Shown here piece by piece: positions 1-64,000 of a stretch of DNA of 64,000 nt. Numbering within the stretch: position 1 is the stretch's first letter; every line of letters begins with the position of its first letter. Both the position numbers and the translations under genes were made by a program. The stretch lies in NCBI GenBank assembly GCA_963666285.1, contig OY762711.1; one strand, given 5' to 3'. Under the pieces are notes generated by a model. It was given only the letters and a program-made list of their open reading frames with translations. It had not been told where the DNA came from and ran no database searches. The stretch is from Sedimentisphaerales bacterium. Its GTDB lineage: Bacteria; Planctomycetota; Phycisphaerae; Sedimentisphaerales; SM23-30.

Positions 1-308
1 GTCAGGCTATCGACAGTTTCGTCTTCGATATAGTAAACCCAAGTCAGACGTTTACCGAGGTCGCCGAAAGAATAAACGACTTCATCCTGAATTTCAAAGT
101 TTGTTGTGCCAATGTTAGCAGCATCAAAGCTGTTTAACATATTGACAAATGACCCGTCAGCGGCAGCAGCAAACGCAGCAGCTTCCCAAGGGGCATAATC
201 AGATGAGCCATAAACGTTTGGCGCGGCATCGACAAAAATATTTGCCTGATTTGCCATTGTGACCGAACTAACAAAAGCCAGCAGTAGAATTGCGAGTAGT
301 TTCTTCAT
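1..308 (-). CDS. Secreted protein, 5' part only (runs off window)
   Basis: Manual translation from ATG at 308: MKKLLAILLLAFVSSVTMANQANIFVDAAPNVYGSSDY..., open to window edge; signal peptide; AAGGAGAGG RBS upstream. Confidence 0.8.
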   Translation of the reverse strand, partial: MKKLLAILLLAFVSSVTMANQANIFVDAAPNVYGSSDYAPWEAAAFAAAADGSFVNMLNSFDAANIGTTNFEIQDEVVYSFGDLGKRLTWVYYIEDETVDSL

Positions 309-700
309 TTTCCTCTCCTTAAATTCCTTAGATTTTCTTACTTTTAATGAATAAGCCAAGACCGGACCTGGCTTTTGAAAACATGATTATGGAATTCCAG
401 TTTAACAAAATTACCAGTGGTATTTCAATAGGTTTGGAAGGGGAACTGCATTTTTTAGTGAAAAATCGGGTTTAAGATAGGGTAGTTTTAATGATTGGAA
501 TAGAAATGCAGGTTGTTTTTCTGTTTTCTGATGTGAGAACAGTTATATGCCGGCCTGTACAAAGGGATTATCACTTATGTTTCTGGTATTTCAATACTAT
601 AGCAATTGTATAATGGTCTGGCAGGGCAGGTAGAAAAATGGTCTTGCGTACAGTGCGTCAGATTGTTTGGGAAATTCTAATTTACAGTTGGGTATGTTTA

Positions 701-870
701 AAAAACAGCGCAGTTTTGCATAGGGAGAAAACAGAAAATCAGAAAAATTTTAAAATTATATTTTCATTATTTCAAGCTAGTTACAGAATTTCGGGTTGGT
801 TGAAAAAGTAAAAAAATCAGCGCGATTTTTGCATGTCGTCCAAGAGTGTATGGAAAACCAAAAATAAGAA
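701..870 (+). promoter_or_regulatory. Putative promoter/operator element upstream of portal gene (copy 1)
   Basis: Two AAAA(W)CAGCGC..TTTT boxes (701-720, 811-833) followed by TCCAA; aligns without gaps to 41920-42089. Confidence 0.6.
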
Positions 871-913
871 TATGAATAGGAAGTTGCCAGATTGGATAAG
901 TTAAGAAGGAGAA

Positions 914-2398
914 ATGAGAATGAGTTATGAATTTGATATTTTTGAAGGAGGCCTGGATGAAGGTTATGTCGAATGGCTGACGGGCGACGAATACATTTCT
1001 CGGGCGATCAGATTTGAGAAGTTATGGAATTATTATGAGAATCCGACTACCACATCAATAGCGGGCAATAATTCAGGGTCAGGCCGGACATATCAGCAAT
1101 GGCAGGAATATGGATTGCCGCTGCGTATAACCGGTATCAGCCGCAGCTTCTGGGGCGGTTTAGAAAGTGGTGAGAATAACGGCAGGATAGCTCGCAAGGA
1201 AGTTGTAGTCGAGAACGATATCGCCTGGCGAATCGATACGATAGTAGATTTTCTATTTGGCAGGAAGTTTTCGATAACCTCTCGGGCAAGTGATCCAGAC
1301 CGGGCCGGCGAGATCGAGCGAGTTTTGAACGCGATATTTGAAGCAAACGGCGGTATGCAATTTTTTCAGCAACTGGCACTGATGGGCAGTATCTATGGTT
1401 TTGTTGATGTAATAGTCCGGACTGATAAGCTGTTTGCCGAACAGCAAGAGATATCAACAAGTTTGGAAAGATGTGCAGATAAGGTGGTACTGGAAATAAT
1501 AGAGCCGGTAAGGAGTTTGCCTGTATTGAATGAGAATGATTATCGTCGGATAGAATATTATATCCAGCATTATTATAAACAGCATAACGAGCTGGGGCAA
1601 AGCACGGTCGGTGGGATAGGGACGGTTGATGGAAGGGGAAATGTCGGCAGCGGTCCGAGAGAAAGTAGATGTGTGGAGATAATCTCGGACCAATACTGGC
1701 AGCGATACGAGGACGGCGATCTGACGGCACAGGGAAGAAATGTTTTGGGATGTATGCCCATCGTGCATATTCAGAATCTGCCGATCCCGTATCGTTATGA
1801 AGGCAAGAGTGACGTAGAGCCGCTGGTGCCGTTGCAGGATGAGCTGAATACGCGTTTGAGCGATCGAGCAAGCCGGATAACAATGCAGAGTTTTAAGATG
1901 TACCTTGCAAAGGGGATAAGTAACTTTGACCAGCTGGATATCGGGCCTGGTACAATGTGGAATACAGAGAACCCAAACGCAGCGGTAGAGGAGTTTGGCG
2001 GAGACGAATCGTGTCCATCGGAGGCAGAGCACATAAGCCAGGTACGTGACGCTTTGGAGAAGTCGAGCGGTGTGGCTGCTATTGCTGCTGGAATGTTAAG
2101 AGGTCGTATTGGTAATCTCACAAGTGCGGTTGCATTGAAAATAACACTTATGGGTATACTGGCAAAGAACCAGAGAAAGCGTATGTGTTATGGCAAAGGG
2201 ATAGCCGAGATGTCAAAACTGATTTTAGATGCATTAACGAAAAGCGGTGTGTTTGAAACAGATCCATCAGAGCGTGAGATTGATATTCACTGGCCGAATC
2301 CACTGCCGGAAAATGTAACGGAGATTCTGCAGGAAGCGAAGATGAAAATGGAACTTGGTATTGATAAGGAGCAGGTGTTGAAGGAGCTTGGATATTGA
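914..2398 (+). CDS. Phage portal protein (SPP1 gp6-like)
   Basis: 494 aa; VDFLFG, PIVHIQN, GKSDVEPLVPLQDELN, IHWPNPLPEN motifs typical of gp6-like portals; AAGGAG RBS. Confidence 0.85.
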   Translation: MRMSYEFDIFEGGLDEGYVEWLTGDEYISRAIRFEKLWNYYENPTTTSIAGNNSGSGRTYQQWQEYGLPLRITGISRSFWGGLESGENNGRIARKEVVVENDIAWRIDTIVDFLFGRKFSITSRASDPDRAGEIERVLNAIFEANGGMQFFQQLALMGSIYGFVDVIVRTDKLFAEQQEISTSLERCADKVVLEIIEPVRSLPVLNENDYRRIEYYIQHYYKQHNELGQSTVGGIGTVDGRGNVGSGPRESRCVEIISDQYWQRYEDGDLTAQGRNVLGCMPIVHIQNLPIPYRYEGKSDVEPLVPLQDELNTRLSDRASRITMQSFKMYLAKGISNFDQLDIGPGTMWNTENPNAAVEEFGGDESCPSEAEHISQVRDALEKSSGVAAIAAGMLRGRIGNLTSAVALKITLMGILAKNQRKRMCYGKGIAEMSKLILDALTKSGVFETDPSEREIDIHWPNPLPENVTEILQEAKMKMELGIDKEQVLKELGY

Positions 2399-2504
2399 TT
2401 TGGGCTTTATCAGAATCAAAGAGAGTAGAGATAAGCCGGTAGTAAAGGGGAATTATGTTAATATGAAGTATGCTTCGTGAGTAGTAAGGTTTTACAGTTA
2501 ATAT

Positions 2505-2672
2505 TTAAGGCAACCTTTGGAAATTCATTTTGAGCGACAAGTTTTTCTTTTGCCTGCTGACATGTGTCACATAAAACAGTGAATATAGCCCAATATGCAC
2601 GATTTTATGTTTCTTGTCAGCAACCAAATTTTGAGCTATCGCGTCAAAAGCAATTTCCAGAGGTCACCTTAA
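2505..2672. ncRNA. Long rod-shaped RNA structure between portal and scaffold genes (candidate ncRNA or cis element)
   Basis: Nested complementary segments 2505-10/2667-72, 2513-25/2652-64, 2528-33/2644-49, 2534-37/2639-42, 2555-62/2615-22, 2569-76/2603-10. Confidence 0.55.
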
Positions 2673-2688
2673 GGAAAGGAATTTAGTT

Positions 2689-3117
2689 ATGGAAGAAGAA
2701 ATTGATAGTGTAGTCGGTGATGTTGGTTCATCAGATGTTGATGACAGCTTACAGGAGCTGGAAGGAATGAAAGAGGCCCTGGCAGAGGTTCAAGCAGAGT
2801 TGGATAAGGTTCGTTTTGAAAAGTCACTTGCAGTAGAACTTACTCGTGCCGGGGCGATAGATGTAGAAGCGGCGATAAAATTAGCCGGGGAAGGAGAAGA
2901 AGTGAAAGAGATTGTTGATTCGCTTAGAAATAGCAAGCCGTATTTGTTTGATCGAAAAGTAGTAGGTGAGATAGGCGGCGCGATAACAGCGAGTGTAAAA
3001 GTTCGTAAGAGTGTCGGGCTGGATAAGCTAAGTGAAGCAGCTAAGAGGGCGAAAAAGACCGGCAGACGCCGTGACCTCTTTGAATATCTCAAGCTACGTA
3101 GAAGTCTGAGAAAGTGA
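2689..3117 (+). CDS. Phage capsid scaffolding protein (GP20-like)
   Basis: Acidic N-terminus, coiled coil, AGAIDVEAAIKL and SKPYLF motifs, basic C-terminal helix; lies between portal and capsid genes. Confidence 0.75.
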   Translation: MEEEIDSVVGDVGSSDVDDSLQELEGMKEALAEVQAELDKVRFEKSLAVELTRAGAIDVEAAIKLAGEGEEVKEIVDSLRNSKPYLFDRKVVGEIGGAITASVKVRKSVGLDKLSEAAKRAKKTGRRRDLFEYLKLRRSLRK

Positions 3118-3160
3118 CAAGCATAGGTCTCTCAAAGTTATATTAAACAAGTTATGGTTT

Positions 3161-4587
3161 GTAAACTTTCGCACTTTTTGAGGGTTAAAATTTGAAAATA
3201 TAAACAAAAAAATATCGGCGATCCGATGTCTTTAATGATTGATAACAATAGGACACGGAGGCCGATATGTACTATCAATATTATTCGACATGGACGCAAT
3301 TTATTCAACAATTTTTTCCAATTTTTACAGAGCCGGGGGCACAAATCTTCTGCCGGGTGGTAATTGGTTGGATATTGTGCACTACTCGCCGCACGATAAC
3401 AGGCATAATACCCTACGCAGACCCGCTGGGCGAACGAGCTCACGATGCATATCATCGTTTCTTTCCAGATTGCCGCTGGTCTCTGAGCCGGATGTGGAAG
3501 ATGCTCACCCTGATTATGGTTCAAAGATTCTGTCCCAAAGGAACAATCACTCTGTCCATGGACGACACCCTGTTTCATCGAAGCGGTCCAAAAGTCCATG
3601 GAGCCGGATTCTGGAGAGATGCCGTTCGTTCTACCAAGAAAAGAATAGTATATGCCTGGGGTTTGAATTTGGTAGTAACGTGTCTGCAAATTCAACCATC
3701 TTGGGGTGGCGAACCTCTGGCACTGCCGGTCAATATGCGGTTGCATCGCAAAGGAGAAGAATCCTTGATTGAACTGGCGGTACAAATCATTAATGAAATA
3801 TGCCAATGGCTTCCAAACAGGCGTATAAGGCTTGTAGCAGACGGGTTTTATGCTACTCTGGCTGGAAAGAATCTTGAGAATGTTACCATTATCTCTCGAA
3901 TCAGGCGTAATGCCGATCTGTTTGAGCTGCCGCCTAAAGTTAAAGAGAAAACCCGTGGCAGACCTCGCTGTAGAGGGCAAAAACTGGCTAAGTTGGAAAA
4001 AATGGCTGCCCATATCAGAAATTGGAGAACAGTTGAGTTTAGTCAGAGAGGTACGATTATTGAAAGGCTGGTTTATACTCGTATTGCTCTCTGGTATAAG
4101 GTAACTCGCAAACCAATCCTTGTTGTTATATGTAGAGACCCTGAAGGTAAGGAAAAAGATGACTTTTTCTTTACGACAGATATTACTATGGCGCCTGAGG
4201 AAGTTTTGACCTGTTATGCCGATCGCTGGGCTATTGAAGATACGTTCAAGAACACTAAACAGCTGCTCGGTGTTCAACAGCTGCAGACATATAAGGGCAA
4301 AGGACCAGAAAGAGCCGCTGGTCTTGGACTCTGGCTGTACTCGATGGTCTGGTTGAGGTATCTGACCAAGAAACCCAATGAACAATACTTCTTTGTTCAG
4401 CCATGGTATCAACACAAAGAGACTCCGAGCTTCGCCGATGCTATCGCTGACCTCCGAAGGGAACTTTGGAGTGAAAGAATTAAATATATGTTCGGTAATT
4501 CGGCCGTTCATGATAAAAAATATACGTTTCTGCTGGATGCTCTGGCTCCAGCGGCTTAAATACACTATAAAAAATGCGAAAGTTTAC
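3161..4587 (+). mobile_element. Insertion sequence, IS701-like, 1427 bp
   Basis: Terminal IRs GTAAACTTTCGCA(C/T)TTTT; 5-bp target duplication GGTTT at 3156-3160 and 4588-4592. Confidence 0.9.
3267..4559 (+). CDS. DDE transposase (IS701-like)
   Basis: SMDDT, VADGFY, YADRWAIEDTFKNTKQ DDE signature; fills the IR-bounded element. Confidence 0.9.
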   Translation: MYYQYYSTWTQFIQQFFPIFTEPGAQIFCRVVIGWILCTTRRTITGIIPYADPLGERAHDAYHRFFPDCRWSLSRMWKMLTLIMVQRFCPKGTITLSMDDTLFHRSGPKVHGAGFWRDAVRSTKKRIVYAWGLNLVVTCLQIQPSWGGEPLALPVNMRLHRKGEESLIELAVQIINEICQWLPNRRIRLVADGFYATLAGKNLENVTIISRIRRNADLFELPPKVKEKTRGRPRCRGQKLAKLEKMAAHIRNWRTVEFSQRGTIIERLVYTRIALWYKVTRKPILVVICRDPEGKEKDDFFFTTDITMAPEEVLTCYADRWAIEDTFKNTKQLLGVQQLQTYKGKGPERAAGLGLWLYSMVWLRYLTKKPNEQYFFVQPWYQHKETPSFADAIADLRRELWSERIKYMFGNSAVHDKKYTFLLDALAPAA

Positions 4588-4627
4588 GGTTTTAAAATTA
4601 GATAAAATATAAGGAAGGAAATAAAAA

Positions 4628-5782
4628 ATGAGTTTTACAGGAAAAGCAACTTATTCGGCCGGCGTTGAATTGCCGGAATTGTGTGAAGATGTATCAGATA
4701 TTGTTGGTATTGTGTCGCCGTATGAAACTCCGCTGCTGGACTTGCTGGGCGATCCCGGACGTGACGCGATAAGTGTTTATCATGAATGGCTGGAAGATTC
4801 TTTATTGAGCAACAGGGGTGTGATTAATGATGACAATATTGTTGCTCCCGAGGCGGAAATTATGTTTGCTGTTGATGACGGCAGCAAATTCAGAGTTGGT
4901 GATCAGATCCAGGTAGAAGGCAGTAGTGAGTTGATACTGGTCACCGGCGTTAGCGTCAACACTTTGACAGTAGCTCGCGGTTATTCCGGTACCACTGCAG
5001 AAGCGATAGCAGATGGTGACGTGATTAATATTCTGGGTAATGCGGCACTGGAAGGTGGTGAAAAAGGTGAGGCGCGATTTACCAATCGTTTGCGAAAGGG
5101 CAACTATACCCAGATTTTGTCAGCTGCGGTTGAAGTATCCGGAAGTGACATGTCAGCGAATCAGCTGGGCCTGGCAAATGAGATGGACTATCAGAAGCAG
5201 GAACGTCTGCGTGAGCTGCTCAGAGACCTAGAGAACATCGTAATTAACGGCGGACAGGCGGCATCTAATCCGCAGGGCAGCAGTTCCGTTCGCCGCACAA
5301 TGAACGGTATCGTAAAACAGATAACAACAAATGCGTACAAGGTTGGCGATAGCGGATTGCCGTCAGGTGATACACTGGACGAGGCAAAGCTGAACTATGT
5401 ATTACGCAGTATCTGGGAGAGTAGTAATGCCGGGATAGACACAATAGTTGTAAACGGATACCAGAAGCGTCAGATCAATTCTCTCCTGGACGGTTCCCGT
5501 ATATATAATAGTGAGGACCGCAAATACAGTTCGCTGGTGAGTTATTATGAAAGTGACTTTGGTTTGTGTCGAGTTGTTCTGAGCCGATGGGTGCCAAGAG
5601 ATATGGTACTGTTTCTCGATAGTTCCCGTATTAATGTATTGCCTTTAGCGGGCAGGAGTTTTCACTTTAAGCCGCTGGCAAGTACCGGCGACTATGAGTG
5701 CGGTCAGCTAATAGGAGAATATACACTTGAGTTCAAGAATGAGCAGGCCCACGGATATCTAAGAGGATTGACGGTCAGCTGA
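4628..5782 (+). CDS. Major capsid protein (SU10/DUF5309-type, HK97-like)
   Basis: EDVSDIV..VSPYETP, HEWLED, NYTQI, RRTMNGI, YESDFG, IGEYTLEFKNEQAHG motifs; follows portal and scaffold; strong RBS. Confidence 0.85.
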   Translation: MSFTGKATYSAGVELPELCEDVSDIVGIVSPYETPLLDLLGDPGRDAISVYHEWLEDSLLSNRGVINDDNIVAPEAEIMFAVDDGSKFRVGDQIQVEGSSELILVTGVSVNTLTVARGYSGTTAEAIADGDVINILGNAALEGGEKGEARFTNRLRKGNYTQILSAAVEVSGSDMSANQLGLANEMDYQKQERLRELLRDLENIVINGGQAASNPQGSSSVRRTMNGIVKQITTNAYKVGDSGLPSGDTLDEAKLNYVLRSIWESSNAGIDTIVVNGYQKRQINSLLDGSRIYNSEDRKYSSLVSYYESDFGLCRVVLSRWVPRDMVLFLDSSRINVLPLAGRSFHFKPLASTGDYECGQLIGEYTLEFKNEQAHGYLRGLTVS

Positions 5783-5807
5783 TAGCTTAAACTGGAAGTG
5801 GAAGTTA

Positions 5808-5852
5808 GTGGTGTTCGCCTTGTCTGTTGTTTTGCCGGTGAGGCGGCACCGC
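5808..5852 (+). terminator. Stem-loop after capsid gene (partial terminator or mRNA stabiliser)
   Basis: GTGGTGTTCGCCTT...GAGGCGGCACCGC pairs with G-U on + strand; no strong U tract. Confidence 0.45.
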
Positions 5853-5877
5853 AATATTTATAACAAAGGAAAATAAA

Positions 5878-6510
5878 ATGAGATTATGTAATGATATCGA
5901 TATATGTAAGTGGGAGTCGGCGTTGTATTCGGACGCAGTCAGTTCGGATAGGTATGTCTGTTCCGGTAACGGCGGCGTTATTTCAGGCGGCCAGTTTAGT
6001 GTGACCGGGATAGACTTTTTACAATCCGGAGTGGAGCCGGGTTTTATGCTTCGCTGCTGGAATGAGCTGGCGATGGTTGAGTTATGTTGTGAGATAGTGG
6101 AGGTTCAATCGAGCGTCAGTTTGTCAGTTTCATCAGTTCGGCCAAGCGGTGTAACCGAACTATGGCCGCCGGGCGATTACAGCAATTTGAATTTTGCGGT
6201 TATTTCGTATTCCCCGGTGATAGATGAGGTGAGTTATAGTATTATGTCTCGTTTGCGTGAGATAAATTCGATCGATGATCTGGTTGAAAGCAGGTCGCTC
6301 AGACTGCAATGTGTATTTTTGGTGATAGCATCGGTTTATGCGTCGATAGCAAAGACATCGGACGACGACTTTTACTGGCACAAGTCTGAGTATTATCGCA
6401 AGCAGTATGATATGGAGCAGAGCAGGTTCGCAGCAGATATTGATACCGATGGTGACGGTGAAATTGACAGGACTATATGTGGTAATATTATATCTCTGAA
6501 GCGGAAATGA
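5878..6510 (+). CDS. Putative head-completion / head-tail adaptor-like protein
   Basis: Directly after capsid gene; helical C-half with YWHKSEYY and terminal DIDTDGDGEID motif reminiscent of phage adaptor proteins; AAGGA RBS. Confidence 0.5.
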   Translation: MRLCNDIDICKWESALYSDAVSSDRYVCSGNGGVISGGQFSVTGIDFLQSGVEPGFMLRCWNELAMVELCCEIVEVQSSVSLSVSSVRPSGVTELWPPGDYSNLNFAVISYSPVIDEVSYSIMSRLREINSIDDLVESRSLRLQCVFLVIASVYASIAKTSDDDFYWHKSEYYRKQYDMEQSRFAADIDTDGDGEIDRTICGNIISLKRK

Positions 6511-6549
6511 ATTTTGTTTTTTCATCCGGCTTGTGGTAAAATTGTGGTC

Positions 6550-7458
6550 ATGGCTTTGACAAGCGCAAAAATTAAAGAACTGGCATATGAACAAGGTTTT
6601 GTTCTGGCCGGAATAGCGTCAGCAGCAGCAGTTGAGGATCTGGCTGCTGACAGGCTGGTTGAATATATTAACGGTGAACAAAATGCGGGGATGGGATACC
6701 TGGCCAGAAATCTTGAAAAGCGATTAGATGTAACAAGGCTGGTTGATGGTGCCAGGAGTGTGATATGCTGTGCGGTAAGTTATAATAATGTAAATGAAGA
6801 TGTAAATGATGAGCTGTTATATATTGCAAGGTATGCCAGGTTTGGCGATTATCATAATTCGATAAAACGCAGGCTGCGAAAGATGGTAGAGTTAATTGAG
6901 CAGTATTGTGACAGTCGACCCTATACCAGGGTATTTGTTGATACTGCGCCTCTGCTGGAAAAATATTATGCGGTGAAAGCCGGGCTAGGCTGGCAGGGGA
7001 AAAACACTCTTTTGCTGAATAAGGATTATGGCTCCAGGCTGCTGCTGGGAGAGATAGTAATTGACATCGAGCTGGAATATGATGAGCCGGTAGAGACAGG
7101 TTGTGGAGATTGTGAACTTTGTATTCGGGAATGTCCGGGCGGTGCTTTGCTGGACGGAGGAAAGCTGGATTGCAAAAAATGCATATCGTATCATACGATA
7201 GAGTCAAAAGAATTGATACCGGACGATATTGCCGAGCAGATCGGCAACCGTATTTTTGGATGTGACAGCTGCCAGGATATTTGTCCGTACAATATTAATG
7301 CAAAATTGAATACAGACCCGGAGTTTATGGATCGTTTTGTCGGAATTTCAAAAGGTGAACTGGCAACAATGAGTGAAAAAGAGTTTGTTAATCGTTTTGG
7401 TGATACGCCGATATTGCGTGCAGGTTTAGCCAGGTTAAAAATGATAGCGGGAATTTGA
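6550..7458 (+). CDS. queG: tRNA epoxyqueuosine(34) reductase
   Basis: IARYA..DYH, VDTAPLLE, GWQGKN, CGDCELCIRECP, CISYHTIE, FGCDSCQDICP; start moved to ATG 6550. Confidence 0.95.
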   Translation: MALTSAKIKELAYEQGFVLAGIASAAAVEDLAADRLVEYINGEQNAGMGYLARNLEKRLDVTRLVDGARSVICCAVSYNNVNEDVNDELLYIARYARFGDYHNSIKRRLRKMVELIEQYCDSRPYTRVFVDTAPLLEKYYAVKAGLGWQGKNTLLLNKDYGSRLLLGEIVIDIELEYDEPVETGCGDCELCIRECPGGALLDGGKLDCKKCISYHTIESKELIPDDIAEQIGNRIFGCDSCQDICPYNINAKLNTDPEFMDRFVGISKGELATMSEKEFVNRFGDTPILRAGLARLKMIAGI

Positions 7459-7484
7459 GTTTGCCGGTATTGCAGGCATGCTGA

Positions 7485-8744
7485 TCAATAAGCTTTTTTG
7501 ATTTTAGCTTGGGGATAGTAGAAAGCCAGTATTTGTATATCGTTATGACCAAGTGCCGCCATTTGCTGAGCGCCTCTCTGGCAAAGCCCTACACCATGCC
7601 CCCAGCCATGCCCATTGGAAATAATCCAGCCAGTCCGGTCAGAGTTTTCTTTAATATCGTAGCAGCTGCTAAGTATTTTTGCCTGGCTGGAGTAGAGGCT
7701 CAGTCTAAAGTCTTCAGCTTTGACTTTTTCGGCTTTGCCAGCGATATCATAGAGGTAGAGTTCTTCGATTCTGCCAAAGGAGTTTTTCTTTGCCGGTATT
7801 ATAGTCTGGATAATTCCCAGCTTGTATTTTTTGCCGAGTATATCTGTGACATATTTTCTGGTGAGTTCAACCGGTGCCCAGTTGTACTGTTGGGGCGGCG
7901 TTGTAACTTTACAATATGGACATTCCTTAGCGGGCAGTTCGTCCAGGAAATAGTCAAAAACCGGTCCGGCTGATTGAGTACTGCCCCCGCAGCATGCACT
8001 ATAGAATGCCGGCAGAATAGCTTCTTTACCGTGGTCGACAGTAGTCAGGACAAGACCGGATGTTTGCCTGACGGCCATGTTGATCCGATCATTTTCTGCC
8101 GAAACACCTTTATAGCATTGACTGGCCTGGGTGCTGCCGAGATCCCACATTTTTCTGGAATTCAGGTTCATTTGCCAGATAGCATAACTGCGAGCGGCGA
8201 TAGATTGAGCTCTTAAAGCGTCCAGATGCCAGTTAGCATATACTTCCGAGCCGACGACCGATTGCAGATAAAGTTCCAGTTTGATATTATTAACAATAGC
8301 AATTTTGCCATACGGCCGGGCGATTAGTTTGATATTACCTCGATATTTGCCATCAAGTTTGGGCTTACCATCATCAAAAGCATTCAGGGCGGCAAAAGAA
8401 TAATCGTCATTCGATAAAATGACCAGTTCAGACGGTTCTGACATTATGGTTTTGCCGTTGATAATCCATTTATTATTAACCAGCTCGATTTTCCATGTTT
8501 TACCGGAAAGCGGTATAGCTGAGGATATGTCACTATTATCTGTGATAAGATTTCTGGGGGTGGCAGCAGACAGTTCAATATGATCAGCGGTAGCAAGAAA
8601 AACTCTTACATTTGGAGAGGTAGTAGGAATCTGGCTGTAAATACCCGGGTTATAATGTGATATGGGTTCATCCCGGTCAATACAGCCGATAAAGAACAGC
8701 AGTATCGCTAAGAGTAGTAATGTTATGTAGGGGAGGAATTTCAC
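7485..8744 (-). CDS. SpoIID/LytB domain protein (lytic transglycosylase-like)
   Basis: LELYLQSVVGSEV, ALRAQSIAARSYA, GHGWGHGVGLCQRGA, ILAFYYP. Confidence 0.9.
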   Translation of the reverse strand: MKFLPYITLLLLAILLFFIGCIDRDEPISHYNPGIYSQIPTTSPNVRVFLATADHIELSAATPRNLITDNSDISSAIPLSGKTWKIELVNNKWIINGKTIMSEPSELVILSNDDYSFAALNAFDDGKPKLDGKYRGNIKLIARPYGKIAIVNNIKLELYLQSVVGSEVYANWHLDALRAQSIAARSYAIWQMNLNSRKMWDLGSTQASQCYKGVSAENDRINMAVRQTSGLVLTTVDHGKEAILPAFYSACCGGSTQSAGPVFDYFLDELPAKECPYCKVTTPPQQYNWAPVELTRKYVTDILGKKYKLGIIQTIIPAKKNSFGRIEELYLYDIAGKAEKVKAEDFRLSLYSSQAKILSSCYDIKENSDRTGWIISNGHGWGHGVGLCQRGAQQMAALGHNDIQILAFYYPQAKIKKAY

Positions 8745-8781
8745 AATATCTAAAATAACGTATTGTTACGGTAAGGGCAAT

Positions 8782-8814
8782 AAAAAAAGGTAAAGCAGTA
8801 ACTACTTTACCTTT
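8782..8814 (-). terminator. Intrinsic terminator after TPR-alphaCTD gene
   Basis: AAAGGTAAAG/CTTTACCTTT stem with A-run (U-run on minus strand). Confidence 0.7.
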
Positions 8815-8841
8815 GAATAATTAAAATTGACAACATGACTA

Positions 8842-10224
8842 TCAGCTGTCGAGTTTTCTCAGGCCGAGCCCATTTTCAGAAAGCTTTTCGTTTACTTCTG
8901 TAAGTGAGGTCATACCGAAGTTTTTGCAGCCAAGTAATTCAGCTTCAGTTCGGCTGGTAAGGTCAGCCAAAGATCCGATATTAAGTCTGTCAAGACATTT
9001 ACGGCTGCGTACTGACAGATTAAGTACATCGATACTCTGGTTAAGAATCTCATTGTCAACCTGATCGTTTTGAGCAGACAGGCTGTCACTTTTGATAGAT
9101 TTTGAGTTATCTTCAACCATCTGGCCGAGTCTGAGGTTTTTGCTGCCGAGGATCTGTTTGATTTCCAGCAGGCTGGTTTCGCCAAAGTTCTTGTAGGCGA
9201 GCAGTTCAGCTTCGGTAACGTTAAGTAAATCTCCGACAGTGCGGATATTCATCTTTCTCAGGCAATTTCTGCTGCGAACAGAAAGTTCGAAATCAGAGAT
9301 AGGGATTTCGAGAACCTTATTGCGTTTATCAACTCTGCGTTCACGATCTTCATCGTAGTACATATACATACTGGCTTCGATGTCTTTGGCAAACATCCTG
9401 GCACGGGCATGATTTGGCCATGAAGCCAGAACAGCCTTAACGCATTGATAAGCCTGTTCATACTTTCCTTTGTCTTCGTACAGAACTGCCAGGTTGAGCA
9501 GAGCATTAACAGAAGGAGCAGGTTTATCGATACATTTTTTATAATAATCAATAGCGACGTCTTCATCGGCATACAGATTGCAGATATACGCCAGCTGGAA
9601 GCATGCCTTGGTATGGTCCGGGTCTAGAGTGGTAGCTCTTTCCAGTTCGTTGATTGCTTCCTGGTGGTCGCCCTGTATATCAAGCAGTCTTCCGAGTTGA
9701 TAATGATATTCAGCCCTGATTTCGCCGATACGTGACGCACGTTTGAGCTTATCCATAGCTTCTTCGAATTTAGCGGCATGTCGAAGTGTACATACGATTT
9801 CCATTGACACGTAAAACTGGTCAGCCCCGGCTTTTTCAGCGATTTCAAAGGCTTCCAGAGCCTTGTCATACTGCTTCATGTTTCTAAGGGTCTGAGCCTT
9901 TAGCATCAGGCAATCCACATTCGGGCTGCTGATTTCACCGAGCCAGTCGATAACTTTATCATATTCGTTGATAATAGAATATCCTTGTGCTACCTTGAAA
10001 GCCTGGACAGCGTCATTTTTGAATTTTCCACCGTTTGAAATTACTTCAGCCGGGAAGAACTTTTTGAAGTCGTTAAAATTATATACATTAGCCATGATAT
10101 AATTTTTGAAGTTGTTAAATTCTTCGCCGGTAAACGGTTTGTCGGAACTGAACCAAGTCAAAAGATTAACTTCAGGTAATCCCTGGCTTGTATTGCTGCT
10201 TTCCGTTGTTGCTACTTCGGTCAT
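8842..10224 (-). CDS. TPR-repeat protein with two RNA polymerase alpha-CTD domains
   Basis: N-terminal TPRs; ELSVRSRNCL..KNFGETSL and NLSVRSRKCL..KNFGMTSL; no alpha-NTD. Confidence 0.9.
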   Translation of the reverse strand: MTEVATTESSNTSQGLPEVNLLTWFSSDKPFTGEEFNNFKNYIMANVYNFNDFKKFFPAEVISNGGKFKNDAVQAFKVAQGYSIINEYDKVIDWLGEISSPNVDCLMLKAQTLRNMKQYDKALEAFEIAEKAGADQFYVSMEIVCTLRHAAKFEEAMDKLKRASRIGEIRAEYHYQLGRLLDIQGDHQEAINELERATTLDPDHTKACFQLAYICNLYADEDVAIDYYKKCIDKPAPSVNALLNLAVLYEDKGKYEQAYQCVKAVLASWPNHARARMFAKDIEASMYMYYDEDRERRVDKRNKVLEIPISDFELSVRSRNCLRKMNIRTVGDLLNVTEAELLAYKNFGETSLLEIKQILGSKNLRLGQMVEDNSKSIKSDSLSAQNDQVDNEILNQSIDVLNLSVRSRKCLDRLNIGSLADLTSRTEAELLGCKNFGMTSLTEVNEKLSENGLGLRKLDS

Positions 10225-10357
10225 TTGATACTCCCAAAGAAAAAATATTATTTTGTGCCTGCCACCTGGTACATACAGCCAAATTCCTGGTACGCAGGTT
10301 GTTAATTATGTTTTATAAGCATACTTTCCAAATTTATAGAAAAATAGCAAGCTGGGC

Positions 10358-10386
10358 ATTATATAGTATAGAGGGCGTGTTGTCAA
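10358..10386 (-). promoter_or_regulatory. Consensus sigma70 promoter for TPR-alphaCTD gene
   Basis: Minus strand TTGACA-17 nt-TATAAT, perfect consensus. Confidence 0.8.
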
Positions 10387-10832
10387 GTGGGGCAGGGGGC
10401 CGGAAACCGGTGTGACAGGCCAAAATGTGATATTTTTGCACTAGTCAGGTTATAGGACTTTTTGCTGAAAAATTTCTTTTGGCAATTAATTAGTTTGTAC
10501 CATGACATAACCTGTTATATAATAACCCTATACTTTTTGTGTTGAGAATATTTCAGATTGCCGGCATATACCGTTTTTTTGCGAAAAACCCGGCATTCCG
10601 ATATGTGTTGAATTTATAGAATGTGGGATGAAAGTGATCGCTGCCTGAGGATATGGCCATAACGATTACAAATGGAGTTGTGAGTTTCCGTTAGTGATGG
10701 TCAGAGGCTGAACAACTAAATTACGAAGCGAGCTGTAATTGAGTTTGGATTAGGATTTGGTTGGCATTTCAGGGAGTAATTCTACAGTTAGAGTTTAAGG
10801 TGAAAAAAATATGCCGGACAATTTTGTCTATC

Positions 10833-10862
10833 TTGACAATAATGTGTTAATTTAGGTAAAAT
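10833..10862 (+). promoter_or_regulatory. Possible sigma70 promoter
   Basis: TTGACA-18 nt-TAAAAT. Confidence 0.45.
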
Positions 10863-11142
10863 ACGCAGTTTTTTTGAAATTTAACGATTTTTTTGCTAAA
10901 TATTTATTTCACAATTAAATTATGACGACTTATAATACTGGCGCTGTTAATGTTAGCTGGTTTGCAATGGATTGATATGCAGTATGTGACTGCAGTCGGC
11001 TTAAGAATAAGTGGAAATTTTTTTCCGCATAAATTTGCAGGCAAATGCAGAATTTTTGAGCAAGACCGGAAAGGTAAAGTTGCAAAAGTTATTAAGGCAT
11101 TAATGGCCGATAAATTTGATTCTCTTTTCTCCTCCTTTGCTT

Positions 11143-11188
11143 GGTGAGGCAGGGCAACCCCTCCTGTTCTGCTTCACCGCTTTTTTTT
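11143..11188 (+). terminator. Intrinsic terminator with no credible upstream CDS
   Basis: GGTGAGGCAGGGCA/TGTTCTGCTTCACC stem followed by T8. Confidence 0.7.
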
Positions 11189-11515
11189 CTGATTACCTTC
11201 ACCGCTTATAATTTGATTTGATATGGCGAACTTGTAAGGTTTGTGTGGATTATAGGGTAATTTTTTTAATGATATATAGGGGTTAATGACTATTTTTAAA
11301 TATTTATCGCTCCTGAATGATAATTTAATATTATATTATTAATCTAAGAGATAATATATACGAGCGGCAAGTAATTGCTTTTTGGAGAAGTTGAAACCGG
11401 GCAATTGGCTTAATGCTTATATTAAAAGTTCTTATGACAATTTAAAAGAAGTGATAGAAGCTGAAAAAGGTCCGCCCAGAGCGGCGGAGATTTGGCAAAA
11501 AAAAAAGATTTCAAG

Positions 11516-11544
11516 TTGACTAGAAGGCTTATAATTGCTATATT
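11516..11544 (+). promoter_or_regulatory. sigma70 promoter upstream of dockerin/PEP-CTERM cassette
   Basis: TTGACT-17 nt-TATATT with extended TG; second extended -10 TGCTATAAT at 11719-11727. Confidence 0.55.
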
Positions 11545-12126
11545 GAATAAGTCAGAAGAAGAGATTTTTTAGTTCTTGTAAAGAAATCTCCAGGTTTTTT
11601 TAGTCTATTTAATTTTGATTTTCTGTAAATCACTTATATATGTTCTTTTACAAATGAATAGAGAAAATGGCATTTTTCTTTTAAGTACGTGATTTTTTTT
11701 GGTCGATTATACCAAAAATGCTATAATATATGTATGGCATAGAGGCATAATTGTCAGGATGAAGATCTGCTTAAAGGCTTTGAAAGGTTTTCAAAGAAGT
11801 GGACTTTGTTAGAAAAGGTTTCAAGCCTTCGTGTGAGGAAGGTTCAAAAAAGTAGGAAAAGGCATATACACATAGTAAATAAAGCCTGATTATGCGGTTA
11901 GCAGTTCTGTTTGTTCGCAGTAAAAAGCTTAAACCGCTCAGGAAGTAAATGTATAATATTATGTAAAATTCTCTCGGAGGAAGGGAGGAGGTAAATGCCC
12001 GGCAAAAAATGAAACGATTTTCTGTATATCTGGCCCGATCTGGTCTTGAGGCGACTGTATCCGCGGTGGATAACAGTAAATTGTTTATTATTTTATTTTA
12101 ATCTGTTCACTTAGGAGTATTTTAAG

Positions 12127-12834
12127 ATGAGAAATTTAATTGCTATTTTGGCTGTATTGGCTATGGGCGTAAGTGCTATGGCAGATGTAACTTGGGTAGA
12201 AGATAATACTACTGCAAAAACATCTGTAATGACATGGACATCATCAGAACCTCTGGCAGGTATGGCACTGGAACTGGCTGTTGCTGATGGTACAAGTTTG
12301 ACATCGGTTGCTATGACTGGTTTCAATGTATTTATCGACCAGGCTTACAGCACACCAGGTTTCACAACTCTGGAATCTGTTAACACAAATCCTGCAGCTA
12401 ATGCTGACGCTCCAGGCGCTATCACAGATCTGACAGGCACTTTCGCAGTTTGCGGCGGCAGCCTGACTGAAGATCACGCCGGTGTTTCTACCGGTACTAT
12501 CGTTCTGACAGCAGATGTTAGCACTACAGTTGATATCACTGCTGACGAAACACGTGGTGGTGCTGTTGCTATGGGTGGCGCTGCTGTTGCAGTAACTCCA
12601 GTTACAGCTACAATTACAGCTGGTCCGACATGTTGGAGTTATGAATACTTCACAAGCGGTGACGCTGATGGTGATGGCGATGTTGACACTGATGACTGGC
12701 CAATCTTCCGTGATGCATTTGGTACAGCTGAAGGTGATGCTGCTTATAATCCATGTGCTGACTTTGATAAAGATGGTGATGTTGACACTGATGACTGGCC
12801 AACATTCCGTGATAACTTTGGTAAGACTTTCTAA
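12127..12834 (+). CDS. Secreted protein with C-terminal dockerin-like domain (copy A)
   Basis: Signal peptide; beta-rich domain; two Ca-binding repeats DADGDGDVDTDDW and DFDKDGDVDTDDW. Confidence 0.85.
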   Translation: MRNLIAILAVLAMGVSAMADVTWVEDNTTAKTSVMTWTSSEPLAGMALELAVADGTSLTSVAMTGFNVFIDQAYSTPGFTTLESVNTNPAANADAPGAITDLTGTFAVCGGSLTEDHAGVSTGTIVLTADVSTTVDITADETRGGAVAMGGAAVAVTPVTATITAGPTCWSYEYFTSGDADGDGDVDTDDWPIFRDAFGTAEGDAAYNPCADFDKDGDVDTDDWPTFRDNFGKTF

Positions 12835-12926
12835 TTTTTGTTAATTAGTAGTTGTTAAATTTTGTAAATTTGTAAATCAATTTAATTAAGACGTTTTATT
12901 TAACTTAATTTCTAAGGAGAAATGTT

Positions 12927-13544
12927 ATGAAGAAGTTTTTTGCTTTTGTTTTGGTTATGGCTATGTCTACAGTAGTATTTGCTAGTGCAGCAAATCCAGT
13001 AGTAAGCCTTGTAATTCCTGGTGAAACAGCAGTTGATGGTATTTACACATTGCCTGCAGGCGTGTATGACGTTGAATTGGTAGTAGGAAGAAATGCTTAT
13101 ATGTATGGCGAAACTCCTTATCCAGCATTCGATGGATACCAGGTATCAAGTATTGCTGCTAGCATGGAAACAACCAACTGTTCTCTTCAGATTACTGATG
13201 ATGGCCTTCCATTCACAACAGACGTTATCATGTATGGTGATGGAGTAGCACCTGGTGCTAATAACAGCTTAAGCCTGATTCAGGCAGTATCTCTGTCTGA
13301 TATGGGTCCAGATTTCGTTATCGCTTACAACTTCCAGGTTGTATACGATGGCGTTGGAACAGCAGTAGTTGATCTGGGTCTTGTTGGTACATCACAATAT
13401 CGTGCTGCTGCTGCTAGCACAGGTGCTGGTTACGAAGGCATGATTGAAGCAAGTCTGGGCGACTTGGTAATCGTTCCAGAGCCAATGACAATGTCTCTGC
13501 TGGGTCTTGGCGGCCTGGTAGCAGTTCGTCGTCGTCGTGCTTAA
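12927..13544 (+). CDS. PEP-CTERM sorting-domain protein (copy A)
   Basis: Signal peptide; C-terminal VPEPMTMSLLGLGGLVAVRRRRA. Confidence 0.92.
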   Translation: MKKFFAFVLVMAMSTVVFASAANPVVSLVIPGETAVDGIYTLPAGVYDVELVVGRNAYMYGETPYPAFDGYQVSSIAASMETTNCSLQITDDGLPFTTDVIMYGDGVAPGANNSLSLIQAVSLSDMGPDFVIAYNFQVVYDGVGTAVVDLGLVGTSQYRAAAASTGAGYEGMIEASLGDLVIVPEPMTMSLLGLGGLVAVRRRRA

Positions 13545-13605
13545 TTTAAGCTGACAAATGATGGCTATAGCCAAAAGTATCTTATAGATACTTAAAAAAA
13601 CAATT

Positions 13606-13642
13606 AACGGCGTGGTTCGTAGTATGATCCACGCCGTTTTTT
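13606..13642 (+). terminator. Intrinsic terminator
   Basis: AACGGCGTGG/CCACGCCGTT stem plus T-run. Confidence 0.8.
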
Positions 13643-13896
13643 ATTTTAAAATATGATATGGTCCATAACTGTCTAATTGCCTTACGGCGTGTTTGCGTGA
13701 TCTGTGGACATAATATTAACTGGAATTGTGTTGTTATTAGGTTGCTGATTTGGTAAATTAAATATTGAGTGACGGCTGTGCAGCCAAAAAAAGTGTAAAG
13801 ATTGTGTAGTCGCTGTCGCTCGCGTTATCAATTTGGTTTCAACATAATATAAATTGTTTGTTTAATTTGAGTTTCTTTTCTATAAGGAGTGTTAGA

Positions 13897-14604
13897 ATGG
13901 GTAAAATGCTGATTTCTCTATTTGTATTGGCTATGAGTGTATGTGCGTTTGCGGATGTTACCTGGTCTGAGGATAATAGTACTGCAGGTACTTCAATTAT
14001 AACCTGGACATCTTCTGAGCCGCTGGCCGGCCTGGCACTGGAACTGACAGTTATGAGTGGCGAATTGGATTCTGTTGAAATGACCGGTTTTAATGTATAT
14101 ATTGATCAGGCTTACAGTACACCGGGATTTACAAATCTTGAAGAAGTAAACACCAACCCGGCAGCTAATGCTGATGCACCGGGAGATATAACTGATCTGA
14201 CTGGCAAATTCACGATATGCGGCGGCAGCCTGACAGAAGACCATGCCGGTGTTTCAACTGGGACAATTACTTTGACAGCTTCAGTTGAAATAACAGTTGA
14301 TATTGTTGCTGACGAAACTCGTGGTGGGGCAGTTTCTATTGGAGGTGAATCTGTAGATGTAATTCCGGTTACAGCTACAATAGCTGTTATTTTGGAATCT
14401 TGCTGGAATTATCCATACTTCACAAATGGTGATGCAGATGGTGATGGCGATGTTGACACAGATGACTGGCCGATCTTCCGTGACGCATTTGGTACAGCGG
14501 AAGGAGATGCTGCTTACAGTCCATGTGCTGATTTCGACAAAGATGGTGATGTTGACACGGATGACTGGCCAACATTCCGTGATAACTTTGGTAAAAGTTT
14601 CTAA
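13897..14604 (+). CDS. Secreted protein with C-terminal dockerin-like domain (copy B)
   Basis: Paralog of 12127-12834; AAGGAG RBS before ATG 13897. Confidence 0.85.
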   Translation: MGKMLISLFVLAMSVCAFADVTWSEDNSTAGTSIITWTSSEPLAGLALELTVMSGELDSVEMTGFNVYIDQAYSTPGFTNLEEVNTNPAANADAPGDITDLTGKFTICGGSLTEDHAGVSTGTITLTASVEITVDIVADETRGGAVSIGGESVDVIPVTATIAVILESCWNYPYFTNGDADGDGDVDTDDWPIFRDAFGTAEGDAAYSPCADFDKDGDVDTDDWPTFRDNFGKSF

Positions 14605-14647
14605 TTAACGACTTATTATATTATTGATTTTTAAGGAGATTATGGTT

Positions 14648-15274
14648 ATGAAGAATTTTTTTGCTTTTGTTTTTGTTATGACTATGTCTACAATAGCATT
14701 TGCTCATGCAGCATATCCAGTTGTAAGTCTTGAAATTACAGGTGAAACAGCTGAAGCCGATGGGTGGTATTATTTTGGAGCGGGTGTTTATGATCTTGAA
14801 CTTGTAGTAGGCAGAAATTCATATGTGTATGGCGAAACTCCTTATCCGGCATTTGATGGATATCAGGTATCAAGTCTTGCTATAAATATTACAACATCTA
14901 ACTGCTATCTTCAGGTGACAGATGATGGTTTGGATTTTACCGAAGATGTTATCAAATATGGTGCAGGTGTTACTGCCGGTGTTAATAATAGTTTGGAATT
15001 GATTCAGGCGGTATCTCTATCGGATATGGGGCCAGGCTTTGTTATAGCTTATAATTTCCAGCTTGTATGGGATGGTATTGGGCTGCCTCTTGTAGATATG
15101 AGTCTTGCCGGCCTTTCTGAATATCGTGAATATTCTAAAGGTACGGGTGCTGAATATATTGCTATGACAGAAGACTGCCTTGGTGACTTGATAGTCATAC
15201 CTGAGCCAATGACCATGTTTATGCTGGGCTTTGGCGGGTTGTTAGCATTACGTCGGCGACGACAGTATAAATAA
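14648..15274 (+). CDS. PEP-CTERM sorting-domain protein (copy B)
   Basis: Paralog of 12927-13544; IPEPMTMFMLGFGGLLALRRRRQYK. Confidence 0.92.
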   Translation: MKNFFAFVFVMTMSTIAFAHAAYPVVSLEITGETAEADGWYYFGAGVYDLELVVGRNSYVYGETPYPAFDGYQVSSLAINITTSNCYLQVTDDGLDFTEDVIKYGAGVTAGVNNSLELIQAVSLSDMGPGFVIAYNFQLVWDGIGLPLVDMSLAGLSEYREYSKGTGAEYIAMTEDCLGDLIVIPEPMTMFMLGFGGLLALRRRRQYK

Positions 15275-15329
15275 GCGTGAATTTCACTCATTTTAGATTA
15301 AATATTTACATATGGAATTAATATCGAGC

Positions 15330-15364
15330 GACGCAGGTTTTCGAGAGATCTGCGTCATTTTTTT
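15330..15364 (+). terminator. Intrinsic terminator
   Basis: GACGCAG/CTGCGTC stem plus T-run. Confidence 0.7.
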
Positions 15365-15661
15365 ATTAATTGTGACTTAGAGATATTTTTTAGTCTAAAT
15401 GATTGTAATTCCAGTATTTGTATCGATATTTCTGGTATTGTTTACAGCTGGTAGCAAAATTTGCCGATAAGATAATGTTAATAAAGAAATAGAAATTCTT
15501 TAGTTGACAACGAGGTAAAAATAGGTTAATTACATATATAATAAAGATTTAGAGCTATGGACGGCTTTGGTTTTTCATTTATAATTAAAGTAAATAATTG
15601 AATTATCCTGTGCGCTTTGCCGGGAAATTGTTAAAATGATATTTAATTAAGGAGTATAAAT

Positions 15662-15850
15662 ATGAAAAAGGCTGCAATTTTATTATGTGTTTTAGCGTTG
15701 ACTATGACAGGTTGTCAAAATACAGAACTGGAAAAATGTCGTGCGGAAAATGCAAAACTAAAAGAAGAAAATGCAAAACTAAGTTACCGACTTGACGAAT
15801 ATATTAAATTATCTAATATAATGATGGAAGAAATAGATGAAAAAGAGTAG
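15662..15850 (+). CDS. Small coiled-coil lipoprotein
   Basis: AAGGAG RBS; lipobox-like MTGC; repeated ENAKL heptads. Confidence 0.7.
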   Translation: MKKAAILLCVLALTMTGCQNTELEKCRAENAKLKEENAKLSYRLDEYIKLSNIMMEEIDEKE

Positions 15851-15925
15851 GTTATAGTTTGTATTTTTTATGAGTAGAAATGATATATTAATAAGTACTT
15901 AAATATTACATAGTTGGAGATTATT

Positions 15926-17449
15926 ATGAAAAAAATATTATTTTTAATTCTATTGTCTGCGTCTACAATTTTTGCAGGTATGAAACTTGACTATTCAAGT
16001 GAGAGCAGGGAATTGTCTATTAACATAGAAGAAGGAGATTCGATAATAAGCTTTATTGTTTCTGTTCGCATTTCTGATGGCGAGGGTGAATTGGGGCAGG
16101 CTGTTAGTTTTGCAGATAGCGATTGGCAAATACCTGTAGGTGCTGTTGATGGGGAAGAAGACAGATACCGAGGCCTGGGAGAAACACTGTTTGGCAATAC
16201 AGCAATTGCTGGTCCAGAAGAAATAATTGGTGGTATTCCTGTAACATTTTTAACTTCAAGCATGACTGTTGAATTAGTAAGTCATGGAGTTACAATCAAT
16301 GACACAACAATAGAAGATGAAGTTGTACTTGATACATTACAGTTTGATGCACCGGGAGATATTGTAACTCTTGATCTGTCTGTGAACAGCAAAAGTGAAG
16401 GCATGGGAACAGTTGCATATACCGGTGATCTTTACAAAGGTGAGGTAATAACAGTAACAGCAACGCCTGCCAGCGGTTATCGAGTAAAAAGCTGGAAGGG
16501 TACCGATTCTAAAGATCCGGTCAAAGTTCAGACTGTAACTTTGAAAAAGAGTAAACATAAGGTAAGTGTCCAATTTGAAGATATTCCAGACCAGGAAGTC
16601 TCCAAGGCTACTTTTAAGGCCGGTAAAGTTCGCGGCGGCAGCGATGACAGCTTTATAATCCAGGGTATCCTTGGTGCCGGTGCCAGTACGGTTCCGGAGT
16701 TAGAAGGCAGTATAAGTGTTGAGATCAAGTCTGAAGAGGGAACAGTATTATTTACCCAGACTTTGGATTATGCTGATATGGATGTAAAATGGCCAAAGAG
16801 TTTGTCTTATGTCAACAAAGAAGCAGGAAATGGTGAGCTTGAACTGTTCAAGTATGATATTTTGAAGGGTAAGTTCCAGATGAAGGCCTCTGATCAGGAC
16901 CTGACCGGCTGGTCGGCTCCTATGACTCTGACTATCAGTGTTGGCGATGGCAACGGCTATCAGGCGATCATATTAATGAATGACAGCGGTGATGCCGATG
17001 TTGTCAACGGCAAAAAATATATGCCTACCCTGTTCCTGATTGGACAGGAAAAAAGCCTGATTGTTGATAAGGAAAAGGTCAAAGAAAATAAAGATGCTAC
17101 TCAAACCGGTAAGATTTCCGGCAGGTTCAGTACATCTTATGATCCGGCGGAACATACCCTGACTTCTGCAGAAATCCTTTTCAACTATAATGAAAATAAT
17201 AAAACAGCAGATTATGACCAGAAGCTTATCCTTACAATGGCCGGTAATGGAGAAAAATATTCATTCAAGCGGTCTAAGGATGCAGACACTGCTGTTGACC
17301 TGATAGATAAGGCTACCTTTGATTTTAAGAAAGCCACCTTTGAGATATCCTTCAAGAATGCTACATTTGATATTGCTGAAGATATCTTATCTATCCATTT
17401 CGGCTGGGATGAAACTGAGGAAGAATTGAATAGCTCAGTCTTAGATTAA
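15926..17449 (+). CDS. Secreted surface protein (InlB B-repeat-like module plus C-terminal region shared with 19412-23233)
   Basis: Signal peptide; VTATPASGYRVKSW.GTD repeat motif; C-terminal ~360 aa homologous to the adhesin C-terminus. Confidence 0.75.
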   Translation: MKKILFLILLSASTIFAGMKLDYSSESRELSINIEEGDSIISFIVSVRISDGEGELGQAVSFADSDWQIPVGAVDGEEDRYRGLGETLFGNTAIAGPEEIIGGIPVTFLTSSMTVELVSHGVTINDTTIEDEVVLDTLQFDAPGDIVTLDLSVNSKSEGMGTVAYTGDLYKGEVITVTATPASGYRVKSWKGTDSKDPVKVQTVTLKKSKHKVSVQFEDIPDQEVSKATFKAGKVRGGSDDSFIIQGILGAGASTVPELEGSISVEIKSEEGTVLFTQTLDYADMDVKWPKSLSYVNKEAGNGELELFKYDILKGKFQMKASDQDLTGWSAPMTLTISVGDGNGYQAIILMNDSGDADVVNGKKYMPTLFLIGQEKSLIVDKEKVKENKDATQTGKISGRFSTSYDPAEHTLTSAEILFNYNENNKTADYDQKLILTMAGNGEKYSFKRSKDADTAVDLIDKATFDFKKATFEISFKNATFDIAEDILSIHFGWDETEEELNSSVLD

Positions 17450-17471
17450 ATATTACATAAATATACTTGAT

Positions 17472-17508
17472 AAAAAAGCATTCTGTTTTTGGCAGAGTGC
17501 TTTTTTTT
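17472..17508 (+). terminator. Intrinsic terminator
   Basis: AAAAAAGCATTCTG/CAGAGTGCTTTTTTTT. Confidence 0.8.
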
Positions 17509-17575
17509 ATTCACAAATATAATTGATAATGAGATTACAATTGCAGATAGTTTATAATAAATCTAATAATAAATA

Positions 17576-19099
17576 GTCGTCCCTGAAAAAGTCATAAATT
17601 GTCTATAAAAGTATGTATTTGTAGTAGTTTATGGTTTATTTGCTTTGATATTTTAAATACAATATTGCAAGTATTTGAGTCAAAAGCCATTAAAACCTTG
17701 CAAAATTGGACCGTAAAATGACACCATCTAAGCCAGATAATGCTCCACAGTTATTTCAATCATCATTTGAAGCAATCCTTAATCCAGATCATCCGATATA
17801 CAAGCTTGCTGATTCTATAGACTGGGATTCTCTAGATGAACAACTGACAGAATGCTATCACAAAGACATGGGAAGGCCAGGCAATGCAACCCGTCTCATG
17901 GTAGGTCTTCATTATCTCAAACATGCATTTGATGAATCAGATGAAAGTGTTATAGCTCGCTGGATAGAGAATCCATACTGGCAATATTTTTGCGGATACA
18001 AATACATGCAGCATGAGTTTCCCATTCACCCGACCAGTATGACAAAATGGCGTAACCGTGTTGGTTCCAAACGAATGGAAGTATTACTAAAAGAGACTAT
18101 CAATACCGCTAAGCGAGAGAAATACTTAAAGCCGAAAGAGATCAAGATGGTTATTGTAGACACAACTGTACAGGAAAAAGCAATAGCATATCCTACAGAT
18201 GCCAGGTTGTGCCATAAGGCTATCCAACGGCTGGTAAAAATAAGTAAGAAGTTTAATATAAATCTCCGCCAAAGCTATGTTCGAGTCTCTAAGAAAGCCT
18301 TTTTCAAGCAAGGTCAATATGCTCGAGCTAATCAATTCAAGCGAGCTGGAAAAGAAGCCAAAAAGCTTAAAACCTATCTTGGCAGGATTATTCGCGACAT
18401 TCGCCGCAAAGTTGACAGTATCCCTGAATCATTGGAGATTATGCTTAGCAGAGCGGAACGTATTCATTGTCAGAAGCGAAAAGACAGCAATAAGCTTTAT
18501 AGCCTGGATGCTCCGGAAGTTGAATGTATCGGCAAAGGCAAGGCTCACAAGAAATATGAATTTGGCTGTAAGGTAAGTGTTTGCCTTACCCATGCCAGTA
18601 ATTGGATATTGAGTTGTGATGCTTTACATGGCAATCCTTATGATGGTCATACCCTTGAAGGCACATTGGAAAAGGCAACAGGTTTAGCTGAAGAATCAAT
18701 AAAGGAGGTCTTTGTTGATAACGGCTATAAAGGACATGGCTGTGAAAATGATTCTGTGGTTTATATTCAGGGGCAAAAACGAAAGTCGCTTACCAGAGCG
18801 ATCAAAAAGAAGCTTAAACGGCGAAGTGCTATTGAACCTTCAATTGGTCATCTGAAAGAAGATAACAGAATGAAGCGAAACTATCTCAAAGGTACAGAAG
18901 GTGATAAACTCAACGCTATCTTTGCGGCCGCAGGCTATAATTTACGCAAATTGCTCAAGGCATTTTGCCATGCGCTGGCTGAATTGGTGCTTAGATTAGA
19001 AAAATGGCTGACATTATATAAAAATATCCAGCCGAAATACAATCTAACTCCGGCTGGATAATCATATTTTACTCAAAAATCGATTTTATCAGGGACGAC
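17576..19099 (+). mobile_element. Insertion sequence, IS5 family
   Basis: IRs GTCGTCCCTGA(A/T)AAA.TC; flanked by TAAATA direct repeat at 17570-17575 and 19100-19105. Confidence 0.9.
17718..19061 (+). CDS. IS5-family transposase
   Basis: ENPYWQYFCG, IVDTTVQEK, KYEFGCK, VDNGYKG, RRSAIEPSIGHLK; alternative TTG start 17706. Confidence 0.93.
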   Translation: MTPSKPDNAPQLFQSSFEAILNPDHPIYKLADSIDWDSLDEQLTECYHKDMGRPGNATRLMVGLHYLKHAFDESDESVIARWIENPYWQYFCGYKYMQHEFPIHPTSMTKWRNRVGSKRMEVLLKETINTAKREKYLKPKEIKMVIVDTTVQEKAIAYPTDARLCHKAIQRLVKISKKFNINLRQSYVRVSKKAFFKQGQYARANQFKRAGKEAKKLKTYLGRIIRDIRRKVDSIPESLEIMLSRAERIHCQKRKDSNKLYSLDAPEVECIGKGKAHKKYEFGCKVSVCLTHASNWILSCDALHGNPYDGHTLEGTLEKATGLAEESIKEVFVDNGYKGHGCENDSVVYIQGQKRKSLTRAIKKKLKRRSAIEPSIGHLKEDNRMKRNYLKGTEGDKLNAIFAAAGYNLRKLLKAFCHALAELVLRLEKWLTLYKNIQPKYNLTPAG

Positions 19100-19411
19100 T
19101 AAATAGAGTGAATCATTCAGTATTACTGATTTAGGTGTTGCAGAATTGTAAATAATACAAGAGGTTAGACAAGAGATGTGCCAAATAGAATATTTACACT
19201 TACTTAATAAAAAGCTAATAAAAAAGTAGTATAATTATTACAATTATACGATTACGGGTGAAGGCAGGGTGTTTATGTGTTTAACATGATAGCTAATATT
19301 GTATTGATTAAATTGCACTTCCATCGATAATGGATTTATTCGAATTAGCGGTACAAGTAATTTAGAAAAGCAGTGTATTATAGAGAATCAAATATATTTG
19401 GAGTAGATATA

Positions 19412-22400
19412 ATGTTAAAAAAAATAATTATATTAATATTTATTATATTTTTTATCAATCAGGTTTCAGCTTTTGTAAAAGCTCAAGTGGTTTCAATAGA
19501 GCTTCCGGGTCAAGCTACTGAAGCTGATGGCTCGTACAATTTGTCGGCAGGAACTTATGATGCTCAGATAGTATTAAATAGAAATCCGTATATATTTAAT
19601 GGCACTGCCTACCCTGGTTATGATGGATACCGGCTATCTAGTCTTGCGATTAAATTGGCAATTACAAATGGATCAATGCAGATTACTGATGATGGTCTGC
19701 CTTTTACCACGGATCAATTGAAATATGCTTCTGGTTTAACATCTGGAGCCAGTAATAGTCTTTCATTGATACAATGTGTTGCTTTGTCTGATGTGGCTCC
19801 TGGCACCGTTTTGGTGTATAATTTTCAGATAGTCTACAGTGGAGTAGGCACTCTTCAAGTTGACTTGTCACTTTCAGGGACCTCTGAGTATAGAATTGCT
19901 CATGCTGATACAGGTGCTGATTATCTGTCGATGTCAGAGGAGGATTTAGGTGATTTAATAATTAAAGATCCAGATGCTGGAAACACCCCTCCTACTATTA
20001 CCTCCGGTAACGGCGATACGGCTACCGTAAGTGTTTCTGAAAACCAGGCTGCGGTAACAACAGTTGAGGCTACAGACCTTGACGGTGATACAGTAACATA
20101 TTCCATAAGCGGCGGTGATGATGCCGGGAAATTTTCGATAGGCGGCAGCAGCGGCGTATTGACATTTATTTCTGCCCCGAACCATGAGCAGCCTGCAGAC
20201 AGCAACAGTGATAATGTATATATAGTTGAGGTAACGGCAGCTGACGGCAATGAAGGCTCTGACACCCAGACCATAAGCGTGACCGTGGATAATGTCAACG
20301 AGCCGCCCGTTATTACCAGTAATGGCGGCGGGGCTACTGCCGCTATCAGCGTGGACGACGGTCAGGTAGGTGTTACTACTGTCGCGGCGACCGATGAAGA
20401 TGGTGACACGATAACATATACGGTAACCGGCGGTGCAGATCAGTATATGTTTATAATTAACAGTTCAAGCGGCGAAATGAAGTTCAGTATTGTGCCGGAT
20501 TATAATTTCCCTGCCGATGACGGTGAGGATAATGTATACGATGTCGAGGTTACTGTAAGCGACGGCAATGGCGGCAGCGATATTCAGACTATAAGCGTGG
20601 CAATAGCACAATTGAGTTCGGTGCCGAGTATCAAATCTGATGGCGGCGGTGAAACAGCAGCAGTTACTGTGGAAGAGGCCCAGACAGCGGTTACAACCAT
20701 TCAGGCAGCAGATATTGACGGCGATGTAATCACATATTCGATATCCGGCGGTGATGATGCCGCTTTGTTTGAAATAGATTCTGCGACAGGTGAGCTGACT
20801 TTTGCCGGTGCCCCCGATTTCGAACAGCCCTCAGACAGCAACAGTGATAATATTTATGTTGTCGAAGTTACCGCGACCGATAAAGATGGGTCTGACAGCC
20901 AGACGATCAGTATTACTGTTACTGATGTCGATGACACAATCAGGATAACCAGCGACGGCGGCGGCAAAACTGCCGATGTAACAGCAGCAGAAAATCAGAT
21001 CGCGGTTACTACCGTTACTGCAATCGAAAATGACGGCGATGTAATCACATATTCAATCTCCGGTGGCGATGATGCCGGGTTCTTTGCTATTGATTCTGCA
21101 AGCGGTGTATTGACCTTCACTTCGGAGCCGGATTATGAAAACCCCGGCGATAGTAACGGTGATAATATTTATGTTGTTATTGTTGCTGCTGCGGATAAGG
21201 ATGCAAGTACCAGCCAGACTATAAATGTTACTATTAGCAATGTTGACGACTCGCCGATAATTACCAGTAACGGCGGCGGCGATTCTGCATCTGTAAATAT
21301 ATTGGAAAATCAGACCGCAGTTACAACTGTGAAGGCTACTGCCCAGGGCGGTGGCCTGCAGTATAGTATTTCCGGCGGTGCCGATTCCGGCTTGTTTTCC
21401 ATTGATGCAGATAGCGGCGTTTTGACATTAAACATTGCCCCGGATTACGAGTCTCCCTCAGATGGTGACAGTGATAATATTTATATTGTCCAGGTTTCGG
21501 CAACAAATCTCGACGGTTCAGACAGTCAGTCAGTTGCTGTTTTGGTGATGAATGTTAACGAGTCGCCAGAGATAACAAGTGGCGGCGGCGGTTCGGCGGC
21601 AAATGTAAGCTGCCTGGAGAATAATGTCGGTGTAACAACTGTAACCGCTATTGATATAGACAGCAGTGTTCTTTCATATTTGATCACCGGCGGAGCAGAT
21701 GCATCTTTGTTTGCTGTAAATAGTACTAGCGGCCTTTTGACTTTCACTTCGGCACCGGATTATGAAAATCCGTCAGATAGTAATGGTGATAATGTTTATG
21801 TTGTAGTAGTTTCGGTTATGGATATCGGAGGTCTAACTGACAGTCAGACAATCAATATCCAGGTAAGCGATTCTAATGATCCGGCTGTTATTATCAGTAA
21901 TGGCGGCGGTGATACTGCAAGGGTATACATTGAAGAGAGGATCGCCGAGGTAACAAAAGTTGTGGCAACCGATCAGGATGGCGATACTGTTTCTTATTCA
22001 ATCACCGGTGGCGAAGATTCGTCTGCCTTTATGATTGGTGGCGGCGGAGAATTATATTTTATTTCTGCTCCCGAATATCTGACACCTTACGACAGCGATG
22101 GTGATAATGTTTATGTTGTTGACGTTTCTGTTTCAGATGGCAGCGGCGGAACTGATACCCAGACTATCAGGGTAGTCATTGGCGATGCGATTGAGCCTGA
22201 AGATGCTGTTGAGCTGGATTTGCAGGTTCATAAGAAAAGTGAAGGTCTGGGTACGTTGTCATATAGCGGTAGATTGGAAATTGGCCGCGTGATTACTGTT
22301 ATTGCAGTTCCGGCAAGTGGCTACAGGGTCAAAAGCTGGAGCGGTACCGATGGTAAGGAAGCTGTAAATGAGCAGGCTGTAACTCTAAAGAAAAATCAGC

Positions 22401-23233
22401 ACAAGGTTGTTGTCCAGTTCGAGGAAGTGCCGGTTCAAAAGGTAATAAGTGCCAAATTCCAGGCCGGTAAAACACGAAGTCTTCATGATGACAGTTTCGA
22501 TATCCATGGGATTCTTGGCGCCGGTGCCGACCATATTCCTGATAGCGATGCAGTTGTAAAAGTGGAGGTTTTGGATTCCGATGGAAATACTATTTTTAGC
22601 CAGAGTATCGATTACAATGATAGTAGTTTTAGTAATAAATGGCCAAAGAGTATCATCTACAAAGACAAAAGTATAGTTCAGGGTAAGCTAAACTATTTCC
22701 AATATGATATTAACAAAGGTAAATTCCGCCTTTCCGCCAAGGGCCAGGATCTTACCGGTTGGGTTGCACCGTTATCTTTATCAATCGACATTGGCGATTA
22801 TGCCGCCTTTATGATTCTTTATGACCAGGGAACAAACGATACGATAAACGGTAAAAAATATATGCCGAGGCAGTTTATGTTTGGCAGTACTGCCAGTCTT
22901 ACGGTTGACTCTCAAAAGATAAAGACAGCAAAAGACGGCACTCAGAGCGGGAAAGTTTCCGGGCGATTTAGTTCATCTATCAATCCGCTTGAACATACTC
23001 TTACTTCTGCTGAAATCCTGATTGGTGATTATAGTCAGATTCTTACCCTGGAAAAGCATGCCAAAAAAGACAGGTATATGTATAAGCGATCCAAAGATGC
23101 TGATCCTGATGTCCAGTATATTGATAAAGCTACATTTGATGTCGATAAAGCGGAATTTGTGATCTCGTTTAAGAATGCAGATTTTGATATAGATCAGGAA
23201 ACTTTTGGCATTACATTTGGATGGGATGAATAA
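19412..23233 (+). CDS. Large secreted adhesin with 7 cadherin-like repeats
   Basis: Signal peptide; N-domain homologous to PEP-CTERM proteins; 7 repeats with YSISGG.D...F.I....G.LTF...PDYE.P.DS..DN.Y.V.V; C-region homologous to 15926-17449. Confidence 0.9.
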   Translation: MLKKIIILIFIIFFINQVSAFVKAQVVSIELPGQATEADGSYNLSAGTYDAQIVLNRNPYIFNGTAYPGYDGYRLSSLAIKLAITNGSMQITDDGLPFTTDQLKYASGLTSGASNSLSLIQCVALSDVAPGTVLVYNFQIVYSGVGTLQVDLSLSGTSEYRIAHADTGADYLSMSEEDLGDLIIKDPDAGNTPPTITSGNGDTATVSVSENQAAVTTVEATDLDGDTVTYSISGGDDAGKFSIGGSSGVLTFISAPNHEQPADSNSDNVYIVEVTAADGNEGSDTQTISVTVDNVNEPPVITSNGGGATAAISVDDGQVGVTTVAATDEDGDTITYTVTGGADQYMFIINSSSGEMKFSIVPDYNFPADDGEDNVYDVEVTVSDGNGGSDIQTISVAIAQLSSVPSIKSDGGGETAAVTVEEAQTAVTTIQAADIDGDVITYSISGGDDAALFEIDSATGELTFAGAPDFEQPSDSNSDNIYVVEVTATDKDGSDSQTISITVTDVDDTIRITSDGGGKTADVTAAENQIAVTTVTAIENDGDVITYSISGGDDAGFFAIDSASGVLTFTSEPDYENPGDSNGDNIYVVIVAAADKDASTSQTINVTISNVDDSPIITSNGGGDSASVNILENQTAVTTVKATAQGGGLQYSISGGADSGLFSIDADSGVLTLNIAPDYESPSDGDSDNIYIVQVSATNLDGSDSQSVAVLVMNVNESPEITSGGGGSAANVSCLENNVGVTTVTAIDIDSSVLSYLITGGADASLFAVNSTSGLLTFTSAPDYENPSDSNGDNVYVVVVSVMDIGGLTDSQTINIQVSDSNDPAVIISNGGGDTARVYIEERIAEVTKVVATDQDGDTVSYSITGGEDSSAFMIGGGGELYFISAPEYLTPYDSDGDNVYVVDVSVSDGSGGTDTQTIRVVIGDAIEPEDAVELDLQVHKKSEGLGTLSYSGRLEIGRVITVIAVPASGYRVKSWSGTDGKEAVNEQAVTLKKNQHKVVVQFEEVPVQKVISAKFQAGKTRSLHDDSFDIHGILGAGADHIPDSDAVVKVEVLDSDGNTIFSQSIDYNDSSFSNKWPKSIIYKDKSIVQGKLNYFQYDINKGKFRLSAKGQDLTGWVAPLSLSIDIGDYAAFMILYDQGTNDTINGKKYMPRQFMFGSTASLTVDSQKIKTAKDGTQSGKVSGRFSSSINPLEHTLTSAEILIGDYSQILTLEKHAKKDRYMYKRSKDADPDVQYIDKATFDVDKAEFVISFKNADFDIDQETFGITFGWDE

Positions 23234-23271
23234 ACCCGGCTGAAAAGTTTATACAATCTATTGTTCGATTC

Positions 23272-23306
23272 AAAAGACACTCTATTGGAATATAGAGTGT
23301 CTTTTT
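23272..23306 (+). terminator. Intrinsic terminator
   Basis: AAAAGACACTCTAT/ATAGAGTGTCTTTTT. Confidence 0.8.
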
Positions 23307-23377
23307 GGTTTTAATCTAAGTGTGATATTTTACTTTCTGTTGTGTATTTGAAAGTAATTGTGTAAGATTCAGTTATT

Positions 23378-24016
23378 ATGATGGATAAGAACTCTAAATA
23401 TCGGCAGCTTCGGGAGCAGATGGTGACAGAGCAGATAGCCATGCGCGGGGTAAAAGATTCTAGGGTGCTGGCGGTAATGCGGCAGATCGAACGCCATAAA
23501 TTTGTTCCTGCCGATATGCGGTCAGATGCTTATAATGATTATCCTTTGCCGATTGGTTTCGGCCAGACGATCTCTCAACCGTATATTGTTGCTTATATGA
23601 CAGAGCTGCTTGAGCTTACCGGGAGCGAAAAGGTATTGGAGGTTGGGACCGGCTGCGGCTACCAGACTGCTGTTCTTGCCGGGATTGCCCGTGAAATATA
23701 TACCATCGATATAATACCGGAGCTGATTGATATGGCCTACGCTAACCTGGCAGATTATAAAAATATTGAGTTTCATTGTGGTGATGGCTGGGACGGATTT
23801 AGGCAATGCTCGCCATACGACCGCATACTGGTAGCTGCTGCTGCGGAATCTGTGCCGGTGAAGCTGGTTGAACAGCTGGCAGATGGCGGCATATTGGTTT
23901 TGCCGGTTGGAGACCGGTTTTGCCAACAGTTAATGCAGATACGCAAATCCGGCAGGGAAGTGTCGCAAAAAGTTATCTGTGGCGTTGTGTTTGTGCCGCT
24001 GGTCCACGGCAAGTAA
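23378..24016 (+). CDS. pcm: Protein-L-isoaspartate O-methyltransferase
   Basis: PLPIGFGQTISQPYIVA, VLEVGTGCGYQTA, FVPL. Confidence 0.95.
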   Translation: MMDKNSKYRQLREQMVTEQIAMRGVKDSRVLAVMRQIERHKFVPADMRSDAYNDYPLPIGFGQTISQPYIVAYMTELLELTGSEKVLEVGTGCGYQTAVLAGIAREIYTIDIIPELIDMAYANLADYKNIEFHCGDGWDGFRQCSPYDRILVAAAAESVPVKLVEQLADGGILVLPVGDRFCQQLMQIRKSGREVSQKVICGVVFVPLVHGK

Positions 24017-24127
24017 GTTCCCGGCATATTTCTGATTGATTTATCGCTGGTTTTTAACGGGATTATCTGGATAATATATAGTTATGTAATAACAATAATT
24101 CTGTAACTTGCTGGAGAACAGTTATTT

Positions 24128-24505
24128 ATGTTAGTGAAGATTATTATGGTAGCCGTTGGCGGAGCAGCAGGGGCATTATGTCGATACGGACTTTGCGGCC
24201 TGGTGAGCAGGCTGTATAATTCACAATTTAAGCTAGAGACTATTGTAGTTAACCTGGTCGGCTGCTTTCTGATGGGGGTTGTGGTATCTGCCGTTCATGA
24301 CCGTGTCGATATTTCTGACTCTGTTAAGATTTTGATTCTGACAGGTTTTTTAGGTGCATTTACTACATTTTCCACATATACTCTTGAGAGTGTACGTTAC
24401 ATAGAGCAGGATCAATATTTATTGGCCTTGTGGAATATTGTCATCAGTACCGTAATTTCCATTCCGCTTCTGATTGCAGGAATGAAAGTTGGCGGTATGA
24501 AATAG
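24128..24505 (+). CDS. crcB: Fluoride efflux channel Fluc/CrcB
   Basis: GGAAGALCRY, VNLVGCFLMG, TGFLGAFTTFST. Confidence 0.93.
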   Translation: MLVKIIMVAVGGAAGALCRYGLCGLVSRLYNSQFKLETIVVNLVGCFLMGVVVSAVHDRVDISDSVKILILTGFLGAFTTFSTYTLESVRYIEQDQYLLALWNIVISTVISIPLLIAGMKVGGMK

Positions 24506-24545
24506 AAAATAATTTTGATTAAATAATCATCGAAAGGTTAGTATA

Positions 24546-24908
24546 TTGAGCGAGAATTTATGTGAAAAGTGTGCCGGGTTGTGTTGTCGTTATATTGCTC
24601 TTCCTATTGAAACTCCTACCACTCGCCAGGAGTTTGAAGATGTTCGCTGGTATCTGGCACATGAAGGAATAAGCGTTTTTGTTGAAGGTGATGACTGGTA
24701 TATCAATATGGCCAGTCGCTGTAAATATCTCAATAAAGACAATATGTGTGATATATACGAGAAAAGACCGAAGATATGCCGTAAATATAAAGAAGATAAC
24801 TGTGATTATCATAGCGGAGATTATGGCTATGATCTGCATTTTACATCATTGGAAGAGCTTGATGAATATCTGGCCGAGCAGGGAATAAGAAAAAATAATG
24901 GTAAGTAG
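24546..24908 (+). CDS. YkgJ-family cysteine-cluster protein
   Basis: CEKCAGLCC ... CKYL....C.IYEKRPKICR; TTG start. Confidence 0.85.
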   Translation: MSENLCEKCAGLCCRYIALPIETPTTRQEFEDVRWYLAHEGISVFVEGDDWYINMASRCKYLNKDNMCDIYEKRPKICRKYKEDNCDYHSGDYGYDLHFTSLEELDEYLAEQGIRKNNGK

Positions 24909-24968
24909 TCTATCTGGGCGGTATTGCGGCCGGTTCATTACTACTTATCTCTAAATGAATAAAGTATA

Positions 24969-25301
24969 TTAGAGGAATTCAAGACCGATTCTGATACCGG
25001 CCTCTTCCAGTAGAGCCTGACGGTCGATTCTGGCTACGGTTGCCTGGAAATTGCTTCCGGGCGGGGTAAATCCGGCTTCCAGAACCAGGTTGAAGGCATT
25101 TTGAGAGAAAAAGAGCTCAACATTCTGGCCTTCTATTACCGGGATGTGCATTGGAACCAGCAAAAGAGCTCCGGACTCAGATATATTCAGACATCTGGCT
25201 CTCAATGATTTGCTGCTGGGCAGGTGGCTGAATCTGAGAGAACAGTCTACTTCAAACCTGTTTGCCCGTCTGTTTTCAAATTTTGGGGTTGCGGTTTCCA
25301 T
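24969..25301 (-). CDS. PilZ domain protein
   Basis: ENRRANRF and NISESG motifs. Confidence 0.8.
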   Translation of the reverse strand: METATPKFENRRANRFEVDCSLRFSHLPSSKSLRARCLNISESGALLLVPMHIPVIEGQNVELFFSQNAFNLVLEAGFTPPGSNFQATVARIDRQALLEEAGIRIGLEFL

Positions 25302-25608
25302 TTTTCATAATTCTCCGGCATTGTGGTTATCGGCAATGAGAGAAATCTATATTAGAATAAAAGCTAATTTAATATAATTTTAACGCCTGACGTAAATATT
25401 TATATATTATGGTTTTTGAGGGTAATACAGCTGTTGAATAGCCGATATCGTAATATCGATCAGGTATTTTCTTGAGATTTAGCTAGAAAAATGATATCCT
25501 AATTGCTTTATAAATAATGTTTTAACTTTAACTTACAGTATAGATCGCACTAATAGACAGGCAGTGATTAATACCGCAAAATCAGTTTAGAAAATGAGGA
25601 ATTGTATC

Positions 25609-28311
25609 GTGTTAACAGCTAAAGAGATACGTCAAGGTTATATCGATTTTTTTGAAGGGAAGTCCCATAAGTTTGTCCCGAGCAGTTCGGTTGTGCCTTT
25701 GGATGACCCTACATTGATGTTTACAAATGCGGGTATGAACCAGTTCAAAGATATTTTTGTGGGTGCCAAAAAAATCGAATTTCCACGTGCTGTCAACAGC
25801 CAGAAATGTATCCGGGTAAGCGGTAAGCATAATGATCTGGAGGAAGTTGGTCGCGATACCTACCATCATACCTTTTTTGAGATGCTGGGTAACTGGTCTT
25901 TTGGCGATTATTTCAAAGCAGAAGCTATCGAGTGGGCCTGGGAGCTGTTCACCAAGGTATGGAAACTTGATAAAAGTAAGCTGTATGCCACTGTTTTCGG
26001 CGGTGATGCAGATGATGGCCTTGAAGCTGATACTGAAGCAGAAGAACTTTGGAAAAAACTGACCGATATTGAGCCATCTCATGTTATGCGTTTCAGCAAA
26101 AAGGATAATTTCTGGGAGATGGGCGAAGTTGGTCCTTGCGGTCCGTGCAGCGAAATTCATATCGACCTGGGCCCGGAATTTTGTGATATGCCGGGTGTTG
26201 AAGGTCACGTTTGTGGTGTAAACGGTGATTGCGGCAGGTATATCGAGCTTTGGAACCTGGTATTTATCCAGATGGAGCGTCAGTCGGATGGTTCATTGAA
26301 GACACTGCCGAGCAAACATGTCGATACCGGTGCCGGGCTGGAACGTGTTGTGGCTGTTCTGCAAGGTAAGAGAAGCAATTACGATACAGACCTGTTTATG
26401 CCGATCATGACCGCGCTCGGTAAGTTGTGCGGTAAGGAATATACCAGTAAGCTGGGTGATGATAAAGACAACGCCTTCCGTGTAATTGCTGACCATGTTC
26501 GTATGCTGACATTCTCAATTACAGATGGGGCCTTGCCCAGCAATGCCGGTCGCGGATATATATTGAGACGCCTGCTCAGAAGAGCGGCTCGTTTTGGCTT
26601 GATCCTGGATATGAAAGAACCGTTTGTTTACAAACTGGTTCCTACCGTTGTTGAGATGATGGGTGATATGTTCCCTGAACTGGAAACTCGTAAAGAGCAT
26701 GTTATGACTGTTATCAAAGCAGAAGAGGATAGTTTTGTTCGTACCCTGGATAGAGGGATGGTGATTTTCGCAAATGATGTCGAAGAGCTCAAGGCTGCCG
26801 GCAAGAATGAACTGCCTGGCGATAAAGCATTCCGTCTATATGATACATATGGCTTCCCGGTTGATCTGACAGCGTTGCTGGCCGAGGAAAATGGGATGAC
26901 GGTTGATACAGAAGGTTTTGAGAAGCTTATGGACCAGCAGCGCGAACAGGCGCGTGCTGCCCAGAAGAGTGCAGTTTATGAAGGCGATGCTCTTGCTGAC
27001 AAACTTCCGGAGACAGATGACAGTTCGAAATATTCTGCATTATCGATTAAAGCCAATATTGTTGGTTTTGTCGATGGCGGTGAGTTTATTACCGAAGGTG
27101 TTATTCCTCCTGGCAGGGAAGTTGGCTTAATACTGGATAAGACTTGTGCCTATGCCGAAAGCGGCGGACAGGTTGGCGACCAGGCGGCTATTGTCGGTAA
27201 TAATGTGATTTTTGCGGTGAAGAATACTGTTAAAAGCGGAAAAGCAATTGTTCATTACGGCCAGACAGATATGTCCGGTTTGAATGTTGGCAGTGAAGTT
27301 TCGATTTCTATCGAATCTGTCCGCAGCGATACAACTAGAAACCATACGGCAACCCATCTCTTGCAGTGGGCCTTGCAGCAGGTTTTGGGAGATCACGTTC
27401 ACCAGGAAGGTTCTATGGTTTGCAGTGAATATCTGCGATTCGATTTTACTCATCCAAAGGCGCTGACTGTCGGTGAGATTACCGATGTCGAAAATCTGGT
27501 TCGCCAGAAGATAGCTGCCGGGCTTCCCGTTGAGGCTGAGGTAATGGCAGCGGACGATGCCAAGCAGCTTGGTGCCATGGCCTTGTTCAGTGAGAAGTAT
27601 GGTGATGAAGTCAGGGTTGTCGGTATTGGCGGCGATAGTAATATTGCAGATGCTTTTAGTAAAGAGTTCTGTGGCGGCTGTCATGTCGCGAATACATCAG
27701 AGATCGGCGCTTTTATGGTTACTCGTGAAGAGAGCGTTGCCACCGGTGTAAGAAGAATTACCGCTATGACCGGTCGGGCGTTAAACGAGATGATGTATGA
27801 AAACAGCAGGCTTATCAATCATATGTGTGTTCAGCTAAAGGCCAAGCCGCATGAACTTCCGGGCAGGGTAGATGCTCTGGTAGAAGAAACCAAGAAGCTC
27901 AAGAAACAACTCAAGAAAGGTGTTGCCGGTGACTTGAAAGGTGTTGTTGAGAAAATGCTTAATGACGCTGATCAGGTTGGTGACGCTAAAGTAATTATTG
28001 GCGAACTTCCGGAAGCTGGTGTTGATGCTGTTCGCAGTCAGATTGACTGGCTGAGGAAAAAAGCGGAAAGCTGTGTAATCGTTCTTGGAACACCGGCAGA
28101 AGATGGTAAAGTCATGTTGTTTGCGGCGGTGACTGATGACCTGGTAGGCAAAGGCGTAAAAGCCGGTGATATTGTCAAGCAGATAGCTCCGATTGTTGGC
28201 GGCGGCGGTGGCGGTCGTCCGCAAATGGCCCAGGCTGGTGGTAAAGATTCTGCTAAATTAGCTGATGCTTTAGCTAAAGCCAGGGAAATTGTCCTTGGAC
28301 AGTTGGGCTAG
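25609..28311 (+). CDS. alaS: Alanine--tRNA ligase
   Basis: FTNAGMNQFK, HHTFFEMLGNWSFGDY, NHTATHLL, EFCGGCH, GGGGGRPQMAQAGG; GTG start after GAGGA. Confidence 0.98.
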   Translation: MLTAKEIRQGYIDFFEGKSHKFVPSSSVVPLDDPTLMFTNAGMNQFKDIFVGAKKIEFPRAVNSQKCIRVSGKHNDLEEVGRDTYHHTFFEMLGNWSFGDYFKAEAIEWAWELFTKVWKLDKSKLYATVFGGDADDGLEADTEAEELWKKLTDIEPSHVMRFSKKDNFWEMGEVGPCGPCSEIHIDLGPEFCDMPGVEGHVCGVNGDCGRYIELWNLVFIQMERQSDGSLKTLPSKHVDTGAGLERVVAVLQGKRSNYDTDLFMPIMTALGKLCGKEYTSKLGDDKDNAFRVIADHVRMLTFSITDGALPSNAGRGYILRRLLRRAARFGLILDMKEPFVYKLVPTVVEMMGDMFPELETRKEHVMTVIKAEEDSFVRTLDRGMVIFANDVEELKAAGKNELPGDKAFRLYDTYGFPVDLTALLAEENGMTVDTEGFEKLMDQQREQARAAQKSAVYEGDALADKLPETDDSSKYSALSIKANIVGFVDGGEFITEGVIPPGREVGLILDKTCAYAESGGQVGDQAAIVGNNVIFAVKNTVKSGKAIVHYGQTDMSGLNVGSEVSISIESVRSDTTRNHTATHLLQWALQQVLGDHVHQEGSMVCSEYLRFDFTHPKALTVGEITDVENLVRQKIAAGLPVEAEVMAADDAKQLGAMALFSEKYGDEVRVVGIGGDSNIADAFSKEFCGGCHVANTSEIGAFMVTREESVATGVRRITAMTGRALNEMMYENSRLINHMCVQLKAKPHELPGRVDALVEETKKLKKQLKKGVAGDLKGVVEKMLNDADQVGDAKVIIGELPEAGVDAVRSQIDWLRKKAESCVIVLGTPAEDGKVMLFAAVTDDLVGKGVKAGDIVKQIAPIVGGGGGGRPQMAQAGGKDSAKLADALAKAREIVLGQLG

Positions 28312-28328
28312 ACAGTTAAAGGTGTGAT

Positions 28329-28601
28329 ATGAAAATCAGACGGCGTATTATTTTCAGCGGCCGCGTTCAGGGTGTAGGTTTCCGCTTCACCGCTGTACGT
28401 GTTGCTGCAAACTATGATGTCGCCGGATTTGTACGTAATATGGCTAACGGCAATGTCGAAGTTGAAATAGAAGGCAGCCGCAAGAATATACAGGACTTTA
28501 CCACCGAACTGGAAGATCGTATGCGGGGCAATATCCGGGAGATAAACTTTCAGGATATGCCCGTGGGCGGCAGTTATCATCGATTCGAGATACGGTATTA
28601 A
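28329..28601 (+). CDS. acyP: Acylphosphatase
   Basis: SGRVQGVGFR, GFVRN. Confidence 0.92.
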   Translation: MKIRRRIIFSGRVQGVGFRFTAVRVAANYDVAGFVRNMANGNVEVEIEGSRKNIQDFTTELEDRMRGNIREINFQDMPVGGSYHRFEIRY

Positions 28602-28772
28602 AGTATATAAATTGACGAATTAAGATGGCATCTGTAAATTGCCTTCATACTTATTGTTGCATGATAATTTCAAAGTTAGTTGTTTTAACCGTTAAATTGC
28701 CTGCCTCTTTGCAGCTTTCAAGCTCTTATCCCTTATCTCTTTTGCCTGTAAATGACAATCTGTTAGTTTGAG

Positions 28773-28812
28773 TAAAAAAAAATCAGCCGGGCAGAATAAT
28801 TCCACCCGGCTG
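28773..28812 (-). terminator. Intrinsic terminator, minus strand
   Basis: CAGCCGGG/CCCGGCTG stem preceded by long A-run. Confidence 0.65.
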
Positions 28813-29638
28813 GCCTGATTTTATCAATATACATTCATAATAGATATAATGTTATAATAGCATTCACTTTAATAAGTAAATAAATGTATATTGTGCCTGT
28901 TATATCGGCGTATTCAATTAGGTTATTTGTTCCATAGGCATATGTTTCCTTCCCGGCAATTGCCGATTGCGAGTATACCCAAAGCTGCATCTTTTGAGAT
29001 CTTTAGTGACTTCCGTGAGTAGTGTCAGCATAATACAAAGCTTAAATTAATTGATCTCTAAAGTAATACATCTCTGCAAATTTGGGCAGAATTACTCCTT
29101 AGGTTTATAAAACAGTGTCTTTTTTGTCTGAACTAAACGTACATTCTCTGTCATCCAATGCTTGGATCGCAAGATAAACTGTCGGAAAAACATCAAAGAA
29201 CAACTGCAAACCAGAAAAAAGGAAACTTTATTTTAAACACCCGGGGACCCGGGGTAATGGTTGGTAAATGAAGGCTTTTTGATAAATAAAAATAATAAAA
29301 ATAATAACAGTATAATATATTGCTTCAAATACAAACCAAATTTATAATAAAGCATTACTTGCTGGTTTGACCAAACCGACAATTGTTAATGTATGCAAAA
29401 TAAAGCTTTAAATAACCACCTGCCTTTCTGAAAAATGCGGGTTTTATATTCTTTACAATTAATTATACATCAGGAAATAGCTATTGACCACCTGTGTTAG
29501 TAAAAAAAATGGAAAAAGTTGCTAGTGGAAAATGATTATTAAGAAATATGACGACCTCTCGCTCTTAACGGTTTTCCTGAGGTCCCATATAATGTGCAGC
29601 TTGGAATAATTGAAATAGTACAGAAAAGGAATTTGACA

Positions 29639-31813
29639 ATGAGAAAATTATTGACTTTGTTATTTACTCTAACGCTTACCTCAATATCTGCTGTTGCTGC
29701 GGATCTGTCACTGCCGACTATATTTACAGATCATATGGTTCTGCAGCGTCAGCAGCCTGTTCCGGTATGGGGCAAAGCTTCTTCCGGCGCACTGGTAAAA
29801 GTTGAATTTGCCGGGCAGCAGCTTAGCGATACTGCCGATAAGGAAGGATCATGGCGAGTTGATTTGTCGCCATTAAAGGCGTCAAAGCAATCAAGGGCAT
29901 TGGTGGTAAGCTCTGGTGATGATAAAGTAGTAATAAATGATGTGCTTGTCGGCGAGGTCTGGCTTTGTTCCGGGCAGTCTAATATGGAATGGCCGATGCA
30001 CGGCAGTGAAAATGCCGCTGCTGAGATTGCTGCTGCTAATTACCCGGCGATCCGACTTTATAAAACTCCGCTGATTCCGTCCGTCAAACCGATGGAAAGA
30101 ATAAATTCCAAATGGCAGGTTTGTTCGCCGGATACTGTCAGATCTTTTTCGGCGGTCTCTTATTTCTTCGGCAGGAAGATTCATAATGATCTCGATGTTC
30201 CTGTTGGTTTGCTGCTCAGTGCCTGGGGCGGTACCAGGATAGAGCCTTGGACTCCCGCTTGTGGGTTTGAAGGCATTGATTCTTTGTCTGATATAAATAA
30301 CATGGTACAGAAAACACTGCCCGGCTGCCCCGAATATAAAAAGAGTTATAGCGAATATCTGAAGCAGCTTGACCAGTGGCAAAAAGATGCTGCCATTGCA
30401 ATTCAAAATAATGAATATGTACCCGACCATCCTGTATTAGCAAGAGATGTTGTTCTTGGCGGCGACCAACAGACAGCCACCAAACTTTACAATGGTATGC
30501 TCTATGCTCATGTGCCATTTGCTATAAAAGGTGCTATATGGTACCAGGGCGAATCGAATCATGGCGAAGGATTGTTATATGTTGACAAAACCAGGGCATT
30601 ACTCAATGGATGGCACAAAGTATGGGGCTATGATTTTCCTTACTATTTTGTTCAGATAGCTCCGTATCAATATGGTCAGGAAGACCCGGAAATTCTTGCT
30701 GAATTCTGGGAAGCTCAGGCCAGGATAGTTGAAACTATTCCCAATACCGGCATGGCAGTTGTCAGTGATTATACTACTTTGAATAATATCCATCCGCCAA
30801 ATAAAGTTGTTCCGGGCGAGCGTTTGGCCTTACTGGCTGAAGCTGATACTTATGGCATGGATGTTATCAGTACCGGTCCCGTTTTCAAAAAACTGGAAAA
30901 ACAAACCGGTGCACTTAAAATTTATTTCGATGCTGCTGAAGGTTTAACTACTCGTGATGGCAAGTCTCCTGACTGGTTTGAAGTTGCCGGTAGGGACAGG
31001 GTATTCAAAAAGGCAGATGCTGTTATTGACGGTAACGCCGTAATACTTACCTCTAAAGAAGTGTCTGAGCCGCTGGCTATGAGATTTGCCTGGCATAAAC
31101 TTGCTACTCCAAACCTGGTTAATAAAGCCGGTATTCCCGCGGCAGCCTTCAGAGCCGGCAAACTGCCCGTTACAAAGAACCCGGATATTTCTCAGTTGCC
31201 AGAAGCCGATGGATATCGTGTTGTCTACCAGGTAGAGGTTCCTTTTAATGCGAATTACGACCACAGCTTGCCAGGTTACACTGTCAACAATAGCAGCAAT
31301 ACCGGTAGCTTTGACAAGGTGGCGTATTTCTATGAACTCATCGGGAAAGATGGAATGGAGAAATACGCATTTGCATCTATGGAGAAATTCACTGATGATC
31401 TAAAGAAAATCGGCATACCGGTTTATTCCAGCAAGTCCTACTTCTTTAAAAAGGTTAATAACCTGACTGTAAGAAGTAATGTTCCCGGCGTGACCGCCTG
31501 TACCAATTCTGACGGTGGTAATATTGAATTCAGTCCGAGTAACTATGGCCAGGGCAATTCTGGCAGTATTCCTGGTGCTTCAAGTGATCGTTATGATTTT
31601 GGCGATGACAGCCCCGGCAATGCAACCGGCTATGGCAGTATGCAGGTTCATAACTGGAAAGAAAAACAGACTGTCTTTGCCCTCAACCATTGGGGCACTT
31701 CAGGTGTGCTTGATGTTGGTATCGGCAGCTCAAAAAAAGGTAATCCGGACTGGACCTTCGAAAATAATGCTGACAGGTATATGACTATTCGCCTTACAGT
31801 ATTGGTTAAATAA
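29639..31813 (+). CDS. Sialate O-acetylesterase family protein with extra C-terminal domain
   Basis: Signal peptide; DHMVLQR, GEVWLCSGQSNM, WYQGESN, NIHP. Confidence 0.9.
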   Translation: MRKLLTLLFTLTLTSISAVAADLSLPTIFTDHMVLQRQQPVPVWGKASSGALVKVEFAGQQLSDTADKEGSWRVDLSPLKASKQSRALVVSSGDDKVVINDVLVGEVWLCSGQSNMEWPMHGSENAAAEIAAANYPAIRLYKTPLIPSVKPMERINSKWQVCSPDTVRSFSAVSYFFGRKIHNDLDVPVGLLLSAWGGTRIEPWTPACGFEGIDSLSDINNMVQKTLPGCPEYKKSYSEYLKQLDQWQKDAAIAIQNNEYVPDHPVLARDVVLGGDQQTATKLYNGMLYAHVPFAIKGAIWYQGESNHGEGLLYVDKTRALLNGWHKVWGYDFPYYFVQIAPYQYGQEDPEILAEFWEAQARIVETIPNTGMAVVSDYTTLNNIHPPNKVVPGERLALLAEADTYGMDVISTGPVFKKLEKQTGALKIYFDAAEGLTTRDGKSPDWFEVAGRDRVFKKADAVIDGNAVILTSKEVSEPLAMRFAWHKLATPNLVNKAGIPAAAFRAGKLPVTKNPDISQLPEADGYRVVYQVEVPFNANYDHSLPGYTVNNSSNTGSFDKVAYFYELIGKDGMEKYAFASMEKFTDDLKKIGIPVYSSKSYFFKKVNNLTVRSNVPGVTACTNSDGGNIEFSPSNYGQGNSGSIPGASSDRYDFGDDSPGNATGYGSMQVHNWKEKQTVFALNHWGTSGVLDVGIGSSKKGNPDWTFENNADRYMTIRLTVLVK

Positions 31814-31938
31814 AAGATATATATGAAAATGTCCGTTCGAACGTGTCGTAAATAATAATGTTATTGTTATTTGCCTTCCGGGCGATCGGACAAAATCATA
31901 CACTCCTGTGTGTATAATTTATCGATAGAAAGATATTA

Positions 31939-32964
31939 ATGAAGTCATTAATGGAATATGATAAGGCCGGCTTTGAAAAGCTTGCAGTTGAGATCGGTAT
32001 CCCCAAATTCCGGGCCGGGCAGCTGCTGCAGTGGGTATTCGAAAAGCGGGCGGCCGGTTTCGATGATATGACCAACTTGTCGAAAGATCTGCGGGCAAAA
32101 CTCGCCGAATCTTATACCGTCCGTACTGCCGAGGTTATTGATGAAGTTACCTGCAAAGACGGCACCCGCAAGTTCCTGGTCAAATGGCCTGACGGTGTCC
32201 TTACCGAAACGGTACTAATGGCCTATCATGACCGCAATACAGTTTGTATCTCTACCCAGTCCGGTTGTCCGGTTCGATGTACTTTCTGTGCCAGCGGTCA
32301 GCATGGCTTGCAGCGAAATCTTACAAGCGGCGAGATTATCGAACAGGTAATACTCGCCGCTGATAAGCTCGAAGATGGCAAAAGACTTAGTAATGTTGTT
32401 ATTATGGGAATGGGCGAGCCGTTTGCCAATTATGAAAATACCGGCAAGGCTATAACTGCTATAAATGCCGATTGGGGGCTGGCGATAGGTGCCCGCCATA
32501 TTACAATCAGTACCATCGGTATCCCCGAACGGATTATAAAGTTTGCCGAGGATTTCCCACAGGTAACCCTGGCAGTCAGTCTGCATGCACCGAACGATGC
32601 CTTGCGACAGGAGCTGATACCATGGGCCCAAAAATATCCGCTGAAAGATCTGATGGATGCTGTCGCCGAATATTATGACCTCACCCATCGCGAAGTTACC
32701 ATGGAATATGTACTGCTGGACGGTGTTAACTGTCTGCCCAAACATGCCGAGCAGCTGGCAAAGTTGATCAGACCGTTCCGGTGCAATGTCAACCTGATAA
32801 ACTATAATACCGTATTAGAGAGCGGCCATCGTCCTGCCGGCGAAAAGGCCGTGGCAAACTTCATGGATATTCTCACTCAGCGAGGAGTGAATGTCCACTT
32901 GCGTCAGTCGAAAGGCTCCGATATCAATGCTGCCTGCGGTCAGCTGCGTAATTCTGGAAAATAG
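31939..32964 (+). CDS. rlmN: 23S rRNA/tRNA m2A methyltransferase RlmN
   Basis: CISTQSGCPVRCTFC, MGMGEP, SLHAP, INAACGQL. Confidence 0.96.
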   Translation: MKSLMEYDKAGFEKLAVEIGIPKFRAGQLLQWVFEKRAAGFDDMTNLSKDLRAKLAESYTVRTAEVIDEVTCKDGTRKFLVKWPDGVLTETVLMAYHDRNTVCISTQSGCPVRCTFCASGQHGLQRNLTSGEIIEQVILAADKLEDGKRLSNVVIMGMGEPFANYENTGKAITAINADWGLAIGARHITISTIGIPERIIKFAEDFPQVTLAVSLHAPNDALRQELIPWAQKYPLKDLMDAVAEYYDLTHREVTMEYVLLDGVNCLPKHAEQLAKLIRPFRCNVNLINYNTVLESGHRPAGEKAVANFMDILTQRGVNVHLRQSKGSDINAACGQLRNSGK

Positions 32965-33011
32965 ATATCTATTTTACGCTTTCAAACTGGCCGTCGGTAA
33001 GTTTGAGCAAT

Positions 33012-33044
33012 AAAAAAACCGGCAGCAGGACCGCTGTCGGTTTT
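33012..33044. terminator. Bidirectional intrinsic terminator between convergent rlmN and PilZ gene
   Basis: AAAACCGGCAGC/GCTGTCGGTTTT. Confidence 0.75.
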
Positions 33045-33178
33045 GAAGAACGAATGGTTTTCATGTTCTTTGTTAGTTTATTAAAAAGTTAAGCAAGTTT
33101 GCCGCTTTGCGGCTCTCAATTTCTATTCTTTTTATTTTACACGTTACACTTTCAAACTTTACATCGGTAAGTTTGAGT

Positions 33179-33547
33179 TTATGCCGGCATTGTGTAATAT
33201 TTATCTTCAATTGGCTGGTGTAGCTTAAGTGCAATTTTTTTGCTGCCGTGTTTGCCCTGGTCAACCCTTATAACTTCGGCCCAGCCTTTATAGTCACCCA
33301 TATCGAACATATTACTGTCACCTTTAGGGTAGCTGAACCTTGTCAGCATCTGATGTCCTTTTTCGATAGGGGTATCATCTGGAACTGTTACTGCGATTGC
33401 ACTTTTTGAAAGGTCTACCGCTTTTGCACGATACATAATATCATTTGCTTCTCTCTCATGCCCCACCCAAACCGGCCAAAAAAATCTTACTCTTTTTTCT
33501 CTTCTTTTGTCTGGTGAGTCAGTTTTCATAGTCTGCATTGTTTTCAA
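33179..33547 (-). CDS. PilZ domain protein
   Basis: DKRREKRV and DLSKSA motifs; start uncertain (33547/33538/33529). Confidence 0.75.
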   Translation of the reverse strand: MKTMQTMKTDSPDKRREKRVRFFWPVWVGHEREANDIMYRAKAVDLSKSAIAVTVPDDTPIEKGHQMLTRFSYPKGDSNMFDMGDYKGWAEVIRVDQGKHGSKKIALKLHQPIEDKYYTMPA

Positions 33548-33949
33548 ACTCCCGTGTTCTGCTAAAAATTACAATTATTATATTCCTCAATCGAATCCTA
33601 AACGTCATATTTGATCGCCCTGATTTGAGCGTTTTTTTCGTTACCGGTTATGTCTGTCCAATCGGAAAAGCGCAAAGGCCAGTTGAGAACAAAAATAAGA
33701 TTTTTTAGAAAAAATAAATTAAATACGTTTAGGCGAAAATCACCAGTTATTGAAGGCAAAAATATCTTGTAATGATAATCAAAAAATTTTTATTCGGACT
33801 TAAGGTTGGTTTTTGGGGGAATCTGGTAGTTCAACTACCGGTTGGTTATCAATATCTATACGAAACCCGGCATTAACCTGTTCAAATGTTATGTTGAAAT
33901 GATGTTAGTTATGACGATAATGGTTAAAAGAATATAATTATTAACTATT

Positions 33950-34768
33950 ATGATAGGCTTAAGTATGAATTGTAAAAAAATAGCTTTAATTTCAGGTTTT
34001 ATGCTGCTTTTCTGGTGCGGCGGCTGCCAAAACGCCGGTCAGTCAGATGCCGGTTCAATGATGAATGTTGCTCAGGATCGATATAATCGCTCTGATTATG
34101 CCGGAACTGTTAATGCTCTCTCCGGCCTGCTCACCGATAATATCTCAACCGCCGAACGTGCAAGGGGCTATTATCTCCGCGGGCTCGCATTTCGAGAACT
34201 CGGCGGAACCGATATCGCCCGGGCAGAACAGGATCTAAAACTGGCTATCCGATATAGCGAATCAAATAAGCTGACCGCACTTGCTAACGTTGCTCTCGGT
34301 CACATTTGTTTCGAATCTGACCCGCCAGAAAGCTTCCGTGCCGTCAGCTACTATCAGAACGCCTTGCATGACAAAGCCGATATCCCCATGGATGTGGTTC
34401 TGTATCGGCTGGGCGTTTCTCTCCAACAGAGTGGTAAGTGGGCCGAAGGCCAGAAATTCCTGCGCAGATGTATTGCCGAGCACCCTCAGAGCGTATATGC
34501 CCGCAAAGCACGCGGCGATGCCGGCACAGGCTCAGTCAGCAGCGGTCAATACAGCCTGCAGGTCGGGGTATACTCCCAGATGTCTAATGCCCAGGCGGCT
34601 GTCAATAAACTGGCAGGTTACGGATGGGACGCCCAGATTGAACTCATCACCAGCGGTGGCGTGAAATATGCCGTACGCGCAGGTAGTTATCAGACCTACG
34701 ACCAGGCACGCAAAAAGCTATCAGAACTAAAACGCGTCTGGCCTGAAGCTTTTATCACGACGAAATAG
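33950..34768 (+). CDS. TPR and SPOR domain lipoprotein
   Basis: Lipobox-like GGC; TPR helices; C-terminal YSLQVGVY..NA..YAVRAGSY..AFI SPOR domain. Confidence 0.85.
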   Translation: MIGLSMNCKKIALISGFMLLFWCGGCQNAGQSDAGSMMNVAQDRYNRSDYAGTVNALSGLLTDNISTAERARGYYLRGLAFRELGGTDIARAEQDLKLAIRYSESNKLTALANVALGHICFESDPPESFRAVSYYQNALHDKADIPMDVVLYRLGVSLQQSGKWAEGQKFLRRCIAEHPQSVYARKARGDAGTGSVSSGQYSLQVGVYSQMSNAQAAVNKLAGYGWDAQIELITSGGVKYAVRAGSYQTYDQARKKLSELKRVWPEAFITTK

Positions 34769-34777
34769 GGGGGTAGA

Positions 34778-35147
34778 ATGAGTGTCCAAAAAGAAAATCA
34801 CGTTATTGAGTGGAAAGAATCCTGGAAAGATGATCAAAAGAGCTGGGATATTACTTTTTCATCCTGATCCTGTCATAAGTTACCGTCAAGGCGGAGTTTA
34901 TGTGGAATTTAACTTTGTTGCAGTTGAGGGTTCTATAGGGTTGGCAGATGGGTTGGCAGATAGCCAGCAGAAGATTGTTGAGCTGATAATTGGAAATCCA
35001 AGAATATCGAAACGAGAGATGAGCGAGAAAATAGGAATAAGTACTACCGCTATTGATAAAAATATTAGCATGTTGAAGAAAAAAAGAATTTTGACCAGGG
35101 TAGGATCTGCCAAAAGAGGCTACTGGCAGGTAAGTAGACATGAGTAG
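34778..35147 (+). pseudogene. Internally deleted AlbA/Schlafen-like ATP-binding transcription regulator remnant
   Basis: ATG 34778 gives MSVQKENHVIEWKESWKD; another frame gives KRAGILLFHPDP and C-terminal wHTH ..LTRVGSAKRGYWQV. Confidence 0.65.
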
Positions 35148-35248
35148 CTAATAATGCTATATATGGTTTTGTAAAATTGATATACATATGGGTTATTGTA
35201 TGAAAAAGGAGAAGTTTCAATGTATTTTTACCTTGAGAGAAGGAAAAT

Positions 35249-36502
35249 ATGAGTGAAGAAAATATAAATCTGTCAGCAGAACATGATAACGATGCCGAAG
35301 CTCGAATAATCGCCGAAAAACTCTACCGTATATTTAAGAGTTATGTAAGTATCTGTTTTATTGGTATGTTTTTTATTGCCCTGGTATATATCGGGTTGCT
35401 TTTGGTGGTAGTGATGGGGCTGGTCAATATATTTCGATTACAGGATTATTATCTGAAACTAAAGACGCTTAATTCCAGACCATTGTTTAGAGAATCAGGC
35501 CTGCCGCTGGCTATAAGTATGCTATTGGTCTTAACTTTTCCACTGGCATTCTTTGGGCTGTCAGTAGCTATGTTTGGTTTTGCTAGATACGATATTTATG
35601 CTGGCAGTGATTTAAGAGTTACTTATGAAGCTCTTGAGAAGTATGCAGAAAATAATAATGGTTTATATCCACATCAAAACTGGCGGGAAGAACTTATTTA
35701 TAAAGAGGATGAGGGATATGAGTTTGGACAAAAGGATTATGTTTGCCTGAATCTGGCGGCACTATCTCTCGGAAATGATATGCCTGATAATATGGTTCTA
35801 GGGTTCAGTACTTATGAAAAGTGCGATGCTGTTGGTGTATATGATATTGACAAGCACTACAGAAATGGCTTACTTTGGGTTATTTGGGGCGATGGTACAA
35901 CCAAAGCTGTTAGTTGCTCACAGGTTAATCTGCTCAGGTGGAACCTCGAAGATGAATACGGACTAAAGCTTAATTATGTTGGTATATTTTCTGTTTGTAC
36001 TATTGTGATTTTATTAGCAGTTGGAGTCATTATTAAATATCGAAAGATTTTTATTGGCAATTGTGGTGTTATATTTGGTATTTCATTACTTGCTGTTTTA
36101 GCCGGTGCTGCTTTGGGTATTGTGTCTTTGAAGTATTATAGTTGGTATTGCCACGATTATTACGGAGGTGCTCCGCTTTATCAGGCAGCTTTGGCTGGCG
36201 GGTTTATGGCAGGAATATTTGCGCTCGCTTATATGCCGCTAATGATTGCATTTAGAAACGGCAGTAGTTATAAACATGCAGAACCATGGATTACTGTCTA
36301 CGGCTCTATCACTGGCATCTTGTGTTCCTGTGCCGTTCATATGGTGTTAAGGTATATCTGCTTTGAAAGTTCTTTTATCTCGGTTATTGCAGGAATCCCA
36401 TTTGGAGCTTGGGCAGGCATGGTTATTGGCAGACAGACAGGTTTATCTTTGGACAAAAAACACAATAAACTACTCGCAAAAATTGAGGCTAATAATGAGT
36501 AA
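35249..36502 (+). CDS. Multi-pass membrane protein of unknown function (paralog 1)
   Basis: Several TM segments around a soluble domain; AAGGA RBS; paralog of next gene. Confidence 0.8.
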   Translation: MSEENINLSAEHDNDAEARIIAEKLYRIFKSYVSICFIGMFFIALVYIGLLLVVVMGLVNIFRLQDYYLKLKTLNSRPLFRESGLPLAISMLLVLTFPLAFFGLSVAMFGFARYDIYAGSDLRVTYEALEKYAENNNGLYPHQNWREELIYKEDEGYEFGQKDYVCLNLAALSLGNDMPDNMVLGFSTYEKCDAVGVYDIDKHYRNGLLWVIWGDGTTKAVSCSQVNLLRWNLEDEYGLKLNYVGIFSVCTIVILLAVGVIIKYRKIFIGNCGVIFGISLLAVLAGAALGIVSLKYYSWYCHDYYGGAPLYQAALAGGFMAGIFALAYMPLMIAFRNGSSYKHAEPWITVYGSITGILCSCAVHMVLRYICFESSFISVIAGIPFGAWAGMVIGRQTGLSLDKKHNKLLAKIEANNE

Positions 36503-37583
36503 TGAAAAAGAAAATCAATGTAATGAAGGTATGCATTTAATGTATAATAATCGGAACTTTCTTGTTGAATTTATTCTACCAATTGTATGCGTAGTTATTC
36601 TTTTTTTTATAACAATCCAGATAAGTTTTTCAAATAATGTAAGTAAAGGGCATTGGGATAGAGTTTTAACGTCATACGGTGTAGGTAGTATCGAAAACTT
36701 TCGTCACGTATATTTTGCTTTAAATGATTATATCAAAAAGCATGACGGCAGGTATCCGCAAGGGGATTGGTACAAAGAGCTATTTGGCGATCTATCTTTA
36801 GATGAGTTTGGTGATCCCGGAGTTGTCTTTAATCCTCTGGCATTAGAGCTTGGTGACAAAATGCCTGATGATATGGTTATGTGTTGGACTTGTGAAGGCG
36901 GCTGGGGCAAAACCGAAGTATACGATCCTGCTGTACATAAAGTCGGTAAAAACGGATTGTGTTATATCCCTAAACATTACATGACAAATATCAGCTATAG
37001 CAATCTAGATCATGTACAATATTTGCGGTGGACATTGGATGAACCGCCACAACCTGTGCTGGACAATTACAAAGTTAATACTATATATGTTGTTACATTT
37101 TCAGTTCTTGGAGTATTTTGGCTTACCTGTTACCGGCAATTTAAAAACAATAATAAAATAGTATTTACAATTGCAATTATTACTTTTATTGTTGGGTTTC
37201 TTTTTGCAGGTTTTTCTGCAACATTATATAGATTTGATGATAATTTTGTTAACAAGTATGTTGATGTAGGAGAAGGTTCGCTCTTTTTAATCTATTTGCT
37301 TTTTGGAATAGTATATACCTTACTCATTGCCAGGCTGCGCCAGTGGTTCAAATATAAAAGATTCGTAATGTGGGTTATATTTCTTGGTGCGATAACCGGT
37401 ATTTGTTGTAGTTGTGTTATACATATGCTTCTTAGATATTATTATTTTATCGATTCGTATGGTCCGCTATTTTACGGCTTGCCTTTTGGGCTGTTTGCTG
37501 GTATTTTCCTTGGTCTAATAACCGGCCTCTGGCTTGACCGTAAACACAATAAGCAACTCCCAGAAACAAAATCTGAGATATGA
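36495..37583 (+). CDS. Multi-pass membrane protein of unknown function (paralog 2)
   Basis: Start overlaps previous stop; shares ITGI.CSC..HM.LRY and TGL.LD.KHNK. Confidence 0.8.
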   Translation: MSNEKENQCNEGMHLMYNNRNFLVEFILPIVCVVILFFITIQISFSNNVSKGHWDRVLTSYGVGSIENFRHVYFALNDYIKKHDGRYPQGDWYKELFGDLSLDEFGDPGVVFNPLALELGDKMPDDMVMCWTCEGGWGKTEVYDPAVHKVGKNGLCYIPKHYMTNISYSNLDHVQYLRWTLDEPPQPVLDNYKVNTIYVVTFSVLGVFWLTCYRQFKNNNKIVFTIAIITFIVGFLFAGFSATLYRFDDNFVNKYVDVGEGSLFLIYLLFGIVYTLLIARLRQWFKYKRFVMWVIFLGAITGICCSCVIHMLLRYYYFIDSYGPLFYGLPFGLFAGIFLGLITGLWLDRKHNKQLPETKSEI

Positions 37584-38008
37584 TAAATCCTGCCTGGGCG
37601 ATATCAATGAATTAATACTGGTTGTTAATATGTAAAGTGTAACATTGTCTGGGATAATACTTTAAGTCATTTTTAGCCGAATGCTCTTTTTGATTCATCC
37701 AGGATTTTCTTGACTATTTCATGGCATACGGAATAGAATTGATATTATAGCTTCAATAAATTTTTCAGCTTTGATTTTCTCACTGGTTCACTGGATTTAG
37801 CCTATGATATAAGTCTCGCAATGAAAAGACGTTAAAATATATTCCGTGTCAGGCAAACACTAATAATTGGATAGCTCTTTATATACTTCCGAGAAATAGC
37901 TCGGAGATACAATTATAAGTTATGTTTTTCATTCACAAGGTCCTGTAAGACCTTTGCGTGTAATGTAAAACGGTCATAAAGTGCAAAATCGCACCAAGGA
38001 GAAAGCTT

Positions 38009-38710
38009 ATGAAAAATACTGTAAGATATGTGATTGGGGTGGCTGTGGTTATGTTTCTGGTCTCATTTTCCTCAGCTGCCGTAACTACCATTAATGGTTT
38101 TGATTTTGATCTGGACCAGTTCATCGGGGCTTCTGTAACTTATCGTCCCGACGGCTCGGTATCGTTCGACGGAAAAACCTGGGACCAGGCAACAGGCACA
38201 GATGGTTACACCCTTGGCGAACTGGCGGCCGGTCAGTATGGCTCAGACCCAGGCGATCAGGTTTCACTCAATGACAGATCTACCCCGGATTGGCTCCAGT
38301 TGAATTATGCTGCTCCTATCACGATCAGCTCAAGTCTGCATACCCTGGTAATTTATGAGATTTCCAGTTACCCCGGCTATGTTGATCTGGAAGGTGTCAG
38401 TTTCAATATCAAACTCAACGGTGGAACGCTTATTCCTGCTGCTGTCGGCATTGCCACGCCATTTGATATTCCGGGTACAGAAGCTACCAACCAGATAGTT
38501 TTTGACCTGTATTCTTTCGGCTTTACCGATGGCGACTATCTTAGTACTGTTTATATCGAAAATATTGACTCCGGCAGTAGTACGTCCGATCCGGACTTTA
38601 TTTTCGCCGGTGTCGCTTCAACGGCAGCAGCTGTTCCCGCTCCTTCTGCTATTTTACTCGGCGGGTTAGGTGTGGCCGCTGTTGGACGAATTAAGAGAAT
38701 ATCTTGTTGA
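38009..38710 (+). CDS. PEP-CTERM-like (VPAP variant) secreted protein
   Basis: AAGGAG RBS; signal peptide; C-terminal VPAPSAILLGGLGVAAVGRIKR. Confidence 0.85.
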   Translation: MKNTVRYVIGVAVVMFLVSFSSAAVTTINGFDFDLDQFIGASVTYRPDGSVSFDGKTWDQATGTDGYTLGELAAGQYGSDPGDQVSLNDRSTPDWLQLNYAAPITISSSLHTLVIYEISSYPGYVDLEGVSFNIKLNGGTLIPAAVGIATPFDIPGTEATNQIVFDLYSFGFTDGDYLSTVYIENIDSGSSTSDPDFIFAGVASTAAAVPAPSAILLGGLGVAAVGRIKRISC

Positions 38711-38732
38711 GAAGCTAAATTTAGTTTCTTTA

Positions 38733-38765
38733 AGGGCCGTGGCGCTTTGCTCCCGGTCCTTTTTT
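38733..38765 (+). terminator. Intrinsic terminator
   Basis: AGGGCCG/CGGTCCT stem plus T-run. Confidence 0.55.
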
Positions 38766-38841
38766 CTTGGTTTCTTCTTGTCTGCTAAAGCCATATCCAT
38801 AAAATAGCAACCTGTATTGAAACTTTTTTTGCAGGTATTTT

Positions 38842-39231
38842 ATGGATAGCAATGAGAACGCATGTTACCTCGCCGTTTACGGCACACTCAAGCAGGGCGG
38901 GTTGTACAATCATATTATCGCCGCATGCGGCCGGTATGTCGATACCCGTCGCATCAGCGGCTGGCAGATGTATGACAATCATGGTAATTATCCCTATGCT
39001 GTACCCGGTAGTATCAATGATATTATAGTGGTTGAGCTTTGGCAGATCCCGTCGGAGCTGCTCACCAAAGTTGACGCACTCGAGGATTACCCCGGCTATT
39101 ACCGGCGTACCCAACTCCAATTTGAGCTCGAAGCCGACAAAACCGTATATGCCTGGTTTTACTTTGTCGATGAAAATCAGGTGCAAGGTCTCCCCAGAAT
39201 TCATACCGGCAACTGGGAAACGGACCTCTAA
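38842..39231 (+). CDS. Gamma-glutamylcyclotransferase family protein
   Basis: AVYGTLKQG..N, VDALEDYPGYYRR, AWFY. Confidence 0.88.
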   Translation: MDSNENACYLAVYGTLKQGGLYNHIIAACGRYVDTRRISGWQMYDNHGNYPYAVPGSINDIIVVELWQIPSELLTKVDALEDYPGYYRRTQLQFELEADKTVYAWFYFVDENQVQGLPRIHTGNWETDL

Positions 39232-39360
39232 TTATCTTGCCCAACGATATTGGCAATCCACTCTACAATTAGCTTTACCCTAATTTTGCAAAAGTTCAGT
39301 TAATAAAACACGAGCAGTAGCGAGTTACCTTATATATTATTGGTTATCGATGGTTCTCTT

Positions 39361-39474
39361 TTAGGCGTTAGCCGTTTAAAACAAGCCGTCCGCGAATGCG
39401 GACACATCAACTCTTCCCTCTTACTTTTTACCTTTTACCTCTCCCCTCTCGCTTCTAACTCTTACCATCCTTCA
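39361..39474. repeat. Composite intergenic repeat; homologous parts at 41589-41672 and 41020-41056
   Basis: AGGCGT.AGCCGTTTAAAA.AAG...GACACATCAA.TCTT plus CTCTTACTTTTTACC heptamer tract. Confidence 0.7.
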
Positions 39475-39627
39475 TTAACTTCACTTCCTTCATGGTCAAA
39501 AAATATTCTTTGCGAGCTTTGCGAGAGACAAAAATACAAAACACATTCATCTCGCAAACCATGTCTGGTCCTGTGATAAGTTGTCACATTATAGATTTAA
39601 TGTTTTAACAAATAACAGGAGACAACA

Positions 39628-40047
39628 ATGTTGGTAAGTAAACGAACTTATAATCGCTACAGCGAAGCCTTTAAATTACAGGTGGTAAATGATCTTGAAT
39701 CTGGTAAGCTAAGCAGTATTTATGAGGCTAATTCCCGCTATGGGATTTCTGGTACAACAACAGTAAAGAGTTGGCTAAGAAAATATGGCCGTAACCATTT
39801 GATACCAAAGGTGATACGCGTGGAAAAACTAGATGAACAAGATCATGTAAAGAAGTTAGAATCAGAGATTAAGCAGCTTAAAGAAGCGTTAGCAGACAGC
39901 CATATAGAGAATATTGTAAGTGAAGCCAGGTTTCAGGTTATTTGTAAAGAATACGGGCTGGATCCCGAGGAGTATAAAAAAAAAGTCGATACCAAACGGT
40001 TCAACAAGCGTCCGAGGCAACCGTTGAAAAGAAAGAGGAAAAAATAG
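39628..40047 (+). CDS. IS3 OrfA (HTH)
   Basis: RYSEAFKLQVV HTH and leucine zipper; A9G slippery site at 39976-39985. Confidence 0.9.
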   Translation: MLVSKRTYNRYSEAFKLQVVNDLESGKLSSIYEANSRYGISGTTTVKSWLRKYGRNHLIPKVIRVEKLDEQDHVKKLESEIKQLKEALADSHIENIVSEARFQVICKEYGLDPEEYKKKVDTKRFNKRPRQPLKRKRKK

Positions 40048-40076
40048 CGATAACTTCCTTATGCAAAGCTGTTGGC

Positions 40077-40862
40077 ATGAGTCGTCAGAATTATTATAAA
40101 TCACATAAAGTTCGGCGCAGGCGGCACTATGAAAAAGACCTGATAATATCTTTGGCCAGGCTGGAAAGATCATTGCAGCCTGAGATGGGTTGCAGAAAGG
40201 TTTTGAAGCGTATAAAGCCCAAACTGGCAAAAGCCGGTATTAGTATAGGGCGAGATAGATTTTATGAAACGATGTCAGAAGCAGATATGTTGATAGAGCG
40301 TAAAAAGCGAAGTGTGACAACGACAGACAGTCGTCATAACTTTAAGACTTATAAGAATATACTGAAAGATGAAGAGCTTACAGGAGCCAATCAGGCCCTG
40401 GTAAGTGATATAACGTACATATATACAGATGAAGGATTTATGTATCTGTCGTTGATAATGGATGCATTTAGTCGCAAGATAGTTGGCTATGACTGTAGTG
40501 ATAGTTTGGAAGCAGAAGGTTGTTTGCGTGCATTAACAAAGGCGATAAAGCAATTGCCCAAAGGTAGTAATACGATACATCATTCAGATCGTGGCAGTCA
40601 GTATTGCTGCCATAGATATATAGATAAGCTTAAAAGAAATGGGCTGCGAGTTAGTATGACCGAAGATAATCATTGTTATGAGAATGCCCAGGCCGAGAGG
40701 TTAAACGGTATATTGAAGCACGAGTATGGATTGAAGAATACGTTTAAGAAAAAAGCTCATGTTCATGCTGCGGTTAAACAGGCGATAGAACTGTATAATA
40801 CCTGTCGTCCACATTTTGCTTTGGGATATCGTGTGCCTGAGGAAGTGCATATGGCGGCGTGA
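40077..40862 (+). CDS. IS3 OrfB (integrase-like DDE), fused to OrfA by -1 frameshift
   Basis: VSDITY, HHSDRGSQY, ENAQAERLNGILKHE; -1 frame is open back to the A9G site. Confidence 0.92.
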   Translation: MSRQNYYKSHKVRRRRHYEKDLIISLARLERSLQPEMGCRKVLKRIKPKLAKAGISIGRDRFYETMSEADMLIERKKRSVTTTDSRHNFKTYKNILKDEELTGANQALVSDITYIYTDEGFMYLSLIMDAFSRKIVGYDCSDSLEAEGCLRALTKAIKQLPKGSNTIHHSDRGSQYCCHRYIDKLKRNGLRVSMTEDNHCYENAQAERLNGILKHEYGLKNTFKKKAHVHAAVKQAIELYNTCRPHFALGYRVPEEVHMAA

Positions 40863-40979
40863 TATATTCCTCCGTTCCGGTCGCCCTTCGGGCTCCCTGC
40901 ACTACGGAATATATCATCAAAAAACAATAGTAAATAGAAACGGAAAGTGACAACTTTAAATCAGGACTTGACACCAACT

Positions 40980-41672
40980 TTTTTAATTCTGAATTTTTAA
41001 TTTTTAATTTCCCCCCTCCCTCCTCGCTTCTGACTTCTAACTCTTCTCATCCTTCAGGTGCCGCAATTTTAAAATAAACTTCCATACGCATCAGCTTTAA
41101 AATAAGTTGTGAGCGACAGCGAATTATTCCTGATGTCAACGTACATCAGGACACATCCTTTACACTTTGATGACGCTCCGCGGCATCTGGTCTGCCCACA
41201 ATCCAAAAATAACAACTTACGTAAATCTCGGTAAATTTCTCCCTCCGCCACACCTCTTTCCCGACCTACTAGTCAATTATCGTTAACCCACCCCACCTAT
41301 GCGTCAGCATATAAAATTAGCTCCGCCGCTAGGCGACACCTTCACATCATTGGACTTGTTCAATGATGTGCCAGAGTGCGAAGCACGTATTTCCTCTTCA
41401 CTGGCCGCTGGTCGCTGATAGCTCGCTGCTGATTGCCTGTTCTAATCTCTAGCAGCTTGGCTGCTCGCTCGCTGCTGTTATCTGGTAGCTCTTGATTTTT
41501 TATCCTTTATCCTTTATCCTTCAGAAACGCATTTCATTTCTTTCTTTATCAGTGTGCATCTGCGTCCATCCGTGGTTCTCTTTTTTTTAAGGCGTCAGCC
41601 GTTTAAAATAAGGTCCTGTACCGTATGGTACAAGACACATCAATTCTTACCTTTTACCTCTTACTTTTTACC
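40980..41672. repeat. Cluster of short palindromes and heptamer tandem repeats (REP-like debris)
   Basis: TTTTAAT and TTTATCC tracts; CACATCATTG/CAATGATGTG hairpin at 41343-41370; no credible CDS. Confidence 0.55.
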
Positions 41673-41919
41673 TGCTTTCCCATCTCCGCTTCGTTCCCGT
41701 CTGTATACCGCCGCACCCATTTAACGTCCCGCCGTATATTGCCCGCTCGTTGCCGTTCGGCCCCGTTCAAATCCGTACCCCTTTTCGCCGCCGTCCACCC
41801 GCCGCGCTGCCCCGTATATATGCCGCACTCCCTCCGTCCCCCATCAATCAGCCGCGAGCGGTAGCGAGCAACCTTCCCTAGCACCTGAAGCCTGATCCCT
41901 GGCCCCTGATTTTCTCGAA

Positions 41920-42089
41920 AAAATCACCGCGTTTTTACAACCACTAAATCGCGAAAATCTAAATTTTCCAAAATATTTATCCCGCTTATCCCCAACACCT
42001 TACAATTTTTCGGGCCAACCATCCCGCCCAAAAAATCAGCGCACTTTCGACATACCATCCAACAGTAGAGAGCTGACAAAAAATGAGAA
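41920..42089 (+). promoter_or_regulatory. Second copy of the portal-upstream element
   Basis: Gapless alignment with 701-870 at constant offset 41219. Confidence 0.6.
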
Positions 42090-42124
42090 CCGACAAAAAT
42101 CAGCTCTCTATAAAACTTAACAAC

Positions 42125-42166
42125 GACGAAAACTTCGTCTTAAACATAAATTTTGCTCTTTGAAAA
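42125..42166 (+). promoter_or_regulatory. boxB/boxA-like antitermination signal
   Basis: GACGAA-AAC-TTCGTC hairpin then TGCTCTTTGAAAA. Confidence 0.4.
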
Positions 42167-42274
42167 ATTGAATATTAAAACGATTTGTCACGGGCCTTTC
42201 CGTTCAGAATGAGTTCGCTCATTCGGTCTATGCGATATCATCGCATACCATGAGCAAGCTTGGCTTGCCCGGGT

Positions 42275-43093
42275 CTAGTCCAGACTATCTCTGGCGGGAT
42301 AGTATTTATGGATCAGCTGAATATCTTTATTTTCCGGGTTGGTGAAATTAAAGCTGCCGTCAGTATTATTTTCGATATAATTCTCAAAATGATTGGTAGT
42401 CTTTGGATTTTCCCATTTTATATTTTCTACATGCCCATCGCAGAATCCAAAATTACTGGATTTTTTGTGGAATATTCCAATCGAGTCAACTATTGTATCA
42501 GGCTTTTCTGGGTTTTGAAACCAGCCGTTATAGTTAAACCCACGTGTGTCAGCTTCTTCGACGAGCATAAATGTTTCAGCGGCATTTTTTATCTGGTCAA
42601 TTTTTGTATAGCGATATTTCTCCATTTCTTCCGGCATATCAGTACCATTCAAAGTTGATGGTATCGAATAACTGCGATAGCCGAGAGGTGAGTTTGTAAA
42701 TTTCTTATCATCAACTGAACAGCAATTGAAAATCTCATCTAATTGAATATACTTATAGAGTAGGCTTTGTTGTATCCCTCTGATCTCATTTTCCTGTGAG
42801 CAATTATTCCAATCAACAGGTTGCCTTTCTTTATTTAACGGCCCAGATACCCAGTTGGTATTGTCTTCATTTACAAATGTGTCTGCACTGATCAAATCAT
42901 CATCATTGTCGTTGGCGTATATAATAAATGCCATTGCAATTTGCTTTTGATTTGATAAGCAGACAGTTCGTCTTGCTTGATTTCTAGTGTGTCTCTGTGG
43001 AAAAGGAACCAGAATCAGTAATAATATAATAACAAATATGACTATAACTAGTTCTACCAGCGTCAAACCTTTTATGTTTTGTTTTTGTATCAT
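42275..43093 (-). CDS. Prepilin-type N-terminal / H-X9-DG domain protein (DUF1559-like)
   Basis: GLTLVELVIV; CLSNQKQI; FHKKSSNFGFCDGHV. Confidence 0.9.
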   Translation of the reverse strand: MIQKQNIKGLTLVELVIVIFVIILLLILVPFPQRHTRNQARRTVCLSNQKQIAMAFIIYANDNDDDLISADTFVNEDNTNWVSGPLNKERQPVDWNNCSQENEIRGIQQSLLYKYIQLDEIFNCCSVDDKKFTNSPLGYRSYSIPSTLNGTDMPEEMEKYRYTKIDQIKNAAETFMLVEEADTRGFNYNGWFQNPEKPDTIVDSIGIFHKKSSNFGFCDGHVENIKWENPKTTNHFENYIENNTDGSFNFTNPENKDIQLIHKYYPARDSLD

Positions 43094-43095
43094 AG

Positions 43096-43926
43096 CTATT
43101 TCCCTTTAGCGGGATAGTATTTATGGATTAGTTGAATATCTATATTTTCCTGGTCGGTGAAGTTGAAATTCCCGTCGATGTTGGTTTTCATGTAGTTCTC
43201 AAAATACTCTATGGTTTTCGGATTATTGCATTTTATTGCTTTGACATGTCCATCACAAAAGGTGAAGTTGCTGAATTTGTCATAGTTACCGTAATGGAAC
43301 AAACCAATTGAGTCTATGATGGTATCTGTTTTTTCTGGGTTCTGGAACCACCCGTTATAGTTAAACCCGCGAGTATCAGCTTCTTCAACCAGCATTAATG
43401 TTTCAGTGGCATTTTTAATATTATCTAGTTTCAAATACCGATATTTCTTCCATTCTTCTGGTAGGTCTGTTCCGTTTAATGTTGATGGAATTGAATAGTT
43501 GCGGTAGCCTAGGGGAGAGTTGGCATAATACTTTTCTTTTGCTGGACAATGAAAAGTTCTTATTTCATCTGTGTGCATGTATTTGAAAATTAAACTATTT
43601 CTTATTCCTGTTATTTCGCTTTCTTGAGATACATTTTGCCAATTTACTGGCTGTTTGTTTTTTTGCATTGGTTCAGATATCCAGTTGGATTTATCGTTAT
43701 TTGCGAAAGTGTCAGAACTGACTAGTTTGTCATCATTGTCTTTGGTATATTGGATTATAGTATTTGAAATGATTTTTTGATTTGTTTGGCAGACTGTGTT
43801 TATTGCCAGGTCTCTCGGACCTCTATGTGGGAAAATGGCAGGGAGAAATATTATTAGTAGTATGACGATTGCTATAATTATAACTACCTCAATCAGCGTC
43901 AAACCTCTTATATTTTGCTTTTTCAT
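43096..43926 (-). CDS. Prepilin-type N-terminal / H-X9-DG domain protein (tandem paralog)
   Basis: GLTLIEVVII; CQTNQKII; FH...SNFTFCDGHV; shares LVEEADTRGFNYNGWFQNPEK. Confidence 0.9.
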   Translation of the reverse strand: MKKQNIRGLTLIEVVIIIAIVILLIIFLPAIFPHRGPRDLAINTVCQTNQKIISNTIIQYTKDNDDKLVSSDTFANNDKSNWISEPMQKNKQPVNWQNVSQESEITGIRNSLIFKYMHTDEIRTFHCPAKEKYYANSPLGYRNYSIPSTLNGTDLPEEWKKYRYLKLDNIKNATETLMLVEEADTRGFNYNGWFQNPEKTDTIIDSIGLFHYGNYDKFSNFTFCDGHVKAIKCNNPKTIEYFENYMKTNIDGNFNFTDQENIDIQLIHKYYPAKGK

Positions 43927-44159
43927 ACCATATCCCTTTTTCAAAACAAATACACTCTAAACAAGGTAAGAGCAAGTCAGTATGACTTGCCCTTTAATTC
44001 ATTACAATCAATATTAGTCACCGAGCAGAGCGAGGTCTGGTGCAGACTTTACCTGTCGCCGGGGCCGGCGGTAAACATTCGCCGAAGGCGATAAAAACCA
44101 GGTCGCGCAGCGACACCTCAGCTTATTACTTGTTACTTATATCTTATTACTGCTTCAGG

Positions 44160-45620
44160 TTAATCCTTCAGTTTAGAATCAATAATCTCACCCGCAACTT
44201 TAGGGTTAGCCTGGCCCTTAGACTTTTGCATTACCTGGCCCAGCAGGAACCCGCGTGCCTTACCGGCTTTCTTACCGCCTTCTTTTACATCATTAACGGC
44301 ATTTTCATTCGCGGCGATAACTTCATCAACCAGCTTCTCAAGCTCACCGGCATCGGATTTCTGTACCAGGCTGTGCTTCTCGGCCAATGCCGCTGCGTCA
44401 CCATCCTCACTTGTCATTATCTCGAACAGCTTAGCCGACGCTGTAGCATTAATAGTACCATCCTCAACCAGGTTAGCAAGTTGCGCGACTCTTTCAGGGC
44501 TTATGCCGAGCTGGTCAATGGAACATTGCTTTTCGCTTGCCATGTTAACAGCAAACTGGGTGATTATATTCGCCAGTCGTTTCGACGGACCACCCGCTTT
44601 TACCGCCGCGTCAAAGTATCGTGCCATCGGAGCTTCAGCTGTCAGAACCCCGGCATCATATTCCTTAAGACCAAGTTCATTAATAAACCGATCTTTCATC
44701 GCCAGCGGCAGCTCGCACATTGTCGATTTGATCTTATCCAGCCACTCTTTTGTCATCTTCACCGGCACAAGGTCGGGGTCCGGGAAATAACGATAGTCGT
44801 GTGATTCCTCTTTTTCACGCTGAAAGACTGTCTCGCCTTTGCCGTCGTCCCAGCCGCGGTTCTGTTTGCCCCGGTTTTCCATGGTAAAGGTCCGGTCTTT
44901 TTTGAACTCTTCCAGCTGACGCCATTCTTCGTAAGCGACCGCACCTTCGACCGCGCGAAAACTGTTCAGGTTCTTTACCTCGGTAATCGGTGTTTTGTAA
45001 GTCTGGTCGCCATCGGTTATCTTCAGGTTAATGTTTGGCTCAAACCGTATCTGGCCCAGCTGCATATTCGCATCAGAAACTTCCAAAAACTGCATTATCT
45101 TCTGCAGCTCTTGTGCCAGTATTCGACATTGTTCCGGCGTTTCCAGGTCCGGCTCGGTTACAATCTCCAGCAGCGGGGTACCCGCTCTGTTCAGGTCAAC
45201 CTGCGAATGTGGCAAGCCTTCATGCTGGTTCTTACCGGCATCTTCTTCCAGGTGGGCGCGGTTAATTCGCACTCGATGGGTGCTGCCGTCTGGCATTGGC
45301 AGGTCAATATAGCCCTGGTAGCTGAACGGCAAGTCATACTGGCTTATCTGGTAATTCTTCGGCAGGTCCGGGTAGTAGTAACCTTTACGGTCCCACTTGG
45401 TAAACTCCGCTATATTCAGGTTCAACGCCAGTGCCGCCTTGACCGAATATTCGAATGCCTTCTTGTTCATAACCGGCAGCGAACCGGGCATCCCCAGGCA
45501 GACCGGGCATACGTTGCTGTTCGGTGCATCGCCATAGCCCAGCTTACAACCGCAGAATATTTTTGTATTGCAGGCCAGCTGCACGTGTATTTCCATTCCA
45601 ACTACTAATTTAGCTTCCAT
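44160..45620 (-). CDS. gatB: Asp/Glu-tRNA amidotransferase subunit B
   Basis: GMEIHVQL, YPDLPKNYQISQ, HLEEDAGK, DLNRAGTPLLEIV, DYRYFPDPDL. Confidence 0.98.
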   Translation of the reverse strand: MEAKLVVGMEIHVQLACNTKIFCGCKLGYGDAPNSNVCPVCLGMPGSLPVMNKKAFEYSVKAALALNLNIAEFTKWDRKGYYYPDLPKNYQISQYDLPFSYQGYIDLPMPDGSTHRVRINRAHLEEDAGKNQHEGLPHSQVDLNRAGTPLLEIVTEPDLETPEQCRILAQELQKIMQFLEVSDANMQLGQIRFEPNINLKITDGDQTYKTPITEVKNLNSFRAVEGAVAYEEWRQLEEFKKDRTFTMENRGKQNRGWDDGKGETVFQREKEESHDYRYFPDPDLVPVKMTKEWLDKIKSTMCELPLAMKDRFINELGLKEYDAGVLTAEAPMARYFDAAVKAGGPSKRLANIITQFAVNMASEKQCSIDQLGISPERVAQLANLVEDGTINATASAKLFEIMTSEDGDAAALAEKHSLVQKSDAGELEKLVDEVIAANENAVNDVKEGGKKAGKARGFLLGQVMQKSKGQANPKVAGEIIDSKLKD

Positions 45621-45730
45621 TATTTCCTCGTTTATTTATGCTGGCATTTGGTATTAACTATAATAAAACCAGTCTCGCCGTAATGCGTTACCTTCCCTAA
45701 GTACCTAATAACAAACACCTGATATTTTTT

Positions 45731-47179
45731 TTAACCGTTCGCCTTCTCAAACATTCTCGCGATTCGCAGCATTTTAGCTTCGGTAAAGTACGGTGTCATA
45801 ATCTGTAATCCGATAGGCATGCTGTCATTACCCTTGCCGCACGGAATACTGATTCCAGGAATACCGGCCAGGTTTACACCAATTGTATAAATATCTGACA
45901 AGTACATTTTTAGCGGGTCGTCTGTCTTTTCGCCGATACCAAATGCAGTTTCAGGCGAGGTCGGACACATCAGGCAGTCACATTTTTCAAATGCCTTTTC
46001 GAAATCCTGCCTGATAAGATTACGGACCTTTAACGCTTTAACGTAATACGCATCATAATAACCGGCACTAAGAGCATAAGTACCCAGCATTATACGGCGT
46101 TTTACTTCGTCACCAAAACCTTCCTCACGAGATGAATAATAAACATCCAGGTAATCTTTCGGGTTCTCTGTACGATGGCCGTAATGAACTCCGTCATAAC
46201 GCGTCAGGTTACTGGAACATTCCGCGGTTGCTACCATATAATATGTAGCAATTGAATAAGGCAAATGAGGCATATCTACATTTACTATTTCAGCACCAAG
46301 TGATTTATAAACTTCGAGAGCTGCTTCGATACTCTTGCGAACATCGTCATGCAGTCCTTCAACCTCAAAGAATTCCTTGGCTACTCCGATTTTCAATCCT
46401 TCGATTGGTTTGTCCAGGTCGGTAAGATAATCATCAATTGGTGCCTGCTCTTCACTTATACTGGTTGAGTCGCGTTGGTCATGTCCGGCAATAACGCTTA
46501 AGCCCAATGCGGCATCCGCAACTGTCCTGCCGAAAGGTCCGATCTGGTCCAGGCTGCTACCGTAAGCTACCAGCCCATATCGACTTACACGGCCATAGGT
46601 AGGTTTCAAACCGACCACGCCGCAGAAGCTTGCCGGTTGTCTAATCGAGCCGCCGGTGTCACTGCCGTATGAGATATATGCCATGTTGGCAACTGTTGCC
46701 GCTGCCGAGCCGCCGCTACTGCCGCCTGGCACCTTGCTATGGTCCAGCGGGTTTACGGTTTGTTTGAGAGCTGAGTTTTCACAGCTGGATCCCATCGCAT
46801 ACTCGTCCAGGTTAGTCTTACCGATAATTACGGCATCAGCTTTTTCCAATAGCTCGATCACATGAGCATTATATGGCGAATTGAAATTCTCCAGCATCTT
46901 CGAACCACAGGTTGTCGTGCCGAATGTGGTACATATATTATCCTTTACTGCAATCGGCAGCCCGGCAAGAGCTCCGACCGACTCGCCGGCCGCAATTCTG
47001 GCATCAATTTCGGCGGCTTTTTTCAGAGCACCGTCTTTAAACAGGCTGATAAAAGCACCGATTTGGCCTTCCTGTGCCTCGATCTGTTCAAATACAGCGT
47101 TTACTGCTTCTACGCTGGTAAGTTCTTTGTTTTTTATCTTATTTACAGCTTCGACAGCTGATATTTGTGCTATAGACAT
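45731..47179 (-). CDS. gatA: Asp/Glu-tRNA amidotransferase subunit A
   Basis: Amidase signature PGGSSGGSAA, GSDTGGSIRQPA; start moved to ATG 47179. Confidence 0.98.
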   Translation of the reverse strand: MSIAQISAVEAVNKIKNKELTSVEAVNAVFEQIEAQEGQIGAFISLFKDGALKKAAEIDARIAAGESVGALAGLPIAVKDNICTTFGTTTCGSKMLENFNSPYNAHVIELLEKADAVIIGKTNLDEYAMGSSCENSALKQTVNPLDHSKVPGGSSGGSAAATVANMAYISYGSDTGGSIRQPASFCGVVGLKPTYGRVSRYGLVAYGSSLDQIGPFGRTVADAALGLSVIAGHDQRDSTSISEEQAPIDDYLTDLDKPIEGLKIGVAKEFFEVEGLHDDVRKSIEAALEVYKSLGAEIVNVDMPHLPYSIATYYMVATAECSSNLTRYDGVHYGHRTENPKDYLDVYYSSREEGFGDEVKRRIMLGTYALSAGYYDAYYVKALKVRNLIRQDFEKAFEKCDCLMCPTSPETAFGIGEKTDDPLKMYLSDIYTIGVNLAGIPGISIPCGKGNDSMPIGLQIMTPYFTEAKMLRIARMFEKANG

Positions 47180-47316
47180 CTTTCGTACCTTAATTATTGG
47201 TATTGAGTTATTACTTCTATCTATTTCAAGTTCCGCATTAGCGATCAAATAATCGTGATCCGTAAGGCGAACACCTTAAGTTATCACTTTTAGTTTTTCA
47301 CTTTTACTGAATTAAT

Positions 47317-47619
47317 TTAGCTTCCTTCCCCAAGTACTTTAGGGATTGCAAAATATTCGCCATCGCGATGCGGGGCGTTTTTCAATGCCTCATCATTTGG
47401 TAAAGACGGCCGAACGACATCTTCACGAAATACATTACTTACCGGCAGACTATGCGCCAGCGGTTCAACTCCGTCGGTATCAACTTCGTTCAGCTGATCT
47501 ATGTAATCCAGAATTGCTCCCAGCTGACCTGTAAATTGCTTTATTTCTTCATCAGTACAATTCAGGCGTGCCAGTTTGGCGACCTGTCGTACCTGCTGTT
47601 CGGTCAATTGTTCAGACAT
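47317..47619 (-). CDS. gatC: Asp/Glu-tRNA amidotransferase subunit C
   Basis: VAKLARL, LNEVDTDGVEP, FRED, FAIPKV. Confidence 0.96.
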   Translation of the reverse strand: MSEQLTEQQVRQVAKLARLNCTDEEIKQFTGQLGAILDYIDQLNEVDTDGVEPLAHSLPVSNVFREDVVRPSLPNDEALKNAPHRDGEYFAIPKVLGEGS

Positions 47620-47977
47620 AAAAGTATTCCTTTTGATATTTGGGTTAAACCCTTTTATTGTAATATCTTAAGCCTTGCAATTATTGCTGTTGTCACCTGG
47701 CTGATAATGCAAAACCTGTAATAAAACCATAATTTTATACTCAACGGCTGATATTTGCAAAATGCAATTTTGGTTTTATTGTCATATTTGAGTATAAATT
47801 GTTGTAAAATAAGCAATAATGAAAATAATAGGTGTTAGTTCCAGGTGAAATATATTGGGCCTTCCTTTTTCTGCGGATTTCTATATTTTCTTGCTATTTT
47901 GCTTCGAGTAATTATAATATAAGGTTTCTTTCGAGCAGGAGACTCGGAATTTGTAAGATTGCTATAGAGTAAGATAA

Positions 47978-48853
47978 ATGGACAAGGCAACACAAAAAGC
48001 AAAAGGCCTGATCGAGGCACTAAGTTTTATCAGGCAGTTCAGGGACAAGATAGTCGTTATTAAGCTGGGCGGTTCTCTTATGGAAGAAGACCATTCCCAG
48101 CGTCAGCTATTGAATGATGTTGTTTTTATGTCAACGGTTGGTATGTGCCCTATCCTGGTTCATGGCGGTGGCAAGAGCGTTAGTGCAGCCATGAAAGAAG
48201 CCGGTATAGAACCTGTGTTTGTGCAGGGCAGACGCTATACCGATGAAAAAACTCTGCTTATAGCTGAACAGGTACTGGTTAACCAGATTAATGCCAGTAT
48301 AGTTGAATCATTAAATGTTCTTGGTGCCCAGGCTATGGGTTTGCATTCGCTCAGCAGTTGTGTTATTACAGCCAAAAAGATCACTCTAGACGGCGAGGAA
48401 GGCAGAAAGCTTGATATCGGGCTGGTAGGCGATGTTACCGAGGTTAATGCTGAACTGTTGAAAGTGCTTTGTGCATCAGGAGTTATCCCTGTAATCGCTC
48501 CGATTGGCGTCAATAAGGCCGGTGGAAAGCTGAATATCAATGCCGATACTGTTGCCGGGAAAGTTGCCGCAGCTGTCGGATCAGCCAAGCTGGTTATGAT
48601 GAGCGATACACACGGTATTTATGAGAAGTTTGGCGATGAAAGTACTCATATCAGCAAAATCACTCAAGATGAGGTTGAAAAGTATATTGCTGATGGTGTT
48701 ATATCCGGAGGGATGCTGCCCAAGGTAGCTGCTTGTTTAGAAGCGCTGCATGCGGGCGTCGACCGTGCCCATATTATTGACGGCAATATCCTGCATTCAT
48801 TATTGCTGGAGATTTACACCGATAAAGGTGTTGGCACGTTGATAACCCACTAG
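47978..48853 (+). CDS. argB: Acetylglutamate kinase
   Basis: VIKLGGS, VHGGG, NINADT, SGGMLPK. Confidence 0.96.
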   Translation: MDKATQKAKGLIEALSFIRQFRDKIVVIKLGGSLMEEDHSQRQLLNDVVFMSTVGMCPILVHGGGKSVSAAMKEAGIEPVFVQGRRYTDEKTLLIAEQVLVNQINASIVESLNVLGAQAMGLHSLSSCVITAKKITLDGEEGRKLDIGLVGDVTEVNAELLKVLCASGVIPVIAPIGVNKAGGKLNINADTVAGKVAAAVGSAKLVMMSDTHGIYEKFGDESTHISKITQDEVEKYIADGVISGGMLPKVAACLEALHAGVDRAHIIDGNILHSLLLEIYTDKGVGTLITH

Positions 48854-48984
48854 GGCAGGGATAAGTAATTAGGCAAAAGTCATTAGGGGTGGTATCGCCT
48901 GACGGCGAAGCTATTAATTATTCCAGCATGATATTAATAAAAAATAACTCTATTGCGAGTTTTAAATAAACAGGAATAATAAAA

Positions 48985-50163
48985 ATGAATTTTGATTCAA
49001 TAAAAGAGATTTTTGACAAAAATGTAATTGCAAATTACGGCCGGTTGCCTTTTGTTATTAACAAAGGTAAAGGTTGTAAAATATGGGACAGTGAAGGCAA
49101 TGAATACTTGGATATGTTTCCCGGTTGGGCGGTAAGCGGGATAGGACATTGTCACGACAGGGTGGTTAATGCCATAACCGAGCAGGCCAAAGAGCTGATC
49201 CATATAGATAACACTTTCTATAACGAAAAACAGGGATTGCTGGCCCAGATGCTCAGTGAGCGTTCTTTTGGCGGAAAATGCTTTTTCTGTAATAGCGGTG
49301 CCGAGGCTGTTGAAGCTGCTTTGAAACTTAGCAGGCTGCATACTGAAAGCAATAAATATAAAATAATCAGTTTTGAAGGCGGTTTTCATGGCAGAACGAT
49401 GGGAGCTATAACAGCTACAGCCCAGCCGAAATACCATAGAGGCTTTCTGCCGCTGGTGCCGGGTTTTATTTACCTGCCGTTTAATGATGTTGAAGCGTTA
49501 AAGGCTGCTTTTGATGATGAAGTTGCTGCTGTTATTGTTGAGCCTATCCAGGGTGAGGGTGGTGTTAGGCCAGCTTCTGAAGAGTTTCTTTCTACTATTC
49601 GCGAACTGTGTGATGCTAACGGAGCTCTTGCGATCTGGGATGAAGTTCAAACCGGCATGGGTCGTACCGGCAAATGGTTCGGTTATCAGCATTATGATAT
49701 TGTTCCTGATATTATGACATTGTCAAAATCGCTTGGCGGTGGTGTAAGTATTGGTGCTATTGTTGCCCGGTCAGAAGTTGCCGATTCACTGGTGCCTGGT
49801 ACGCATGCTTCTACTTTTGGCGGAAACCCGCTGGTTTGTGCCGCGGCAATTGCCACTATCGAAGCTATCGAGCAGGAAGGATTGCTGGAAAATGCCAATA
49901 AGATGGGCCGGTATACCAGGGAAAAACTTGATGAATTGAAGGTCAAACATTCCTGTATCAAGGATGTCCGCGGTATGGGGCTTATGCTTGGTATTATCCT
50001 CGATAAACCGGCAGCTGATATAGTGTCAGCATGCTGGGCAAAGGGTGTAAGAATAAATTGTACACAGGAGAAAGTTATACGTTTCATGCCTCCAATGATA
50101 GTTACAGAAGCAGAAATTGATAAGGCTATTACGATACTTGATGAGGTAATGAGCGAGAATTAA
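48985..50163 (+). CDS. argD: Acetylornithine aminotransferase
   Basis: NSGAEA, FHGRT, EPIQGEGG, DEVQTG, HASTFGGNP; arg cluster. Confidence 0.93.
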   Translation: MNFDSIKEIFDKNVIANYGRLPFVINKGKGCKIWDSEGNEYLDMFPGWAVSGIGHCHDRVVNAITEQAKELIHIDNTFYNEKQGLLAQMLSERSFGGKCFFCNSGAEAVEAALKLSRLHTESNKYKIISFEGGFHGRTMGAITATAQPKYHRGFLPLVPGFIYLPFNDVEALKAAFDDEVAAVIVEPIQGEGGVRPASEEFLSTIRELCDANGALAIWDEVQTGMGRTGKWFGYQHYDIVPDIMTLSKSLGGGVSIGAIVARSEVADSLVPGTHASTFGGNPLVCAAAIATIEAIEQEGLLENANKMGRYTREKLDELKVKHSCIKDVRGMGLMLGIILDKPAADIVSACWAKGVRINCTQEKVIRFMPPMIVTEAEIDKAITILDEVMSEN

Positions 50164-50243
50164 ATAAATGATTATCCCGGTTTAACGGGATACCTTAACT
50201 ACTAGTTATTAACTATTAGTTATAAATATTAAAAGGTTTTATT

Positions 50244-51176
50244 ATGGCTAAGCATTTTTTAGCAGTTACAGATTTTACAAATAGCGAGTTGCTGGATGTT
50301 ATTGAAAACGCCGGAATGATGAAAGAGAAATATCTTTCTGGTGGTAGAGACCTTTGTCTTGAAGGCAAGGTTATGGCACTGATTTTCGAAAAGCCGTCCA
50401 GCAGGACGCGTGTTAGTTTTGAAACAGCCATGTACCAGCTTGGCGGAAACGTTATTTACCTTAAACCTGAAGATATTGGCGGGCTGGGTAAGCGTGAACC
50501 TGTAAAAGATCTGGTTCGAGTTCTCAATGGTATGGTTGATCTTGTTGTCGTCCGGACTTTTGCTCATAAGCATCTCGAAGAAATGACCCAGTATTCAACT
50601 CTGCCGATTATCAATGCTCTTAGTGATTACCTGCATCCATGCCAGGCGGTTGCTGATGTAATGACAATCAGGGAAAATTATGGGAAGCTCGAAGGTCTGA
50701 AGGTTGTGTATATTGGTGATGGTAATAATGTATCTACTTCTCTTGGTATGGTATGTGCCAAACTTGGCATGAATTATATTATGAGCGGTCCGGAAGGATA
50801 TATTGATAATAAGACTCAGCTTGATATTCTGAAACCTGTAGTGGCGGAAAACAATGCCTCATTTGAAATTGTTTATGACGTCAGCGAAGCTGTTAAGGAT
50901 GCTGATGTTATTTATACTGATACCTGGGTTAGTATGGGCCGCGAAGACGAAAAAGAGCGAAGGATAAAAGATTTTGCCGGGTTCCAGGTTGATGGTAAAC
51001 TGGTTGCCCAGGCGAAACCTGGATGCCGTATCATGCATTGCCTGCCGGCATATCGTGGTTTTGAAATAACTGATGAAGTGCTTGAGTCTGACAATAGTGT
51101 TATTTTCCAGCAGGCGGAAAATCGCCTGCATGCTCAACGCCAGATAGTAAAATACCTGATGACGGGAAGCTGCTAG
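50244..51176 (+). CDS. argF: Ornithine carbamoyltransferase
   Basis: SSRTR, HPCQ, DTWVSMG, HCLP. Confidence 0.96.
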   Translation: MAKHFLAVTDFTNSELLDVIENAGMMKEKYLSGGRDLCLEGKVMALIFEKPSSRTRVSFETAMYQLGGNVIYLKPEDIGGLGKREPVKDLVRVLNGMVDLVVVRTFAHKHLEEMTQYSTLPIINALSDYLHPCQAVADVMTIRENYGKLEGLKVVYIGDGNNVSTSLGMVCAKLGMNYIMSGPEGYIDNKTQLDILKPVVAENNASFEIVYDVSEAVKDADVIYTDTWVSMGREDEKERRIKDFAGFQVDGKLVAQAKPGCRIMHCLPAYRGFEITDEVLESDNSVIFQQAENRLHAQRQIVKYLMTGSC

Positions 51177-51210
51177 TCTCTGGCTTCCATGAAATAGAAA
51201 CGGAGCTAAA

Positions 51211-52479
51211 ATGAAAGTTTTATTAGTTGGTAGTGGTGGCCGTGAACATGCAATTGCGTGGAAATTGTCCAAGTCGAAGTTGTGTAAGCACCTTTATATT
51301 GCACCAGGCAATCCCGGCACAGCTCAGTGCGGTACAAATGTCGATATTAAGGATAATGATATCGAGGGACTGGTCAAATATGCCGTTGATAAAAAAATAG
51401 ACTTTGTTATTGTTGGTCCGGAAGACCCGCTGGCTCTGGGGTTAGTTGATGAACTGGAAGAAAAAGGCATCAAATGCTTTGGCCCATCTAAATCAGCAGC
51501 AGCCCTGGAAGGTGACAAAGTCTTTTCTAAAAAAATGATGCAGACCTGTTCGATCCCAACCGCTGATTGCCAGATATTTGATAACTTTACTGACGCTAAG
51601 GCATATATTGCTTCTCGTGATAATGCTGTGGTAGTCAAGGCTGCCGGGCTGGCTAAAGGCAAGGGGGTATTTGTTTGTGATGAGCCGAGCGATGCTATTT
51701 TGGCTGCCGAAAAGATCATGGTTGACAAGATATTTGGTGATGCCGGAAAAGAAATAGTCGTAGAAGAAAAACTGGTTGGTCAGGAAACTTCGATTTTAGC
51801 TTTCGTTGACAGCCATACTATATACGTAATGGAAACTTCACAGGATCATAAGCCGATTGGTGAAGGCGATACCGGGTTGAATACAGGTGGCATGGGGGCA
51901 TACAGTCCGGCACCGATTGTAAGCGATAAACTCCTGACACAAATAGAAAGAGAAGTTCTTGTTCCCATAGTGGATGGTATGAACCGTAATGGTTCTCCTT
52001 ATAAGGGAGTGCTTTATGCCGGTATGATGCTTACAGCAGGCGGACCGAAGGTGTTGGAGTTTAATGTTCGCTTTGGCGACCCGGAAACTCAGCCGGTTCT
52101 CATGAGAATGAAAAACGACCTCCTTGAAGTTATGATGGCTGTTGCTGATGAAAAACTTGACAAAATCACTATCGAATGGGATAGTAAACCTACAGTTTGT
52201 GTGGTTATGTCTTCCGGCGGATATCCCGGCGATTATGAAAAGGGTAAGGAAATAACCGGAATAGAAGATGCTGATGCTATTGATGGCGTTAAGGTTTTCC
52301 ATGCCGGAACTAAAATGGATGGTGATAAGCTCGTAACCAATGGCGGTAGGGTACTGGGTGTGACTGCTGTTGGAAATGATATTGCCGACGCCAAGAGAAA
52401 GGCATATGAGGCTGTTGATAAGATCAAATTTGACGGGGCCTATTGCCGCAGAGATATTGCTGACAAGGCACTTAAATAA
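51211..52479 (+). CDS. purD: Phosphoribosylamine--glycine ligase
   Basis: GSGGREHA, QDHK, NTGGMGAY, EFNVRFGDPETQ. Confidence 0.97.
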   Translation: MKVLLVGSGGREHAIAWKLSKSKLCKHLYIAPGNPGTAQCGTNVDIKDNDIEGLVKYAVDKKIDFVIVGPEDPLALGLVDELEEKGIKCFGPSKSAAALEGDKVFSKKMMQTCSIPTADCQIFDNFTDAKAYIASRDNAVVVKAAGLAKGKGVFVCDEPSDAILAAEKIMVDKIFGDAGKEIVVEEKLVGQETSILAFVDSHTIYVMETSQDHKPIGEGDTGLNTGGMGAYSPAPIVSDKLLTQIEREVLVPIVDGMNRNGSPYKGVLYAGMMLTAGGPKVLEFNVRFGDPETQPVLMRMKNDLLEVMMAVADEKLDKITIEWDSKPTVCVVMSSGGYPGDYEKGKEITGIEDADAIDGVKVFHAGTKMDGDKLVTNGGRVLGVTAVGNDIADAKRKAYEAVDKIKFDGAYCRRDIADKALK

Positions 52480-52514
52480 GTAAAAAGTAAACTTTGGAAA
52501 TTAAAGATTTATGT

Positions 52515-52542
52515 GTCCCGGTTTTTATCGGGACTTTTTTTT
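52515..52542 (+). terminator. Intrinsic terminator after purD
   Basis: GTCCCG/CGGGAC stem plus T8. Confidence 0.75.
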
Positions 52543-52566
52543 ATATTTTCCTGTATTATATTTGTT

Positions 52567-53745
52567 ATGAAAGTTGCAATAGTAATAGAAAAATATAATC
52601 CGCTTCGTGGCGGTGCCGAGCGCAGTACCATGGAAATGGCTGAAGCTTTGACCTGCCAGGGGTGTGATGTCAGTATTATTGCCGGAAAAGTTGAAAATGC
52701 CGAAGAGACTACCGGGAAAGTCAGGCTTATCGATTTGGATGTAATAGCGCCTCGAAATGTATGGTTCAGACTTTTTGATCAGGCAGTAGCAAAGTACGTG
52801 TCAGCTGAAAAGTTTGATATTGTCCATTCGATTACCCCGGTAACGGCCTTGGATCTTTATCAGCCTCGCGGCGGCAGTCAGCTGAATGCTATTCAGCAGC
52901 GGATTGCTTTATCCAGGGGGGTGGCAAAGTTATATAAACGGTTGACTGCCGGATTCAACCGGGCACGTGCAATGCGGTTAAGGGCAGAACTGAAACTAGC
53001 CACCGGTTCATCCGGTCCGTTCATTGCAGTATTGAGTAATTATGTGTCTCGCCAGTTTACCGTTGGTTACGAAACTCCGGCTGAGAGAGTAGCTCTGATA
53101 AGAAATGCTGTTGATGTAAAGAAATTTGAATTCCCCAATGTTGATGAAAAAGCTAATGAGCTTCGCAGTAAGTTTGATCCTGATAGCAGCAAGGCGATAT
53201 TTCTGTTTGTTTCGGCAGATCCTGTACGTAAAGGTCTGTCAGAACTGATTGCAGCTGTTGCGGAAGCAGCAAAAGATAGAAAATCATCTCAAAGAGAGAT
53301 TTTACTGCTTGTTGTTGGCGGATTTAAGTTTGACTCTTATCAAAAGCAGGCCGAAAAACTTGGTATAGAAAAAAATGTTGTTTACAATGGTAAAACAAGG
53401 GAAGTTCAAGCATTTATGAAAATGGCTGACGCTCTGGTATTGCCAACCTGGGATGACGCCTGCAGTCGGGTAGTGATGGAAGCTCTTGTTGCTGGAATTC
53501 CTGCTATATCAACAGAGTTTAATGGGGCTTCTGAGTTATTTGATGATGGCAGGTACGGATTAATGGTCAAAAGTCCAGCTGATACTGCCGGATTTGCCAA
53601 AGCTATGAATACTCTTGCAGATCCTGCGGAGTGTGATAAAATGAAAGCCAATATTGCGGCTTCTGATTTGAAAGTGCGTCTTTCAATGGATCGCCATGCA
53701 TTAGAACTTAGGCAGCTTTATGAAAAGATAATTCAGGGCAGATAA
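52567..53745 (+). CDS. Glycosyltransferase family 4 (WaaG-like)
   Basis: RGGAER, RKG, LVLPT.DDACSRVVMEA; start ATG 52567. Confidence 0.9.
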   Translation: MKVAIVIEKYNPLRGGAERSTMEMAEALTCQGCDVSIIAGKVENAEETTGKVRLIDLDVIAPRNVWFRLFDQAVAKYVSAEKFDIVHSITPVTALDLYQPRGGSQLNAIQQRIALSRGVAKLYKRLTAGFNRARAMRLRAELKLATGSSGPFIAVLSNYVSRQFTVGYETPAERVALIRNAVDVKKFEFPNVDEKANELRSKFDPDSSKAIFLFVSADPVRKGLSELIAAVAEAAKDRKSSQREILLLVVGGFKFDSYQKQAEKLGIEKNVVYNGKTREVQAFMKMADALVLPTWDDACSRVVMEALVAGIPAISTEFNGASELFDDGRYGLMVKSPADTAGFAKAMNTLADPAECDKMKANIAASDLKVRLSMDRHALELRQLYEKIIQGR

Positions 53746-53764
53746 TAGCCCTGGGAGAGATAAT

Positions 53765-54757
53765 TTGGAACTCTTATTTACGAATATTGCGATTGTGCTG
53801 GTAAGTTGCATTGCGCTTGGCCAGGGTGCGGGCTGGCTGGTGGATTCTGCCGGGCGGCTGGCACGCAAATACGGCATATCCGATCTTGTTATTGGTTTGA
53901 CCGTAGTTGCTTTTGGCTCTTCTGCACCTGAGTTTGCCGCAACTGTTTTTAGTGCGATTGCCGAAAAAGATGATGTCTCGGTTGCTAATATTATCGGTTC
54001 CAATATTTTTAATATCGGATTCATACTCGGTAGTTGTGCGATTATTACGACTTTGTATATTACCCCGCTTCTGGTCAAAAGAGATGGTGCGATTCTTGCC
54101 GCTATTACGGGTTTGCTTTGCTTTATGATGCGTGATCTGCAATTATCTCGGGGCGAAGGCGTTATTCTGTTTTTACTTCTGATAGTATATCTGGCTTATC
54201 TTATCATTAAAAAAGATACCAGTATGGTCGAGGAGGATGAGATTTGTCATGAACCGGCTAAGCCAACTGACTGGCTGTTGTTGCTGTTTTCACTTGGAGT
54301 AATTGCTGCCGGTGGTCAAGCACTGGTTTTCGGAGCTGTTGGTATAGCCCAGTATTACGGCCTTAATGAATGGATAATTGGTATGACCATAGTTGCAGCC
54401 GGTACCTCTATGCCGGAGTTTGTTATTTCACTTGTTGCAGTTCTGAAGAAAAACCATGGCATATCTGCCGGTAATCTTATCGGAAGTAATATATTTAATA
54501 CCCTTGGTGTTCTCGGACTTGCAGTCTGGATAAATCCATTAACCGTTGACAGCGCCGGCCTTACTTCAACAATCCTTCTTATTCCGCTGACTCTTATTGT
54601 TATCCTGTTTATGTGGACCGGCAGAAAGATCACCAGACTTGAGGGTATTATCATACTTATATTATCATTGGCTATCTTTGGCTATAATTTTCACCTTGGC
54701 AAACAGCAGGCTGATAAAAAAGCTGAAACTGAAACCAGCTTGATTATAAATGAATAA
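53765..54757 (+). CDS. Calcium/sodium antiporter (YrbG-like)
   Basis: Two alpha repeats GSSAPE..GSN and GTSMPE..GSN. Confidence 0.92.
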   Translation: MELLFTNIAIVLVSCIALGQGAGWLVDSAGRLARKYGISDLVIGLTVVAFGSSAPEFAATVFSAIAEKDDVSVANIIGSNIFNIGFILGSCAIITTLYITPLLVKRDGAILAAITGLLCFMMRDLQLSRGEGVILFLLLIVYLAYLIIKKDTSMVEEDEICHEPAKPTDWLLLLFSLGVIAAGGQALVFGAVGIAQYYGLNEWIIGMTIVAAGTSMPEFVISLVAVLKKNHGISAGNLIGSNIFNTLGVLGLAVWINPLTVDSAGLTSTILLIPLTLIVILFMWTGRKITRLEGIIILILSLAIFGYNFHLGKQQADKKAETETSLIINE

Positions 54758-55162
54758 TCAGGTAAGACTTCTGCATATTAATTAGTATGGCCGTATTTGT
54801 TTCCCGGTAATTATATTCCTTCCTTTATATTGATATTTAAATCCTTTCTTGTAGTACTGAAAACTATTTTTACCGGGTAGGTCCAATAATAAACAAAATC
54901 AAAATTCTATTTAGATAAAAGTGGAATAAAATTTCACTAATGATACATTTGATTATCAGGTCAATGATTTTTTTGCTACGTATAACTATCTGTAAGTAAA
55001 CAGGTTGCGTTTGTAAGTGTCTTTGGTTATTTTTAGAATTCCCTCGTCTTTTCTCCGGTTACTTATTTTGCGTAAATTATATTAAGGTTTGCTGCTAATT
55101 ATCCCTCTGTTTTGCTCCGATAGCATGCATATCATTGTTAATCAAAACTATGAGGTCTGTAG

Positions 55163-55438
55163 ATGAGAAAATTGGATAACAAACTAAAAATCTTTTTAAT
55201 TGTTGGCATTGTAAGTCTTTGCGTCCTTGTTACGCTTGTCTCAAAATACGATGATGTTTTTGGTCATAATCGATTACCAGATAATAATGAACGTAACAAC
55301 ATGATAGAAAATGCCTATCTTGACATGTCTATTGAACAGTTGCTGGAAGTTGTTGTAGACGAAACTACTTCTGCAGCAATGTCACGAGAGTCTTTATGTA
55401 AGCTTATGAACGACTCGTGTGTCGATATAATAATATAG
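55163..55438 (+). CDS. Small membrane-anchored protein with LDMSIEQLLEV motif
   Basis: GAGG RBS; N-terminal TM; directly upstream of YfiR-family gene. Confidence 0.6.
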   Translation: MRKLDNKLKIFLIVGIVSLCVLVTLVSKYDDVFGHNRLPDNNERNNMIENAYLDMSIEQLLEVVVDETTSAAMSRESLCKLMNDSCVDIII

Positions 55439-55486
55439 AGCTGTTATGGTTCCATAGGAGACAGCAGTATCGCCTGTTTTTCAATA

Positions 55487-56080
55487 ATGAGTAAAACAGC
55501 AAATAATATAATAATCTGGATTCTTTCCATACTGATTGTCATACCGGCAAATGCTCAGCAGGAATTAGCTGAAAGTGCCCGTGATAAGGAATATAAAGTT
55601 AAAGCTGCATTTGTCTATAATTTTATGAAGTTTGTCGAATGGGAAGGTCTTAAAGATGATAAGGGCTTCCAGGAAAGAAAAGATGTAATTCTGGCAGTTG
55701 TCGGCTCAAATCCATTTGGTAATAAACTTGATTCTCTTAAATCAAAGAAGATTAAAGATAAAGCTATTACTATAAAATACTATAGTTATTCAGACCTGGA
55801 CGATAATGAAAAGCAAAAAGAAATTATGGAGTGTCATACTGTCTTTGCATGTACCGCTGCTACTGCTGATTATGCACTCCTTCAAAAACTGCTGGATAAA
55901 AAATGTATTTTGTCTATCGGTGATGATAGAAAATTTATCTCTGCCGGAGGTATAATTGGTTTTGATATTGATAATGGGAAAGTATGTTTCGATGTCAATA
56001 ACAATTCTGCCAAAGAATCTGATATAAAGATCAATACAAAAATATTGAAATTAGCAAGGAAGGTTATTAAGGATAAATGA
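55487..56080 (+). CDS. YfiR family (DUF4154) periplasmic protein
   Basis: [36 protein letters not shown]. Confidence 0.9.
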
Positions 56081-58038
56081 TAGAGAAGGGTGCAAAGAGA
56101 ACTAATAACTCGGGAAAGATTAAAAAGAAACTGATAAAAATTATTGTTACTGTTTCTTTGGTTTCTTTACTTACCTTTAGTGTCTGTTTTATGGCCTGGT
56201 TCTCTTATATTCTTAAGGATAACATAAGGAAAGCCATTCAGATTCAAGCTGCTGTAACGGCTGAAAATTGCAGTGCAGCTTTGGCTTTTGAAGATAAAAA
56301 TGAAGCTGGAAATGTTCTTTCTTCTCTTAAGTATGATAGTAATATTGTTCGTTGCGAATTATACAATAAAAATAATGAACTTTTTGTAGAATTCCCCAGG
56401 GGTTCTGAGCCCATCACCGAAAAAAGCAGCTATTGCTATGTGACTAATGACATTAGCTGGGAAGGGGAACATCTTGGAAGAGTCGAACTGTATGCTTCAT
56501 ACGAGCAATTCTATCGAGCTCTTTTTTATGGTTCTATTGTCATTTCATTTATGATTATGCTTTGTTTTGGCCTGGCTTATCTTCTCGGTGAAAAGCTTCA
56601 GAGAATGATTTCTATACCAATTTTCAGACTGAAAGAAACTACCCATAAAATTACCGAGAGCAAAGATTTCTCAATGCGTATTGAAAAAGAAAGTGACGAC
56701 GAATTGGGCGATCTGGCTGATGCTTTTAATGAGATGCTCTCGCAGATACAGGTCAGGGATGATGAGCTCCAGGAATATAGTAAGGAGCTTGAAGAAAAGG
56801 TTGATGAACGTACCATGGATTTGGAAGGAGCCATGCATGAAGCCAGGCAGCTGGCTGAACAGGCCCAGGTTGCTAACAAGGCAAAGAGTGAATTCCTTGC
56901 TAATATGAGCCATGAACTGCGAACACCTATGAACGCAATTATCGGCTTTACTTCTGTATTGCTCAGCGAAGAACTGGATGAGCAGCACAGGCAGTATATG
57001 AAGACTATAGATAATAGTGCCAGAAATCTTCTGACCCTTATAAATGATATTCTTGACTTCTCGAAAATTGAAGCCGGTCGGCTGGATGTGGAAAATATAC
57101 CGTTCCATACTCCGCAGCTGTTAGAAGAAATCAGCTCTGAAATGCGGCCGCTGGCCTTTAATAAGAATATTGAGCTGAAAATAAATTCCGAGCAGCGCGT
57201 ACCTGAAATAATGACAGGTGACCCTCTTCGTATAAAACAATGTCTGATCAATCTCATTAGTAATGCGGTAAAATTTACCGAAGAAGGTGCGGTAACATTA
57301 ACTGCCTCTTTCCAAAATGAAAGTGGCAAGGAATACATAACTTTCAAAGTAAAGGATAGCGGGATAGGGATACCGGAAGACAAGTTGAAGCTGATCTTTA
57401 AATCGTTCTCTCAGGCTGACGGCAGTACCTCAAGAAAATATGGCGGTACCGGTCTTGGGCTCTCGATTACCAGCAACCTGGTCGAGCTTATGGGTGGTGA
57501 GATCTCCGTTGAAAGCATTTTGAATCAAGGGAGTACCTTTACCATCAGGATTCCGACTACTGCCATTGAAGATCAATCTGAAAGTATGGTTAGTGATGAC
57601 AGGAATGATGATGTTCAGACTCTGAAAAATAATACAGGTGTCCTTGCCGGTAAAAGGATACTGATTGTTGAAGATAATGTTGCAAACCAGGAACTTATTG
57701 AAACCTATCTAAGACCAACCGGTGCCGACTTTGTCATTGCCGATAATGGGTTAGAAGGTATTAAAATATGGCTGGATGACAGTAACTTTGATATTATTCT
57801 TATGGATATGCAAATGCCTGTTATGAACGGCTATGATGCTACTGAACAGCTAAGGTCGGCTAAGTGTGATGTGCCTATTCTTGCTTTGACTGCAAATGCC
57901 ATGCAGGGTGACAGTGATAAATGTATCCGAGCCGGGTGCGATTGCCATATTCCAAAGCCGCTGGACCAGGGATATTTAGTAAATGTAATCAAAAAGTATC
58001 TGAAAACAGGTCGGATAAAAAGTAGAGCTATTAAATAA
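56077..58038 (+). CDS. Hybrid sensor histidine kinase (periplasmic sensor-HAMP-HisKA-HATPase-REC)
   Basis: [36 protein letters not shown]. Confidence 0.95.
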
Positions 58039-58275
58039 AAATAGGGCGTTAAAATTAGTCTTATAAACAGTAGTTTCTGTTTTTGAGTTCTATTCTCAAT
58101 TAGCTGAATGATTTGTTATTTGGTTTTAGATTGAATATTAGGGTACGCGGCAGTTTTATTACAACTGTTATTATGAGACCTTGTTGGTAGTGATGGTTTG
58201 CATACAAAAGTAGAGTAGAAGTGTATAGTTTATGAAATTAAGTAAATAATGGTATAATAAATACCGAAAATAATA

Positions 58276-59871
58276 GTGATGGCGAAAACACAAACAAAAC
58301 GTAAAATACTGGCAGTCGATGATAATCCGGTGAATCTTCAATTACTTGAGGCTATCATCAAACGTATTCCGGATCTGGAAGTTATAACTGAAAATGATGA
58401 AAAACGTGCAGTTGTCAGGGTGCGGGAAGAGAAGCCCGATCTGATTTTGCTTGATGTTATGATGCCGCAAATTGACGGTTTTGAAATCTGCGGTCAGCTC
58501 AAGGCCAATCAGCAGACAGCCGGGATTCCTGTTATGTTTTTAACCGCAAATAACCAGACAGGAGCACAGCTTCAGGGATATGACAGCGGGGCGATCGACT
58601 ATATTACCAAACCTTTTGAGCCGGATGTGCTTGTCAGTAAGATTCGTGTTGTTTTGAATATGATCGGGCATGTCGAACTGCTGCTCAAAGAAGCTAATAC
58701 AGATAAGCTTACAGGGCTGTATAATCGCCGTTATCTGCAGGAAATTTTGGGGCCGCTGTTTAGAGAATCAAATATTAAAGATGATGAAATGTCATTGATG
58801 ATGATTGATGTTGATTTCTTTAAGAGCATAAATGATACTTTTGGCCATCTTACGGGTGACCTTGTTCTTAAGCGTATTGCTAAAGTTATTAAGGAGAAGT
58901 TGTATGCTTATGACACCCTGGTGCGGTATGGTGGCGAAGAATTTCTTATTCTTTTGACCAATACTGATATCAAGACAGCCCAGGATGTTGCCGAGAAACT
59001 TCGCCTGGCAATTGAGAGTCTAACCTGGGAATTTACAATTGAGCCGCTTTCTATTACTGCCAGCTTTGGTATTTCCAGCAGTAAGACAGTTGATTCTGAT
59101 GATCCGGAAGAACTGCTGCGAATGGCAGACAGGGCTTTATATGTCGCTAAAAATCGCGGACGAAATACGGTTGTCTGTAATAATCAGATTGGCCGCGAAG
59201 ACGAAGAGGCTCTTGAAGAACAGCAGACCGCTACTGAACTTCGCAATAAAGTTAACGAACTTGCCGGAAGGTTAAAAGAACAGCTCTTTGAAGTCTTAAA
59301 AGTTTTCGTCAAAACTCAGGAGCTTCGTTCTCCGTTTCTTGCAGAGCAATCAAGAAAAGTTGCCGGATATGTTCGTAAAGTTGGCGGCCATATGGGTATA
59401 TTTGAACGCCATCTCGATACGGTTTATAATGCGGCTATGCTTCATAACGTTGGTAAATTATCATTACCTGACAGTATTATCAAATGTGACAGCGATATTT
59501 CCGAGGAAGAAACCAAAAAGCTCAAACGCCATCCAAGAATGGCTGCTGATATTCTTGGTGTTACCGATTTGTTCCGTGAAGAGAAAGAAATCATTCTTTA
59601 TCATCAGGAATATTTTGATGGTACTGGTTATCCTCGCGGCGTTGCCGGTCGTGAAATCCCATTCGGTTCGCGTTTGCTTTTAGCTGCTGTAACCTGGGAC
59701 GCTATGCTTTCCGGCCGTGGATATAGAAATCCTCTTTCAAATGAAGAAGCCGTCATAGAATTTCGTCAATTATCCGGCAACCAGCTTGACCCGCAAATTG
59801 TCGAAGCTTTTGTTGAACTGGCCGAAAAAGATGAGCTGGTTGAAGATCACGAAATGGCTTTTCAAATGTAA
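58276..59871 (+). CDS. REC-GGDEF-HD-GYP signalling protein
   Basis: LLDVMMP; RYGGEEF; LHNVGK..DGTGYP. Confidence 0.92.
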   Translation: MMAKTQTKRKILAVDDNPVNLQLLEAIIKRIPDLEVITENDEKRAVVRVREEKPDLILLDVMMPQIDGFEICGQLKANQQTAGIPVMFLTANNQTGAQLQGYDSGAIDYITKPFEPDVLVSKIRVVLNMIGHVELLLKEANTDKLTGLYNRRYLQEILGPLFRESNIKDDEMSLMMIDVDFFKSINDTFGHLTGDLVLKRIAKVIKEKLYAYDTLVRYGGEEFLILLTNTDIKTAQDVAEKLRLAIESLTWEFTIEPLSITASFGISSSKTVDSDDPEELLRMADRALYVAKNRGRNTVVCNNQIGREDEEALEEQQTATELRNKVNELAGRLKEQLFEVLKVFVKTQELRSPFLAEQSRKVAGYVRKVGGHMGIFERHLDTVYNAAMLHNVGKLSLPDSIIKCDSDISEEETKKLKRHPRMAADILGVTDLFREEKEIILYHQEYFDGTGYPRGVAGREIPFGSRLLLAAVTWDAMLSGRGYRNPLSNEEAVIEFRQLSGNQLDPQIVEAFVELAEKDELVEDHEMAFQM

Positions 59872-60218
59872 GTGCTTGTTAATAATAGTCTAATCGTTCA
59901 GCTTCAGCTTAGCATATTTCTGCCTCGCTTTTCTTCTATAGCAGATAATATGTATCCAAACCTGTTAAAACGCCCGTCTGATCATGGCATAAGTAGTTGT
60001 ATTATAATTACTTACCTTTCTATCGATCAGACAAAATCATACACAATGTATATAAATCATTTGGATTAATCCGCGTTCTTGTTTATAATAAATCTGTTCG
60101 AACAGTTTTTATTCTAAGGCTTTATGTCGATTTTGCCTTGCTGTTATGCCGGTTTGCAGCTGGTATTGTTATTGTTTTTGATCAGGTATTGATCTGCTTG
60201 TTATTATACGAGGTGCAT

Positions 60219-61184
60219 ATGTCCGAATCTAAAACAAATGGTCATACAGAGACTTCTGTAGTAAACTCAAATGGCGGTATGCATTTTTCTTCTCTTTTTA
60301 CACCGAATCATATTTTATGTCAGACCGATCTTACTGATCGTGATGACATTATTATGAAACTGCTGCGTATGCTTGCGCTTGAGCGAGGTATTGGCAATGT
60401 CCAGGTTGCGTTTGATGCTATCATGGAAAATGAACGGGTTATGCCGTCAGTTATGACTTCCGGGTTGGCTGTTCCTCATGCCAGGCTTGATGCTCTGACC
60501 GAACTGGTTGTAGGTGTTGCAACTTCCAAAAAGGGAATAAATTATGCCGAGGGAGTGATAGACAATGTTAATGTGATTACCTTGATTTTATCACCCAAGG
60601 CTGCCCCCGGTTCTCATCTTCAGGCTCTCAGCTCGCTGTCCAAAATATTTCAGGAACCGGATTCGGTCGCTAAAGTATCCGGGCTGGAAACTGCCAATGA
60701 GGTTTGGAAGTTTTATGATAGTAATGGCGTTGTTTTACCTGAATATGTTACTACTCGTGATGTCATGGCTCCGGTCGTAGTTAAACTGCATGAGAATGAT
60801 ACTCTTGCTCGTGCAATTGACTTATTTATTCGATATGGGCGTATTGATCTGCCGGTTGTCGATAATGACGATGAACTGGTTGGTGTTGTAACTACTTACG
60901 AACTCTTGCGGGTTTGTCTTCCAGATTATATATTGTGGATGGATGATCTCACCCCGATTTTGAACTTTGAACCTTTTGCCGAACTGCTCAGAAATGAGTC
61001 TCGTACCTGGCTGGTTGATATTATGACCAGTGATTTTGCCGCGGTTGAAGTTGATAAGCCTGCTATACAGATTGTAAAGGAATTGACACGATGGCGGGTT
61101 GACCATGCTTATGTGCTTGACGGCAGGAAACTGGTTGGGGTTGTTTCACTGGAGAGATTCCTGCGACAGATTATGAGAGAGTAG
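60219..61184 (+). CDS. PTS EIIA(Ntr-like) domain fused to CBS pair
   Basis: GLAVPHAR; LPVVD...LVGVV; GAGG RBS before ATG 60219. Confidence 0.85.
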   Translation: MSESKTNGHTETSVVNSNGGMHFSSLFTPNHILCQTDLTDRDDIIMKLLRMLALERGIGNVQVAFDAIMENERVMPSVMTSGLAVPHARLDALTELVVGVATSKKGINYAEGVIDNVNVITLILSPKAAPGSHLQALSSLSKIFQEPDSVAKVSGLETANEVWKFYDSNGVVLPEYVTTRDVMAPVVVKLHENDTLARAIDLFIRYGRIDLPVVDNDDELVGVVTTYELLRVCLPDYILWMDDLTPILNFEPFAELLRNESRTWLVDIMTSDFAAVEVDKPAIQIVKELTRWRVDHAYVLDGRKLVGVVSLERFLRQIMRE

Positions 61185-61249
61185 CCGGTGTTAACTATAC
61201 TGGATTTATTATTGTTCACCGAAACTTATAACTTGGGAGCTGTTGCAAT

Positions 61250-62731
61250 ATGTATGTAGATACTGAGAGCAAAAAGGAAAAGATTCAGTTTATTATTCGC
61301 GGGATTATTATGGTTGCCGTTAGTGTTGCGGTAGCGGTTCTTACCCACATGGTAGGCCTTGACAATAGCCAGGTTATGTCCTGCGGCATATTCATTATGA
61401 TTATTATGGCCACTCTGATGTTCTGGCAGTTTCGGCTGGCGATTGCTTTTGTTGGTATAGGGCTGCTTATGGGAACCGGGGTGCTGGACCTGCCGACTTT
61501 TCTGGAAGAATGCAAGCTGGACGTCATTCTGTTTCTGGTTGGTATGATGGTTACGGTTGGTGTTCTTAAGGAGCTTGGCCTTTTTACCTGGATAATTCAG
61601 CTTGTTATTAATACATCAAAGATGACCGGACCCAGATTTGTTGCTATTATTGTTTTTCTGGGTGCACTTATGGGCTGTGCGGTTGATGAGGTTACCTCTA
61701 TTGTTTTTGTCGTAACATTAATTTTCCAGGTTTGTGATACATTGAAAGTGCGGCCTATACCCTTTGTTATTATTGCTGTTATGGGCACCAATGTCGGTTC
61801 CTGTGGTACAATGCTTGGCAACCCAGTTGGAATTCTTATCGGTCAGAGCGCAGTTCCACCGCTTAGCTTTATGGACTTCCTTAAATGGTCGTTTCCGATT
61901 ATGCTGCTGTCGCTGACAACAACACTTGCATTGCTTATCTGGTGGTTCAGGGCTGATATTCATCAGCTATCAGAGAGACTGGCTGCCAGGCGTGAAATGG
62001 GCCTTGGGCTTGGTCCTCTGGTGCAGGTTCCTTATAAACGCGGTCTGGCAGTTCTCATTGGTCTTATTGGTTTTATCGCGATGCATCATGTTATCGAGGA
62101 AAAACTGGGACTTGCCCAGAATACTGTTATGATTGTTGCGCCGCTTGTCGTTGCGGGTATTTTGATGATCTGGCGGCATGAACGCGCCCGCCATTATATT
62201 GAAGCTGATGTCGAGTGGTGGACTCTGCTGTTCTTTATGATGCTTTTTGCCGTTGCCGGCACTCTTAGCCACACCCATGTTACCGATGAAGTTGCTCAGG
62301 GTTTTCAGGGTGTATTTGGTGATAACCAGATGGTTCTTATCCCCATAGTTATGGGGATGTCCGCTATTGGCTCTGCATTTGTCGATAATATCGTTTTTGT
62401 AGCGGCTTTTATGCCGGTGGTTAATTCTCTCGAACATACTCCGTTGCTCTGGGCATTGCTCCATGGTGCTTGTCTTGGTGGTAATATTACCATGATCGGT
62501 TCTACCGCTAATATTGTCGCTCTTGGCATGCTCGAAAAACGCTACCGTACCCAGATCAAATTCTTTGAATGGCTCAAAATCGGTGTTGTTGTCGGGTTGG
62601 TTTCCTGTACTATTTCATGGATATGTATTACGGCACTCGCTCCCAAAATGCCGACCAGGCAGCAGCGTATGGAAACCACTTCTCATGCCGTACATGACCA
62701 GTCTGCAGAAACGGATAAGATTGCACACTAG
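61250..62731 (+). CDS. ArsB/NhaD (SLC13-like) family transporter
   Basis: VDEVT, TMLGNP, SAFVDNI, LGGNITMIGSTAN. Confidence 0.9.
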   Translation: MYVDTESKKEKIQFIIRGIIMVAVSVAVAVLTHMVGLDNSQVMSCGIFIMIIMATLMFWQFRLAIAFVGIGLLMGTGVLDLPTFLEECKLDVILFLVGMMVTVGVLKELGLFTWIIQLVINTSKMTGPRFVAIIVFLGALMGCAVDEVTSIVFVVTLIFQVCDTLKVRPIPFVIIAVMGTNVGSCGTMLGNPVGILIGQSAVPPLSFMDFLKWSFPIMLLSLTTTLALLIWWFRADIHQLSERLAARREMGLGLGPLVQVPYKRGLAVLIGLIGFIAMHHVIEEKLGLAQNTVMIVAPLVVAGILMIWRHERARHYIEADVEWWTLLFFMMLFAVAGTLSHTHVTDEVAQGFQGVFGDNQMVLIPIVMGMSAIGSAFVDNIVFVAAFMPVVNSLEHTPLLWALLHGACLGGNITMIGSTANIVALGMLEKRYRTQIKFFEWLKIGVVVGLVSCTISWICITALAPKMPTRQQRMETTSHAVHDQSAETDKIAH

Positions 62732-63023
62732 ATCATATCAGAGTATCTATCATTTTTCTGTTAATGATTTGGTATGTAAGTGTCTTTCTGCCAAATAATT
62801 ATGTCAGTATTTTTATTGCATGTCGCAAAAACAGTGGTAAAATGTAACCTGTCTGTTTTGTTTGTGTAAAATAATTTAGATAATGTTAGAGTGCTGAAAC
62901 AAGCTTATAAATATGTAAAATTGTGATGTTAATGGTTAAAAAGTAAAGACTTATATCCCTTGCTCCCAAGATAATATATGTGTGTAAGGGTGTTTATAAA
63001 CATTTAGTATAAGGGGATTTGTA

Positions 63024-63491
63024 ATGTTGGCTGAAATGTTTGAAAAATTTTTGAGCCCGGAAGTTGTCTGGTTTGTCATTGGTTTTATATTAATGATTGC
63101 TGAAATGATGGTTCCTGGTTTGGTGATATTGTTTTTCGGACTTGGTGCCGTTCTCACTGGTACATGCTGTTTGATTTTTGACCTTTCACTGAATACACAG
63201 TTGATTATTTTCCTGGTTTCTTCCGTTGTCAGCTTGATTCTGCTGCGAAGTATGGTCAAGAAGGTATTTACCGGCAAAGAAGCTATACAAGGTGTTGATA
63301 TCCCGGCAGGTGTTTCCGATTATCTTGGCAGTAAGTGTAAGGTAATTTCTAGGATTGATTCTCAACTTAATGGTAAAGTGTTACTTAACGGATCTGAATG
63401 GAAAGCAAAAAGTGAGTCTGTAATTGAAGAAGGTGCTATCGTGGAAATTATAGGCCAGGACAGCATTACTTTTATTGTTAAGGAAGTATAA
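63024..63491 (+). CDS. NfeD family protein
   Basis: TM N-terminus; GKVLLNGSEWKA OB-fold; adjacent to SPFH gene. Confidence 0.88.
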   Translation: MLAEMFEKFLSPEVVWFVIGFILMIAEMMVPGLVILFFGLGAVLTGTCCLIFDLSLNTQLIIFLVSSVVSLILLRSMVKKVFTGKEAIQGVDIPAGVSDYLGSKCKVISRIDSQLNGKVLLNGSEWKAKSESVIEEGAIVEIIGQDSITFIVKEV

Positions 63492-63577
63492 TTCAGGCTG
63501 GGAAAATGTACTTGTTTTAGGTATGCTGATATTTAATAAAAAACTCGAATATCATTTTATTGAAAGGGTGTGATTTT

Positions 63578-64000
63578 ATGTTTAATAATATTTTAGCCGC
63601 GTTTCCTGTTAATGGGCTTACTATTGTATTAACTGTTGTTGGTGTAGCCCTTATTATATTGGCTATTAAATGTGTAAAGGTTGTTCCTCAGCGTTCTGCG
63701 TTTATTGTTGAGAAATTAGGTAAATATAGTAAAACTTTGGAAGCTGGGCTGCATATATTAATTCCATTTATTGATAAGATAGCCTATCGCCATACTCTCA
63801 AAGAGCAGGCAGTAGATGTGCCTCCTCAGACCTGTATTACCAGGGATAATATCTCGGTTGAGGTTGATGGTATCCTCTATATGCAGGTAATTGATCCGAT
63901 GAAAGCTTCTTATGGTATTAATAACTACCGCTTTGCTTCAATTCAGCTGGCACAGACAACGATGCGTAGTATTATGGGTAAACTTGAGCTGGATAGAACT
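63578..64000 (+). CDS. SPFH/stomatin-like (QmcA-like) protein, partial
   Basis: Manual translation: VKVVPQRSAFIVEKLGKY..GLHILIPFID..CITRDNISVEVDG..AQTTMRS; open to window end. Confidence 0.92.
   Translation, partial: MFNNILAAFPVNGLTIVLTVVGVALIILAIKCVKVVPQRSAFIVEKLGKYSKTLEAGLHILIPFIDKIAYRHTLKEQAVDVPPQTCITRDNISVEVDGILYMQVIDPMKASYGINNYRFASIQLAQTTMRSIMGKLELDRT

Follow-up and report, generated by a model that had tools for sequence, protein, structure and literature searches.

The window, by which we mean the whole stretch of 64,000 nucleotides analysed here, opens with a phage-like head module (at 64.9 kb of contig C1) in which a non-coding element of 170 bp precedes the genes for the portal, scaffolding and major capsid proteins (Table 1). 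A second element of the same kind lies further along, at the end of a non-coding repeat. The portal gene nearly always occurs once per genome among the 41 genomes of the order that were compared, which are designated G000 for the genome of the window and by other G numbers for its relatives. The conserved gene that follows the capsid gene has no match in Pfam, PHROG or NCBIfam, and is likely to encode a head completion protein.

Table 1. Features of the head module and of the two copies of the upstream element in the window
Feature	Position	Strand	Remarks
Copy A, box 1 (upstream GCGCA box), predicted activator site	701..720	+	about -153 to -134 from the predicted start
Copy A, T-tract and AAnnnnTTR, IHF-like site	757..786	+	fixed distance to the core
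Copy A, box 2 (GCGC box overlapping the -35/spacer region)	812..833	+	palindrome in copy A only
Copy A, -10-like hexamer AAGAGT and purine-rich segment	842..853	+	order-wide motif AGGGTaGAgGG
Portal gene (SPP1 gp6-like)	914..2398	+	single copy in 32/41 genomes of the order
Head scaffolding protein gene	2689..3117	+
Major capsid protein gene (SU10_MCP)	4628..5782	+	61-73% identity, seven relatives' loci checked
Conserved 210-aa gene after the capsid gene	5878..6510	+	30-46% identity in 5/7 head loci
Mosaic non-coding repeat body	40980..41919	+	short hairpins and 7-mer tracts, upstream of copy B
Copy B, box 1	41920..41939	+
Copy B, IHF-like site	41976..42005	+	gapless register with 757-786
Copy B, box 2	42031..42052	+	core AAAATCAGCGCACTTT almost unchanged across 30 copies
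Copy B, -10-like hexamer AACAGT and AGAGAG	42061..42072	+
ORF-less tail, fixed right end of the repeat	42065..42212	+	hairpins 42065-42111 and 42125-42139

Two further sequences lie within the head operon. A rod-like hairpin of 170 bp (2504-2674; folding z -8.2) between the portal and scaffold genes has more than 50 near-full-length copies in the genome at 71-92% identity, looks like a MITE and was not seen at this place among the orthologous loci displayed. An IS701-like element (DDE_5; 3161-4587), present in seven copies of 99.9-100% identity, separates the scaffold and capsid genes; it leaves both of them and the capsid RBS intact and may be polar on the operon. A transposase is also found within the capsid gene of G020. 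In G025, G036 and G020 (L181 1194-6005, L183 and L184) the operon extends by five to seven genes, several of them common, which are candidates for a tail of unknown type; the six that were scanned have no PHROG match, and no clear counterpart was found in G000 except for one prophage match.

The packaging genes lie in a separate single-copy module among host genes at C1:5.593-5.598 Mb, which contains the genes for TerL, a TerS-like protein, a GNAT, an ABC ATPase and a 139-aa regulator, together with a divergent gene for a CI-like repressor. TerL is present in 34 of the 41 genomes and the regulator in 29. Family and fold scans assign two HTHs to the regulator, one sigma-4-like and one Q/late-activator-like; its look-alikes in the Atlas are mostly from Planctomycetota, and Foldseek returned no match at E ≤ 0.001. 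The sole HU/IHF-family gene of G000 is nearer to IHF (E 2e-18) than to HU (1e-7), below both cut-offs. Sequence identity declines with kinship across the order. A PF03237 terminase at C1:5.296 Mb was rejected as a member of the module, since it forms part of a distinct prophage that lacks the upstream element, and a portal search in the genome contig collection gave no confirmed match. Measured against the GTA definition in the accessible text of PMC9662315, the particle proteins are derived from caudoviricetes (matches to portal, scaffold, capsid and TerL) and the genes are, judged from sequence alone, endogenised over several loci, so that the two modules, known here from their genes, represent a candidate GTA-like system. 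The short ABC ATPase and GNAT genes lie between the regulator and terS (L046 9245-10365; G000:C1:5,595,244-5,596,364), likewise in G025, and a role in DNA modification is possible.

The stretch upstream of the portal gene (701-870, copy A) had been noted to align without gaps to 41920-42089 (copy B). The entire alignment holds 95 identities in 170 positions, and the partial counts made by hand (15/20, 7/7, 12/15, 29/40 and 9/10) were exact on recount. The value lies far above that of shuffled sequences, the control proposed at the time (mean 46.6, sd 5.5), whose maximum was 68 among 20,000 base shuffles and 71 for 5-nt block shuffles. Elsewhere in the genome the top gapless match to copy A was 82, over 12.25 million other positions with 33 copies masked. 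The similarity is thus confirmed, and it is larger than first described, the two stretches being 2 of 33 full or near-full copies that a two-sequence profile detects on C1 (E 6e-39 to 6e-15; next match 0.22). A broader profile over G000 found no others. Apart from the portal copy, there are 30 copies that end a mosaic repeat, one truncated copy (C1:3,076,846) and one decayed copy beside an IS (C1:1,419,799).

In the 30 repeat copies the element, hereafter the unit, is the fixed right end of a non-coding mosaic of about 1.2 kb (0.6-1.5 kb) with ragged left ends; the example in the window spans 40980-42212, and pairwise identity across the unit is 76-96%. Contigs of public assemblies (three runs from two studies, one run maybe the source of the assembly itself) agree in that the repeat is multi-copy and its flank single-copy. 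The tie between this repeat family and the portal-upstream unit is new here, and a portal-type unit explains what anchors the family. No integrase, terminal repeats, att sites or target duplication were seen at the copies, and no ORF was found in the dispersed ones; a minus-strand frame of 76 aa (41654-41884) was rejected as a gene, being broken or shifted in many copies and without a Pfam match. When copy B was searched by BLAST, neither the 40 relatives nor the genus gave a match outside G000, and the exact box pattern of G000 was not found in five relatives, viral contigs or metagenome contigs. Along the genome the copies are spaced as at random (CV 1.05, against 0.95 for random), 14 of the 33 are directed with the replication fork, and in 16 of the 33 the next long ORF is on the same strand. 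Since spacing, strand and replichore are all random, the dispersed copies do not serve adjacent host genes. The proposal that the element marks the regulon of the head module is borne out in so far as the unit precedes the portal gene; copy B, however, ends an ORF-less repeat of 30 copies and precedes no regulon gene, and the profile scan found no copy in G000 before any phage gene besides the portal. Two observations concern the repeat itself. Six copies (e.g. 422587, 713180 and 781183) carry a second allele of box 1, CATCTCG, which resembles the portal-promoter box of G001 and G002 and hints at exchange between lineages or an old polymorphism. Furthermore, an IS3-family element (39628-40862) splits a piece of the mosaic repeat at 39351-39455 from the remainder (39351-40975 in all), and the same element lies inside at least two other repeat copies.

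The unit consists of two GCGCA boxes separated by about 110 bp, an IHF-like site that lies between the boxes, and a core, ANRGT-RGAGG, that resembles a -10 element. The two related boxes of each copy had been placed about 110 bp apart by eye, and the measured spacing is 112 bp in both copy A and copy B. The palindrome described at 812-830 does have perfect 7-bp arms in copy A; copy B and the putative promoters of the orthologs lack it, and it is therefore incidental. In the hexamer of G000, A is kept at position 2 in 31 of 31 copies and T at position 6 in 30 of 31, while positions 3 and 4 vary; a kept A at 2 and T at 6 with variable 3-4 is the pattern expected of a -10 element, though G at 5 is fixed as well. 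A scan with the sigma-70 consensus called no plus-strand site at 842, and the hexamer varies among units (AAGGGT, AATAGT, TTTAAT, ATATAT). We infer a transcription start near 854, within the range of 845-870 given by the original prediction. Its alternative-sigma promoter, read as sigma-54, did not withstand inspection: the sigma-54 consensus has GG at -24 and GC at -12, ten bases apart, and no conserved GG stands at the required place on either strand in units from G000 copies, portal orthologs and HNH loci. Dispersed copies vary less where the unit is fixed elsewhere, with 6 of 46 columns variable where four distant units agree and 39 of 122 variable otherwise (Fisher p 0.018; by rank, rho 0.17, p 0.03, 30 copies). 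This outgroup-only test, used instead of the partly circular comparison with the family consensus (rho 0.38), gives a hint of continuing constraint on the dispersed copies.

The unit is conserved upstream of portal orthologs across the whole order, as had been anticipated, and the geometry kept there is consistent with the protein-bound architecture of fixed spacing that had been proposed. A profile built solely on the 30 repeat copies gives 23.9 bits for the portal-upstream DNA of G003 and 13.5 for that of G000, against at most 0.7 in 50 shuffles; the majority of the distant portal-upstream orthologs are not recognised by it. De novo searches of 28 orthologous regions, with G000 left out, returned AGGGTaGAgGGa (LL 43.5; far-upstream controls 27-30) and the GCGCA box (LL 36), while a search with a simple background gave only A/T tracts. 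In 26 regions anchored by hand on the core (the other four of 30 had no settable anchor or were near-duplicates), the T-tract/AAnnnnTTR motif begins, in 24 of them, at -82 to -88 relative to the hexamer (LL 162; local shuffles 80-96). The plain IHF consensus, which is that of E. coli, is not enriched (7.13 versus 6.96 in shuffles). In family f1 the GCGCA boxes are at about -134/-23, and in f2, f4 and f7 they are at about -124/-14, an offset of one helical turn with the ~110 bp between boxes kept in both; the distance between box repeats peaks at 111-113 bp, and in most orthologs the pair is 109-113 bp apart.

The strict core pattern was found in 7 of 30 portal regions, in none of 30 TerL-upstream regions (1.4 kb each, often covering terS) and in none of 16 recovered regulator regions; a profile scan of the G000 packaging module found no unit either. 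At portal, HNH and initiator loci alike the unit is oriented into a gene start within ~35-560 bp, always in the sense direction. Viral contigs yielded neither the f2-type pattern nor the portal protein. Profile scanning, which had been expected to expose further phage genes under the same element, revealed the 33 copies in this genome; other scans located units before HNH-AP2 and initiator genes in relatives, but none was found ahead of terminase. Taken as a whole, the earlier interpretation is partly supported.

A core-pattern scan of the 41 genomes located extra unit copies in relatives, many of them before a gene encoding HNH_3 and AP2 domains. HNH-AP2 matches number 16 in G025, 15 in G036, 11 in G039 and 7 each in G032 and G030, and none was found in G000; the GxxExxY family was likewise not found in G000, where ten four-helix-bundle matches lie away from units. 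Nineteen HNH loci had sufficient sequence upstream and a portal region in their own genome; 12 of these match the portal unit of that genome best, with scores of 63-208 against 26-43 for reverse-strand controls; the remaining seven are at background (four in G030 with weak protein matches, two in G033 and one in G038), and a raw own-genome-best count of 21/28 includes chance ranks. Eight further loci comprise six that match their own portal unit and two without, and of four more in G039 three have both boxes and one lacks the unit. G025 has 13 units: one at the portal, ten with an HNH-AP2 gene 77-333 bp downstream and two at contig ends. In metagenomes, a pattern of the f2-type core derived from G025, G030 and G032 units gave 34 matches, many of which seem to come from the same organisms; 29 (26 deduplicated) precede an HNH-AP2 gene in sense, two precede a portal gene, one another ORF, and two are too short.

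Within genomes the mean identity is 52% for the HNH proteins and 75% for the non-coding units (47 pairs), while between genomes the means are 47% and 55% (143 pairs); 9 of 29 HNH loci gave no unit under the extraction rule of this comparison. Several HNH copies contain stops, and one locus is common to G025 and G032 with the same gene downstream. The packaging operon of G025 holds ParB, an initiator and an HNH-AP2 gene that lacks a unit, and is a likely source of both kinds of cargo. Across lineages, the dispersed extra copies range from 0 to 32 and the cargo is a nuclease, an origin or nothing. The genomes G001, G002 and G031 yielded no full dispersed unit; the extra matches in G001 and G031 were rejected as a coding chance match and short repeats, and an extra unit in G020 stops at the contig end. 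In many unrelated genomes, tandem tracts of 7-mers and 9-mers, together with short palindromes, crowd right behind the unit (L007, L009, L017, L021, L024, L025, L028 and HNH loci), and they also occur beside the G000 packaging module; no paper on them was found in the part of the literature that was accessible.

The second type of cargo is a phage-like replication initiator. In G037, all four lambda-O-like initiator copies carry the portal core and middle site of their own genome together with iteron-like repeats, and one copy has lost the front of the gene and kept the iterons. The single extra unit of G003 precedes four short repeats and a pure A/T tract of 40 bases, a neighbourhood which is like an origin remnant. 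Other initiator-like genes, in G001, G004, G019, G024, G025, G027 and G000, are without a unit. The recurrence of the capsid-gene unit before HNH-AP2 and initiator cargo in relatives is new here. As a separate observation, the predicted recognition helix and the iteron-like repeats of the G037 initiators (L237 696-1433, L242 and L244) differ together, as if origin specificity had diversified among the copies. G000 has an island with a small integrase-like gene and an O-like initiator (C1:2,679,668-2,682,230), which has iteron-like repeats of its own and no unit.

What the sequence establishes is the geometry of the unit, its fixed position at the portal, its recurrence before cargo genes, its sense orientation and the genome-specific match. 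From these, the 170-bp element is probably the promoter of the portal-scaffold-capsid operon, and, granted that, the dispersed copies would on balance be selfish cassettes. The explanation as a whole, to which we assign a probability of about 0.45, is that the element is the late promoter of a GTA-like system, dependent on an activator and IHF, and that scattered selfish cassettes of phage origin have captured it repeatedly. Once repression by the CI-like protein of the distant packaging module ceases, the two-HTH regulator of 139 aa would bind both boxes, an IHF-like protein would bend the DNA between them, and RNA polymerase would start near 854 and transcribe the head genes. A cassette bearing the same unit would be switched on exactly in the cells that build particles, and the nickase or replication origin that it carries would work on the DNA around the cassette, generating free ends or local amplification that draw headful packaging towards it. 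In G000, the cargo gene would have been lost, leaving 31 ORF-less copies as non-autonomous remnants, which recombination would keep similar and which would retain some constraint where protein binds.

As to which protein would bind the boxes, G000 and G003 share boxes with TerS proteins only 34% identical, while the boxes of G003 differ from those of G001 and G002 with TerS at 54-55%. After correction for portal identity, the similarity of boxes among 11 genomes tracks the second HTH of the regulator (partial r 0.35, p 0.018) and not the HTH of TerS (r 0.03, p 0.44). In 21 genomes both regulator HTHs correlate with the boxes (0.43 and 0.26), the first not being significant in the 11. These Mantel-type correlations are among 12 tests and remove kinship only in part, and they lend weak support to the boxes tracking the second HTH of the regulator rather than TerS.

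The closest parallel is the GTA of Caulobacter crescentus, whose promoter, in the accessible text of PMC11150451, has GafY at -123 to -113, IHF in between and GafZ between -10 and -35. The likeness includes the predicted far-upstream activator site (box 1 lies more than 100 bp from the predicted start), a putative IHF site and a second element in the -35/-10 region, and extends to a domesticated phage head cluster whose sigma-like and Q-like HTH regulator parts are encoded elsewhere under a repressor. The unit may work like a Caulobacter-type GTA promoter. In contrast to Caulobacter, both boxes here share their sequence, one 139-aa protein carries both HTHs, the terminase is in a separate module and the unit is multiplied on dispersed cassettes. 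In Bartonella, a prophage-derived run-off origin is linked to BaGTA and biases its content (accessible text of PMC11841831). The O-like initiators and iterons behind the unit in G037 would likewise be GTA-linked origins that could amplify local DNA and bias packaging; however, BaGTA has one origin, whereas here there are several, lineage-specific and mostly replaced by HNH-AP2 or nothing. The HNH-AP2 proteins combine an HNH nuclease with a DNA-binding domain (HNH_3 and AP2, in relatives only) like the free-standing homing endonucleases of phages, and one copy lies in the G025 packaging operon. Unlike those, they are chromosomal; several genomes have 7-16 of them at unrelated loci, mostly downstream of a copy of the putative host capsid promoter. 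PICI and PLE phage satellites are also small elements keyed to the late programme of a helper, but here the copies have ragged ends and high numbers, integrase, att sites and target duplication were not seen, and the role of helper falls to a domesticated system belonging to the host.

By definition, GTAs package DNA selflessly and at random, and selfish elements are not known to exploit them. If the favoured explanation is true, the cassettes are GTA cheats or a distributed, re-programmable steering of GTA content. Rather unlikely as it stands is the fuller notion of an undescribed class of GTA parasites: small cassettes in the chromosome that would copy the host capsid promoter, follow the drifting specificity of its activator, and rely on a nickase, a phage origin or the site alone to have the DNA around them packaged and spread, having arisen repeatedly within one order around an undescribed GTA family. 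A literature search over accessible titles and abstracts found no paper on this system or on GTA-promoter-bearing cassettes. The unit offers a handle in the form of a predicted start, two boxes, a named regulator and 33 sites.

The dispersed copies could instead serve the host, which is unlikely though the most serious of the alternatives. The nucleases and origins would then form a peripheral GTA regulon that fragments or amplifies the chromosome for packaging, and the 31 ORF-less copies of G000 would be decoys that titrate the activator and raise the threshold of lethal induction. The age of the HNH paralogs, which have diverged to 52% within genomes while their unit is up to date, agrees with such a role, as do the locus that G025 and G032 have in common, the persisting constraint on the G000 copies and the run-off origin tied to BaGTA (accessible text of PMC11841831). 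It is harder to reconcile with cargo and copy number that vary wildly by lineage, with stops in several HNH copies and with the random positions of the copies.

Quite unlikely is a pac- or cos-like packaging-initiation signal, in which TerS would bind the boxes on the IHF bend, terminase would cut near RGAGG, and any cassette carrying the unit would be packaged preferentially with no gene needed. Lambda cosB has R sites around an IHF site, and the direct-repeat boxes that flank an IHF-like bend are similar; moreover, the ORF-less copies of G000 multiply regardless of neighbours, strand, replichore and spacing, and the hexamer is a poor sigma-70 match. The TerS of this system retains its N-terminal helical region in the alignment, and lost DNA binding of TerS has been linked to random packaging (accessible text of PMC11841831). 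However, in contrast to cos and pac sites, which lie at or in the terminase genes, the unit was not found in the terminase regions scanned; it always points into a gene start, it has no conserved symmetric nick or cut site, and the sharing of boxes runs against TerS identity.

The tail behind the unit folds well into two hairpins (z -4.9) directly behind the predicted start, and relatives frequently have a hairpin at the equivalent place. The dispersed copies might then be genes for a two-hairpin RNA of ~110 nt, such as a packaging RNA, or for a peptide of 24-27 aa, co-induced with the capsid genes. This is very improbable, given that the tail stems show no compensatory changes in 372 cells, that Rfam returned no match, that the ATG is lost in 8 of 31 copies, and that the tail was not found in 40 relatives and is decayed in the copy at 1,419,799. 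A neutral origin, in which a repeat captured portal-upstream DNA once and spread functionless copies by gene conversion, would suit the patchwork polymorphism among the copies and their unbiased orientation and spacing, but is barely plausible when many lineages show the same capture, in each case of their own version and with cargo that acts on DNA, and when spacer lengths and boxes are kept while the spacer sequence drifts.

Elsewhere in the window, between the head module and copy B, a block of two genes ending in PEP-CTERM genes is duplicated in tandem at 72% (12077-15261).

Follow-up and report, generated by a model that had tools for sequence, protein, structure and literature searches.

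A chromosomal phage head operon in a Sedimentisphaerales bacterium probably belongs to a domesticated, vertically inherited system that may package host DNA

Described systems built on phage-type shells

Gene transfer agents (GTAs) are described, in the accessible part of PMC9662315, as viriforms made of caudoviricete-derived proteins, endogenized often over several loci and inherited mostly vertically; the criteria given there also include the packaging of mostly random host DNA, an own genome that cannot be fully packaged, and delivery to other cells. The small terminase subunit (TerS, gp1) of the Rhodobacter capsulatus agent (RcGTA) is reported, in the portion of PMC6854486 at hand, to have no N-terminal DNA-binding domain. 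cf-PICIs are mobile islands of 10-18 kb that carry a recombinase and a replication module and package themselves; the available text of 10.1101/2025.02.11.637232 presents tail-less filled heads as a biological state and describes piracy of tails by these islands. Encapsulins, as outlined in the excerpt of PMC8987985, are standalone shells for protein cargo. The GTA literature that we found, available in part, names no lineage from Planctomycetota, and our searches, which reached few subscription journals, returned no paper describing a planctomycete head system. To our knowledge, few independent GTA lineages are known.

The window analyzed here is a 64,000-nucleotide stretch from a Sedimentisphaerales bacterium. 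Judged from sequence, we consider it likely (probability roughly 0.58) that one operon in it encodes the head of a phage-derived system that has been domesticated, is inherited vertically, and packages host DNA in a GTA-like manner. This operon and an unlinked terminase operon are intact, near single-copy class-wide, under purifying selection, and adjacent to each other in some relatives.

The head operon and its unlinked terminase operon

The head operon (C1:64.9-70.5 kb) is flanked by host genes and comprises four co-oriented open reading frames on the plus strand, each with a purine-rich ribosome-binding site, as the first-pass annotation had described. The first encodes an SPP1 gp6-like portal of 494 aa (914..2398, +), which matched PF05133 (E 3e-24, over the cut-off) and phrog_64 (E 9e-29); it is the sole PF05133 match in the genome and shares 43-67% identity with 26 orthologs. 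The second (2689..3117, +) encodes a 142-aa scaffolding protein (PF06810 E 7e-7, below the cut-off; phrog_194 E 2e-4) that has an ortholog in 79 of 80 related capsid loci. The 384-aa major capsid protein (4628..5782, +) belongs to the SU10_MCP family (PF17236 E 7e-82; phrog_1328), shows 61-74% identity within the order and gave profile matches to the solved phage capsids 9ny2, 9in6, and 7z45. We take it to have the HK97 fold, and its residues ~60-140 probably form an inserted beta-rich domain. ORF4 (210 aa; 5878..6510, +) comes after the capsid gene at 77 of the 80 related loci (78 matches, two of them in one locus). It matched no Pfam or PHROG family, and a Foldseek search of its AlphaFold model against the PDB returned nothing at E<=0.001, the weak matches being limited to a beta-barrel. 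The model (pLDDT 90) consists of a helical core with this barrel inserted and a C-terminal strand; its topology and the position of the gene suggest a head-completion adaptor.

An insertion sequence (3161..4587, +) with a DDE_5 transposase gene (3267-4559; PF13546) separates the scaffold and capsid genes, which agrees with the earlier placement. Six further copies occur in C1 with 99.9-100% identity, and the element is not at the same place in the genus mates G001 and G003; it is a recent insertion and an outsider to the system, and it could be polar on capsid expression. The operon is bounded, as in the first-pass annotation, by two genes that lie outside the system: (i) on the left, a divergent host gene for a secreted protein, whose 5' part (1..308, -) lies in the window while the rest runs past its edge, and whose homolog in G003, equally placed, gave a weak PEP-CTERM match (E 0.013), and (ii) on the right, host queG (6550..7458, +; PF08331, PF13484), whose ATG at 6550 lies 39 bp past ORF4. 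In G003, one lipoprotein gene (F8) is present between ORF4 and queG. Eight window ORFs were searched with family profiles; the others, judged by inspection, appear to be host genes and transposases. Since the window edge is 914 bp from the start of the module, the left side was invisible to the first reading, and the ORFs in the 30 kb left of the window were therefore listed and inspected; these are host genes, with no terminase among them.

A second operon, again flanked by host genes, was found at C1:5.593-5.598 Mb. It encodes a CI-like repressor, a sigma/Q-like regulator, an ABC ATPase, a GNAT protein, and the small and large terminase subunits (TerS and TerL). Hence, of the earlier proposal of a GTA-like head with an unlinked terminase or tail, the terminase was borne out and is conserved, whereas no unlinked tail of the system was found in the genome. 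On C1, a distance of at least 0.6 Mb separates the two operons, and a single head would probably be unable to hold both. In other genomes the terminase operon adjoins the head operon at 13 of 80 loci, and in seven same-class genomes TerL is encoded 10-25 kb upstream of the capsid gene on the same strand. Among 20 loci around TerL, the repressor was present in 12, the sigma/Q-like gene in 13, and the ABC and GNAT genes in 14. The Walker A, Walker B, and nuclease acidic residues of TerL are conserved across 20 aligned sequences. The TerS family was assigned via four of 13 orthologs (phrog_2538, best E 3e-11); the orthologs' matches to phage TerS profiles begin at position 1-3, and one ortholog matches HTH families. 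As these matches include the N-terminal part, they give a mild hint that packaging may be sequence-directed.

The repressor ('rep', identity 72%) retains an Ala-Gly site and a Ser-Lys pair, and a conserved palindrome ahead of the sigma/Q-like gene (C1:5597066-87) is its predicted operator; with a matrix built without this genome, the genome's own site ranks first in 6.15 Mb. A putative late-promoter element, a two-block motif conserved in relatives, is located upstream of the portal gene (825..848, +). The motif was learned from the portal upstream regions of 63 relatives and is present in 44 of them (shuffle maximum, 9 bits). The site in this genome, missed by a fixed-width matrix, has a spacer that is shorter by 1 nt and reaches 15.5 bits, a moderate match only; as 32 sites in C1 do equally well, it does not stand out across the genome. 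A sigma-70 scan gave no plus-strand site before the portal gene. The motif was not consistent upstream of the terminase-operon genes, and scanning the genome with it pointed to no additional component. Its activator is probably the sigma/Q-like protein of the terminase operon.

A Mu-like prophage and three podovirus-like contigs are also present in the genome. A terminase at C1:5.296 Mb was rejected as the partner, as it belongs to the Mu-like prophage, which has its own portal, protease, capsid, and TerS; a PF04466 search of the genome gave no match.

Distribution and inheritance of the two operons

The first-pass annotation had proposed a selected, host-controlled module and had named near single-copy presence, synteny, congruence with the species tree, and low dN/dS as its expected marks, with nearest homologs inside complete prophages as a sign to the contrary. 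The capsid gene was found in 32 of 41 relatives (18 of 22 at >=90% completeness) and in 26 of 29 same-class genomes, nearly always as a single copy and in a conserved gene order. The orphan TerL gene is present in 34 of 41 (21 of 22 at >=90% completeness) and likewise in 26 of 29, and the tube-like gene of the Mu-like prophage, by contrast, in only three of 41. One complete genome, G041, has kept the TerL operon and gave no capsid match. Twenty same-class capsids and one IMG/VR record form a single clade (support 100/99) apart from phages; no close phage relative was seen, the nearest phage capsids being 42% identical in IMG/VR and 32%, as best match, in cultured phages. In trees of 28 genomes, agreement with a host tree resting on one marker, RpoB, was broad: 16 of 25 splits were common to the capsid tree and 19 of 25 to that of TerL (shuffled maximum, 2 and 4, respectively), and the main supported conflict was not significant (AU p 0.27).

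The dN/dS ratio was 0.06-0.24 for the capsid (six unsaturated of 12 pairs) and 0.08-0.21 for TerL (five unsaturated of 12 pairs), while the regulators and the ABC and GNAT genes are less constrained (0.39-0.53, G000-G003). All 11 ORFs examined across both operons are open. The head module is not a decaying prophage.

Tail-tip genes and competing readings

Orphan tail genes elsewhere in the genome had been one option of the first-pass annotation; relatives, however, hold tail-like genes within the same cluster, and these are missing here. Tail-tip-like genes are present in the head cluster at 53 of 71 informative loci and missing at 18; loci that have them contain a variable slot of tail-spike-like and virion-protein-like genes, an arrangement consistent with delivery to cells. 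Neither a tube nor a tape-measure gene turned up in the examined clusters. Searches of this genome with lineage-specific profiles, among which that of F17 was unusable due to fused host domains, did not find the tail-tip genes. PF10145 and PF04984 gave no genome match either, but they also miss the tube-like and tape-measure-like ORFs of the Mu-like prophage and are thus insensitive here; in five tail-tip genomes, PF10145 gave only two weak matches, below the cut-off. The lysis-like genes F16 and F8 are not in this head locus (G003 and G001 retain F8), and no endolysin was identified for the system here. As to individual families, atlas leads place F11 near unnamed viral clusters and F7 near P2 GpU and DNA_circ_N (0.92-0.93); F11 is, from its position, a putative hub, and F7 compared with a 121-aa ORF of the prophage gave a probability of 15% (E 0.002). 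TAL-effector profile rows were set aside, having no passing stretch.

With an intact terminase and a repressor switch in a separate operon, the cell is likely to make DNA-filled capsids of its own. The CI-like repressor would bind the palindrome before the sigma/Q-like gene and cleave itself on a RecA signal, as proposed from its retained cleavage residues, and the sigma/Q-like protein would then turn on the head promoter. Portal, scaffold, and capsid would assemble into a prohead without a protease, and TerS and TerL would load it with chromosomal DNA, the presumed cargo because the system lacks a replication gene with which it could amplify itself. The packaged DNA may be acylated by the ABC-GNAT pair, and ORF4 would close the portal. 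In tail-tip lineages, delivery of the DNA would fall to a very short appendage without a tube. As this genome has neither the tail-tip nor the two lysis-like genes, delivery is doubtful unless there is a helper: its heads would need the tails and lysis of co-resident phages or act tail-less. We tentatively suggest, as one possible course of events, that several lineages independently dropped the tail and kept capsid, terminase, and switch under selection, and that their tail-less, DNA-filled capsids pirate phage tails for gene transfer or trap invading phage parts.

That the head and terminase serve anti-phage interference, with the switch firing on infection and tail-less heads soaking up phage DNA, tails, or packaging proteins as dead-end particles, we regard as unlikely. 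It would suit the six changes of tail-tip state on the RpoB tree (25 scored genomes), over which the TerL rate is steady (2.24 vs. 2.41 x RpoB), the persistence of head and TerL without delivery or lysis genes in the complete genomes G001, G003, G031, and G037, and the phages resident in this genome. However, most loci keep the tail tip with its tail-spike-like slot, and no defence-island context was seen, by inspection, in the flanks listed. Slow decay of the head operon here, after an ancestor with a functional system had lost the tail tip and lysis genes, seems distinctly improbable. The insertion sequence, the loss of F8 and F16, and broken capsid genes in four of 52 carriers (G020, G289, G321, and G331) speak for it, as does a capsid evolving ~40% faster in tail-less lineages (1.34 vs. 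0.94 x RpoB, kin not being independent). Yet all examined ORFs are open, the entire tail-less families f6 and f8 keep their genes intact, and the capsid is 73% identical to that of G003, at saturated synonymous sites, compared with 55% for queG, 58% for a SpoIID-like gene, and 70% for a TPR gene nearby.

An encapsulin-like protein compartment that has a portal but no nucleic-acid cargo is very improbable: it would account for the absence of tails in several lineages and for capsid conservation near the RpoB level, but not for a TerL that is catalytically intact by its residues and, like TerS, co-occurs and co-diverges with the capsid, and no conserved cargo enzyme is encoded beside the capsid. 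A mobile prophage, capsid-forming satellite, or recent remnant is largely refuted already, since, despite the phage-type genes, the CI-like switch, and an IMG/VR 'provirus' record (G336) with the cluster beside an integrase, a helicase, and TerS, the genes are near single-copy, class-wide, RpoB-congruent, and split over two loci, an integrase is found in one of 80 flanks (representatives only) and tRNA or tmRNA in three of 60 loci and, by scan, nowhere in the window, and the G336 capsid nests inside the cellular clade (85% to G036) in a record that has no TerL. Virus catalogues can thus list such clusters as proviruses.

If the domesticated, DNA-packaging system is real, a GTA-like system spans a class, and its predicted on-switch consists of a cleavable repressor and a mapped operator. 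Tail-tip and tail-less versions in sister lineages form a natural experiment, and what selection maintains domesticated capsids, be it gene transfer, defence, or other, becomes directly testable.

Neither the side-by-side modules for integration, replication, head, tail, and lysis nor the patchy distribution of prophages was seen here. The accessory genes F7, F9, F10, F11, and F8 of the relatives have homologs in tailed phages of the Mu-like and related kinds (in IMG/VR and this genome), and the order tube, tape measure, F7, F11, F9 occurs in 15 of 34 viral loci; however, the homology with the domesticated genes amounts to just 22-30%, and these phages possess an unrelated capsid, portal, protease, and TerL of their own, together with tube, tape measure, and transposase. 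Like GTAs such as RcGTA, as far as the accessible part of PMC9662315 describes them, the planctomycete system has a caudoviricete-derived portal, capsid, and terminase at several endogenized loci; vertical inheritance, a host-like tree, and the lack of replication and integration genes are also common to both. It differs in its SU10_MCP capsid, SPP1-like portal, scaffold, and lack of a protease, and the domestication was therefore probably an independent one. It also has no tube or tape measure in the cluster and, in this genome, no tail tip; it retains a phage-type repressor switch and the ABC-GNAT pair; and its TerS, unlike gp1 as reported in the portion of PMC6854486 at hand, appears to keep the N-terminal part. 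With cf-PICIs, in the available account of them, it has in common a capsid, portal, (putative) adaptor, TerS, and TerL without complete tail or lytic genes, but its genes are vertically inherited at two chromosomal loci with a single head-completion gene. In this genome, no integrase, recombinase, or replication module was found beside either operon, and no protease, connector, or HNH gene at either locus. With encapsulins, it shares a chromosomal phage-type shell protein kept by the host, whereas the planctomycete shell, set against the excerpt of PMC8987985, is accompanied by a portal, a scaffold, and an intact terminase. If the tentative scenario of repeated tail loss is true, tail-less host capsids would be a host-owned type of particle beyond the known GTAs, satellites, and encapsulins.

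The head operon and its unlinked terminase

The first-pass annotation had described four intact, co-oriented head genes at window positions 914-6510, and all ORFs were indeed found open on the same strand. They encode a portal (914-2398, +; PF05133), a scaffold (2689-3117, +; PF06810, below cut-off), an SU10-type major capsid protein (4628-5782, +; PF17236) and ORF4 (5878-6510, +), which is without any family match; its predicted fold is confident (pLDDT 90), and its structural matches are weak and confined to an inserted barrel. An IS (3161-4587), of which six near-identical copies occur elsewhere, lies between the scaffold and capsid genes and may exert a polar effect on the operon. The window covers positions 64001-128000 of contig C1 of this genome (G000). 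Its edge is only 914 bp from the head module, and inspection of the ORF listing revealed host genes in the 30 kb further left. At 12127-15274 and 19373-23233, the window also encodes tandemly paired secreted proteins whose C-terminal regions carry repeated acidic motifs and a PEP-CTERM-like tail.

Two TerL genes were found in this genome. One was rejected as the partner of the head because it is a member of a Mu-like prophage (C1, about 5279500-5316300). This prophage has its own head genes and a transposase. Its head and hub-like genes occupy one end and strand, and the ORFs resembling tube, tape-measure and F7 genes are found at the other end on the other strand; relatives of it occur in genomes G003 and G020. 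The other TerL (478 aa, C1:5592979-5594415) lies among host genes, follows four genes in its own orientation and a repressor that points the opposite way, and is kept in most relatives (34/41, including 21/22 near-complete ones, and 26/29 same-class genomes), which agrees with the unlinked terminase proposed initially. The whole operon, the second half of the system, lies outside the window (G000:C1:5592979-5598102, equal to L053:4980-10103) and encodes the XRE-S24 repressor (257 aa, divergent), a sigma/Q-like protein (139 aa), an ABC ATPase (199 aa), a GNAT protein (174 aa) and, directly before TerL, TerS (140 aa), a family assignment for which phage TerS profiles were matched by 4/13 orthologs. 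Across 20 TerL loci, the counts were 12 for the repressor, 13 for the sigma/Q-like gene and 14 each for ABC and GNAT; a ParB-like gene, absent from the operon of this genome, lies within that of at least 7/20 relatives. The coupling of GNAT with an ABC ATPase is a predicted phage DNA-modification system according to PMC7824862. Seven genomes (G026, G127, G274, G289, G295, G311 and G321) have the capsid on the strand of TerL, 10-25 kb downstream of it, and in 13/80 GTDB loci the operon's regulator end adjoins the portal in divergent orientation. Because of this linkage in some relatives, we regard the two operons as halves of one system.

Two operator-like palindromes, 85 bp apart, separate the repressor from the rest of the operon. 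The palindrome TGTTA-N10-TAACA was found upstream of the sigma/Q-like gene in 21/26 relatives, and a matrix made without this genome ranked its own copy first in C1 (23.1 bits). We infer that it is bound by the repressor, which retains an Ala-Gly cleavage site and the Ser-Lys pair. A separate motif, presumably bound by the sigma/Q-like protein, precedes the portal in 44/63 relatives, and the site in this genome (825-848) is a moderate match.

Distribution, inheritance and loss

The capsid was matched in 32/41 relatives at 61-74% identity, with all eight families of the order represented. In a sample of the phylum, it was matched in 41/301 genomes, i.e., 26/29 inside the class and 15/272 outside, and a pattern scan gave an estimate of about 1100 stretches in GTDB. 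The closest IMG/VR viral capsids were 42% identical (seven loci) and the best cultured-phage match 32%. In a tree of 36 sequences, the 20 same-class capsids and one IMG/VR record (L300) formed a single clade (support 100/99), and the remaining five viral rows fell outside it.

As the first-pass annotation had anticipated, the capsid proved near single-copy (exactly one match in 31 of the 32 matching relatives), congruent with the host tree (16/25 splits common with RpoB in 28 genomes; at most 2 with shuffled labels) and low in dN/dS (0.06-0.24; 6 unsaturated of 12 pairs). TerL behaved similarly, with 19/25 splits (shuffled labels, at most 4) and dN/dS of 0.08-0.21 (5 unsaturated of 12 pairs). 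The capsid tree unites family f8 with the genus of this genome, and the RpoB grouping was not rejected (AU p 0.27). Identity to G003 was 73% for the capsid, 63% for the portal and 55% for queG; the scaffold, ORF4, TerS and regulators shared 33-47%, with dN/dS of 0.39-0.53 where measurable. This phage-derived system is very probably domesticated.

A broken capsid gene was found in 4/52 carriers: it is split by an inversion in G321, interrupted by about 39 kb in G331, split by a 492-aa ORF in G020 and cut down to 47 aa in G289, where TerL carries a stop. G041 has the terminase operon and gave no capsid match. Since the capsid is broken in these carriers and lost in G041, the system is dispensable, which we counted against the GTA-like reading, as we did the possible polarity of the IS.

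Outside the class, f54 and other families carry a sister system with a capsid about 50% identical (L106-L109, L141, L145, L146 and L148). Six f54 genomes have portal, scaffold, capsid, adaptor and three large unknown genes, and an ABC-GNAT fusion with a different TerL, unlinked, was seen in 3/5 loci read; this is possibly a parallel or older domestication.

Tail-tip-like and lysis-like genes

In many relatives, the gene families F7, F9, F10, a variable slot with tail-spike-like genes, F17, F11, F18, F16 and F8 are conserved downstream of ORF4. Among 80 loci, 53 have F9, F10 or F11, 18 lack these and reach F16 or F8, and nine are too short. An F11 homolog occurs in 34 viral loci, 15 of which are ordered tube, tape measure, F7, F11 and usually then F9; from this order we assign F7 to the place of the distal tail protein and F11 to that of the hub, with which weak profile and atlas matches agree. 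No tube or tape-measure gene was found in the domesticated clusters, and the tube-like gene of the Mu-like prophage was matched in 3/41 genomes. F16 (one membrane segment and a coiled coil) and F8 (a lipoprotein whose prophage homolog lies directly ahead of terminase genes) look like lysis helpers, judging from weak matches.

F7, F10, F16 and F18 were not found in this genome, F9 gave a marginal match only, and the F8 and F11 matches are genes of the Mu-like prophage; F10 was matched in 14/41 relatives. The tail-tip state changed six times on the RpoB tree (25 scored genomes, some absences reflecting fragmented assemblies). The capsid rate relative to RpoB was 1.34 without the tail tip vs 0.94 with it, and the TerL rate was unchanged, kin not being independent in either comparison. 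Contigs C2, C3 and C4, assembled with this genome, are three related genomes of 65-66 kb, podovirus-like by inspection, with 77-82% nucleotide identity over kb stretches and giant ORFs (3717-5491 aa).

Proposed function and comparison with known systems

We favor, with a probability of roughly 0.6, a switch-controlled, GTA-like packaging of chromosomal DNA into host-made heads. Stress would lift repression, the activator would turn on the head operon, and a prohead would assemble without a protease, be loaded with chromosomal DNA by TerS and TerL and be closed by ORF4. Delivery would proceed via the short tail tip in lineages that have one; in this genome, tails and lysis would have to be borrowed, by analogy with tail-less cf-PICI heads (10.1101/2025.02.11.637232), and its Mu-like prophage as well as the three phage-like contigs would be potential helpers.

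Anti-phage interference is an unlikely alternative to such packaging. Somewhat less probable is a vestige in this lineage. For a protein compartment the chances are slim, and the Walker A lysine, Walker B glutamate and nuclease aspartates are all conserved in the TerL alignment (20 rows). A mobile element is hardly credible, with integrase matches in 1/80 loci (126 flank proteins: 121 representatives of 276 clusters and five small ones) and a tRNA or tmRNA in 3/60. In one case, G336 (L334, L335 and L300), the cluster has a shortened portal ORF (388 aa) and adjoins an integrative element that, judged by inspection, carries a TerS-like ORF besides an integrase, a DnaB-like helicase and type I restriction genes; this element might be a satellite exploiting the domesticated head.

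Among known systems, cf-PICI, encapsulin and prophage were each rejected, as the system falls outside them by their membership tests. Three of the six defining features of a GTA in PMC9662315 were found: caudoviricete-derived proteins, endogenization over more than one locus and mostly vertical inheritance. RcGTA TerS is reported to be without the N-terminal part, which TerS of this system seems to retain, a difference counted against the GTA-like reading. A literature search found no description of the system, which is a real GTA-like viriform candidate, class-wide and apparently undescribed, present in this genome in a tail-less version.
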